Below are positions 1-32,000 of a stretch of DNA of 32,000 nt, piece after piece; the stretch's first letter is position 1, and every line of letters begins with the position of its first letter. This stretch comes from Corynebacterium glutamicum ATCC 13032. GTDB taxonomy: Bacteria > Actinomycetota > Actinomycetes > Mycobacteriales > Mycobacteriaceae. The position numbers were made by a program, and so were the translations under genes. Under the pieces are notes generated by a model. It did not search any database. It saw only the letters and a program-made list of their open reading frames with translations, and was not told the DNA's origin. The stretch lies in the NCBI RefSeq assembly GCF_000011325.1, contig NC_003450.3, positions 990,001 through 1,022,000 of the forward strand. The letters are read 5' to 3'.

Positions 1-708
1 CTCAAAGTCGCTTTCGGGTCGTTCATCGCCGTGAATGAGATTAGTTTTCAGGTGCTGCCCGGTCACGTCCACTTCCTCATCGGTGCCAACGGTGCAGGTA
101 AAACCACCTGCATTGACGCGATCAGCGGATTGGCGCCGGGGCAGGGATCAGTGCAGTTGGATGGCACTGAGATTCTGGGAACCCCTGTGCACCGCATTGC
201 TCGGATGGGTGTGGGGCGAACGTTTCAGACCGCCAGCGTGTTTGAAGAATTGTCTGTGTTGCAGAATCTGGATATTGCGTGCGGGATTCATCGTCCGTTG
301 CGGGCGCTTCTCGGGGTGCGTCATCGGATTGATCCCCGAATTGAACACGCCCTGGAGGTCACGGGTCTTGCTGATCTGGTGAATGCTCAGGCGGGAACCT
401 TGTCGCATGGGCAGAAACAGTGGCTGGAAATTGCAATGTTGCTGGTGCAGGATGCGCAGGTGCTCATGCTGGATGAGCCGGTGGCGGGCATGAGTGAGGA
501 GGAGCGTGTCGCAACGGGTGAGCTTTTGCAGAGGGTTGCGCGGGGACGGGTGGTGTTGGTGGTGGAGCACGATATGGAGTTCATGCGTCGTTTTGCCACT
601 CGCGTCACTGTGATGAATCGCGGCACGATCTTGTGTGAGGGGTCGGTCGATGAGATTCAGGCGAATCCGGATGTGCAGTCCATTTATTTAGGTACGGCAG
701 GGAAGTGA
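1..708 (+). CDS. urtD: ABC transporter ATP-binding protein, LivG/UrtD type (5' end lies outside the window)
   Basis: Frame 1 is open from base 1 (LKVAFGSFIAVNEISFQV...), so the ORF-track start at 31 is internal. Walker A GANGAGKTT, signature LSHGQKQ and Walker B VLMLDEP are present. The symbol comes from my recollection of the C. glutamicum urt cluster preceding pth2. Confidence 0.85.
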   Translation, partial: LKVAFGSFIAVNEISFQVLPGHVHFLIGANGAGKTTCIDAISGLAPGQGSVQLDGTEILGTPVHRIARMGVGRTFQTASVFEELSVLQNLDIACGIHRPLRALLGVRHRIDPRIEHALEVTGLADLVNAQAGTLSHGQKQWLEIAMLLVQDAQVLMLDEPVAGMSEEERVATGELLQRVARGRVVLVVEHDMEFMRRFATRVTVMNRGTILCEGSVDEIQANPDVQSIYLGTAGK

Positions 709-715
709 GTTAGTC

Positions 716-1417
716 ATGTTGGAAATCACTAATTTGTGTGCAGGTTATGGCCGCACGCAGGTACTTCATTCTCTTTCAATCTCCACGAGCAGCAACGGCA
801 TCCTGTCGATCCTCGGCCACAATGGCGCTGGTAAATCCACCTTGCTGCGAACCGCGGTGGGGTTGATTAAGCCGACTTCCGGAGAGGTCAAACTTTTCGG
901 CCAGGATGTCACCTCGTTGTCCACGCATGAGCGAGTAAAGCGCGGAATGGCTTATGTGCCGCAGGGCCAGCAGTCTTTTACGCAGCTTAGTTGCATGGAA
1001 AATTTGCAGGTGGTAGCGGATCTGCAGGGACGTGTGGGCAAGGCACGCATCGCGGAGGCGCTTGATCGCTTTCCGGCGCTGACCCAGGTGCTGGACCGCC
1101 AAGCCGGCCTGTTGTCGGGTGGTCAGCGTCAGCAGCTTGCCATCGCCCGCGCGCTGATCACGGCGCCAAAGCTTTTGCTTCTCGACGAACCCACCGAGGG
1201 TATTCAGCCTTCGGTGGTTGCTGAAATTCAGCAGACCATCATCGATTTGGCTAAGGACGGCATGAGCATTGTCCTGGTGGAGCAAAACATTGGTTTTGCA
1301 TTGGATGCTGCAACAAGCTACGCCATTGTGGCGCGTGGTCAGGTCGTGGAATCGGGACAAGGCGCTGAAACCACCGCAGAGAAGCAGACTAAAGTGCGGG
1401 AATCTCTAGCAATCTAG
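716..1417 (+). CDS. urtE: ABC transporter ATP-binding protein, LivF/UrtE type
   Basis: Walker A GHNGAGKST, AYVPQG motif, signature LSGGQRQ and Walker B LLLLDEP. It starts 8 nt after the preceding ATPase gene. Confidence 0.88.
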   Translation: MLEITNLCAGYGRTQVLHSLSISTSSNGILSILGHNGAGKSTLLRTAVGLIKPTSGEVKLFGQDVTSLSTHERVKRGMAYVPQGQQSFTQLSCMENLQVVADLQGRVGKARIAEALDRFPALTQVLDRQAGLLSGGQRQQLAIARALITAPKLLLLDEPTEGIQPSVVAEIQQTIIDLAKDGMSIVLVEQNIGFALDAATSYAIVARGQVVESGQGAETTAEKQTKVRESLAI

Positions 1418-2028
1418 CGGCTGTGGATAGCGTTTTGCGCAGCAGATAATCCCTGGGCCAGCAGCAAATCCACTGCCTCGGCGGCAAGTTCAATGCCTGG
1501 TTGGTCGTGATCGACTGGTTCCAAAACGTAGTCGGGCACGGCCATTCCTGCTGGTGGTCGTGAAATGCCGATGCGGACGCGCAGGTAGTCTCTGGTGCCG
1601 AGCTCTTCCGTGAGGGATTTCAGGCCGTTGTGACCGTTTTCGTTTCCGCCCTTTTTCAGGCGTACTTTTCCAGCGGGCAGATCGAGCTCGTCGTGGATCA
1701 CGATGATGCGCTCTGCTGGGATACCCAACGCTGCGGCGATCGGTGCGACACCTTGGCCGGAGTGGTTCATAAAAGTGGTGGATCGAACGGCGAGCACCCC
1801 TGGTGCGAGCTGCGTTGTGAGGGCCTTGTAGCCCGTGGCGGGGGTGAGGGGCTGCTGCTGGTGGGCGTCGATAAGCATGTCTTGGCACATGTAACCGACG
1901 TTGTGTCGGGTGGATTCGTACTTGGCGCCGGGGTTGCCCAGGCCCACGACCAGCCATTTGGCGGCGGGAAGTTCAGGCTTGGGGGCAAACAGTGCTTGGA
2001 TTTTAGACAAAAAACTCACGGAAGTCAT
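1414..2028 (-). CDS. pth: peptidyl-tRNA hydrolase (paralog 2)
   Basis: Pth signature VVGLGNPGAKYESTRHNVG, later HDELD and GHNGLKS. 204 aa. Confidence 0.92.
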   Translation of the reverse strand: MTSVSFLSKIQALFAPKPELPAAKWLVVGLGNPGAKYESTRHNVGYMCQDMLIDAHQQQPLTPATGYKALTTQLAPGVLAVRSTTFMNHSGQGVAPIAAALGIPAERIIVIHDELDLPAGKVRLKKGGNENGHNGLKSLTEELGTRDYLRVRIGISRPPAGMAVPDYVLEPVDHDQPGIELAAEAVDLLLAQGLSAAQNAIHSR

Positions 2029-2057
2029 CCTATGGCAGGCGCGCCTAGGATGGTGCC

Positions 2058-3083
2058 ATGAGCATCCTTGACACGTTGAAAACTCCCGTGATTGTCGCCC
2101 CGATGGCTGGCGGCCCGTCCACTCCCGCGTTGGTCAATGCAGCAGCAGAGGCAGGTTCCCTCGGGTTCTTGGCTGGTGGCGTCATGCCTCTTGAGCAGCT
2201 GAAACAGGAATTGTCAGAGGTAAAAGGCGTCTTTGGCGTCAACCTGTTTCGCCCGCAGACGGATGCGCCTAAGCCTTCAGACATTGATGAGCTGGCGGGA
2301 TTGTTGTCCTCGGCGTTTCGGCAATTTGGCCTCGATGAGCCGACGGTGCCTACGCCGGATTTGAGCAATGGGTGGGAGGCTAAATTTGAGGCCGTTCTTG
2401 CCGCTAAGCCCGCCGTTTTTTCCTGCACCTTTGGTATTTTTAGCGCTGAAGAATTCGCCCGGATCAAAGCCACCGGAATTGAGGCGTGGGTGACGGTGAC
2501 CAATCCGGAGGACGCGCTGGCTGCGCAGAAAGCTGGCGCCAACGCGCTTGTCGTGCAAGGCCCCGAGGCGGGTGGGCACCGCTCTACCTGGTCCATTGAA
2601 GTGGAGCCGGACGAGCGCGACCTGAAAACCCTCCTCGCAGCTGTCAAACAAGCGGGCGTTTACCTCCCGCTCATCGCAGCCGGCGGCCTTTCAACCTCCG
2701 CAGACGTGGCAGCAATTTTAGAAGCCGGCGCCAGCGCTGCCTCCTGTGGTTCCGCCTTTTTGCTTAGCGACGAAGCCGGCACCAGCTCACTTAACCGCGA
2801 GATCTTGGACGCCGCCCCAGCACTTGGTTTGGAATCGGTGTCATCTCGCGCATTTTCGGGCCGTTATGCCAGGGGAGTGGAAACCAGGTTCACCCGTTCG
2901 AACGAGGGGTTACCCCCGTTGTACCCATACCTCAACCCAATGATCACATCTTTACGTAAGGTGGCGGGAAGTGCAGGGAACTGGGATTACGCCTACTGCC
3001 TGGTAGGAGTCGGCCTGGAATCGATTGCGAAGGGTAGTGCAAAGCAGATACTGGAATCATTAACACCTTCCGCTTTGGGCTAA
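2058..3083 (+). CDS. nitronate monooxygenase / 2-nitropropane dioxygenase family FMN oxidoreductase
   Basis: N-terminal VIVAPMAGGPSTPALV, GPEAGGH and IAAGG motifs typical of the NMO TIM-barrel family. 341 aa. Confidence 0.85.
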   Translation: MSILDTLKTPVIVAPMAGGPSTPALVNAAAEAGSLGFLAGGVMPLEQLKQELSEVKGVFGVNLFRPQTDAPKPSDIDELAGLLSSAFRQFGLDEPTVPTPDLSNGWEAKFEAVLAAKPAVFSCTFGIFSAEEFARIKATGIEAWVTVTNPEDALAAQKAGANALVVQGPEAGGHRSTWSIEVEPDERDLKTLLAAVKQAGVYLPLIAAGGLSTSADVAAILEAGASAASCGSAFLLSDEAGTSSLNREILDAAPALGLESVSSRAFSGRYARGVETRFTRSNEGLPPLYPYLNPMITSLRKVAGSAGNWDYAYCLVGVGLESIAKGSAKQILESLTPSALG

Positions 3084-3173
3084 TGTTGGGGGGAGTGCTT
3101 TCAACTATCCACGAGAGCTGCCCAGTGATAAACCCCGGGTTAACCCCACGCCTAAGTCAGTGAAGGACTTTTT

Positions 3174-4616
3174 ATGACGCACAACCACAAGGACTGGAAC
3201 GATCGCATTGCAGTTGCGGAGGAAATGGTGCCGTTGATCGGGCGCCTGCACCGCAACAACAACGTGGTGGTTTCCGTATTCGGTCGTCTCCTTGTGAATG
3301 TCTCAGACATCGATATCATCAAGTCTCACCGCTACGCCCGCCACATCATATCCAAGGAACTTCCACTGGAAAGCTCCTTGGATATTTTGCGCGAACTGGT
3401 AGATATGAACCTTGGTACCGCATCGATCGACCTGGGACAGCTGGCCTACAGCTTCGAAGAATCCGAAAGCACCGACCTGCGTGCCTTCCTGGAGGACGCT
3501 CTCGCGCCGGTCATTGGTGCGGAAACCGACATCAACCCAACTGATATCGTGCTGTACGGTTTCGGCCGCATCGGTCGCCTGCTGGCCCGCATCCTGGTTT
3601 CCCGCGAGGCACTGTATGACGGTGCTCGTCTGCGCGCCATCGTGGTCCGCAAAAATGGTGAAGAAGACCTGGTCAAGCGCGCATCCTTGCTGCGTCGTGA
3701 TTCTGTCCACGGTGGATTCGATGGCACCATCACCACCGATTATGACAACAACATCATCTGGGCCAACGGCACCCCAATCAAGGTCATCTACTCCAATGAC
3801 CCAGCCACCATTGATTACACCGAATACGGCATCAATGACGCCGTCGTGGTAGACAACACCGGCCGCTGGCGTGACCGCGAAGGCCTGTCCCAGCACCTCA
3901 AGTCCAAGGGCGTTGCCAAGGTTGTACTCACCGCGCCGGGCAAGGGCGATCTGAAGAACATCGTGTACGGCATCAACCACACCGACATCACCGCAGATGA
4001 TCAGATCGTTTCCGCAGCATCATGCACCACCAATGCCATTACCCCAGTGCTCAAGGTGATCAATGATCGCTACGGCGTGGAATTCGGCCACGTAGAAACC
4101 GTTCACTCCTTCACCAATGACCAGAACCTGATCGACAACTTCCACAAGGGTTCTCGCCGTGGTCGCGCAGCAGGTCTGAATATGGTTCTCACCGAAACCG
4201 GCGCTGCAAAGGCTGTATCCAAGGCGCTTCCAGAGCTGGAAGGCAAGCTCACCGGCAATGCCATCCGCGTTCCTACCCCTGACGTGTCCATGGCTGTGCT
4301 CAACTTGACCCTGAACACGGAGGTGGACCGCGATGAGGTCAACGAGTTCCTCCGCCGTGTGTCCCTGCACTCTGACTTGCGCCAGCAAATCGACTGGATC
4401 CGTTCCCCAGAGGTTGTTTCCACTGACTTCGTGGGCACCACCCACGCGGGCATCGTTGATGGTCTAGCCACCATCGCAACCGGTCGCCACCTGGTGCTTT
4501 ACGTGTGGTACGACAACGAGTTCGGCTACTCCAACCAGGTCATTCGCATCGTCGAGGAGATCGCCGGCGTGCGTCCTCGCGTGTACCCGGAGCGCAGGCA
4601 GCCAGCCGTACTATAG
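3174..4616 (+). CDS. gapB: glyceraldehyde-3-phosphate dehydrogenase, long 480-aa form
   Basis: NAD(P)-binding GFGRIGR, catalytic SCTTN, and C-terminal WYDNEFGYS. The roughly 120-aa N-terminal extension matches the second GAPDH (gapX/gapB) of corynebacteria. RBS gaagga lies upstream. Confidence 0.93.
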   Translation: MTHNHKDWNDRIAVAEEMVPLIGRLHRNNNVVVSVFGRLLVNVSDIDIIKSHRYARHIISKELPLESSLDILRELVDMNLGTASIDLGQLAYSFEESESTDLRAFLEDALAPVIGAETDINPTDIVLYGFGRIGRLLARILVSREALYDGARLRAIVVRKNGEEDLVKRASLLRRDSVHGGFDGTITTDYDNNIIWANGTPIKVIYSNDPATIDYTEYGINDAVVVDNTGRWRDREGLSQHLKSKGVAKVVLTAPGKGDLKNIVYGINHTDITADDQIVSAASCTTNAITPVLKVINDRYGVEFGHVETVHSFTNDQNLIDNFHKGSRRGRAAGLNMVLTETGAAKAVSKALPELEGKLTGNAIRVPTPDVSMAVLNLTLNTEVDRDEVNEFLRRVSLHSDLRQQIDWIRSPEVVSTDFVGTTHAGIVDGLATIATGRHLVLYVWYDNEFGYSNQVIRIVEEIAGVRPRVYPERRQPAVL

Positions 4617-4649
4617 GTTATCCAAGCCTAATACACTACGATTAGGCAT

Positions 4650-4841
4650 ATGAGTAAGCGTAAGTCACGGGTGAAAGTTACCCACAATCCATTGGGCATG
4701 AAAGTCAAAGACACGTGCTGTCGCAAAACGCCGCGCTGCACCAACTGCCCAGTGGTGTACACACGCTTACTCAAATCCGGGGTCTTAGAAAACGACGACG
4801 CCGACCTGCCGCGCCGCCTCAAAGAGGCGCGGCGCAAGTAG
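4650..4841 (+). CDS. small basic cysteine-rich hypothetical protein (63 aa, CC-x6-C-x2-C)
   Basis: ATG-initiated ORF between gapB and the convergent pth1. It has a four-Cys cluster CCRKTPRCTNC and K/R-rich termini. No family recognised, and the SD is weak. Confidence 0.4.
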   Translation: MSKRKSRVKVTHNPLGMKVKDTCCRKTPRCTNCPVVYTRLLKSGVLENDDADLPRRLKEARRK

Positions 4842-5384
4842 CTAGCCCTGCTGCAAATGCTTTTCGACGAGATCTGCAGCGTCAGCCGCCATGATGGGAA
4901 TATCCGCCAGTTCTTGCTTGCCAAAAGGCTTCAACACAAAACTTGCCGGATCCATCCGACCCGGTGGCCTACCGATACCCATGCTGAGCTTCCAATAGTC
5001 CTTAGTTCCCAAAGATTTGGACGTGGATTTCAGACCATTGTGCCCATGATCCCCGCCACCCTGACGTAGCTTCACTGAGCCGAAATCAAGCTCCAATTCA
5101 TCATGCACCACGATGACATTGGCTGGGGAAATCTTAAAGAAGTCACACAGCGCCCGAATCGGAGTTCCCGACAGGTTCATAAAGCTGCGCGGCTTGGCCA
5201 CAATTAGCCCAGGAAGCTGCGCGATATCGGTGTTGGAGCGCTTGTGCACACTAAATGATCCAAAGCTGCGCGACACTAGTTCTTCTGCAACCTCAAAGCC
5301 AATATTGTGGCGGGTGCCAACGTATTTCGGGCCGGGATTTCCCAGGCCAACAACTAAAAGGGGAGAGTTATTCACATCCCCCAT
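4842..5384 (-). CDS. pth: peptidyl-tRNA hydrolase (paralog 1)
   Basis: VVGLGNPGPKYVGTRHNIG, HDELE and GHNGLKS. The ORF-track start at 5444 adds a non-conserved Cys/Trp-rich 20 aa. I place the start at ATG 5384, with GTG 5375 as an alternative. It lies downstream of rplY, as in many bacteria. Confidence 0.88.
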   Translation of the reverse strand: MGDVNNSPLLVVGLGNPGPKYVGTRHNIGFEVAEELVSRSFGSFSVHKRSNTDIAQLPGLIVAKPRSFMNLSGTPIRALCDFFKISPANVIVVHDELELDFGSVKLRQGGGDHGHNGLKSTSKSLGTKDYWKLSMGIGRPPGRMDPASFVLKPFGKQELADIPIMAADAADLVEKHLQQG

Positions 5385-5523
5385 CCAACCATGAGTCCAC
5401 CACAAGCAAAAACAGGCCCCGCCACCATGTGAGGAAACCTCCATGATGATCGTGCACTGTCATCACTTTAAATTTCCCCGCACGGCAACGAGGCCCGCGA
5501 AAGATAAAGCTATCTAAAAAAGC

Positions 5524-6126
5524 TTACTCAGTAGCTGCTTCTTCAGCTGCTTCGTCCTCTTCGGTGTCTTCTTCCTCGACAGCTGGGAGAACGATGTTGA
5601 CGATGAGGGTCTCAGGATCCTCAACCAGGGTGGTGTCGCCCTCGAGCTTGATGTCAGCTGCGGTGATCTGTGCGCCGAGCTCAAGGCCTTCGATGGAAAC
5701 GGTGAACTCTTCAGGGATGGACAGAACGTCAGCCTCAACCTTGATGGTGTCAGCATCCTGAACCCACATGGTGCCTGGAGCTGGCTCGCCCTCGACGATA
5801 ACTGGAACGTCAACCTCAACCTTTTCGCCGCGCTTAATGGCAAGCAGGTCCAAGTGGTCGATGTGGAAGGTCAGCACGTTCTGGTCGATGTGCTTGATCA
5901 TGGTGAGCTGCTTCTGGCCCTCGATGTCGAGCTCAAGAACAGCGTTTACGCCTTCCTGGCGAACCAGCGCAGCGAAGGTGCGGTGGTCGATGGTGACGTG
6001 CAGGTTGGACTCAACATCTGCGCCGTAAACAACAGCAGGGATCTGGCCAGCAACGCGTGCACGACGTGCAGAGCCCTTGCCGAACTCAGAGCGGACAGCA
6101 GCCTCAATGGTTTGGTACTTTGCCAT
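5524..6126 (-). CDS. rplY: 50S ribosomal protein L25 / general stress protein Ctc
   Basis: N-terminal ARRARVAGQIPAVVYG motif, acidic C-terminal tail, codon usage typical of highly expressed genes. 200 aa. Confidence 0.93.
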   Translation of the reverse strand: MAKYQTIEAAVRSEFGKGSARRARVAGQIPAVVYGADVESNLHVTIDHRTFAALVRQEGVNAVLELDIEGQKQLTMIKHIDQNVLTFHIDHLDLLAIKRGEKVEVDVPVIVEGEPAPGTMWVQDADTIKVEADVLSIPEEFTVSIEGLELGAQITAADIKLEGDTTLVEDPETLIVNIVLPAVEEEDTEEDEAAEEAATE

Positions 6127-6401
6127 AGTGATTTCTCCTCATGGATGAAGGTGGACACTCGGCCGCGAAAATAAAAAATGCCCGCGACCGACTCGAATGT
6201 CTTGGTCGAGTCTTCGCAGGCAGCGCACAAAAGTGCACTTTAGAAGTCTAGATCGCGTCGATAACGGTTGAGCACTAGAAGTACTTGACCCTCGCCGAGA
6301 CCTAAATATGCTAGCACGATGGCCAAACCTAATCCAAAAACCGGCAGTATACTGATTGGGGTCACATTAGCCAAAAGGCACTTTGAGGAAGTGGAACTCC
6401 T

Positions 6402-6833
6402 ATGGCACGACTTCAGCACGACATGATTTTCATCAACCTACCAGTATCTGACCTTGCAGCATCTAAGCGTTTTTATGCAGGTCTTGGCTTCAAAGAAAAC
6501 ACCGTCTTCAGTGATGAGCACACTGCATCTTTTGAGGTCAGTGACGCCATCGTGGTGATGCTTCTGGAAACCGCGCGCTTCAGTGATTTCACTAAGCGCC
6601 CCATCGTGGAGAAGAACGGCTCCCGCGAAGTGCTCAACTGCCTGTCTGTATGTTCCACCGAGGATGCGGATGAGTTCGTGCGTCGCGCCCAGGAATTCGG
6701 AGGCACGATCACCCGTGAGCTTGCAGCGGAAGGCCCCATGTACGGCGGAGCTTTTGATGATCCAGATGGACACGGTTGGGAGCTGATGTACTTCGATCCA
6801 GAGGCACTCGCTCAGATGATGCCTGAGGGCTAA
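6402..6833 (+). CDS. VOC (glyoxalase/bleomycin-resistance/dioxygenase) family protein
   Basis: 143 aa. The pattern FYAGLGF...DPDGHGWELM is typical of VOC-fold proteins. Confidence 0.8.
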   Translation: MARLQHDMIFINLPVSDLAASKRFYAGLGFKENTVFSDEHTASFEVSDAIVVMLLETARFSDFTKRPIVEKNGSREVLNCLSVCSTEDADEFVRRAQEFGGTITRELAAEGPMYGGAFDDPDGHGWELMYFDPEALAQMMPEG

Positions 6834-7456
6834 ATATTCTTCAGGGCTTCTCGCCGGCTCAGTGGGGAAAGGTCCGTGGCGTCGACAAAAGCCCGGACCC
6901 AGCTGGGGTCGTGGCGGGCGAAATCCCGCAGTGCCCAGCCGATCGCTTTGTTGATGAAGAACTCGCTGGAGCCGAGGTTCTGCTCGATGATCCAGGCCAG
7001 CAGGGCAGCGTCGGTGTTTTTCTTGCGGCCCAGTTGGTGGATGATCGCGATGCGGCGCACCCAGAAGTCCTCATCAAGCGCCCACGTTTTCATCAGATCA
7101 TCATCGTGTTTGGCGCCGATCGGTTTTGCTAGGGAATCGACGGTGTCCCACCAGGATTTGGTCTGCACTAATGCTTTGGCAAAACCTAGATCGGTGATGC
7201 CGACGCGATTGATGTGATCGCAGGCGACATACTGGTATTCCCGTTCAGCTGCGCCAAAGCAGTCTGAGACAAAGTCAGTGTCCAACTCTTTTAGCGCGGA
7301 CAGCACGGGTTTGCAGGCTTCTTTTCTGGGGGTGGATGGGATGCCGAGAAAAGAAAACTGATCCCGCATGTAGCTTGCCATTCCGGTGGCACGTGCGGGA
7401 TCAGCTAGAGGTTCCAATGCCAACCGGACGCGGTTGAAGACGTCCGTGGTGGGCAT
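6830..7456 (-). CDS. DNA alkylation repair protein (AlkD-like HEAT-repeat family)
   Basis: Motifs SWWDTVD, FWVRRIAIIHQL and NKAIGWALRDFAR are characteristic of the DNA alkylation repair enzyme family. 208 aa. Confidence 0.82.
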   Translation of the reverse strand: MPTTDVFNRVRLALEPLADPARATGMASYMRDQFSFLGIPSTPRKEACKPVLSALKELDTDFVSDCFGAAEREYQYVACDHINRVGITDLGFAKALVQTKSWWDTVDSLAKPIGAKHDDDLMKTWALDEDFWVRRIAIIHQLGRKKNTDAALLAWIIEQNLGSSEFFINKAIGWALRDFARHDPSWVRAFVDATDLSPLSRREALKNI

Positions 7457-7462
7457 GGGTGT

Positions 7463-8440
7463 TTAGGCCTCGCCCTCGAAGAGGGTGGTGACGGAACCGT
7501 TTTCGAAGATCTCGTTGATGGTGCGAGCCAGCAGCGGTGCGATCGACAAAACGGTCAGGTTGCTCCAGCCCTCGGTGGACTGTGGCAGGGTGTCGGTGGT
7601 GATGACTTCTTCAGCACCGCATGCAGACAGGCGCTCGCGGGCTGGGTCAGAGAACACACCGTGGGTGCAGGCGATGACGACTGACTTTGCGCCAGCCTTC
7701 TTCAGGACGCCCACAGCGCCGGCGATGGTGCCGCCAGTGTCGATCATGTCGTCGAGAAGCACGCAGTCCTTGCCGTCGACGTCACCGACGACGCGGTTGG
7801 CGACAACCTGGTTTGCTACCTCGGTGGAGCGGGTCTTGTGCACGAACGCCATTGGGGCATCGCCCAAGGTGTTAGCCCACTTCTCTGCAACCTTCACGCG
7901 ACCTGCGTCAGGGGAGACCACGCAGATGTTGTCCAGGTTGTAGTTTTCCTTGATGTGATCGGTGAGGATCGGCATGGCGTGCATGTGATCGACTGGGCCG
8001 TCGAAGAAGCCCTGGATCTGATCGGTGTGCAAGTCCACGGACACGATACGGTCCGCGCCAGCGGTGAGCATGAGGTCGGCGATGAGGCGAGCAGAAATTG
8101 GCTCGCGGCCGCGGTGCTTCTTGTCCTGGCGGGCATATGGGTAGAACGGCAGGATCGCGGTGATGCGCTTTGCGGAACCACGCTTCAAAGCGTCGATCAT
8201 CAGCAGCTGTTCCATGAGCCACTTGTTGAGAGGCTGGGTGTGGGACTGCAGGACGAAGCAGTCGGAGCCACGAACTGATTCCTCGAAGCGGACGTAGATT
8301 TCACCGTTGGCGAAATCGCGTGCCGTCATTGGGGTGACGTTGACGTCGAGCTCTTTAGCTACAGCTTCTGCCAGTTCTGGGTGCGCACGACCCGAAAACA
8401 GCATGAGGTTCTTTTGGTTTTGTTTCCAGTGAGCAGTCAT
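7463..8440 (-). CDS. prs: ribose-phosphate pyrophosphokinase (PRPP synthetase)
   Basis: LFSGRAHPELA, YARQDKK and the PRPP-binding loop DDMIDTGGT. 325 aa. Confidence 0.95.
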   Translation of the reverse strand: MTAHWKQNQKNLMLFSGRAHPELAEAVAKELDVNVTPMTARDFANGEIYVRFEESVRGSDCFVLQSHTQPLNKWLMEQLLMIDALKRGSAKRITAILPFYPYARQDKKHRGREPISARLIADLMLTAGADRIVSVDLHTDQIQGFFDGPVDHMHAMPILTDHIKENYNLDNICVVSPDAGRVKVAEKWANTLGDAPMAFVHKTRSTEVANQVVANRVVGDVDGKDCVLLDDMIDTGGTIAGAVGVLKKAGAKSVVIACTHGVFSDPARERLSACGAEEVITTDTLPQSTEGWSNLTVLSIAPLLARTINEIFENGSVTTLFEGEA

Positions 8441-8451
8441 GAGGATCCTGC

Positions 8452-9909
8452 TTAGCCTTCCTGGTTGTGGACGTTTTGGGCGGCTTCTGCGGCTTGTGCT
8501 GCAGCGGTTCCAGGGCGCTTCTTTTGCACCCAGCCTTCGATGTTTCGTTGGCGTCCGCCGGACACGGCAAGGGCTCCTGGCGGAACATCGTCTTTAATTA
8601 CTGTACCGGCTCCGGAATACGCTCCGTCACCCACGGTCACTGGAGCGATAAACATGGTGTCAGAACCAGTGCGAACGTGGCTGCCGATGGTGGTGTGGTG
8701 CTTGTTTTCACCGTCGTAGTTCACGAAGACAGAGGAGGCTCCGATGTTGGATTCCTCGCCGATGGTGGCGTCGCCGACATAGGTGAGGTGTGGAACCTTG
8801 GAGCCACGGCCGATTGTGGCCTTCTTGGTTTCTACGAAGCCACCGAGCTTGCCTTCTGGTCCCAGTGTGGTTCCTGGGCGGATGTAGGTGAAGGGGCCAA
8901 CGGTGGCGTTTTCACCGATGGTGGAGTCGAAACCGTGGGTGCGGATTACGGATGCGCCGTCGCCGATGGTCATGTTGGTCAAGGTGGTGTCTGGACCAAC
9001 TTCAACGCGGTCTCCGATGACAGTTTCGCCCTTGAGCTGGGTGCCAGGGTGGATGATCACGTCGCGGCCGATAGAAACCTCCACATCGATCCAGGTGGTT
9101 GCTGGATCAACGATGGTTGCGCCACCACGCATAGCGGCGATGACGGTGCGACGGTTTAGTTCGGCGCCGGCTTCTGCGAGCTGCACACGATCGTTGACAC
9201 CGGCGAGTTCACGAGCATCGGCGGCGGTGTGGGCGCGCACTGGGTGGCCCTCGCCACGAGCAATGCCCAATACGTCGGTCAGGTACAGCTCGCCCTGAGC
9301 GTTGTCGGACTTCAGTTCAGCCAGTGCGGAACGCAAGATGGCGGCGTCGAAAGCAAAGACACCGGAGTTGACCTCATCGATGGCTTGGACTTCTGCTGAA
9401 GCATCTTTTTGCTCAACGATGGCGGTGACTTCGCCTTCTTCGTTGCGCACGATGCGGCCGTAGCCGGTGGGGTCATCCAGACGCATGGTCAACACGGTGA
9501 CAGCGGTTGGAACTTCCACGTGTGCATCCAGCAGTGCAGACAGAGTGTGGTCGGTGAGCAGGGGAACATCGCCGTTGGTGACAATGATCGTGCCTTCAAA
9601 GCCCTCGAGCTGATCCATGGCGCACTGCACAGCGTGTCCCGTGCCATTTTGTTCCTCTTGGATAGCGATGAGGACTTCCCGGTCCAGTTCTTCTGCAACC
9701 TGGGCAACGGCTGGACCCACCTGGTCGCGTCCATGTCCAATTACTGCAACAATGTGCTCGGGATTAAGCCCGGCAGCTGCATGCAAGCTATGTGAAATGA
9801 GACTGCGTCCACCGATGCTATGCAACGTTTTTTGTAAGTCTGATTTCATTCGGGTTCCGGCACCAGCTGCCAAAACGACAACTGCGCTCGAGAAATCGCT
9901 TGCGCTCAA
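8452..9909 (-). CDS. glmU: bifunctional UDP-N-acetylglucosamine pyrophosphorylase / glucosamine-1-phosphate N-acetyltransferase
   Basis: N-terminal [11 protein letters not shown] nucleotidyltransferase motif, followed by a C-terminal left-handed beta-helix hexapeptide repeat region. 485 aa, directly upstream of prs. Confidence 0.95.
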
Positions 9910-9937
9910 GATTATCTCAAATCCTTAAAAGTTCTTG

Positions 9938-9972
9938 CGGGGCACTTATACCCAAGCAAGCATAATGCCCCG
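9938..9972 (-). terminator. possible stem-loop terminator downstream of the MFS gene
   Basis: cggggca (9938-9944) pairs with tgccccg (9966-9972) across a 21-nt loop. On the minus strand only a short tttt tract follows, after 7 nt. Weak call. Confidence 0.3.
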
Positions 9973-10012
9973 AACCCCAAAACCTGCCTATTTGGGTGGA
10001 AAAGTTGTAAAA

Positions 10013-11242
10013 CTATCCGGCGGATACTTCCTTGAGGCCACGGGCGCTAATGGTTCCAAGCAGGCCAATTGCCGCCAAGAAGAGCAGTGCGGCTTCGTTT
10101 CCGAAAATTGCAATGAAGCCAGATAATGCGCCAACAATGAGCAAAACTACACCCATTAGTGTGTTGGCGTCGGCAACATAGCGGGTGCGCTGATCACCTT
10201 CAGCCATGTCCATTACATAAGTTTTGCGGGCCACGCGGATGGCGGTGTGGGCCAAGGTGATGAGGAAGAAACTCAACGGGAACACCAGCGTGTTGATCTG
10301 CGCGGGTGCAAACGCGGAGCTGAGCACCACGAGGATTAACACGATGGAACCGAATAGGGCACCGCCCGCCATGACGTTTTTGGAGGAATGATCCGACCAG
10401 ATTCCAGAGATTCGGCCACCAACCATGGACGCCAAGCCGGAGGCGATGAGGAAGAATCCCAAGGAGTCGATGCTGTTTCCGGATTCAGCGGCGAGTGCGA
10501 CGATGAAAGCCGTGGAGAGTGCTGTCACCAGCATCATTGAGCGAACCAGAACGAAACGTCGAAAAGCTTTATCATCTTTTAATGCGGCGATGCAGCGACG
10601 CACCCACGGGTTTGCGGAAGGCGCGTTTTTTGGAGTCGCTGGCTTCGCGTATTCGATGCGCGCGAAAACAATGGAGGCAAACAGCCAGCTAAACGAGCTC
10701 GCGATCACCACTGCGGCCAGCACCCTCGTCGGGGAATGCGAGCCCAAGAAAATAGCGATCGCCAGGCCTGCAACCAGGCCCATCACACCGCCAATCACCG
10801 TCGCGCGGCCCGTTACCAGCCCACGCTTGCCCTTGGAAATCACCTTGCCCTGAACATCCTTCGATGCAATCGAACACATCGATCGAAACAGCGACAGCGC
10901 CGCAAGCAGCACGATCACCGTGATGCCCAGCGCCCACCCACGCAAAAACAGCGCAGCCACGCCGATACCCAGCGCCGAGACGAACTGGCCGTTCGAGCCA
11001 ATCACCCAGACTTTGCTTCTCGACGTCTGCCTCAGCACCCAGCCAGTAATGGCAGCTTGCGGCAGCATCGATCCGGCTTCGCGGATTGGAACCAGAAGCG
11101 CCAGCAAAAAGCCCGGCGCGCCAGCGGCTTGCAGCAACCAGGGCAGGACTGTTTTGGCGGCAACGATTTGATCGCCGATGTTTTGCAGGCCGTTGGCCCA
11201 AATGAGGCGGCGTGCGTTGCGCTCCTCTGTGGGATTTGTCAT
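10013..11242 (-). CDS. MFS-type transporter, about 12 TM segments
   Basis: 409 aa, almost entirely hydrophobic helices with short basic loops. No specific substrate family recognised. Confidence 0.8.
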   Translation of the reverse strand: MTNPTEERNARRLIWANGLQNIGDQIVAAKTVLPWLLQAAGAPGFLLALLVPIREAGSMLPQAAITGWVLRQTSRSKVWVIGSNGQFVSALGIGVAALFLRGWALGITVIVLLAALSLFRSMCSIASKDVQGKVISKGKRGLVTGRATVIGGVMGLVAGLAIAIFLGSHSPTRVLAAVVIASSFSWLFASIVFARIEYAKPATPKNAPSANPWVRRCIAALKDDKAFRRFVLVRSMMLVTALSTAFIVALAAESGNSIDSLGFFLIASGLASMVGGRISGIWSDHSSKNVMAGGALFGSIVLILVVLSSAFAPAQINTLVFPLSFFLITLAHTAIRVARKTYVMDMAEGDQRTRYVADANTLMGVVLLIVGALSGFIAIFGNEAALLFLAAIGLLGTISARGLKEVSAG

Positions 11243-11325
11243 GGGTGAAAGCTTAGAAGAACTACACCGTTTGGTTGATATGATGTGGGGTGTTTATGAA
11301 AATTTGTTTGAGGGAGTGAAGGCGC

Positions 11326-12867
11326 ATGTTGTTGCCAGAGTTGAATCGTCGGACTTTTTTCAAAGGGGCCGGGGTGCTGGCAGCAACGGTGGTGGGTGCG
11401 CAGGTGCTGGTGGCGTGTTCCTCAGATGATGTGCGTGGTTATGGGGGAGAGCCGCGGACGTTGCCTATTCCACCAGCAGATTTAGGTACGCGTGAGGGAT
11501 CTAGCGTGCACTTTGCCCTGGAGGCTCAGACTGGGGAGAGTCAGATTTTGCCGGATGTCACAACGAAGACGTGGGGTTTCAATGGCACTCATTTGGGGCC
11601 GACGTTGGTGGTGAAGAAAGGTGATGACGTCCACGTTGATGTGATAAACAATTTGGATGAAATGACCACTGTGCACTGGCATGGCATGAAGTTGCCGGCG
11701 ATTGCTGATGGTGGTCCGCACTCACCGATCGGGCCTGGGCAGACGTGGTCACCAACGTGGACTGTGGCCAATGATGCAGCCACTTTGTGGTACCACCCGC
11801 ACACTCATGGCCTGACAGGTTTGCATGCGTACCGTGGTTTGGCGGGGATGATCATTGTGGAAGATGAAGCAACAGACAAGCTGGATCTGCCACGCGAGTA
11901 CGGTGTGGACGATATTCCGCTGGTTTTAATGGATCACCGCTTCTTAGAAGACGGTTCCCTTGATGAGGAAGACCTCCCCGATCTTGGGCTGTTGGGCGAT
12001 ACCCCCACTGCCAATGGCATTACCAATGCGCACTTTGATGCCACCACGCGCCGGGTTCGGTTCCGCGTGCTCAACGGCTCCAATATGCGGTTCTATAACT
12101 TGGCGTTTTCAGACACGCGCACCTTCCAAGTCATTGCCAGCGATTCCGGTTTGCTGGATGAACCTCAAGACCGCACCACCTTGGCTATTGGCCCAGGCGA
12201 GCGGTGGGAAATCGTCGTGGAGCTAGAGCCCGGCGAGGACGTCACCTTGGAATCTGTAGGTTTTGAGGACAACTACGGCGTCCCTGATGATGAGTTCGTG
12301 CCCGATTTCGGCATGTCAGATTCCTTCCAGCTGCTCACCATCACCGGCCCTTCCGATGATGCTGCGCAAGCACCTGCTTTGCCGGGCGTGCTGGTGAAAT
12401 CCACCGAACCTGACGTCATCGATGCCACTGAACGCACCTTCATCATGAACACCTTCTCCATCAACGATCTACAGATGGACATGCAGCGCGTTGACGTGGT
12501 GATTGACCATGACCAGCCAGAAGTGTGGATTGTCACCAACGACAACTCCGACTGGCCCCACAACTTCCATGTCCACGACGCCCGGTTTAAGGTGCTGAAA
12601 TTTGAAGGCACCGACGTAGAGCTCTTCAACGACGGCTGGAAAGACACCGTCGGCCTGCCACCGGGAGCAACCGCAACTTTAGCCGTGGAATTTGGCCACT
12701 ACCCAGACCCGCAATGGCCCTACATGTATCACTGCCACATGCTCTACCACGAGGATCAAGGCATGATGGGGCAGTTCGTCATCGTGGAGCCAGGCGACGA
12801 GCCGGCGGCGGTGCTGGGGTCGGGCACGGGCTCCAGCATTGACTCCGCCGGCGGACATGCGCACTAG
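11326..12867 (+). CDS. multicopper oxidase, Tat-exported lipoprotein
   Basis: Twin-arginine motif NRRTFFK followed by lipobox LVAC (Cys31). Copper ligand motifs HWHG, WYHPH, HNFHVHD and HCHMLYHEDQGMM. 513 aa. Confidence 0.92.
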   Translation: MLLPELNRRTFFKGAGVLAATVVGAQVLVACSSDDVRGYGGEPRTLPIPPADLGTREGSSVHFALEAQTGESQILPDVTTKTWGFNGTHLGPTLVVKKGDDVHVDVINNLDEMTTVHWHGMKLPAIADGGPHSPIGPGQTWSPTWTVANDAATLWYHPHTHGLTGLHAYRGLAGMIIVEDEATDKLDLPREYGVDDIPLVLMDHRFLEDGSLDEEDLPDLGLLGDTPTANGITNAHFDATTRRVRFRVLNGSNMRFYNLAFSDTRTFQVIASDSGLLDEPQDRTTLAIGPGERWEIVVELEPGEDVTLESVGFEDNYGVPDDEFVPDFGMSDSFQLLTITGPSDDAAQAPALPGVLVKSTEPDVIDATERTFIMNTFSINDLQMDMQRVDVVIDHDQPEVWIVTNDNSDWPHNFHVHDARFKVLKFEGTDVELFNDGWKDTVGLPPGATATLAVEFGHYPDPQWPYMYHCHMLYHEDQGMMGQFVIVEPGDEPAAVLGSGTGSSIDSAGGHAH

Positions 12868-12917
12868 GGGCGTGGGGCGGCGTCGATAAGCGAGATTTTT
12901 TAGCCCTTTAGAAGCCA

Positions 12918-12933
12918 CATGACATATGTCATG
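12918..12933. promoter_or_regulatory. 16-bp perfect palindrome catgacatatgtcatg, candidate operator upstream of the ABC-2/two-component operon
   Basis: Self-complementary over all 16 bp. The half-site tgacatatg recurs at 12964-12972, a 44-bp offset. It lies 74-89 bp upstream of the 13007 start codon. Confidence 0.45.
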
Positions 12934-13006
12934 AAAATTATGTGCAAAGTGCAGTAATACTCCTGACATATGGCTCTACCAGCGCCAATGCGAAGTAGGA
13001 AGAATT

Positions 13007-13933
13007 ATGCCTATGACAACGACACCAGCAATCGACGTAACAGACCTCGTGAGAACCTACGGCGACTACACCGCAGTCAAGGGCCTGAATTTCCATGTAC
13101 AGCGCGGTGAAGTATTTGGTCTGCTCGGCACCAACGGGGCCGGCAAAACCTCCACCTTGGAAGTCATCGAAGGACTTTCCGCACCCAGCTCCGGCACCGT
13201 GCGCATCTCCGGGCTTGACCCCGTTGCCGACCGCGCGATCCTGCGCCCCGAGCTCGGCATCATGCTGCAATCAGGCGGCCTGCCATCACAGCTCACCGTC
13301 GCCGAAACCATGGACATGTGGCACGGCACCTGCACGTATCCGCGCGCCATTAAAGATGTGCTTGCCGACGTCGACCTCCTACACCGCGAAAACGTCAAGG
13401 TCGGCGCGCTTTCCGGAGGCGAACAACGACGCCTTGATTTGGCCTGCGCACTGCTTGGCGACCCCTCAATTTTGTTCCTCGACGAACCCACCACCGGCCT
13501 CGACCCAGAATCTAGGCGCCACACCTGGCAACTCCTGCTGGACCTGAAACAGCGCGGCGTCACCATGATGCTGACCACCCACTACCTGGAGGAAGCCGAA
13601 TTCCTCTGCGACCGGATTGCCATCATGAACGCCGGTGAGATCGCAGTGGAAGGCACCTTGGATGAACTGGTGGCCCGCGAGAAGTCGATCATCAGTTTCG
13701 TGCTGCGTGGCGGGCAGGTGGAGTTGCCGGTCTTGAGTGGGGCTGAAATCATCCGCGACAACAACCACGTCCGCATCGCCACCACCACCCTGCAGCAGCA
13801 CACCTTAGAAATACTTACCTGGGCTGCAGAGACCGGGATCGCGCTGGAAGGCTTCGCTGCAAAACCCGCCACCTTGGAATCCGTATTCATGGACATCGCC
13901 TCACTCGAGAACACCTCGCTGCAAACCGCCTAG
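13007..13933 (+). CDS. ABC transporter ATP-binding protein (DrrA/ABC-2 exporter type)
   Basis: Walker A GTNGAGKTS, signature LSGGEQRR, Walker B ILFLDEPTTGLD and H-loop TTHYLEE. 308 aa. Confidence 0.92.
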   Translation: MPMTTTPAIDVTDLVRTYGDYTAVKGLNFHVQRGEVFGLLGTNGAGKTSTLEVIEGLSAPSSGTVRISGLDPVADRAILRPELGIMLQSGGLPSQLTVAETMDMWHGTCTYPRAIKDVLADVDLLHRENVKVGALSGGEQRRLDLACALLGDPSILFLDEPTTGLDPESRRHTWQLLLDLKQRGVTMMLTTHYLEEAEFLCDRIAIMNAGEIAVEGTLDELVAREKSIISFVLRGGQVELPVLSGAEIIRDNNHVRIATTTLQQHTLEILTWAAETGIALEGFAAKPATLESVFMDIASLENTSLQTA

Positions 13934-13952
13934 AATCTTTAAGGAGACCACA

Positions 13953-14786
13953 ATGACCACGTCACACACCGCCCGCGGCCTGCAACATGCAACCCCGGAG
14001 CGCCGCAAGACTTCATTTTTCAAAACCTCTCTGTTTAAGGCCGAATGGCTCCAGTTCCGCAGAAATAAAACCCTGTTGTTCATGGCCACCGTATTCCCAG
14101 TCGGAATCCCTTTGTTGCTCTTTCTCATCGGAAATGGTGGGGCAGCAGAGTCCGCGAACTCCTTCGACTACTTCGTCATGTACACCCTGCTATTTGTGCA
14201 GTTCTACACGGTGCTGTCCATGGCAACCACCCGCCGTGATGAACGTGTGCTGAAAAGGCTGCGCACGGGAGAAGCCCGCGACATCGATATCATCGGTGCC
14301 ATCTGTTTCCCCGGCGCGCTCCTCACACTGATCTTCACCGTGGTGATCATTCCATTGCTCATGGTTTTGGGAGCTCCCGCGCCCATCAACCTTGTGCCCA
14401 TTGTGTTTGCCGTACTGATCGGACTACTTCTTTGTAGTGCTCTTGCCTTGATGACCAGCGGTTTCACCCGAAACGCCGAAGCCGCACAGATGACCTCCAT
14501 GCCCGTGTTCATGCTTGCGATGGGTGGACTTGGATCAATCCGCTTCGTATTCGGCGACAGCATTGTGGCTGATATCTTGGCCTACACCCCATTCGCCGCG
14601 ATCAGTGACCTTGTCCAAATCGGCTGGGCTGGCGCCACCTTCGCCGACAGCGTTGGTGGAGTAGAGGCAGCAAACTTCGCTGGAATTTTCCAAGACATGC
14701 TCATACCACTTGGAATTCTGGCAGCGTGGACAGCTGCAGCGGTGTGGGCGGCGAACCGCTACATGCGCTGGGACTCGTACCGCTAA
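13953..14786 (+). CDS. ABC-2 type transporter permease
   Basis: 277 aa with about 6 TM segments. Strong RBS aaggag 8 nt upstream. It follows the ATPase gene by 19 nt. Confidence 0.85.
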   Translation: MTTSHTARGLQHATPERRKTSFFKTSLFKAEWLQFRRNKTLLFMATVFPVGIPLLLFLIGNGGAAESANSFDYFVMYTLLFVQFYTVLSMATTRRDERVLKRLRTGEARDIDIIGAICFPGALLTLIFTVVIIPLLMVLGAPAPINLVPIVFAVLIGLLLCSALALMTSGFTRNAEAAQMTSMPVFMLAMGGLGSIRFVFGDSIVADILAYTPFAAISDLVQIGWAGATFADSVGGVEAANFAGIFQDMLIPLGILAAWTAAAVWAANRYMRWDSYR

Positions 14787-14828
14787 GCCTGCAGCCGACG
14801 GGATTAAGGCAGCTAACATTGAGACACG

Positions 14829-16088
14829 ATGAATAAAGATTTCTGGACCGCAGGCTGGACCGCCCGCTGGTTTTCGCGCGGGGTTTCCCTTTTGGCCAGC
14901 CCAGTTACCGCCCCACTGAACTCTTGGCGGAGATTGCCTAACTTGGCCAAGTACACCCTCTACACCAGGGTGTCGTTGCAAGCGATCCCCGTGGTGTTGC
15001 TGTCGGCGTATTTCCTGGGCATCGTAGCTAATGCAGGCACCCTGAATCCCTCATTTGTGTGGCTGCTGGGTTTCTCGGTCATCCTTTTAATAGTGACGGT
15101 ATTGGTTTATGAATATCAGCCATCGCTGAATTCTCATCCTAGGCGCAGCGTACAGCCGTTCTTCTTCACCGGGTTGGTGCTCAACGTTTTAGGCGTTGTG
15201 GTGTCTGTGGTGCTTCAAATTCCGGGCTTAAACATGTCGGACAACACCCGAGCAACTGCCCTTATTTTCACTCTTACCTGCGTATTTCTGCTTTCGATCG
15301 CCTACATTCCGTGGATGAATTACCGATGGGTTTGGCTGATCGCAATGTCTGCAGTGTTGTGGTGGACCAGCACAACGACTGATTATTTAAGTGCATTGTG
15401 GGTGGTTATCCCGCCACTCATGGCAGGAACCGTCCGACTTTCCGTATGGACCGTCGATGTCATGAAAGAGGTTGAGCGTTCCCGCGAATTGGAAGCCTCC
15501 CTCCGCGTCACCGAAGAACGCCTTCGTTTCGCCCAGGAACTCCACGACACTTTAGGACAACACCTGGCGGCAATGTCCGTGAAATCAGAACTGGCGCTTG
15601 CCCTGGCGAAACGCGGCGACGACCGCCTCGAAAACGAGCTGCGTGAGCTCCAAAAACTCACCCGCACCTCCATGTCGGAAATGCGCGACGTCGTCTCCGG
15701 CTACCGCACCGTCAACCTCGCCACGGAAATCGAGGGCGCTAAAAGTTTGCTTGCCGACGCCCACATCCACCTTTCCGTCATCGGCACCACGTCCCAGGTG
15801 TCACCCGCTCACCGAGAACTGTGCGCGTGGCTTGTCCGGGAAGCCACCACAAACATTCTGCGCCACTCTGATGCAACGGATGCCACCCTCACGTTGAGCA
15901 GCACAGAGGTGCGCATGGACAACAATGGTGTGAACAAGGACATCGGCAGACTCTCTGGTCTCAGCGCCCTGCGCTCACGAGCGGAATCAGCCGGAATGAC
16001 GCTCATTGTGTCCCGCGAAGACGACCAGTTCAGCGTCCGCATGCTCATTAATGCACCTGCAAATACACCTGCAGAAAAGGAAGCTTAA
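14829..16088 (+). CDS. cgtS10: sensor histidine kinase, HisKA_3 (DesK/NarX-like) with multi-TM N-terminus
   Basis: H-box FAQELHDTLGQHL, N-box EATTNILRHS, and a hydrophobic N-terminal half. The symbol is from my recollection of C. glutamicum two-component system naming and should be verified. Confidence 0.85.
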   Translation: MNKDFWTAGWTARWFSRGVSLLASPVTAPLNSWRRLPNLAKYTLYTRVSLQAIPVVLLSAYFLGIVANAGTLNPSFVWLLGFSVILLIVTVLVYEYQPSLNSHPRRSVQPFFFTGLVLNVLGVVVSVVLQIPGLNMSDNTRATALIFTLTCVFLLSIAYIPWMNYRWVWLIAMSAVLWWTSTTTDYLSALWVVIPPLMAGTVRLSVWTVDVMKEVERSRELEASLRVTEERLRFAQELHDTLGQHLAAMSVKSELALALAKRGDDRLENELRELQKLTRTSMSEMRDVVSGYRTVNLATEIEGAKSLLADAHIHLSVIGTTSQVSPAHRELCAWLVREATTNILRHSDATDATLTLSSTEVRMDNNGVNKDIGRLSGLSALRSRAESAGMTLIVSREDDQFSVRMLINAPANTPAEKEA

Positions 16089-16700
16089 ATGATTTCCATT
16101 TCCATCGCCGACGACGAAGCCCTGATCGCAAGCTCCCTGGCAACCTTGCTCAGCTTGGAACCCGATTTAGACGTCCGACCTACCGCAGGATCCGGTGAAG
16201 AACTCATTGAAACGTGGGCGGATCCAAGCAACCGAACCGATGTATGCGTCCTTGACCTTCAACTCGGAGGCATCGACGGCATCGACACCGCCACCCGGCT
16301 CATGGAAACCACCCCAGATTTGGCCGTGCTCATCGTGACCAGCCACGCCAGGCCCCGACAACTCAAACGCGCGCTTGCAGCAGGTGTTTTAGGATTCTTG
16401 CCCAAAACATCCACCGCAGATGAATTCGCCACCGCAATCCGCACCGTTCACGCTGGACGACGCTACATCGACCCCGAACTAGCCGCCATGACGATCAGCG
16501 CCGGTGAATCCCCATTAACCAACCGTGAAGAAGAAGTCCTCGAACTAGCAGGCCAAGGACTAAGCGCCGAAGAAATTGCGGTGGCAGCGCACCTCGCGCC
16601 GGGAACCACCCGCAACTATTTATCCCAAGCTATGACAAAAGTAGGCGCGCAGAATCGCTTTGAAGCGTTCACGCGCGCCAGGGAATTGGGCTGGTTGTAG
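16089..16700 (+). CDS. cgtR10: response regulator, NarL/LuxR family
   Basis: Receiver domain (DDE...VCVLDLQLGG, K at LPK) plus a C-terminal LuxR helix-turn-helix (LTNREEEVLELAGQGLSAEEIA). Its ATG directly follows the kinase stop codon (TAAATG). Confidence 0.9.
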   Translation: MISISIADDEALIASSLATLLSLEPDLDVRPTAGSGEELIETWADPSNRTDVCVLDLQLGGIDGIDTATRLMETTPDLAVLIVTSHARPRQLKRALAAGVLGFLPKTSTADEFATAIRTVHAGRRYIDPELAAMTISAGESPLTNREEEVLELAGQGLSAEEIAVAAHLAPGTTRNYLSQAMTKVGAQNRFEAFTRARELGWL

Positions 16701-16730
16701 CTTGTGGCTTATCTCCTATTAAAGCTGGAG

Positions 16731-16865
16731 CTAGAAGGAGAGAACTGCCAGAACTGTGGAGCCTACGAAAGCTGGTACGAAAGTCTCACGTGGGAGACCA
16801 GTCATGTTTACCCAGTTGTTGGTGCTCCACTCAAACCAGTGGTTAACGATAGATACGATGTCCAT
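16731..16865 (-). CDS. small Trp-rich hydrophobic protein (44 aa; MDIVSIVNHWFEWSTNNWVNMTGLPRETFVPAFVGSTVLAVLSF)
   Basis: Codon usage is strongly of the type I associate with highly expressed C. glutamicum genes (ttc, aac, cac, cgt, cca, ggt/ggc, ctc, tcc). RBS aagga lies 10 nt upstream of ATG 16865. The overlapping + strand ORF uses rare aga/agg/ata/cta/tta codons. The longer 68-aa form starting at 16937 cannot be excluded. Confidence 0.5.
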   Translation of the reverse strand: MDIVSIVNHWFEWSTNNWVNMTGLPRETFVPAFVGSTVLAVLSF

Positions 16866-16997
16866 GAACCAAACTTCCTTTGTGTGAGGTGTATTCAGAG
16901 GGCCAGCCCCAAAATACATTGACCAGTAGTGCTTCACATCACACTATAAAACAGTTAGAAGCACCTAAACAGTTTTTCCGATAACTGTTGTCATTTT

Positions 16998-18155
16998 GTG
17001 ACCGCCTGGCTTTGTAGTTTTCCCTCCGGTGTCCAAGATGAATATGACATGATGAATGGCGTGGTACAGCCTCAGGAACATCTCGATGCAACGTTGATTG
17101 CTGCAGACTTCCACGGCAACCCCGAAAACTCTGGTGACCGCAAAGAGCGCCTGAATTTTCAAGGTTGGAAGTATGCCCTTAATCGCACGGTCAGGGATGT
17201 TTTTCCAGATGGCCTGCTCGATTTGGCGGCCTTGTTGACGTTCTTTTCCATTCTGTCGATCGCCCCTGCAGTGCTGCTGGGCTATTCGGTGATCACGATT
17301 TTTCTGGCCAGTGACTCCACCGAAATCCTCAACCTTGTCCGCGATGAGGTAAATCAGTACGTTCCGGAAGATCAATCCCATGTTGTCAACGGCGTGATTG
17401 ATTCGATCGCAGGCTCGGCAGCTGCAGGTCAGGTCGGTGTCGCGGTCGGTGTGATCACGGCATTGTGGACATCTTCGGCATATGTGCGCGCTTTTTCCAG
17501 ATGTGCCAACGCTGTTTATGGCCGAAGCGAAGGCCGCACATTGATCAAACGCTGGGCAATGCTGCTTTTCCTCAACCTTGCGTTGCTGCTTGGAATCATC
17601 ATCATTTTGGTCTCCTGGGTGCTCAACGAGACCTTGGTGATGGGAATTTTCGCCCCCATCGCGGAACCACTTCATCTCACGAATGTGCTCAGCTTCCTCA
17701 CGGACCGGTTCATGCCGATCTGGATCTGGGTGCGGTTCCCAGTGATTGTGGGGGTGCTCATCATGTTCGTGGCCACGCTGTATTACTGGGCCCCGAACGC
17801 CCGCCCGTGGAAGTTTCGCTGGCTCAGCCTCGGATCATTCTTGGCGATCGTTGGCATCCTGCTCGCAGGCGTGGGCTTGAATTTCTACTTCACGCTGTTC
17901 GCCGCTTTTAGTTCCTACGGCGCGGTGGGTTCGCTGCTCGCGGTTTTTATTGCGCTGTGGGTGTTCAACATTTGCTTAATCATCGGCCTGAAAATCGACG
18001 TGGAGATCAGCCGCGCCAAGCAACTGCAGGCAGGAATGCCGGCGGAGGATTACAGTTTAGTGCCACCACGCTCTATCGAGAAGGTGGCGAAAATGAAGCA
18101 GCGCCAGCAGCGCTTGATGGATCAGGCTGCGGCGATCCGGGAGGAAAGCAATTAA
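16998..18155 (+). CDS. YihY/BrkB family membrane protein (formerly called ribonuclease BN-like)
   Basis: Pattern DGLLDLAALLTFFSILSIAPAVL, about 6 TM segments, and a basic/acidic C-terminal tail. The start is uncertain: GTG 16998 or ATG 17049. Confidence 0.8.
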   Translation: MTAWLCSFPSGVQDEYDMMNGVVQPQEHLDATLIAADFHGNPENSGDRKERLNFQGWKYALNRTVRDVFPDGLLDLAALLTFFSILSIAPAVLLGYSVITIFLASDSTEILNLVRDEVNQYVPEDQSHVVNGVIDSIAGSAAAGQVGVAVGVITALWTSSAYVRAFSRCANAVYGRSEGRTLIKRWAMLLFLNLALLLGIIIILVSWVLNETLVMGIFAPIAEPLHLTNVLSFLTDRFMPIWIWVRFPVIVGVLIMFVATLYYWAPNARPWKFRWLSLGSFLAIVGILLAGVGLNFYFTLFAAFSSYGAVGSLLAVFIALWVFNICLIIGLKIDVEISRAKQLQAGMPAEDYSLVPPRSIEKVAKMKQRQQRLMDQAAAIREESN

Positions 18156-18222
18156 AAAATTGCTTATCGACGTCCCCCTCCACACACTTTTGCCCCTTTA
18201 AATACTTACACCTTTCCTATAG

Positions 18223-18238
18223 TGTGAAAGCTATCACA
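18223..18238. promoter_or_regulatory. CRP/GlxR-type binding motif tgtgaaagctatcaca (TGTGA-N6-TCACA)
   Basis: Both half-sites match perfectly with 6-nt spacing. The motif directly abuts a -10-like tatagt (18218-18223) and lies 21 nt upstream of ATG 18259. Confidence 0.5.
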
Positions 18239-18258
18239 GTAATAGGGAAGGATTAACC

Positions 18259-18534
18259 ATGAAGACTCGTCATCGGGCCCTCTTTGCGTGTATCGCGGCG
18301 GTTTCATTAGTGGCATCTCCCGGTCTTGCACCTACTGCTAACGCGCAGGATCGAGCACCAACTTCGACCGAAATCGCTGTCAACTCCACATATGGACTGC
18401 TTGATAACCCCATCACGGCACCGATTGGATTGTTTATTCTGCTGTCGTCCATGACCTGGCACTTCCTCATTTGGTGTCCCATTGGCCAGAGTTCAGGATT
18501 CATTGATCCGTACTCAGGAGAGTGTACGTTCTAG
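18259..18534 (+). CDS. small secreted/membrane-associated hypothetical protein
   Basis: Signal peptide MKTRHRALFACIAAVSLVASPGLAPTANA|QD and a hydrophobic C-terminal stretch. RBS gggaagga. 91 aa. Confidence 0.65.
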   Translation: MKTRHRALFACIAAVSLVASPGLAPTANAQDRAPTSTEIAVNSTYGLLDNPITAPIGLFILLSSMTWHFLIWCPIGQSSGFIDPYSGECTF

Positions 18535-18621
18535 CCTTTGTTGTTCTTATCAAACAATTGTTTTAAGTCAGTGTTACCTAAGTTAGGCTGTTGGGAATTG
18601 AACTGACACATAGACAGGGTT

Positions 18622-20064
18622 TTGATGAGAACAACACACACCGCTTCAAGCATTCTGCGAAGAATGATCAGGCGGCAGCGGGGCAAGGTTGCGTTTGGCG
18701 CATTCTTTTTGGGGATGTGGCAGCTGTCGGAAGCATTGGTGCCGATTGCGATTGGTTTGATCGTTGATCATGCGGTTCTCACAAAAGATCTCCGCCGATT
18801 AGTGGTCGGGCTTGTCGCTTTTGTTGTGCTGTTTGTGGTGTTGAGTTTTTCTTATCGTTTCGGTTCGCGCGCGTTGAATAGGGCCGTGAACTTTGAATCC
18901 CATGCGCTCCGCGTAGAGGTAGCCGATCATGCGTTGAAGAATCTGGATCCGCGCAATTTGGTGCCTGGCGAGGTGATGTCGCGGTCCACCGCAGATGCGG
19001 ATTCTTCGACGCGTATTTTCGGGCAGATCGGAACCGGTGTTTCGGCTGCGACGGGATTTCTTGGTGCAGCGACCTACCTGTTGATCAGTGACTGGCTGGT
19101 CGGGTTGTTGGTGCTTGTGCTGGTACCGATCATTTCGGGAGTGGTTGCACTGGCTAGCAAGGGCATTTCTAAAAGGAGTGTCACCCAGCAGGAGAAGTTG
19201 GCGGAGTCTGGTGCGCAGGCAAGTGACATCATGATGGGGCTGCGCGTGATCAAGGCGATCGGTGGCGAGCGTTGGGCCGTGAAGACTTTTGAAAAGGCGT
19301 CGCAGGCATCAGCGAGAGCGGCGGTTGATACTGCAGTTGCTTCGGGCAAAGTCGCTGGTATTGGTGAGTTGTCCATTGCGGTGAATTTGGCTGCGGTGTT
19401 GTTGCTTGCTGGTTGGCGGGTCACCACGGGGGAGTTGGGGCCTGGCCAGTTGATCGCAATTGTGGGTGTGGCGGTGTATTTGTCAGAGCCGATTCGCTTG
19501 CTGAGCAACTCGATTAATGCCTCAGCTATTGCGCACGGTGCAGCGGAGCGGGTGGCTAATTTCTTAAACCTCGACGAATCTCAGGCACAGTACGAAAGCA
19601 GCGAAACAATCAATGACGGCGAATTCCTCGTCATCGTGCCCCCAGCCAGCACGCTTCCACACGGCGACAATATCTTGGCTACACCTCATGCTGCCGACAT
19701 TTTCGAAGGTACCTTGCGGTCAAATATTTCCATGAATCATGAGGACAACGTGCCAATTGATCCGCAGGTAATTCGCGCTTCTGGTCTGACTGACATCATT
19801 GAGGTGGACGGACTTGATGCGCCGGTGCGCGATACGGGAAGCAATTTATCGGGTGGGCAGCGTCAGCGAGTGGCTTTGGCCAGGGCGTTGCATGCAGACG
19901 CGGAAGTACTGGTGCTGATGGATCCAACCAGCGCGGTGGATTCAGTGACGGAGGTGTCTATCGCGCAGGGGATTAAGCAGCTGCGAGCAGGCAAAACCAC
20001 CATTGTGGTGAGTTCTTCGCCCGCGTTTTACAACTTGGCGGATCGGGTGATTTCACATGTCTAA
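18622..20064 (+). CDS. ABC exporter fused TMD-NBD subunit with a truncated, catalytically degenerate NBD
   Basis: 6-TM exporter domain. The NBD keeps signature LSGGQRQR and a SAVD D-loop. It has no Walker A or Q-loop (only about 18 aa between GEFLVIVPP and DIFEGTLRSNI). Walker B reads VLVLMDP with no catalytic Glu, and the H-loop His is replaced (VVSSSP). 480 aa. Confidence 0.88.
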   Translation: MMRTTHTASSILRRMIRRQRGKVAFGAFFLGMWQLSEALVPIAIGLIVDHAVLTKDLRRLVVGLVAFVVLFVVLSFSYRFGSRALNRAVNFESHALRVEVADHALKNLDPRNLVPGEVMSRSTADADSSTRIFGQIGTGVSAATGFLGAATYLLISDWLVGLLVLVLVPIISGVVALASKGISKRSVTQQEKLAESGAQASDIMMGLRVIKAIGGERWAVKTFEKASQASARAAVDTAVASGKVAGIGELSIAVNLAAVLLLAGWRVTTGELGPGQLIAIVGVAVYLSEPIRLLSNSINASAIAHGAAERVANFLNLDESQAQYESSETINDGEFLVIVPPASTLPHGDNILATPHAADIFEGTLRSNISMNHEDNVPIDPQVIRASGLTDIIEVDGLDAPVRDTGSNLSGGQRQRVALARALHADAEVLVLMDPTSAVDSVTEVSIAQGIKQLRAGKTTIVVSSSPAFYNLADRVISHV

Positions 20065-21793
20065 TTTGATGGCATCATCGACACCGAAACAGGCGTTCAG
20101 CGCTGCTTTCACGCAACTGAAACCGCACCGGATCAAGTTATTTGGGGTTGTTCTTTGTGGCGTGTTGGTGGCCGTCGCGGGGTTGGTAGGGCCCTGGGCG
20201 GTGGGTGGACTCGTCGATAAGCTCCTTGCAACCCCGAGCATGCGCGACGTTGTAGTGTTCGCGCTGCTTATCGTGGCTGGCGGCGTTGTTTCGAGCCTGG
20301 GCACGTGGTGGGGCAGCGCGCTGATGGCGCGCGCGTTGGAGCCGGCGATCGCGGGGCTGCGCGAGGATGTGTTGCGCGCGGCGGTGAGTTTGGATGCGAA
20401 CACGATTGAAACGGCGGGGCGCGGCGACGTGATTTCGCGTATCGCGGATGATTCGCGGGAGGTGTCCACTGCGGCGAGCACCGTGGTGCCGCTGATGGTG
20501 CAGGCGGGCTTTACCGTGGTGATTTCCGCGTTTGGCATGGCGGCGGTTGATTGGCGCCTCGGCCTTGTCGGTTTGGTCGCGATCCCGCTGTATTGGACCA
20601 CGTTGCGCGTCTATTTACCCCGCTCAGGTCCGCTTTATACGCGTGAGCGCGAGGCCTTTGGGGTGCGCACGCAGCGGCTTGTCGGCGCAGTCGAAGGCGC
20701 GGAAACCTTGCGCGCTTTCCGCGCAGAAGATACAGAATTAAAGCGTATCGACGCAGCCTCCGGCGAAGCCCGCGACATTTCCATTTCTGTTTTCAGGTTC
20801 CTCACATGGGCATTTTCCCGCAACAACCGCGCGGAATGCATCACCCTCGTGCTCATCTTGGGCACCGGCTTTTACCTGGTCAACATCGATCTGGTCACCG
20901 TCGGCGCAGTCTCAACCGCCGCACTGATCTTCCACCGACTCTTCGGTCCAATCGGCACGCTCGTGGGCATGTTCTCCGACATCCAATCCGCCAGCGCATC
21001 GCTGATCCGCATGGTGGGCGTTATTAACGCGGCATCGAACCAGGTCAGCGGCACCTCGCCGGCGTCTGCCAGCACCGCTTTAACGCTTTTCGACGTCTCC
21101 CACCACTATCACACTGCACCCGTCATCAAGAATGCATCCGTGCAGCTGGAACCAGGGGAACACATCGCCATTGTGGGTGCGACCGGCGCTGGTAAAAGCA
21201 CGCTCGCCCTCATTGCGGCAGGCCTGCTCAGCCCAACTTCCGGGCAGGTGGCTCTCGGCGGATCGAGTTTTTCTAACGTCGAACCGGAAGCATTGCGCCA
21301 GAAGATCGCGATGGTCAGCCAAGAAATCCACTGCTTCCGAGGATCTGTTTTAGATAATCTTCGTATCGCACGCCCCGAAGCCACCGATGCGGACATCCAC
21401 GCCGTTCTCGCCGATATTGGTGATTCCTGGTTGGAGCGCTTACCGCAAGGCATAGACACCATCGTGGGTGATGGCGCTTTCCGTTTAACCTCTGTGGAAA
21501 ACCAGATCATGGCGCTTGCTCGCGTACATTTGGCCGACCTAGCAATCGTCATCCTTGATGAAGCAACGGCTGAATCAGGCTCTGATCATGCAAAACAGCT
21601 TGAAGATGCAGCCCTTAAAGTCACTGAAAACAGATCAGCCATCATCGTGGCTCACCGCCTCAACCAAGCGAAAACCGCCGATCGCATCATCGTCATGGAC
21701 TCCGGAGAAATCATAGAATCTGGAACCCATGAAGAGCTTCGAGCGATCGGCGGCCGATATGAACAACTGTGGACTGCGTGGTCTGCGCGCTAA
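20057..21793 (+). CDS. ABC exporter fused TMD-NBD subunit (catalytically competent partner)
   Basis: Walker A GATGAGKST, Q-loop VSQE, Walker B IVILDEAT and H-loop VAHRL. The signature is degenerate (LTSVENQ). Its start overlaps the upstream stop by 8 nt (ATGTCTAA). Confidence 0.9.
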   Translation: MSNLMASSTPKQAFSAAFTQLKPHRIKLFGVVLCGVLVAVAGLVGPWAVGGLVDKLLATPSMRDVVVFALLIVAGGVVSSLGTWWGSALMARALEPAIAGLREDVLRAAVSLDANTIETAGRGDVISRIADDSREVSTAASTVVPLMVQAGFTVVISAFGMAAVDWRLGLVGLVAIPLYWTTLRVYLPRSGPLYTREREAFGVRTQRLVGAVEGAETLRAFRAEDTELKRIDAASGEARDISISVFRFLTWAFSRNNRAECITLVLILGTGFYLVNIDLVTVGAVSTAALIFHRLFGPIGTLVGMFSDIQSASASLIRMVGVINAASNQVSGTSPASASTALTLFDVSHHYHTAPVIKNASVQLEPGEHIAIVGATGAGKSTLALIAAGLLSPTSGQVALGGSSFSNVEPEALRQKIAMVSQEIHCFRGSVLDNLRIARPEATDADIHAVLADIGDSWLERLPQGIDTIVGDGAFRLTSVENQIMALARVHLADLAIVILDEATAESGSDHAKQLEDAALKVTENRSAIIVAHRLNQAKTADRIIVMDSGEIIESGTHEELRAIGGRYEQLWTAWSAR

Positions 21794-23767
21794 TTAGCCA
21801 CCCAAGACCACGCCTTCTCTACGTGGATCGGCGCCACCGACAATGGTGTCGCCGTTTTTCACCAACGCCGATAGGCCACTGGATTGCTCGCCCACATTAA
21901 CTTCGTGGCCTTTGCTTTCCAGTTCAGATACAAGCTCTGCTGAATCATTGGCGATCAGCGGATGCTCGCTTCCCAGTCCAGTCTTAGGCTGGTTCATCGC
22001 ACCAAAGTTGGGCGCAGACACTGCCTGCTGTGGATCCATATCCCAGTCGATGATGTTGACCAGGGTTTTCACCACGTACTGAATAATCAAGGATCCGCCA
22101 GGGGAGCCCAGCACCATATTCAGATCCGCGATTTCACCATCGCCACTGGCGTTGAACACTAGCATTGGCGACATGGAAGACCGTGGGCGCTTTGCTGACT
22201 CGACACGATTGGCCACGGGCTCGCCGTCCTCATCAAGTGGTTCAGCGGAGAAATCTGTCAGCTGATTATTCAAAATGAAACCACGGGTGAAGTGGAAGGA
22301 ACCGAAAGCAGCTTCCACACTGGTGGTCAACGATGCTGCGTTGCCATAGGAATCGATGATGGAAATATGGCTGGTGCCACTTTCCGGCAGGGCAGCCATG
22401 ACTGGTTCCTGGCTCAGACCAGCAGTTGCCTGACCCATTGAATGCTCTGGATCAATAAGTTCTGAGCGTTCACCCGTGTAGACATCGCTGATCAACTCTT
22501 CGACACCACCTGCTGGAACTTCCACGAAAGCAGGATCACCGATGTAAGCATCGCGATCAGCATAAGCCAGGCGCTCAGCCTCTGAAATCAGGTGAACAGC
22601 TTCCGCATTTGGCAATCCGCCATCCAAACCAACCTCAGTGGGTGGGTATTGGGCGAGATCAAAGTTGTTCAAGATACCCAGGGTTTCCATCACTGTGACG
22701 CCACCCGATGATGACGGTGGCATGCCACAAACAATCTTGTCGCGGTAGGGAGCACACAAAGCTTCACGAGTTTCCGGAGTGTAGGCAGCCAAATCTGCCG
22801 TGCTCATCAGTGATGGTGTGAAACCGTCAACCTCACGGGTGGCGCGTTCCACGATGTCTGCTGCAATCTCACCCGTGTAGAACGCATCGGGGCCACCTTC
22901 AGAGATGAGACGAATCGTTTCTGCATAGTCAGGGTTTTGTAAAAGTGTGCCGGGTGCCTTCGCATCACCGTTTTCATCAAGGAAATATGCGGCAGCTTCC
23001 GGATCGTGGGAGAGATCCTCAGCGGAGTTAGCAATTGATGCTGACATGCGAGGGCTGATGGAAAAACCATCAGTTGCGAGCTGCTGCGGAGTTGTCAGCA
23101 CGTCCTGCCAGGAGGTCTTTCCGAATGAATCATGCAGCTGTCCAAGGGCTGCCACGATTCCTGGCACACCAATTGACCTGCCGGAACGTCGGGCATCAGG
23201 AACAGGTGCCGTTTGATCCTCTGCAGAAACATGAATGAGATAGTTTTCATCAGCAGCAACTGGCGCTGTTTCACGGCCATCAATGGCTGTCACCGCATTG
23301 GCTTCGGCGTCGTAGTACAGAATGTATCCGCCACCACCAAGGCCAGACGACTGCGGTTCCGTCAGTCCCAAAACAAACTGCGCGGTGACAAGAGCATCAG
23401 CTGCAGTGCCGCCTTCTCTTAACACCGCGCAGGCTGCTTCAGAAGCGATGGGGTTTGCAGTTGCCACCGCATAACCTTGGGTTTGAACAGGGGTCATGCC
23501 CTCGCGGTAGCCGGTACCGATTTCCGGGGCAACAGAAATATCTTCACCTGTGTGAGTGCCTTCTACTTCCTCTTCAGCAGAAGCGTCGGCGGGAAGTTCA
23601 CAAGGCGCAAGTGGGGGAGACGCTGCTGCTTGGGTTGAGGAGTTTTCAGTATCCGTGGAGCTTGCGGAGGTGTCTTCACCGCTGGAACACGAAGAGATGG
23701 TCAGGGTTAAGGCTGCGACAGTGAACGCAGCTACCGATTTAAGGAATGTGCTTTGGGTCACTTTCAT
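21794..23767 (-). CDS. ggt: gamma-glutamyltranspeptidase, lipoprotein
   Basis: Lipobox TISSC, a long S/T/E-rich linker, GGGGYILYY, and the autoprocessing site region GTSHISIID. 657 aa. Confidence 0.92.
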   Translation of the reverse strand: MKVTQSTFLKSVAAFTVAALTLTISSCSSGEDTSASSTDTENSSTQAAASPPLAPCELPADASAEEEVEGTHTGEDISVAPEIGTGYREGMTPVQTQGYAVATANPIASEAACAVLREGGTAADALVTAQFVLGLTEPQSSGLGGGGYILYYDAEANAVTAIDGRETAPVAADENYLIHVSAEDQTAPVPDARRSGRSIGVPGIVAALGQLHDSFGKTSWQDVLTTPQQLATDGFSISPRMSASIANSAEDLSHDPEAAAYFLDENGDAKAPGTLLQNPDYAETIRLISEGGPDAFYTGEIAADIVERATREVDGFTPSLMSTADLAAYTPETREALCAPYRDKIVCGMPPSSSGGVTVMETLGILNNFDLAQYPPTEVGLDGGLPNAEAVHLISEAERLAYADRDAYIGDPAFVEVPAGGVEELISDVYTGERSELIDPEHSMGQATAGLSQEPVMAALPESGTSHISIIDSYGNAASLTTSVEAAFGSFHFTRGFILNNQLTDFSAEPLDEDGEPVANRVESAKRPRSSMSPMLVFNASGDGEIADLNMVLGSPGGSLIIQYVVKTLVNIIDWDMDPQQAVSAPNFGAMNQPKTGLGSEHPLIANDSAELVSELESKGHEVNVGEQSSGLSALVKNGDTIVGGADPRREGVVLGG

Positions 23768-24015
23768 CTCTCGAGCCTATCAAGGAACTTTTATGTGGGG
23801 AGATATTTTCTGAAAGAAAATTTAATTGGTAGAAACCCATGATTGGGGGCTTGCATTTGTTTCGTTGTTCACCTAAAGTTAACTCTAGGTTAACAAAAAG
23901 AGTTCTCAAGGTGAACTCAAGCGATCGGTGGAACATCCACTAACGGGGTTACCAAAAATCCTTCGCGGACACTCCCGAAGGAACACTTCTTGCGAGAAGG
24001 AAAGGAAGAAGCACT

Positions 24016-24267
24016 GTGAAGGGCATTCATCAGGAAATTAGCCGTATCGAGCGTAGCCACGATTATCTGTGGAGCGTCCGAGAAGACCTGCATGCACGAT
24101 TCGACAACCAACTGAAGGCACACTTTGTAGACAGTGTCCTGGATAGCATTGCAGAAGGATATGAAGGCCGAATCAACCGATTCCGCAAAATCTTCATTGA
24201 AATGAAAGCGGTTGAAGAGCTGCGCACCATCGCCGCCACCCGCCCAAGCCACCTCTTGGCTGCATAA
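24016..24267 (+). CDS. hypothetical helical protein (83 aa)
   Basis: GTG start preceded by a strong RBS (gaaggaaaggaag). Third-position GC bias fits coding sequence. A strong terminator follows 19 nt after the stop. The antisense 111-aa ORF has no such signals. Confidence 0.55.
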   Translation: MKGIHQEISRIERSHDYLWSVREDLHARFDNQLKAHFVDSVLDSIAEGYEGRINRFRKIFIEMKAVEELRTIAATRPSHLLAA

Positions 24268-24285
24268 GACACTTAAAAGTTAAAT

Positions 24286-24327
24286 AAAACACCCCGCTAC
24301 CTTATTAATTGGTAGCGGGGTGTTTTT
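24286..24327. terminator. bidirectional rho-independent terminator
   Basis: A perfect 16-bp stem aaaacaccccgctacc / ggtagcggggtgtttt with a 9-nt loop, flanked by A and T tracts. It sits between the convergent 24016-24267 (+) and 24340-24813 (-) genes. Confidence 0.9.
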
Positions 24328-24339
24328 AACTATTCCTAT

Positions 24340-24813
24340 TTATTCGCAGGCAATTCCGTCGCCATCGCGATCAAGCTTGGAACTATATCCAGGTGATCCC
24401 GCATAAAGGGGAGCTGCACCCGCCGCACGAACTGCCGCGCAGTTGGCGTAATACGTTTGAGCTGGTGCAACCGCCGGTGCAGGTTCCGGGATGGCCGCAA
24501 ACTGCTGTGGCGTATTTACCTGAGGCTCTGAATATTCCTCCACGGCCGCTGGCTTCACAATTTCTTGGGCAAGATCTTCCGCGGAGGTAGTTTCCGTCAC
24601 TGTCGAGGTGATCGTGCTGGCTTTAGCTGTGGTTGTCACCGTGGCTGTTACAGTTTCGGTAACTGTTGGTGCAGGGGCTTCGGGTTCTGCAGCGGCCGAA
24701 CCGCACGCAGTAATAAGTCCCATGGAAATAATGAGCGAGGAGCCGATAAGGGCCATTCGTTTCATGCGGCCTGAACTGCCTTTGGTGGAATGTGTAGGGG
24801 TGGGGAGAGTCAT
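24340..24813 (-). CDS. lipoprotein with C-terminal Excalibur calcium-binding domain
   Basis: C-terminus NCAAVRAAGAAPLYAGSPGYSSKLDRDGDGIACE (DxDxDGxxCE). Lipobox LITAC after MKRMALIGSSLIISMG. T/V-rich linker. The start is uncertain: ATG 24813, 24765 or the ORF-track 24861. Confidence 0.82.
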   Translation of the reverse strand: MTLPTPTHSTKGSSGRMKRMALIGSSLIISMGLITACGSAAAEPEAPAPTVTETVTATVTTTAKASTITSTVTETTSAEDLAQEIVKPAAVEEYSEPQVNTPQQFAAIPEPAPAVAPAQTYYANCAAVRAAGAAPLYAGSPGYSSKLDRDGDGIACE

Positions 24814-25057
24814 GATGCCTCGAGCTGGTAGAGAATTCGATATGGTCAAGTATGCTATCACTCGGTTCGCGAGGCTGAAGATTTCTGTGTCTGTCGTCTC
24901 TAACTACATACCCTAATCGGGTTTGTGAATAACTTGGATCCTGAAGTTGAAGAGCCGAATATTTCTCAGTGGGAAAGTCTTGATGATGACATTATCCCTG
25001 GAAATTGCACTAAAGTGTTTCTATCTGAACCCCAGCTAATGCATGGTCCTCTCCTTA

Positions 25058-25065
25058 GAGCGTTT
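25058..25065. repeat. 8-bp target-site duplication gagcgttt (left copy)
   Basis: Immediately precedes the IS terminal inverted repeat. The identical 8-mer immediately follows the 44-bp IS remnant at 27234-27241. Confidence 0.75.
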
Positions 25066-25906
25066 GGTGCTGTTGCAACTTGGGGCGGGAGCCAAGAAGG
25101 CTCCGTTTTTATTGTGTGATCAACGCTATGTGCCTGTGTTGTCAGGCCGTCTCGAATACCCGGCTAACAATCACTGCATCCGGATTCGGGTGACCATAGG
25201 CAAACATCGTGCCCTGCCCCTTCCGCAATGAGTGCATCGCCTCCATCCCTTTCAACGTCCGGTAGGCAGACGTTCGGTTTTTGAATGCGCCTTTCGGCCC
25301 CAGGATCCGCTTTAACCGACCATGGTCGCCTTCAATGACGTTGTTGAGGTATTTCACCCGACGATGCTCGACCGTCGATGGACAGACGCCTTCCGCCTTC
25401 AGCTCAGAGATTGCCCTGGCGAGTGAGGGGGCCTTGTCGGTGCTGATCACCCGCGGATAGCCTGCCGATTTATTCGACCGCAGCGTCTTCGCCAGGAAAC
25501 GCTTCGCCGCCGCGACGTTTCTCTTCGGGGAGAGGTAGAAGTCCAGGGTCTGGCTACCGGCGGTGATTGCCCGATAGAGGTAGCACCACTTTCCCCCGAC
25601 CCGGATATAGGTCTCATCCACCCGCCAGGACCTGGCCTGCCAGTCAGGAACTTGCCGATACCACCGGGTCTTCTTATCCAGCTCAGGAGCATATTTCTGG
25701 ACCCAGCGGTAGATCGTGGTGTGATCGACCGGCACTCCCCGCTCGGTCATCATCTCTTCGAGGTCGCGATAGCTCACGCCGTAGCGGCAGTACCACCGCA
25801 CCGCCCACAGGATGATTTCACGAGGGAACTGCCGACCGGAGAAGATGCCCATGGACCTGATTATTCCACGCCGGTCTTCCTACTGCCCCAACTTTGCAAC
25901 AGCACC
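25066..25906 (-). mobile_element. IS6-family insertion sequence (841 bp)
   Basis: Terminal inverted repeats ggtgctgttgcaacttgggg (25066-) and, in reverse complement at 25906, ggtgctgttgcaaagttgggg. The first 13 bp are identical and resemble the IS26-type GGCACTGTTGCAAA end. A single DDE transposase ORF fills the element. Confidence 0.9.
25142..25852 (-). CDS. IS6-family DDE transposase
   Basis: 236 aa. ILWAVRWYCRYGVSYRDLEEMMTERGVPVDHTTIYRWVQKYAPE is closely similar to IS26/IS6100-type transposases. DDE residues lie in WRVDETY, ISTDKAP and NNVIEGDHGRLK. Confidence 0.93.
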   Translation of the reverse strand: MGIFSGRQFPREIILWAVRWYCRYGVSYRDLEEMMTERGVPVDHTTIYRWVQKYAPELDKKTRWYRQVPDWQARSWRVDETYIRVGGKWCYLYRAITAGSQTLDFYLSPKRNVAAAKRFLAKTLRSNKSAGYPRVISTDKAPSLARAISELKAEGVCPSTVEHRRVKYLNNVIEGDHGRLKRILGPKGAFKNRTSAYRTLKGMEAMHSLRKGQGTMFAYGHPNPDAVIVSRVFETA

Positions 25907-26563
25907 GTTTTAGGTTATCCTGCAGGTGACCCTGAACTCCAAGATGATGGTTGGTATAGACAAGCCTTTGCAGATGGTTTCTTGCATGGAAAACAACTGA
26001 GTACATTTTTTCCCGCATGGGACGAGTTTGCATGGGACGATTCCGCTGGTGGCGAACCGGGGGTACTAATGTCAAGGCAGGCGGCGAACTATGATAAAGG
26101 ACCAGCTGGTGGAAATAAATACACTGATCAGGTCGTTCTTGAAACTGAGGATATGTGTGGCAATGAAATAATCCTCCGTAGAGGGTGGTACAACTCGGAT
26201 GCCTCCAGAAAAGATAAGCCGTGGGGGTACGATAAAATTCGGCACAAACATGGTGTTTTTAGTTTGTGGTCAGTTAGTATAGTATTTGAAAATTCGTGTA
26301 TCAACAGGATTGAAGGTACACAGCAGGTTTATGAAGAAGAAGTTTATCAAGTGAAATGTGATCGACTCTTCTTAAATTGTGAACAAACCGGGCAGTCTTT
26401 TGTATATCGCGGTATTTATGAAAGAAATATATATAAGCCTGGTGCTACAGAGCCACTTGGTTTGAGGACATTTTTTCCTGTACACAATGAGGGAACGCAT
26501 GGTTCAAGTGATGTAACCCCAACATGGTTTAGTACAGACATTCCAACATTGGACTTATGGTAA
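25907..26563 (+). CDS. hypothetical protein, 5' end abuts the IS (probably truncated; possible restart at ATG 26069)
   Basis: The frame is open from the IS boundary. The part of the ORF-track ORF at 25652-25906 is antisense read-through of the transposase gene. The region is AT-rich. The sequence contains GWYNSDASRKDKPWGYDKIRHKHG. No family recognised. Confidence 0.5.
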   Translation, partial: VLGYPAGDPELQDDGWYRQAFADGFLHGKQLSTFFPAWDEFAWDDSAGGEPGVLMSRQAANYDKGPAGGNKYTDQVVLETEDMCGNEIILRRGWYNSDASRKDKPWGYDKIRHKHGVFSLWSVSIVFENSCINRIEGTQQVYEEEVYQVKCDRLFLNCEQTGQSFVYRGIYERNIYKPGATEPLGLRTFFPVHNEGTHGSSDVTPTWFSTDIPTLDLW

Positions 26564-27021
26564 TGACGTACAAAGCAGATTATGATCTTGACTTGGAAAA
26601 AGTAGTTTTTCGTATGTCGCAGCTGTTCGAGGATCTTATTCCGTCAGAAAACGCTTTTGATTATTATGACAAGTCAACGTGGCCTACCCTGACTATGGCT
26701 GCGACATGGGTTCAGGATGATTGTCTCCTTATTGTTTTTAGGGTTGAGGAAAGCAGAGGTGAGACGTTCGTGGGTTATTTTTCTCGGATCTCGCCTCGAT
26801 ATAATCCCGACAACATCGAATTTGGTGCAGTAGAGCTAATGTATGCTGACTCAATTGCAGGTGATTGGTTTATAGAGAAGGTCGATCTGAAAGCTCCGCA
26901 AAAGATACATTGGAGAAATACCCACCATAGCCTCAATACTCCGGCGGATATAGAAGAATTATTGGACTATGCTAATGAGATACCAATGTGGTTGAGTCCA
27001 GACCTTGAGAAGTGGATGTGA
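26557..27021 (+). CDS. small acidic hypothetical protein (154 aa), translationally coupled to the preceding ORF
   Basis: Its ATG overlaps the upstream stop (ATGGTAA). By my count it has about 28 D+E versus about 13 K+R. No signal peptide or TM segment. A terminator follows. Confidence 0.6.
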   Translation: MVMTYKADYDLDLEKVVFRMSQLFEDLIPSENAFDYYDKSTWPTLTMAATWVQDDCLLIVFRVEESRGETFVGYFSRISPRYNPDNIEFGAVELMYADSIAGDWFIEKVDLKAPQKIHWRNTHHSLNTPADIEELLDYANEIPMWLSPDLEKWM

Positions 27022-27080
27022 TGCACAACAAGACCATGGTCATCCAGCTTTATCTGGCTGAGCTGGGTATGTAATCACTT

Positions 27081-27124
27081 CTGAACGTAGTAGCCTCCTT
27101 GAGATTGTATTTAAGGAGGCTATT
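27081..27124 (+). terminator. rho-independent terminator after the cargo gene pair
   Basis: A 10-bp stem tagcctcctt / aaggaggcta with a 12-nt loop, followed by ttgtgttttttc. A second hairpin, gtctccgact/agtcggagac, lies at 27132-27158. Confidence 0.7.
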
Positions 27125-27189
27125 GTGTTTTTTCGGTAAAGGTCTCCGACTGAGCTATAGTCGGAGACTATTTCAATATCACCCCAGAG

Positions 27190-27233
27190 GGTGCTGTTGC
27201 AACTTGGCTCCCGCCCCAAGTTGCAACAGCACC
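27190..27233. mobile_element. 44-bp collapsed IS6 copy (terminal inverted repeats only, perfect 18-bp-arm palindrome)
   Basis: Sequence ggtgctgttgcaacttggctcccgccccaagttgcaacagcacc. Bases 27203-27233 are an exact reverse complement of IS bases 25066-25096 (31/31). The first 13 bp equal the shared IR core. Confidence 0.85.
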
Positions 27234-27241
27234 GAGCGTTT
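27234..27241. repeat. 8-bp target-site duplication gagcgttt (right copy)
   Basis: Identical to 25058-25065 and directly abuts the outer end of the IS remnant. Confidence 0.75.
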
Positions 27242-27270
27242 ACTGTATCTCTGATGCAGAAAAGTGGAAT

Positions 27271-27870
27271 TTAGAGCCATTTGAAATAGATGATCATTTC
27301 ACCGCAGTATCTGGTGTCTTGATCAGTCCACACCTCGACCAAATCTTGTGAGTCGTCGTCATTTTCTGGTCGGTTAATAAAAATCTCTGCGGAGAAATCT
27401 CCATCCTCCTTAATATGTTCTGGAGTAAAATAGAATTTGCTAACGATTTCTCTATTCTGAAATTTCGTGATGCGGTTTCTAATATCGGCTGACCAAAGAC
27501 CATCCACATAGGAAACCAAGAAGTCGGGGCCACTTTCCGGATCGAAGCCCTTCGACCAGACCGTCACAGTCGCGTCAATGCCATGTTCAGTTTCTGTGAA
27601 ATGTTGTTTATGCACGTCCGGTTGTGGAAAGAGGCTTTTCTTGATCAAGCGTTCATTCCATCCCAGTTTGATGTTTTTCACAAAGGCATCAGTATCGATA
27701 TCAGTGAGGTCGTAGAATTTTTCTTCGTGAACAGCAGTGATATCCTTCGCGACGTCTCTAAGCTGCAAACGTGCAATCATTAATGGCACCTCTAGCGTGA
27801 GGTTTTGCTCGTCGATCCACTCCTGAATGCACACCTCTACAGCAAGGACTCTGTCAAACTTGTCAGTCAT
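27271..27870 (-). CDS. acidic cytoplasmic hypothetical protein (199 aa)
   Basis: ATG with RBS aagga about 9 nt upstream. AT-rich, D/E-rich, with no TM segment or signal peptide. No family recognised. Confidence 0.6.
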   Translation of the reverse strand: MTDKFDRVLAVEVCIQEWIDEQNLTLEVPLMIARLQLRDVAKDITAVHEEKFYDLTDIDTDAFVKNIKLGWNERLIKKSLFPQPDVHKQHFTETEHGIDATVTVWSKGFDPESGPDFLVSYVDGLWSADIRNRITKFQNREIVSKFYFTPEHIKEDGDFSAEIFINRPENDDDSQDLVEVWTDQDTRYCGEMIIYFKWL

Positions 27871-28190
27871 ATCCTATTTTCCTTAAATTGCGGGGATAGC
27901 TGAGGCTGAAGTTATTTCAGTTTTGCTTCTCTCTGAGAGGATAGTGGGACTAACCAGCCTTGGGGAGGCTTGGTGAATTTAGGGTTTAGCGGCAGAGCGT
28001 GAAATCTCTGAGATCAAGTTACTTCGGGAACAAACTGCGCGGCAGCATCGATACATTGTTGAAGTCACTCAGCAGATCCGTGTGTGGGAAATTGACGCTA
28101 CAGATCGTGGACACGATTTTCCACCACCGAAATTTGAAACGTTTTCTGAATTGAGTACGCGAATCTACGGCAGCAGGTTAAGGCAGTATC

Positions 28191-28244
28191 AAAGAAAACG
28201 AAAACCCCCGCTCATTAGCACTGAAAGTGCTGGTGAACGGGGGG
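28191..28244 (-). terminator. rho-independent terminator downstream of tRNA-Gln
   Basis: On the minus strand, ccccccg...cggggg encloses an inner agcact/agtgct hairpin and is followed by ttttcgttttcttt. Confidence 0.7.
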
Positions 28245-28253
28245 TTCTACTTG

Positions 28254-28325
28254 CTTCCCCACCAGGACTCGAACCTAGAATGACGGTACCAAAAACCGTA
28301 GTGTTGCCGATTACACCATGGGGAA
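28254..28325 (-). tRNA. tRNA-Gln (anticodon UUG)
   Basis: Manual cloverleaf: acceptor TTCCCCA/TGGGGAA (U1:A72), D arm GTGT..ACAC, anticodon arm ACGGT-TTTTGGT-ACCGT, T arm CTAGG-TTCGAGT-CCTGG, discriminator G. CCA is not encoded. 72 nt. Confidence 0.9.
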
Positions 28326-28415
28326 CTGCAGTAATTAACTGCACCGCTAGAGTTTACATCATTGTCTTAGAAAACCAATTATTGGGGTCCGCTTAGCTGA
28401 GATACTCTGGATGAC

Positions 28416-29069
28416 ATGGTTCGACAGCGGATGACCGGCAAGGAACGTCGGGAGCAATTAATCTCTATTGGGCGTGCGGTTTTCGCTGAGCGCGGTTTCG
28501 ACGGCGCGAGTGTGGAGGAGATTGCGGCGCGTGCGAATGTGTCTAAGCCGGTGGTGTATGAGCATTTCGGTGGCAAAGAGGGCTTGTATGCGGTGGTGAT
28601 TGATCGTGAGATGGTCAAGCTGGAGGCGATGATCACGGGGTCGTTGCAGCATGGTCGTTCGCGTTATCGCATTGAGCAGGCGGTTCTTGCGTTGTTGACG
28701 TATGTCGAAGATGAGACGGATGGCTTTTTGATTTTGGTGCGCGATATGCGGCCCGGTGAGCGCCGGTCGTATGGCACTTTGCTTAACGACGCCACGACGC
28801 AGGTGTCGCACATCCTCGGCAATGCCTTCACCCGATCTGGGCTCAACGCTGAGTACGCGAATCTTTATGGTCAGGCGTTGGTGGGCATGGTGTCGATGAC
28901 GGCGCAATGGTGGTTGGATGAGCGCACTCCGCCGAAGGAAGAAGTTGCCGCACATATTGTTAATCTTTGTTGGAATGGTTTGACGGGGATGGAAGCCGAT
29001 CCGAAGTTAACTCCCATCAGTTCTGCTGAGGGTGCGATTTTTGGTCAAGAAAAGGAGAGTGAAGCGTGA
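28416..29069 (+). CDS. TetR family transcriptional regulator
   Basis: N-terminal [35 protein letters not shown]. 217 aa. ATG 28431 is an alternative start. Confidence 0.9.
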
Positions 29070-32000
29070 CACCTATGCTCGCGGGGCTGTTGAAGGTCGC
29101 TGCAACCGACCCCAAGTTGAAGGGGTTGATGTCGAATGTGGGGCAGCAGCATCTGCATATCACTGGCATTGATCAGGCTCGTCCGTGGGCGATTGGTGCG
29201 TTGGCGCATCATGCTCCGGTGTTGGTGGTGACTGCTACTGGCCGTGAGGCTGAGGATCTCACGGCTGAGTTGAAGGCGATGATGGGCGATAAGGTGGCGT
29301 GGCTTCCGTCGTGGGAGACTCTGCCACATGAGCGATTGAGTCCGGGTGTGGACATTGTGGGCAAGCGTGCTCAGGTGCTCAATCATCTAGGCGACCTCAA
29401 AGTCGTGGTGGCTGCTGCGCGTGCGTTTTGCCAGCCGGTACTCAAAGATGCTGAAGGTCGTGCACCCCTCACTCTTAAAGAAGGCGCGGAGTTTGATTTC
29501 TCTGCCCTGACCACTGAGCTGGTTTTCCGTGCGTACAAGCATGTCGATATGGTGGCCAAGCGCGGTGAGTTTGCTACCCGCGGTGGCATTTTGGATATTT
29601 TCCCCACCACATTGGATTATCCGGTGCGTGTGGAGTTCTGGGGCGATGAAGTCTCTGACATTAGGCAGTTCTCTGTCGCCGATCAGCGCACCATTCCAGA
29701 AATCACCATCAAGAGCATTGAGATTTTCCCGGCACGGGAATTGCTCATTACTGAAGAAGTGGCATCGCGTGCGGAGTCTCTTATTTCTAAGCACCCGGGC
29801 AACCCGACGCTTGTGGAGATGCTGTCGAGGATTGCGGATTCCCAAGATGTTGATGGCATGGAGGCGTTGATTCCGGCGCTGACGGATACGCCGATGGTTC
29901 CGATGCTGGAGCTCATGCCGGAAAACACCCATGTGTTGGTGATTGCTCCGGAGAAGGTGCGCCGACGCATTGCGGATCTGGAAGCAACCGATGCTGAGTT
30001 TTTGATGGCTGGTTGGGAAGCAGCTGCGATGGGTGCTGATGGTCCAGTGGCTGCGGAAGGCCTGGACTTGGAAGCTTCTAGCTATCGCAGTTATGAAAGT
30101 TTGGAGGTTTCTGCGTCGAAAAGCGATGTGCGTTGGTGGACTTTCGCGCCGCCGGGCATGTTTGAGGCCTCGGAGGAGGCGACGCTGCCGCTTGATTTTG
30201 AAGCCGGGCCGGCGCCGCGCGGTGAGCTGCCGAAGATCGATGCGATGATGGCGCAGCTGCTTGCGCACACAACCGGCGGTGGGCGGGCTGCGTTTATCGC
30301 GCCGACCCAAGGTGCGATTAAGCGCATGGTCGATCGTTTCGCGGAAAAGGGCATTCCCACCCATGTGGCGACCCCGGGTTGGGAGCCAACGCCTGGTCAA
30401 GTGACTCTTTATCATGCGCTGAGCCATGCTGGCCTGGTGTTTCCGAAGGTGCGTAAACACCGCGATGGCGCTGCAATGCCGTTGGTGGTTATTACAGAAA
30501 CCGATCTGACTGGTAACCGTGTTGGCGATATTGCAGGGGCGAAACGTCGACCTGCAAAACGCCGCAACAAGGTGGATCCTTTGGCGCTGGAGCCAGGGGA
30601 TTTGGTGGTTCATGAAACCCACGGCATTGGTCGTTTTGTGAAGATGACTGAACGAACCATTTCTGCGGGTGATGAGACCTCGCGCCGTGAATACATTGTG
30701 CTGGAGTACGCGCCATCTAAGCGCGGACAGCCCGGCGATCAGCTGTATGTGCCGATGGATGCGCTGGATATGCTCAGCCGCTACGTCGGTGGCGAGAAGC
30801 CGACGCTGTCCAAAATGGGTGGTTCTGACTGGAAGAACGCCAAGAAGAAGGCTCGCGCTGCCGTGCGTGAAATCGCCGGTGAGCTGGTAGAACTCTACGC
30901 TAAGCGCCAATCCGCGCCGGGTCACCCGTTTGCGCCGGATACGCCGTGGCAAAAAGAGATGGAAGATAACTTCCCCTACGTTGAGACCGAAGACCAGATG
31001 TTGGCGATCGATGCGGTCAAGGAGGACATGGAGAAAAGTGTCCCCATGGACCGCGTCATCATCGGCGATGTGGGTTATGGCAAGACGGAAGTGGCGGTGC
31101 GCGCGGCGTTCAAGGCTGTGCAAGACGGCAAGCAGGTAGCCGTTCTGGTGCCCACCACGTTGCTTGCGCAGCAGCACCAGTCCACGTTTGAAGAGCGTAT
31201 GACTGGTTTCCCTGTCACCATCAAGGGATTGTCACGCTTTACTTCGCCTGCGGAATCGCGGGAGATTCTCTCCGGTTTGGCTGCAGGATCGGTGGATATC
31301 GTCATCGGTACTCACCGTTTGCTGCAGACTGGCGTGCAGTGGAAAAACCTAGGGCTTGTCATTGTGGATGAGGAGCAGCGTTTCGGCGTGGAACATAAGG
31401 AGCACATCAAGGCTCTGCGTACTCACGTGGATGTGCTGACCATGTCCGCGACCCCGATTCCGCGCACCCTGGAAATGTCCATGGCCGGTATCCGTGAGAT
31501 GACCACCATGCTCACCCCGCCGGAAGATCGCCACCCAATTCTTACCTATGTGGGACCGTATGAAGACAAGCAGGTCGCGGCATCAATTCGCCGTGAGCTG
31601 CTGCGCGATGGCCAGGTCTTTTTCATCCACAACAAGGTGGCAGATATTGAGAAGAAGGCCCGCGAGATCCGCGATCTAGTTCCCGAAGCCCGAGTGGTCG
31701 TTGCCCACGGCCAGATGAGTGAAGAGCTGCTGGAACAAACCGTTCAAGGTTTCTGGGACCGCGAATACGATGTGCTGGTGTGTACCACCATCGTGGAAAC
31801 TGGTCTGGATATTTCCAACGCCAACACGCTTATCGTGGAAAATGCCCACCACATGGGCTTGTCTCAGCTGCACCAGCTGCGTGGCCGCGTGGGTCGTTCC
31901 CGTGAGCGCGGTTACGCCTACTTCCTGTATCCAAAGGGCGCGACACTGACTGAAATGTCCTACGACCGCCTGGCAACGATTGCCCAAAACAATGATTTGG
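29066..32000 (+). CDS. mfd: transcription-repair coupling factor (3' end outside the window)
   Basis: This ORF is not in the ORF track because it has no stop in the window. GTG 29066 is preceded by RBS aaaggagag and overlaps the TetR stop (GTGA). Hand translation of the first ~115 codons from 29066 gives the N-terminal region [14 protein letters not shown]...[11 protein letters not shown]. Reading selected stretches in frame 29066 shows helicase motifs [11 protein letters not shown] (~31067-31099) and DEEQRFGV (~31367-31390) further downstream; I did not translate the whole frame. Confidence 0.93.

What the first reader, a model, noticed from the sequence alone, without database searches (positions are those of the whole stretch)
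25058..27241. IS6-family composite transposon: intact IS, 1.28-kb cargo and a 44-bp collapsed second IS, bracketed by a perfect 8-bp direct repeat
The 841-bp IS (25066-25906) has no matching repeats at its own two flanks (gagcgttt versus gttttagg). The 8-mer gagcgttt that precedes it recurs exactly after a 44-bp palindrome at 27190-27233. That palindrome is 13 bp of the shared IR core joined to a 31/31 exact inverted copy of the IS end at 25066-25096. It therefore looks like a second IS copy, in inverted orientation, that lost its interior. Eight bp is the target-duplication length of IS6-family elements. The simplest reading is that IS - cargo - IS moved as one unit into the site ...ccttagagcgtttactgta.... 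The cargo (25907-27189) would then be mobile DNA. The remnant also forms a perfect 18-bp stem hairpin that could act as an insulator or terminator.
Basis: partly seen in the sequence, partly recalled or inferred. Interest (0 to 1): 0.75.

Follow-up and report, generated by a model that had tools for sequence, protein, structure and literature searches.

The report
IS1628 transposon with palindromic end remnant
A 2.2-kb piece of mobile DNA (an intact IS1628 insertion sequence, a captured gene fragment with its partner gene, and a 44-bp palindrome made only of IS-end sequence) inserted as one block into the Corynebacterium glutamicum chromosome; it is an ordinary kind of element with one unusual detail, that both outer tips are the same IS end.

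Summary

- **The IS.** 25066-25906 is IS1628 (IS6 family), 99.9% identical to the pAG1 copy.
- **The empty site.** Three public contigs read ...CCTTA GAGCGTTT ACTGTA... with one GAGCGTTT. So 25066-27241 is a net insertion with an 8-bp target duplication.
- **The cargo.** It is mobile DNA: the last 219 codons of an LGFP-repeat protein gene plus a conserved 154-aa partner ORF. In two other records it continues without an IS at a cargo boundary. In another strain IS-cargo-IS sits at a new site with its own 8-bp duplication (GTTTTGTA).
- **The ORF across 25065/25907.** It is in frame but is an accident.

Two corrections:
- The full two-IS relative has direct IS copies, not inverted ones.
- The palindrome cannot yet be assigned to a single collapsed inverted IS. 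It could equally be a collapsed inverted pair of ends or a minimal end.

Palindromes of the same design occur elsewhere: the identical one beside an erm(X) region, and one from a related IS in pTET3, pCG4 and pCGR2. None has its own target duplication.

There is no support for a terminator role.

This is a known family. The variant is that both outer tips are the same IS end, which the accepted IS6 model does not expect. Interest is modest.

The parts
25058..25065 (.). Left copy of the 8-bp target-site duplication GAGCGTTT
   Evidence: Only two copies in the window. The empty-site contigs carry a single copy.
25066..25906 (-). Intact IS1628 (IS6 family), 841 bp
   Evidence: 99.9% identical to IS1628 on pAG1 NC_001415.1. 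Terminal inverted repeats found (I5). ISfinder lists the length as 841 bp and the transposase as 236 aa, as cited in PMC6807381.
25142..25852 (-). IS6-family DDE transposase gene, 236 aa
   Evidence: Pfam DDE_Tnp_IS240, 2.8e-44. NCBIfam transpos_IS6, 1e-78. This copy carries S100 where other copies have G100.
25066..25096 (+). tnp-distal terminus of IS1628: 13-bp IR core, then CTTGG, GGCGGGAG, CCAAG. This is the sequence from which the palindrome is built.
   Evidence: 31/31 reverse complement of 27203-27233. The internal 5-bp inverted repeat is at IS positions 14-18 and 27-31.
25887..25906 (-). tnp-proximal terminal inverted repeat
25907..27189 (+). 1,283-bp passenger (cargo) DNA, 43% G+C
   Evidence: 99.9% identical to L001 5351-6633, where no IS touches either cargo boundary. 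L008 independently shows the right edge running on without an IS. In L005 the same segment lies between two full IS1628 copies.
25907..26563 (+). 3' fragment (219 codons) of an LGFP-repeat protein gene, cut inside its last LGFP repeat. The C-terminal domain is uncharacterised.
   Evidence: The translation of L001 4496-6007 continues upstream as ...WAYSGGIEG|VLGYPAGD.... Pfam LGFP, 9.6e-40, on the L001 protein. Full-length homologues of about 544 aa exist. The C-terminal part has no Pfam or PDB match.
26557..27021 (+). 154-aa ORF, the conserved downstream partner of the LGFP protein gene
   Evidence: 89% identical to the partner ORF in L095 and 28-30% identical to those in C. ammoniagenes loci L096 and L098. 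No family match.
27084..27129 (+). Terminator-like hairpin plus T-run belonging to the cargo
27190..27233 (.). 44-bp palindrome made only of the IS1628 tnp-distal terminus (18-bp arms, 8-nt loop). It is the right-hand boundary of the inserted unit.
   Evidence: Identical in every genome that carries the unit. The identical palindrome occurs in an unrelated context in L084.
27234..27241 (.). Right copy of the 8-bp target-site duplication GAGCGTTT

Best explanation
Window 25066-27233 is a 2,168-bp IS1628-based mobile unit. It entered a low-G+C islet of the Corynebacterium glutamicum chromosome at the target GAGCGTTT and duplicated those 8 bp.

The unit has three parts:
- an intact IS1628;
- 1,283 bp of passenger DNA that two IS insertions carved out of an LGFP-repeat-protein/154-aa ORF gene pair;
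- a 44-bp palindrome made only of the IS1628 tnp-distal terminus.

Shown:
- The block is a net insertion with an 8-bp duplication.
- Both outermost tips are the same IS end in inverted orientation.

Inferred:
- The two outer junctions were made in one event, by a transposase acting on two inverted copies of that end, as in a compound transposon.
- The palindrome is the remnant of the right-hand IS structure, either one inverted IS or an inverted pair of IS ends. It collapsed by a hairpin-directed deletion, comparable to 'nearly precise excision' of Tn10.
- After insertion, the IS plus passenger moved again in IS26 fashion. A circle excised across the 18-bp direct repeat 25066-25083 / 27190-27207, and copy-in integration followed. 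This produced IS-cargo-IS with the new duplication GTTTTGTA seen in CP041729.1.
For: - **Empty site.** A single GAGCGTTT in three contigs, ungapped, 99.3-99.6% identical.
- **8-mer.** Present only at the two junctions.
- **IS.** IS1628 with an intact IS6 transposase.
- **Tips.** The right tip is 31/31 the inverted tnp-distal end and not the proximal end, which differs after 13 bp. Both outer junctions therefore carry the same end.
- **Cargo.** In L001 neither cargo boundary touches an IS, and in L008 the right boundary runs on uninterrupted. In L005 it lies between two direct full IS copies with the 8-bp duplication GTTTTGTA.
- **Excision repeat.** An 18-bp direct repeat is available for excising IS plus cargo.
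- **Age of the unit.** It is fixed, palindrome included, in two haplotypes that differ by 2 SNPs. Insertion and collapse are therefore old.
- **Recurrence.** End-palindromes recur independently, each matching its own parent IS. The identical one is in L084. A 45-bp one in pTET3, pCG4 and pCGR2 equals positions 1-28 plus the reverse complement of positions 1-17 of the pCmarinum2 IS distal end. A 25-bp-stem one built from a proximal-type end is in L061.
- **Family behaviour.** IS6-family elements make 8-bp duplications and cointegrates, including in C. glutamicum (PMC7986276; PMC1590026). A related IS has a clean 8-bp duplication, GAACGATG.
Against: - No genome was found with a full second IS at this site in either orientation, and none with the palindrome alone between two GAGCGTTT copies. 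The precursor and the order of events are therefore inferred.
- The accepted IS6 model holds that compound structures work only with direct IS copies, and that inverted ones stall at the cointegrate stage (PMC7986276).
- The only two-IS relative (L005) is direct.
- A single-IS internal deletion has no microhomology at its joint.
- The inverted-pair version needs a more complex precursor.
- Whether the transposase can use a 44-bp palindrome arm as an end is untested.
Confidence: 0.75

Rival explanations
1. The unit was IS - cargo - one full IS1628 in inverted orientation. The second IS later lost positions 14-810 in a single internal deletion, leaving 13 bp of its proximal IR core joined to 31 bp of its distal end.
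For: - The parse 13 + 31 = 44 is exact.
- It needs only one deletion.
- Intramolecular 'in trans' transposition of IS6 elements is known to create inverted IS pairs around a segment (PMC7986276).
- The 13-bp terminal IR stem, stacked on the internal CTTGG/CCAAG hairpin, could direct a loop-out deletion to exactly this joint.
Against: - The joint has no microhomology (sequence).
- For an undirected deletion, only about 1 endpoint in 800 extends the stem from 13 to 18 bp.
- In L005 the IS at the same cargo junction (27189|27190) is in direct orientation, and the first 18 nt of the palindrome match that orientation.
- The plasmid palindrome fits a two-distal-end parse with 0 mismatches. It fits the single-IS parse with 1 mismatch against the only known parent-like end.
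Confidence: 0.3
2. Palindrome first. An element bounded by two tnp-distal ends inserted at GAGCGTTT and made the duplication. This was either the 44-bp palindrome itself, acting as a minimal MITE-like element, or an inverted IS pair that later collapsed. A circular IS1628 + cargo translocatable unit then integrated next to its left arm by the IS26-type targeted conservative reaction, which adds no new duplication.
For: - It explains the outer direct repeat.
- It explains the cargo|IS-end junction that is identical to L005.
- It explains the 18-nt match of the left arm.
- The identical palindrome stands alone, with no IS1628 within 7 kb either side, in L084.
- Targeted integration next to an existing IS copy is documented for IS26 (PMC7986276).
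Against: - None of six palindrome contexts has its own 8-bp duplication.
- No GAGCGTTT-palindrome-GAGCGTTT site was found. The roughly 100-aa ORF that such a site would create is absent from the protein collection (weak evidence).
- From memory, the IS26 targeted reaction needs an active IS at the target.
- ISfinder's IS6 MITEs are 227 and 336 bp, not 44 bp.
Confidence: 0.15
3. Simple IS1628 insertion into a pre-existing gene. On this view the ORF 24925-25065 continues in frame at 25907, and the palindrome and 8-mer are coincidental.
For: Joining 25065 to 25907 gives an open 265-codon frame.
Against: - The empty site joins 25065 to 27242, not to 25907.
- Upstream of 25907 the native sequence is LGFP-gene DNA (...GGAATTGAGGGT|GTTTTAGG), not the window's left flank.
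- The IS has no duplication of its own.
- An in-frame join is expected one time in three by chance.
Confidence: 0.01
4. The palindrome is primarily a functional RNA or DNA signal (an intrinsic terminator or insulator between the convergent cargo operon and the 199-aa gene), not a transposition scar.
For: - The 18-bp stem is very stable.
- It lies between convergent genes.
- The plasmid version sits 8 bp after the mobF stop codon in pTET3 and pCG4.
Against: - No T-run follows on either strand, and the terminator scan does not call it. The scan does call 27084-27129 just upstream.
- Its sequence is entirely IS-end sequence.
- In pCGR2 it lies 336 bp from mobF.
- In L084 it marks a composition break.
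Confidence: 0.05

Closest known systems
IS1628 (IS6/IS26 family; ISfinder entry from C. glutamicum plasmid pAG1, AF121000)
   Same: 99.9% DNA identity over the whole 841 bp, a 236-aa transposase and 20-bp IRs.
   Different: This copy is chromosomal and carries Tnp S100 instead of G100. ISfinder records no target duplication for IS1628 ('nd'). Here two 8-bp duplications, GAGCGTTT and GTTTTGTA, bracket IS1628-bounded units.
IS26-type pseudo-compound transposons and translocatable units (Tn4352, Tn610/IS6100, Tn4003/IS257)
   Same: An IS6-family IS plus adjacent passenger DNA, with an 8-bp duplication. The L005 copy (IS-cargo-IS, direct, new duplication) is a textbook example.
   Different: In the window the second IS is only a 44-bp palindrome, and its outer tip is the same IS end as the left tip, inverted. 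The family's compound structures are described as invariably direct.
Classical compound transposons with inverted IS copies (Tn10, Tn5), and the roughly 50-bp palindromic remnant left by 'nearly precise excision' of Tn10 (Foster et al. 1981, recalled from memory and not checked here)
   Same: Two identical outer ends in inverted orientation, a target duplication and an empty site. There is also a short palindromic remnant made of the outer IS termini.
   Different: Tn10 and Tn5 are cut-and-paste IS4-family elements, whereas IS6 elements are replicative. Only one side of this unit is collapsed, and the collapse used at most 5 bp of repeat (CTTGG) rather than 24 bp.
IS6-family MITEs (MITEBth2, MITEHarch3; 227 and 336 bp)
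   Same: Both are built from IS ends without a transposase gene.
   Different: At 44-45 bp these are five to eight times shorter. Both arms come from the same IS end. None of six contexts has its own target duplication.

Membership tests
IS6/IS26 family insertion sequence (IS1628) | Single DDE transposase of the IS6 type | tested here: met
   Pfam PF13610, 2.8e-44. NCBIfam NF033587, 1e-78, 263.7 bits against a cut-off of 125.
IS6/IS26 family insertion sequence (IS1628) | Length of about 700-890 bp with short terminal IRs containing the ...CTGTTGCAA core | tested here: met
   841 bp. The IRs have a 13-bp perfect core and are 20 nt at 85% complementarity. 99.9% identical to IS1628.
IS6/IS26 family insertion sequence (IS1628) | 8-bp direct target duplication | tested here: met
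   Not present around the IS alone (GAGCGTTT against GTTTTAGG). Present around the whole unit and around IS-cargo-IS in L005. A related IS in L100 has GAACGATG on both sides.
IS6/IS26 family insertion sequence (IS1628) | Replicative transposition through cointegrates | not testable with these tools
   Known for IS6100 in C. glutamicum (PMC1590026).
IS26-type pseudo-compound transposon | Passenger flanked by two full IS copies in direct orientation | tested here: not met
   The window has one IS plus a 44-bp palindrome whose outer tip is inverted. The feature is met by the related copy in L005.
Compound transposon with inverted IS ends (Tn10/Tn5-like behaviour) | Identical outer ends in inverted orientation, a target duplication, and an empty site in relatives | tested here: met
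   Both tips are the tnp-distal end. 8-bp duplication. Empty site.
Compound transposon with inverted IS ends (Tn10/Tn5-like behaviour) | Two complete IS copies | tested here: not met
   Only 44 bp remain on the right. No assembly with a full second IS at this site was found.
MITE (for the 44-bp palindrome on its own) | The element is flanked by its own target duplication, and multiple copies lie at unrelated sites | tested here: not met
   The flanks differ in all six contexts (window, L084, pTET3, pCG4, pCGR2, L061). The exact palindrome was found at only one other site. No hits in species-representative genomes, but C. glutamicum itself is missing from that collection.
Intrinsic transcription terminator (for the palindrome) | G+C-rich hairpin followed by a T/U run | tested here: not met
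   The hairpin is present. There is no T-run on either strand, and the scan does not call it.
Hairpin-directed collapse remnant (Tn10 'nearly precise excision'-like) | A remnant consisting of the two outer termini, joined at a short repeat near the base of the inverted repeat | tested here: inconclusive
   The joint can be placed in a 5-bp repeat (CTTGG is distal-end positions 14-18 and also the reverse complement of positions 27-31). The plasmid palindrome shows only 1 bp of overlap against the known parent-like end. No precursor was found.

The most novel reading that the evidence does not exclude
IS1628-group elements repeatedly generate palindromes of roughly 44-56 bp made of one IS terminus. 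These could act as minimal transposon ends. Paired with a full IS, such a palindrome (or the inverted IS it derives from) would let an IS6-family element move adjacent DNA as a true unit with a target duplication. The accepted IS6/IS26 model, in which compound structures work only with direct IS copies, does not include this mode. The palindromes would then be an undescribed class of IS6-derived boundary elements that mark the edges of acquired DNA, such as the erm(X) region in L084 and the mobF-adjacent site in pTET3-type plasmids.
Probability: 0.25. Interest if true: 0.55.

Novelty: new variant of a known kind. Interest (0 to 1): 0.4.

Why it matters
- **For C. glutamicum.** The unit sits in the type-strain lineage and in the MB001-like chassis record CP005959.1. 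It creates chimeric ORFs that are annotated as genes. It has also seeded a second IS1628 site and at least one IS-mediated chromosomal rearrangement in other strains.
- **For mobile-DNA biology.**
  - It provides the first target-duplication evidence for IS1628, which ISfinder lists as 'nd'.
  - It gives a natural before/after series: the source locus, the carved-out passenger, a unit insertion with a verified empty site, and secondary IS-cargo-IS movement.
  - It gives a concrete case in which two identical, inverted IS6-family ends bracket a target duplication. That is testable against the rule that IS6 compound transposons must have direct repeats.
  - The recurring end-palindromes are cheap to test as substrates.

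Tried and rejected
1. **Simple IS insertion into a gene.** The join of 25065 to 25907 is in frame. I rejected it because of the empty site and the native upstream sequence of the cargo.
2. **Intramolecular inversion signature.** I looked for inverted 8-bp copies on the inner and outer flanks. GTTTTAGG, CCCCAGAG and GAGCGTTT are not reverse complements of one another, and the L001 flanks do not fit either.
3. **Fold-back (snap-back) priming at the IS end.** This would make the flanks symmetric too, or would leave a reverse-complemented 8-mer at the right junction. Neither is seen.
4. **Transposase autointegration or hairpin chemistry.** I could not derive the observed joint, position 26 of one arm to position 18 of the other, from IS6-type strand transfer. 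This is reasoning only.
5. **Palindrome as a MITE.** None of six contexts has its own duplication.
6. **Palindrome as a terminator.** There is no T-run.
7. **Genome-contig scans.**
   - The palindrome pattern gave 0 hits.
   - The GGT-based scan showed that C. glutamicum itself is not in that collection. The zero therefore speaks only for other species, and the pattern was too specific to catch variant stems.
8. **Search for the hypothetical empty-site ORF.** It found only the 64-aa IS read-through ORF.
9. **PLSDB search for the cargo.** No plasmid carries it at 85% identity or more.
10. **Literature.** No description of this unit or of IS6 end-palindromes was found. The ISCg name of this copy could not be established.
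11. **Conserved hairpin in the distal end.** I expected one across IS1628 relatives, but it is not conserved.
Full report
**1. Observation.**

- An 841-bp element lies at 25066-25906. Its terminal inverted repeats share a perfect 13-bp core, GGTGCTGTTGCAA.
- Its own flanks differ: GAGCGTTT on the left and GTTTTAGG on the right.
- GAGCGTTT occurs only twice in the 32-kb window. One copy abuts the left IS tip (25058-25065). The other abuts the right tip of a 44-bp palindrome (27234-27241).
- The palindrome (27190-27233) has 18-bp perfect arms and an 8-nt loop. Folded as DNA it gives -22.6 kcal/mol, z = -7.
- Its right 31 nt are an exact reverse complement of 25066-25096.

One naming point matters below. 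The transposase gene is on the - strand (25852 to 25142). The end at 25066 is therefore the tnp-distal end (conventional IRR), and the end at 25906 is tnp-proximal.

**2. Identity and host.**

The 236-aa ORF is an IS6-family DDE transposase (Pfam 2.8e-44; NCBIfam transpos_IS6 1e-78). The element is IS1628, 99.9% identical to the copy on C. glutamicum plasmid pAG1. ISfinder lists IS1628 as 841 bp with a 236-aa transposase and no recorded target duplication (PMC6807381).

Window 24000-28400 is 100% identical to a C. glutamicum chromosome record, CP005959.1 (locus L002). The whole arrangement, palindrome included, is in about ten different complete genomes, in draft assemblies and in a metagenome contig.

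**3. The decisive test: an empty site.**

The 199-aa gene just right of the unit has a 99%-identical variant, P0002. Three read-set assemblies carry that variant (L037, L038, L039). In them the 199-aa gene and the Excalibur-domain gene lie 281 bp apart.

These contigs read ...CCTCTCCTTA GAGCGTTT ACTGTATCTC... with one 8-mer. They align ungapped at 99.3-99.6% to window 24000-25065 joined to 27242-28400.

So 25066-27241 is a net insertion with an 8-bp target duplication, which is the IS6-family length (PMC7986276; PMC1590026). That stretch is the IS, the cargo, the palindrome and one copy of the 8-mer, 2,176 bp in all.

**4. The cargo is captured, mobile DNA.**

- **In L001 (CP022614.1).** The 1,283 bp are 99.9% identical and continue on both sides without any IS. 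On the left the sequence reads ...GGAATTGAGGGT|GTTTTAGG..., and on the right ...CCCCAGAG|ACAGCCTC....
- **In L008.** The right side runs further still, uninterrupted.
- **What the cargo encodes.**
  - Its left edge cuts an LGFP-repeat protein gene inside a repeat (...WAYSGGIEG|VLGYPAGD...).
  - Full-length homologues are about 544 aa, and across the family the C-terminal domains vary.
  - The 154-aa ORF is their conserved downstream partner. It is 89% identical in L095 and 28-30% identical in C. ammoniagenes.
- **In L005 (CP041729.1).** The same cargo lies between two full IS1628 copies in direct orientation, at a different chromosomal site. It is bracketed by its own 8-bp duplication, GTTTTGTA. 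This is a textbook IS26-type pseudo-compound transposon.
- **In L032.** This locus is a hybrid, GAGCGTTT-IS-GTTTTGTA. It records IS-by-IS recombination between the two sites.
- **Plasmids.** No PLSDB plasmid carries the cargo.

**5. What the tips say.**

The right tip of the unit is the tnp-distal end (31/31). It is not the proximal end, which diverges after 13 bp. Both outer junctions, GAGCGTTT|distal end and inverted distal end|GAGCGTTT, are therefore transposase-type junctions of the same IS end on one staggered target.

I could not obtain this from any of the following:
- a single-IS cointegrate, which always gives one distal and one proximal tip;
- homologous recombination between IS copies, which cannot change which tip abuts a flank;
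- an intramolecular inversion, whose flank signature is absent.

The inference is that an entity bounded by two inverted distal ends transposed. The current IS6 model says this should not yield a finished product (PMC7986276).

**6. Origin of the palindrome (inferred).**

Three parses fit the sequence.
13 bp of proximal IR core plus 31 bp of distal end, from one inverted IS that lost 797 bp.
  - The joint has no microhomology.
  - An undirected deletion would give an 18-bp stem only about 1 time in 800.
  - A loop-out at the junction of the 13-bp IR stem and the internal CTTGG/CCAAG hairpin could direct the deletion there.
- **(b) Two distal ends.** Positions 1-18 plus the reverse complement of positions 1-26, joined in the 5-bp repeat CTTGG, from a collapsed inverted pair of IS copies. 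This fits the direct IS seen at the same cargo junction in L005.
- **(c) A pre-existing minimal element.** An IS + cargo circle would then have integrated next to it.

No precursor was found, so I do not choose between (a) and (b). I rate (c) lower.

**7. Recurrence.**

A palindrome of the same design sits in pTET3, pCG4, pCGR2 and one more C. glutamicum plasmid. It reads GGTGCTGTTGCAAAGCGG ctctccgcc CCGCTTTGCAACAGCACC.

It equals positions 1-28 plus the reverse complement of positions 1-17 of the distal end of a related IS on C. marinum pCmarinum2, with no mismatch. It therefore formed independently from a different parent.

The exact IS1628 palindrome also occurs in metagenome contig L084. 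There it lies at the break between 66%-G+C host DNA and a lower-G+C erm(X) region, with no IS1628 within 7 kb on either side. L061 has a 25-bp-stem version built from a proximal-type end.

None of the six contexts has its own 8-bp duplication. These are not simple MITE insertions. They look like recurrent scars or minimal ends at the edges of IS-mobilised DNA. I found no description of them.

**8. Terminator idea.**

No T-run follows the hairpin on either strand. The scan does not call it, but it does call 27084-27129 inside the cargo. The idea is unsupported.

**9. Verdict.**

This is a real, correctly read IS1628-bounded transposon insertion. The family and its behaviour are known. The cargo has no evident selectable function: it is a gene fragment plus a possible immunity-like partner ORF.

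The unusual elements are the identical inverted outer ends around a target duplication and the recurring end-palindromes. I rate it a new variant of a known kind, of modest interest (0.4).

Noticed in passing
window 24862-28250; tRNA-Gln at 28253-28325 (-): The insertion target lies in a low-G+C islet (about 44-45% against 55% for the window) next to a tRNA-Gln gene. The islet holds an orphan 199-aa gene (27271-27870, -). That gene has only one 90%-identity cluster and one 34%-identical relative among 5.8 billion proteins.
   Followed up: partly
window 24925-25119 (+) and 25652-26563 (+): Two chimeric ORFs are created by the insertion. One is a 64-aa ORF that runs from the flank into the IS; a source names it a hypothetical protein (P0001). 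The other is a 303-aa ORF that starts inside the IS, antisense to tnp, and reads into the truncated LGFP gene; several genomes call it as a gene.
   Followed up: partly
window 25088-25104 (+): There is a terminator-like hairpin, GGAGCC-aagaa-GGCTCC followed by GTTTTTATTG, just inside the tnp-distal IS end. It is oriented to stop transcription entering the IS from outside, antisense to tnp. The 31-nt stretch retained in the palindrome ends inside its loop.
   Followed up: no
window 25555 (IS position 490) and 26280: The unit exists in two haplotypes at this site. T,T is found here and in the other records identical to the window. C,C is found in AP017557.2, CP020033.1, CP121344.1 and others, and also in L001 and L005. 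The IS SNP changes transposase residue 100 from G to S in the window copy. The cargo SNP changes I to T.
   Followed up: partly
L001 (CP022614.1) 3685-7514: A longer LGFP-gene segment (2,148 bp) lies between two IS1628 copies in inverted orientation, with their tnp-distal ends facing inward. The outer flanks, GGCGTAAC and GGCGCAGC, match at 6 of 8 positions. The neighbourhood has two resolvase genes, Nramp, copper-resistance genes and a third, 84%-identical IS6 element.
   Followed up: partly
L032 (JACENQ010000001.1) and L005 (CP041729.1): L032 carries a hybrid IS1628 with the window's left flank (GAGCGTTT) and L005's right flank (GTTTTGTA). This indicates a large IS-mediated chromosomal rearrangement between the two IS1628 sites in some strains.
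   Followed up: partly
L041 (pCG4) 3001-3233; L043 (pCGR2) 2318-2545; L040 (pTET3) 3001-3045: In pCG4 and pCGR2 the 45-bp palindrome is fused to an IS6-family fragment that starts at IS position 660 in both. The two fragments are clearly different in sequence (closest to different IS types), and the palindrome loop is flipped relative to the fragment. In pTET3 the right side is instead 15 bp followed by IS6100. The left distance to mobF is 8 bp in pCG4 and pTET3 but 336 bp in pCGR2. Unexplained.
   Followed up: partly
L084 (OJKR01000091.1) 7143-7186: The identical IS1628 palindrome marks the junction between 66%-G+C DNA (ABC transporter and MFS genes) and a 47-58%-G+C region carrying an erm(X)-like rRNA methylase gene. 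No IS1628 lies within 7 kb on either side.
   Followed up: partly
window 25907-27021; L095, L096, L098: The LGFP-repeat protein and its small downstream ORF form a conserved pair in Corynebacterium. Among homologues the C-terminal domains vary (Pfam PF05708, PF09056, PF14040, PF22322, PF19855), an architecture like polymorphic toxin/immunity pairs. In C. ammoniagenes (L096) the pair lies between inverted ISL3 copies. In L095 an IS3-family element lies upstream.
   Followed up: partly
L100 (C. faecale pCFAEC45971b): An IS about 85% identical to IS1628 has a clean 8-bp target duplication, GAACGATG, showing ordinary simple insertions in this IS group.
   Followed up: no
window 25894-25921 (+): The tnp-proximal IR carries an outward-facing TTGCAA. 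It is followed after 16 nt by TATCCT in the cargo. This could be a hybrid promoter of the kind reported for IS26 and IS257. At 8 of 12 matches it falls below the scan threshold (sequence).
   Followed up: no
tool note (genome contigs): The species-representative genome collection returned no C. glutamicum locus for a 657-aa housekeeping-type protein from the window; the best hit was 70% identical. Negative DNA scans there say nothing about this species.
   Followed up: yes

Follow-up and report, generated by a model that had tools for sequence, protein, structure and literature searches.

The window analysed here, 32,000 nucleotides of Corynebacterium glutamicum ATCC 13032 (NC_003450.3, positions 990,001 to 1,022,000), carries a mobile unit made up of one copy of IS1628 (25066–25907, 842 bp, minus strand, with the transposase at 25142–25852), 1.28 kb of AT-rich cargo and a 44-bp IS-end remnant (27190–27233). 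The element belongs to the IS6 family, with a transposase that matches Pfam DDE_Tnp_IS240 (E 2.8e-44), terminal inverted repeats at 25066–25085 and 25887–25906, and an 8-bp target duplication, and it is 99.9% identical to the copies found on C. glutamicum plasmids. The remnant, which closes the unit, consists of two left-end repeats set head to head, with 31 nt identical to the left end of the IS in inverted orientation. The 2.17-kb unit is bracketed on both sides by the same octamer, GAGCGTTT (25058–25065 and 27234–27241). An 8-bp target duplication is a hallmark of the IS6 family, and its position around the complete unit indicates that the IS1628-bounded segment was inserted as one piece. 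The cargo has a GC content of 42.8%, lower than that of the IS (58.6%) or of the window as a whole (55.0%). The initial annotation of this region had described it as AT-rich transposon cargo, and both parts of that description held.

IS1628 occurs only once in the window; a 236-aa ORF at 16965–17675, considered as a second copy, is not a transposase. Nine other C. glutamicum genomes carry the unit, identical or nearly so (three substitutions at most), and a search among them for an empty insertion site or an informative polymorphism found none, all nine having the unit. This near-identity reflects recent common ancestry and makes no statement on selection.

The first gene of the cargo, cg1095 (ORF1; 25907–26563, plus strand), is open from the IS end at 25907 to a stop codon at 26561–26563 (218 codons plus the stop) and contains RRGWYNSDASRKDKPWGYDKIRHKHG. 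Its product corresponds to the C-terminus of the longer proteins P0011 (541 aa) and P0012 (422 aa). Residues 2–30 (LGYPAGDPELQDDGWYRQAFADGFLHG; 25910–25996, plus strand) align with the half LGFP repeat that lies directly after the Pfam LGFP repeats, and before the same domain, in P0012 (residues 213–240) and P0011 (from residue 340), and they also match the repeat units of P0029, eight times. It follows that about 210–340 N-terminal residues, comprising a signal peptide and LGFP repeats, are missing. The earlier proposal that the IS had cut the 5' end of ORF1 is thereby confirmed, with half an LGFP repeat at the cut and longer full-length homologs; the alignments show that IS1628 cut the putative toxin gene inside its last LGFP repeat and removed the signal peptide and the repeats. 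A search for the missing 5' end elsewhere in the window found no LGFP or toxin sequence.

What remains downstream of the cut includes a complete toxin-type C-terminal domain of about 150 aa (26099–26551, plus strand), as judged from alignments and a fair AlphaFold2 model (pLDDT 76, pTM 0.72). Conserved in this domain are a D, LRRG(W/Y)Y, G-x-DK, (K/R)H, two Cys, G..T..P and a W. All invariant positions are kept in the window protein, and the frame has no internal stops. Candidate restart codons are TTG 25982 (193 aa) and ATG 26069 (164 aa), neither of which is preceded by a recognisable promoter or a strong ribosome-binding site, and a search of the plus strand upstream of the gene pair revealed no promoter-like site.

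The second gene, cg1096 (ORF2; 26557–27021, plus strand), encodes a 154-aa protein with a pI of 4.37 (D+E 28 versus K+R 13). The protein lacks a signal peptide, a membrane segment and any hydrophobic stretch (its Kyte-Doolittle maximum over 19 residues is 1.16), in agreement with its earlier description as a strongly acidic cytoplasmic protein. The overlap of its first ATG with the stop of ORF1 (ATGGTAA) is present in the sequence as had been noted. A second ATG at 26563 (TAATG overlap, 152 aa, MTYKADY...) is the start common to all homologs and is more likely the true start than ATG 26557. Through the TAATG the two genes are translationally coupled, and the terminator reported to follow them was found as a terminator-like hairpin and T run at 27084–27139 (plus strand; an inverted repeat with a 20-pair stem including G-T pairs and the tail TTTTCGG). 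Both cg1095 and cg1096 are transcribed in ATCC 13032, according to microarray studies (PMC2807442, PMC5678898).

Homologs of ORF1 and of ORF2 were found at E-values of 1e-36 to 1e-99, and by this measure the two are not chance ORFs. Could both be decaying pseudogene debris with no current function, so that only the IS matters? ORF1 is certainly truncated, and relatives of the toxin in Corynebacterium are truncated, frameshifted or fragmentary at four loci (L003, L016, L019 and L021). Yet ORF2 is intact here and is found in other species, at 65–90% identity, as a complete stand-alone gene, and the uninterrupted frame and full set of conserved residues in ORF1 also speak against decay. We therefore regard debris as very improbable.

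In an exhaustive phmmer search, the ORF1 domain was C-terminal in every longer homolog (for example residues 340–536 of 541 in P0011, 213–419 of 422 in P0012, 320–456 of 467 in P0016 and 371–482 of 504 in P0025), and it follows at least four unrelated delivery modules. In Corynebacterium it is preceded by a signal peptide and LGFP repeats (LGFP E 1e-41 to 1e-51), and in Mycobacterium by PE+PPE/EspB-like, DUF4226 or EspA/E type VII regions. On another plasmid, an N-terminus of the DUF4226 type is instead joined to a C40 peptidase. P0025 has the Rhs_assc_core domain (TIGR03696, E 3.6e-11, above the curated cut-off), which ends about 10 residues before the ORF1-type domain, and some homologs have a signal peptide as their sole N-terminal module. 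The full-length homologs with secretion or trafficking N-termini that the initial annotation had proposed to look for thus exist. Strains with an intact LGFP version include Corynebacterium sp. NML130628 and C. striatum ATCC 6940 (loci L020 and L023). In C. diphtheriae, a stretch of 98.9% identity to an LGFP-toxin locus begins exactly at the LGFP/toxin border.

Reference genomes yielded 45 loci, in 31 of which an HMM built from ORF2 detected an ORF2-family gene directly next to the toxin gene; the loci came from a genome scan seeded with the motif G[WYF]DK..H and are not an unbiased sample. Four of the remaining 14 stop at a contig edge, and five others have best sub-threshold matches in the same position. 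Protein look-up added four more distinct loci (L003, L014, L016 and L018), at each of which an ORF2-family gene adjoins the toxin gene, and in these as in the 31 loci it overlaps the toxin gene or lies within about 50 bp of it. The association is seen in Corynebacterium, Mycobacterium, Nocardia and their relatives. First obtained by HMM iteration on a small ORF set, the connection of the Corynebacterium ORF2 family with the Mycobacterium neighbour family is of moderate strength at the profile level (hhalign E 9e-5, 114 columns, probability 59%). On an M. avium plasmid, a gene annotated as 'type VII secretion target' follows the toxin/partner pair; the M. avium proteins of the pair are WP_198001560.1 and WP_232060686.1.

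ORF2 genes also occur as orphans at no fewer than three different housekeeping loci, next to rplO, rpsI and fhaA loci. About 60 nt of a toxin 3' end is kept upstream of one orphan, and a toxin 3' relic is present in L001 and L002. No IS1628 ends or other common DNA were found around the orphan genes.

A C-terminal domain carried on varied modules, an adjacent ORF2-family gene and orphan ORF2 genes together form the signature of polymorphic toxin/immunity systems, and the truncated toxin ends are a further feature of such systems that was found here. The cargo is most likely an orphaned polymorphic toxin cassette, consisting of a putative C-terminal toxin domain and its immunity gene. This was the layout suggested in the initial annotation, and the C-terminal position in homologs, the varied delivery modules, the ORF2-family neighbour and the orphans all support it.

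Alternatively, the secreted ORF1 domain could act as a non-toxic envelope enzyme or as a host-directed effector, with ORF2 as its cytoplasmic chaperone or export adaptor. LGFP repeats (Pfam PF08310) typically hold envelope enzymes, ESX substrates of mycobacteria frequently depend on small partners of their own, and the 'type VII secretion target' gene following the M. avium pair would fit such a role; the toxic activity of the ORF1 domain is itself a prediction. However, the partner accompanies the C-terminal domain on every export route (Sec with LGFP repeats, ESX-type or signal peptide only), and ORF2 persists alone in genomes and loci that have no such domain, which would be senseless for a chaperone. 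The domain also stands directly after the Rhs core in P0025, a placement that is, to our knowledge, known for toxins only. We consider the enzyme/chaperone explanation improbable and favor the toxin/immunity cassette.

Scans of ORF1, ORF2 and ORF3 against Pfam, NCBIfam, PHROGs and PADLOC gave no match, and no literature description was found for either protein family. Thirteen diverse members of the toxin-domain family had no Pfam match even at E 10, and 27 members of the ORF2 family gave nothing meaningful in Pfam. Searching PDB sequences with profiles from the toxin alignment and from both immunity alignments also gave no match. The earlier statement that neither protein family was recognised is borne out by these searches, and the homology to a housekeeping or metabolic family that would have spoken against the proposal was found for neither ORF in Pfam or NCBIfam. 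Foldseek comparison of the toxin model with PDB and BFVD identified no significant neighbour (best PDB E-value 0.16). For ORF2, an alignment of seven sequences gave an AlphaFold2 model too poor for use (pLDDT 44), which was left out of the fold search. The label 'toxin' thus stands for architecture and gene context only, since the domain has no structural neighbour and no match to a Pfam or NCBIfam toxin-family profile. The pair cg1095/cg1096 represents undescribed families of a well-known kind.

The order of elements in the model of the ORF1 domain, bb-aa-bbbb-a, is compatible with the BECR fold of RNase toxins such as Ntox41, Ntox35, colicin D/E5, RelE and barnase, in which one or more N-terminal helices pack on an antiparallel sheet of four strands; the predicted order here is two helices and then such a sheet. 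The BECR-fold RNase toxin Ntox41 has the signature [RK]H, [KR], [ST]xxP (Table 2 of PMC3482391), and in the ORF1 domain (K/R)H ends the first helix and T-x-x-P falls in the last strand, both being conserved. No sequence, profile or structure match of the domain to the BECR toxins was obtained; comparison of the toxin profile with RelE and barnase by hhalign, using approximate sequences of these two, gave a probability of 0.1%. The BECR-type RNase is a guess from motifs, to be read as a motif-level lead only, and a metal-independent RNase acting in the cytoplasm of the target cell is a tentative suggestion of what the activity might be. It is also speculative that the domain may be a toxin whose fold and activity are absent from solved structures, and that its mycobacterial versions, which are PE/PPE-, EspB- or DUF4226-fused, some plasmid-borne and each with an ORF2-type partner, may be ESX-exported antibacterial effectors.

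Several known systems resemble the pair in organization. WapA of Bacillus subtilis is a Sec-exported, wall-associated protein with YD/Rhs repeats and a C-terminal toxin (a tRNase domain), and its immunity protein WapI is cytoplasmic and encoded downstream. Functionally, it would be the closest parallel to intact LGFP versions from Corynebacterium, although the wall-binding part here is LGFP and no sequence relationship was found. LGFP repeats are also known to carry ordinary cell-envelope enzymes. CpnT of Mycobacterium tuberculosis is likewise an exported protein with a C-terminal toxin, TNT, an NAD+ glycohydrolase directed against host cells, and an adjacent gene for the cytoplasmic immunity protein IFT. 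The intact relatives of cg1095 would be actinobacterial exported proteins of the same layout, but the profile search of PDB sequences detected no similarity of the ORF1 domain to TNT.

Orphan C-terminal toxin/immunity cassettes have been described for polymorphic toxin systems such as Rhs, CdiA, WapA and LXG (Zhang et al. 2012, PMC3482391). As outlined in that paper, such systems share with the present one a warhead that moves between delivery modules unrelated to each other, a small cognate gene as immediate neighbour, immunity genes standing alone, and 5'-truncated toxin ends, in association with mobile elements and low GC. Unlike the catalogued toxins, the cg1095 and cg1096 families match no Pfam or NCBIfam family. 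The Sec plus LGFP delivery module of Corynebacterium goes unmentioned in the main text of PMC3482391, and the present case also differs from the toxins outlined there in that an IS6-family element cut the toxin gene and the IS-bounded unit carries the cassette along.

ABP systems (AbpP protease, AbpT toxin, AbpI immunity) occur in gram-positive bacteria including Corynebacterium, and in the accounts given of them (PMC12582261, PMC13460014) they similarly have a Sec-secreted toxin with a C-terminal domain, a BECR RNase in ABP, and a downstream immunity gene. The same accounts describe a BetaH N-terminal domain in the ABP toxins and a serine protease that is always present, the Staphylococcus aureus locus being S8-Ntox35. 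By contrast, no protease is present in the window and no BetaH domain was seen. A trypsin-like protease gene does adjoin the LGFP toxin in L014, but as a conserved partner of that toxin it was ruled out, as a different gene takes its place in L019 and there is none in the window.

Two other assignments were considered and rejected. The context in C. diphtheriae had raised an SdpC-family protein; ORF1 and its homolog P0002 do not match TIGR04032, which matches only the ORF upstream of P0002 in another reading frame, the link being a recombination junction in L003. Moreover, the immunity protein of SdpC/SdpI is of the SdpI membrane type, whereas ORF2 is soluble. The pair is also not a classical type II toxin-antitoxin module, as the relatives of ORF1 are exported multidomain proteins and ORF2 has no DNA-binding or other known domain.

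In intact relatives, the ORF1 domain would serve as a C-terminal warhead on an exported protein, whose N-terminal part is a Sec signal peptide with LGFP repeats of the cell envelope in Corynebacterium, an ESX (type VII) substrate-like region in Mycobacterium and Nocardia, and elsewhere an Rhs core. The ORF2-family protein encoded by the adjacent gene would protect the producer, presumably by binding the domain. In the window, the remainder of the putative toxin gene, the candidate immunity gene and the terminator-like hairpin are now enclosed by IS1628 on one side and a solo IS end on the other. We suggest that cg1096 probably still protects against toxins of the same family delivered by competing corynebacteria. 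The product of cg1095, its toxin domain intact, could presumably no longer be exported; the gene may now be silent, may serve as a spare part for recombination, or may be weakly expressed and neutralised by cg1096.

A variant of the last possibility is that the pair now stabilises the IS1628 unit in the manner of an addiction module, akin to a toxin-antitoxin pair, with a truncated cytoplasmic toxin made from TTG 25982 or ATG 26069 and held in check by cg1096. The completeness of the domain with all its conserved residues, the translational coupling, the detection of both mRNAs and the persistence of the unit in nine other genomes would agree with this. The last point is uninformative given the recent common ancestry of the strains, and neither restart codon follows a recognisable promoter or a strong ribosome-binding site. 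In addition, ORF2 contains no DNA-binding domain, and the relatives of ORF1 are exported proteins rather than classical toxin-antitoxin toxins. We regard an addiction module as unlikely, and the orphaned polymorphic toxin cassette as the preferred description of the cargo.

In summary, the toxin/immunity family pair is unnamed in Pfam, NCBIfam and PDB, yet it is common in Corynebacterium, Mycobacterium (including the M. avium plasmid), Nocardia and relatives. On this reading, two 'hypothetical' genes of the industrial model strain ATCC 13032, cg1095 and cg1096, would gain a testable function. Capture and movement of a toxin-end/immunity cassette by an IS6-family element would be one route by which immunity genes spread. 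The combination of Sec export and LGFP repeats would join the list of polymorphic-toxin delivery scaffolds and, if the proposal is true, LGFP-anchored proteins would act as contact-dependent weapons in corynebacteria. The ESX-substrate-like mycobacterial proteins with an immunity partner are a hint of antibacterial type VII secretion in Actinomycetota, and the pair would then offer a concrete toxin/immunity system for asking whether mycobacterial ESX systems join in interbacterial competition.

The candidate toxin/immunity pair cg1095 (ORF1) and cg1096 (ORF2) adjoins a copy of IS1628 (25066–25907), an IS6-family element with imperfect terminal inverted repeats that was assigned by its DDE_Tnp_IS240 match (E 2.8e-44) and is 99.9% identical over 842 bp to C. 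glutamicum plasmid copies. ORF1 reads without a stop from 25907, where the IS ends, to a TAA at 26561–26563 (218 codons). Re-reading of the sequence confirmed the coordinates and features given for the pair in the initial annotation, among them the truncation of ORF1 by the IS, the peptide quoted from it and the ATGGTAA overlap of its stop with an ORF2 ATG at 26557. The likelier start is a second ATG at 26563 (TAATG overlap, MTYKADY...), since all ORF2 homologs begin there. ORF2 was also correctly described as acidic (pI 4.37) and cytoplasmic, having no hydrophobic segments, and the terminator after the pair corresponds to a terminator-like hairpin and T run at 27084–27139. The cargo is AT-rich: its GC content is 42.8%, while the IS has 58.6% and the window as a whole 55.0%.

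A 44-bp, palindromic remnant of IS1628 ends (27190–27233), in which two IS left ends of 18 nt and 31 nt stand head to head with CTTGG in common, forms the other end of the mobile unit. It may have arisen by internal deletion in a second IS copy or by hairpin resolution. IS6-family insertion yields an 8-bp target duplication. The octamer GAGCGTTT was read directly outside both unit ends (25058–25065 and 27234–27241), and this duplication implies that a 2,168-bp block of IS, cargo and solo end was inserted as one unit, for which "transposon cargo" was a fair term. IS1628 is present in the window as a single copy. A 236-aa ORF on the minus strand (16965–17675), equal in length to the IS1628 transposase and overlapped by a long antisense ORF (16998–18155), was rejected as a second transposase for want of BLASTP similarity.

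The gene order is gamma-glutamyltranspeptidase, Excalibur-domain protein, IS, ORF1, ORF2, cg1097, tRNA-Gln (28253–28325), TetR regulator and mfd. It is unchanged around the unit in nine other C. glutamicum genomes, where at most three substitutions separate the 2.8-kb IS–cg1097 stretch from that of the window. Many C. glutamicum genomes encode a protein identical to ORF2 taken from the 152-aa start, and cgp_1096 (Q8NRT2) corresponds to the 154-aa form. Truncated ORF1 is cgp_1095, whose annotated length (164, 193 or 303 aa) varies with the choice of start, and the opposite-strand ORF at 27271–27870 is cgp_1097; all three are annotated as "hypothetical protein". Followed backwards across the IS end, the ORF1 frame (25652–26563) has no stop for another 85 codons, antisense to the transposase; the fusion "proteins" of 249–303 aa that several annotations give for this reason are most likely annotation artefacts. 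The minus-strand gene cg1097, just beyond the IS1628 unit, encodes a very acidic protein (199 aa, pI 4.55); the stretch it lies in has 45% GC and adjoins the tRNA-Gln. Scans of Pfam, NCBIfam, PHROGs and PADLOC gave no match for cg1097, which could be a further immunity-type gene or an island remnant.

Recovery of full-length homologs, suggested earlier as the way to find the lost N-terminus of ORF1, pointed to a signal peptide and LGFP repeats. Four relatives were found by word-indexed search, 24 by exhaustive phmmer and at least 150 with a profile of 13 diverse members. Wherever a homolog extends beyond the domain, the matching region is C-terminal, and the N-terminal parts are mutually unrelated. 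The Corynebacterium-type proteins P0011 (541 aa) and P0012 (422 aa) combine three or four LGFP repeats (E 1e-41 and 1e-51 in Pfam LGFP) with a signal peptide and a linker in front, and a genome scan seeded with one conserved peptide pattern added three more LGFP-type toxin proteins. Another homolog, P0025, carries an Rhs-associated core domain that ends at residue 361 (TIGR03696 score 43.4 bits, cut-off 32.5), the toxin domain following from near residue 371. P0016 begins with PE and PPE/EspB-like regions, and many Mycobacterium homologs have DUF4226 or EspA/E-like N-termini with a W-x-G motif in the family consensus. A signal peptide alone precedes the domain in Rothia, Actinocorallia, Nocardia brasiliensis and two Kofleriaceae proteins. 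The DUF4226-type N-terminus of an M. avium plasmid protein recurs on an annotated C40 peptidase of the M. dioxanotrophicus plasmid NZ_CP020813.1 (48078–48539), which suggests that this module serves several different C-terminal effectors.

The first 30 residues of ORF1 align with the half LGFP repeat before the domain in P0011 and P0012. IS1628 thus cut the gene inside the last repeat, with a loss of some 210–340 residues, signal peptide included; the missing part was not found elsewhere in the 32-kb window. The toxin-type domain is complete (about 26099–26551) and in alignments keeps all invariant or nearly invariant positions, namely D, LRRG-aromatic-Y, G-x-D-K, (K/R)-H, two Cys, G..T..P and W.

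The resemblance to the toxin/immunity layout of polymorphic toxin loci held up, with a C-terminal domain on varied exported proteins and a partner gene adjacent. Close ORF2 homologs (65–99% identity) occur in several Corynebacterium species, and distant ones (23–31%) adjoin the toxin gene in three further Corynebacterium arrangements: abutting on the same strand (locus L016), convergent 30 bp downstream (L003, L014, L021, L024) and divergent at its 5' end (L019). An HMM seeded with Corynebacterium ORF2 only and iterated on the small set of all ORFs of the fetched loci converged at 51–52 ORFs. Its matches overlap or directly follow the toxin gene in 31 of 45 loci from one-genome-per-species contigs, the overlaps being approximate as ORFs were called from the earliest possible starts; these loci include Mycobacterium, Mycolicibacterium, Nocardia and Williamsia. 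Four of the other 14 end at a contig edge. In five more (Rothia, Actinocorallia, Pseudonocardiaceae) the best sub-threshold matches are small ORFs next to the toxin gene (E 0.2–1.3; Rothia nasimurium L056, L062 3433–3840; Actinocorallia L044, L048 3521–3865; L063 4490–4939). These ORFs, which neighbour signal-peptide-only toxin homologs, show the ORF2-type motifs A-W...V-F and I-x-W-x-G and probably belong to the immunity family as remote members. An independent profile–profile comparison of the Corynebacterium ORF2 family with the Mycobacterium neighbour family (E 9e-5, probability 59%, 114 columns) placed common A-W...V-F/Y and I-x-W motifs in register. The link between the two is moderate by profile alone and becomes convincing only with the conserved position. 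Plasmid p1-JPH1 of M. avium carries the pair under the annotations "DUF4226 domain-containing protein" and "hypothetical protein"; the gene after it is labelled a "type VII secretion target".

Searches of Pfam, NCBIfam, PHROGs, PADLOC and PDB sequences matched neither family. AlphaFold2 gave a fair model of the toxin domain from a 59-sequence alignment (pLDDT 76, pTM 0.72), in which a beta hairpin and then two helices precede four long antiparallel strands and a final short helix. Foldseek found no significant neighbour for it, the best PDB E-value being 0.16 and the best BFVD match an uncharacterised phage protein (E 0.03). Since the partner is cytoplasmic, the toxin would have a cytoplasmic target. 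BECR-fold RNases such as Ntox41 are characterized by [RK]H, [KR] and [ST]xxP (Zhang et al., PMC3482391); in the toxin domain, similarly, the first helix closes with a conserved (K/R)H and the last strand contains a conserved T-x-x-P, and hhalign of its profile against RelE and barnase was negative. A metal-independent RNase is a tentative assignment, more doubtful than probable.

Close ORF2 relatives also stand alone amid housekeeping genes (aldehyde dehydrogenase/rplO, glmM/rpsI, sigma factor/fhaA), and in C. suranareeae some 60 nt before ORF2 still resemble the final codons of a toxin gene. Other Corynebacterium toxin copies are frameshifted or cut. The C. diphtheriae toxin end and partner share 98.9% identity with their counterparts at the L014 LGFP toxin, and this identity starts exactly at the LGFP/toxin border. 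Upstream, in another reading frame, is an sdpC-like 5' part (TIGR04032 positions 3–105) that runs into the toxin-end ORF. In this locus (L003, CP074413.1) the cassette appears to have recombined in behind the sdpC 5' part. The surrounding sdp-like region (7251–13428) holds an SdpI-like 87-aa ORF, SdpB- and SdpA-like genes and a second split SdpC. Orphan and swapped C-terminal toxin/immunity cassettes are polymorphic toxin system behaviour (PMC3482391), which the relatives of cg1095–cg1096 match. In L014 a trypsin-like serine protease gene (93–995, minus strand) is divergent from the intact LGFP toxin gene and recalls the protease–toxin–immunity ABP systems, as outlined in PMC12582261; in L019, by contrast, an ORF2-like gene sits upstream of the LGFP toxin gene.

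In ATCC 13032, cg1095 has lost its export and anchoring part, and cg1096 is intact and coupled to it. Published expression data show both to be transcribed, cg1095 being up at pH 9 and cg1096 with sigA overexpression (PMC2807442, PMC5678898). A cytoplasmic truncated toxin with cg1096 might form an addiction module, which we consider improbable. Most likely, cg1096 is an immunity gene kept against the toxins of relatives, and cg1095 would be a relic or spare part. Toxin activity of cg1095 and its binding by cg1096 are putative, assigned from sequence and gene context. The kind of system, C-terminal toxin with immunity protein, is well known; the toxin family, the ORF2 family and the LGFP scaffold appear undescribed, and in the literature we found neither family described, cg1095 and cg1096 being listed only as hypothetical proteins in expression tables. 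The value of the pair lies in its presence in a model organism and in its many mycobacterial relatives, which resemble type VII substrates accompanied by immunity partners.
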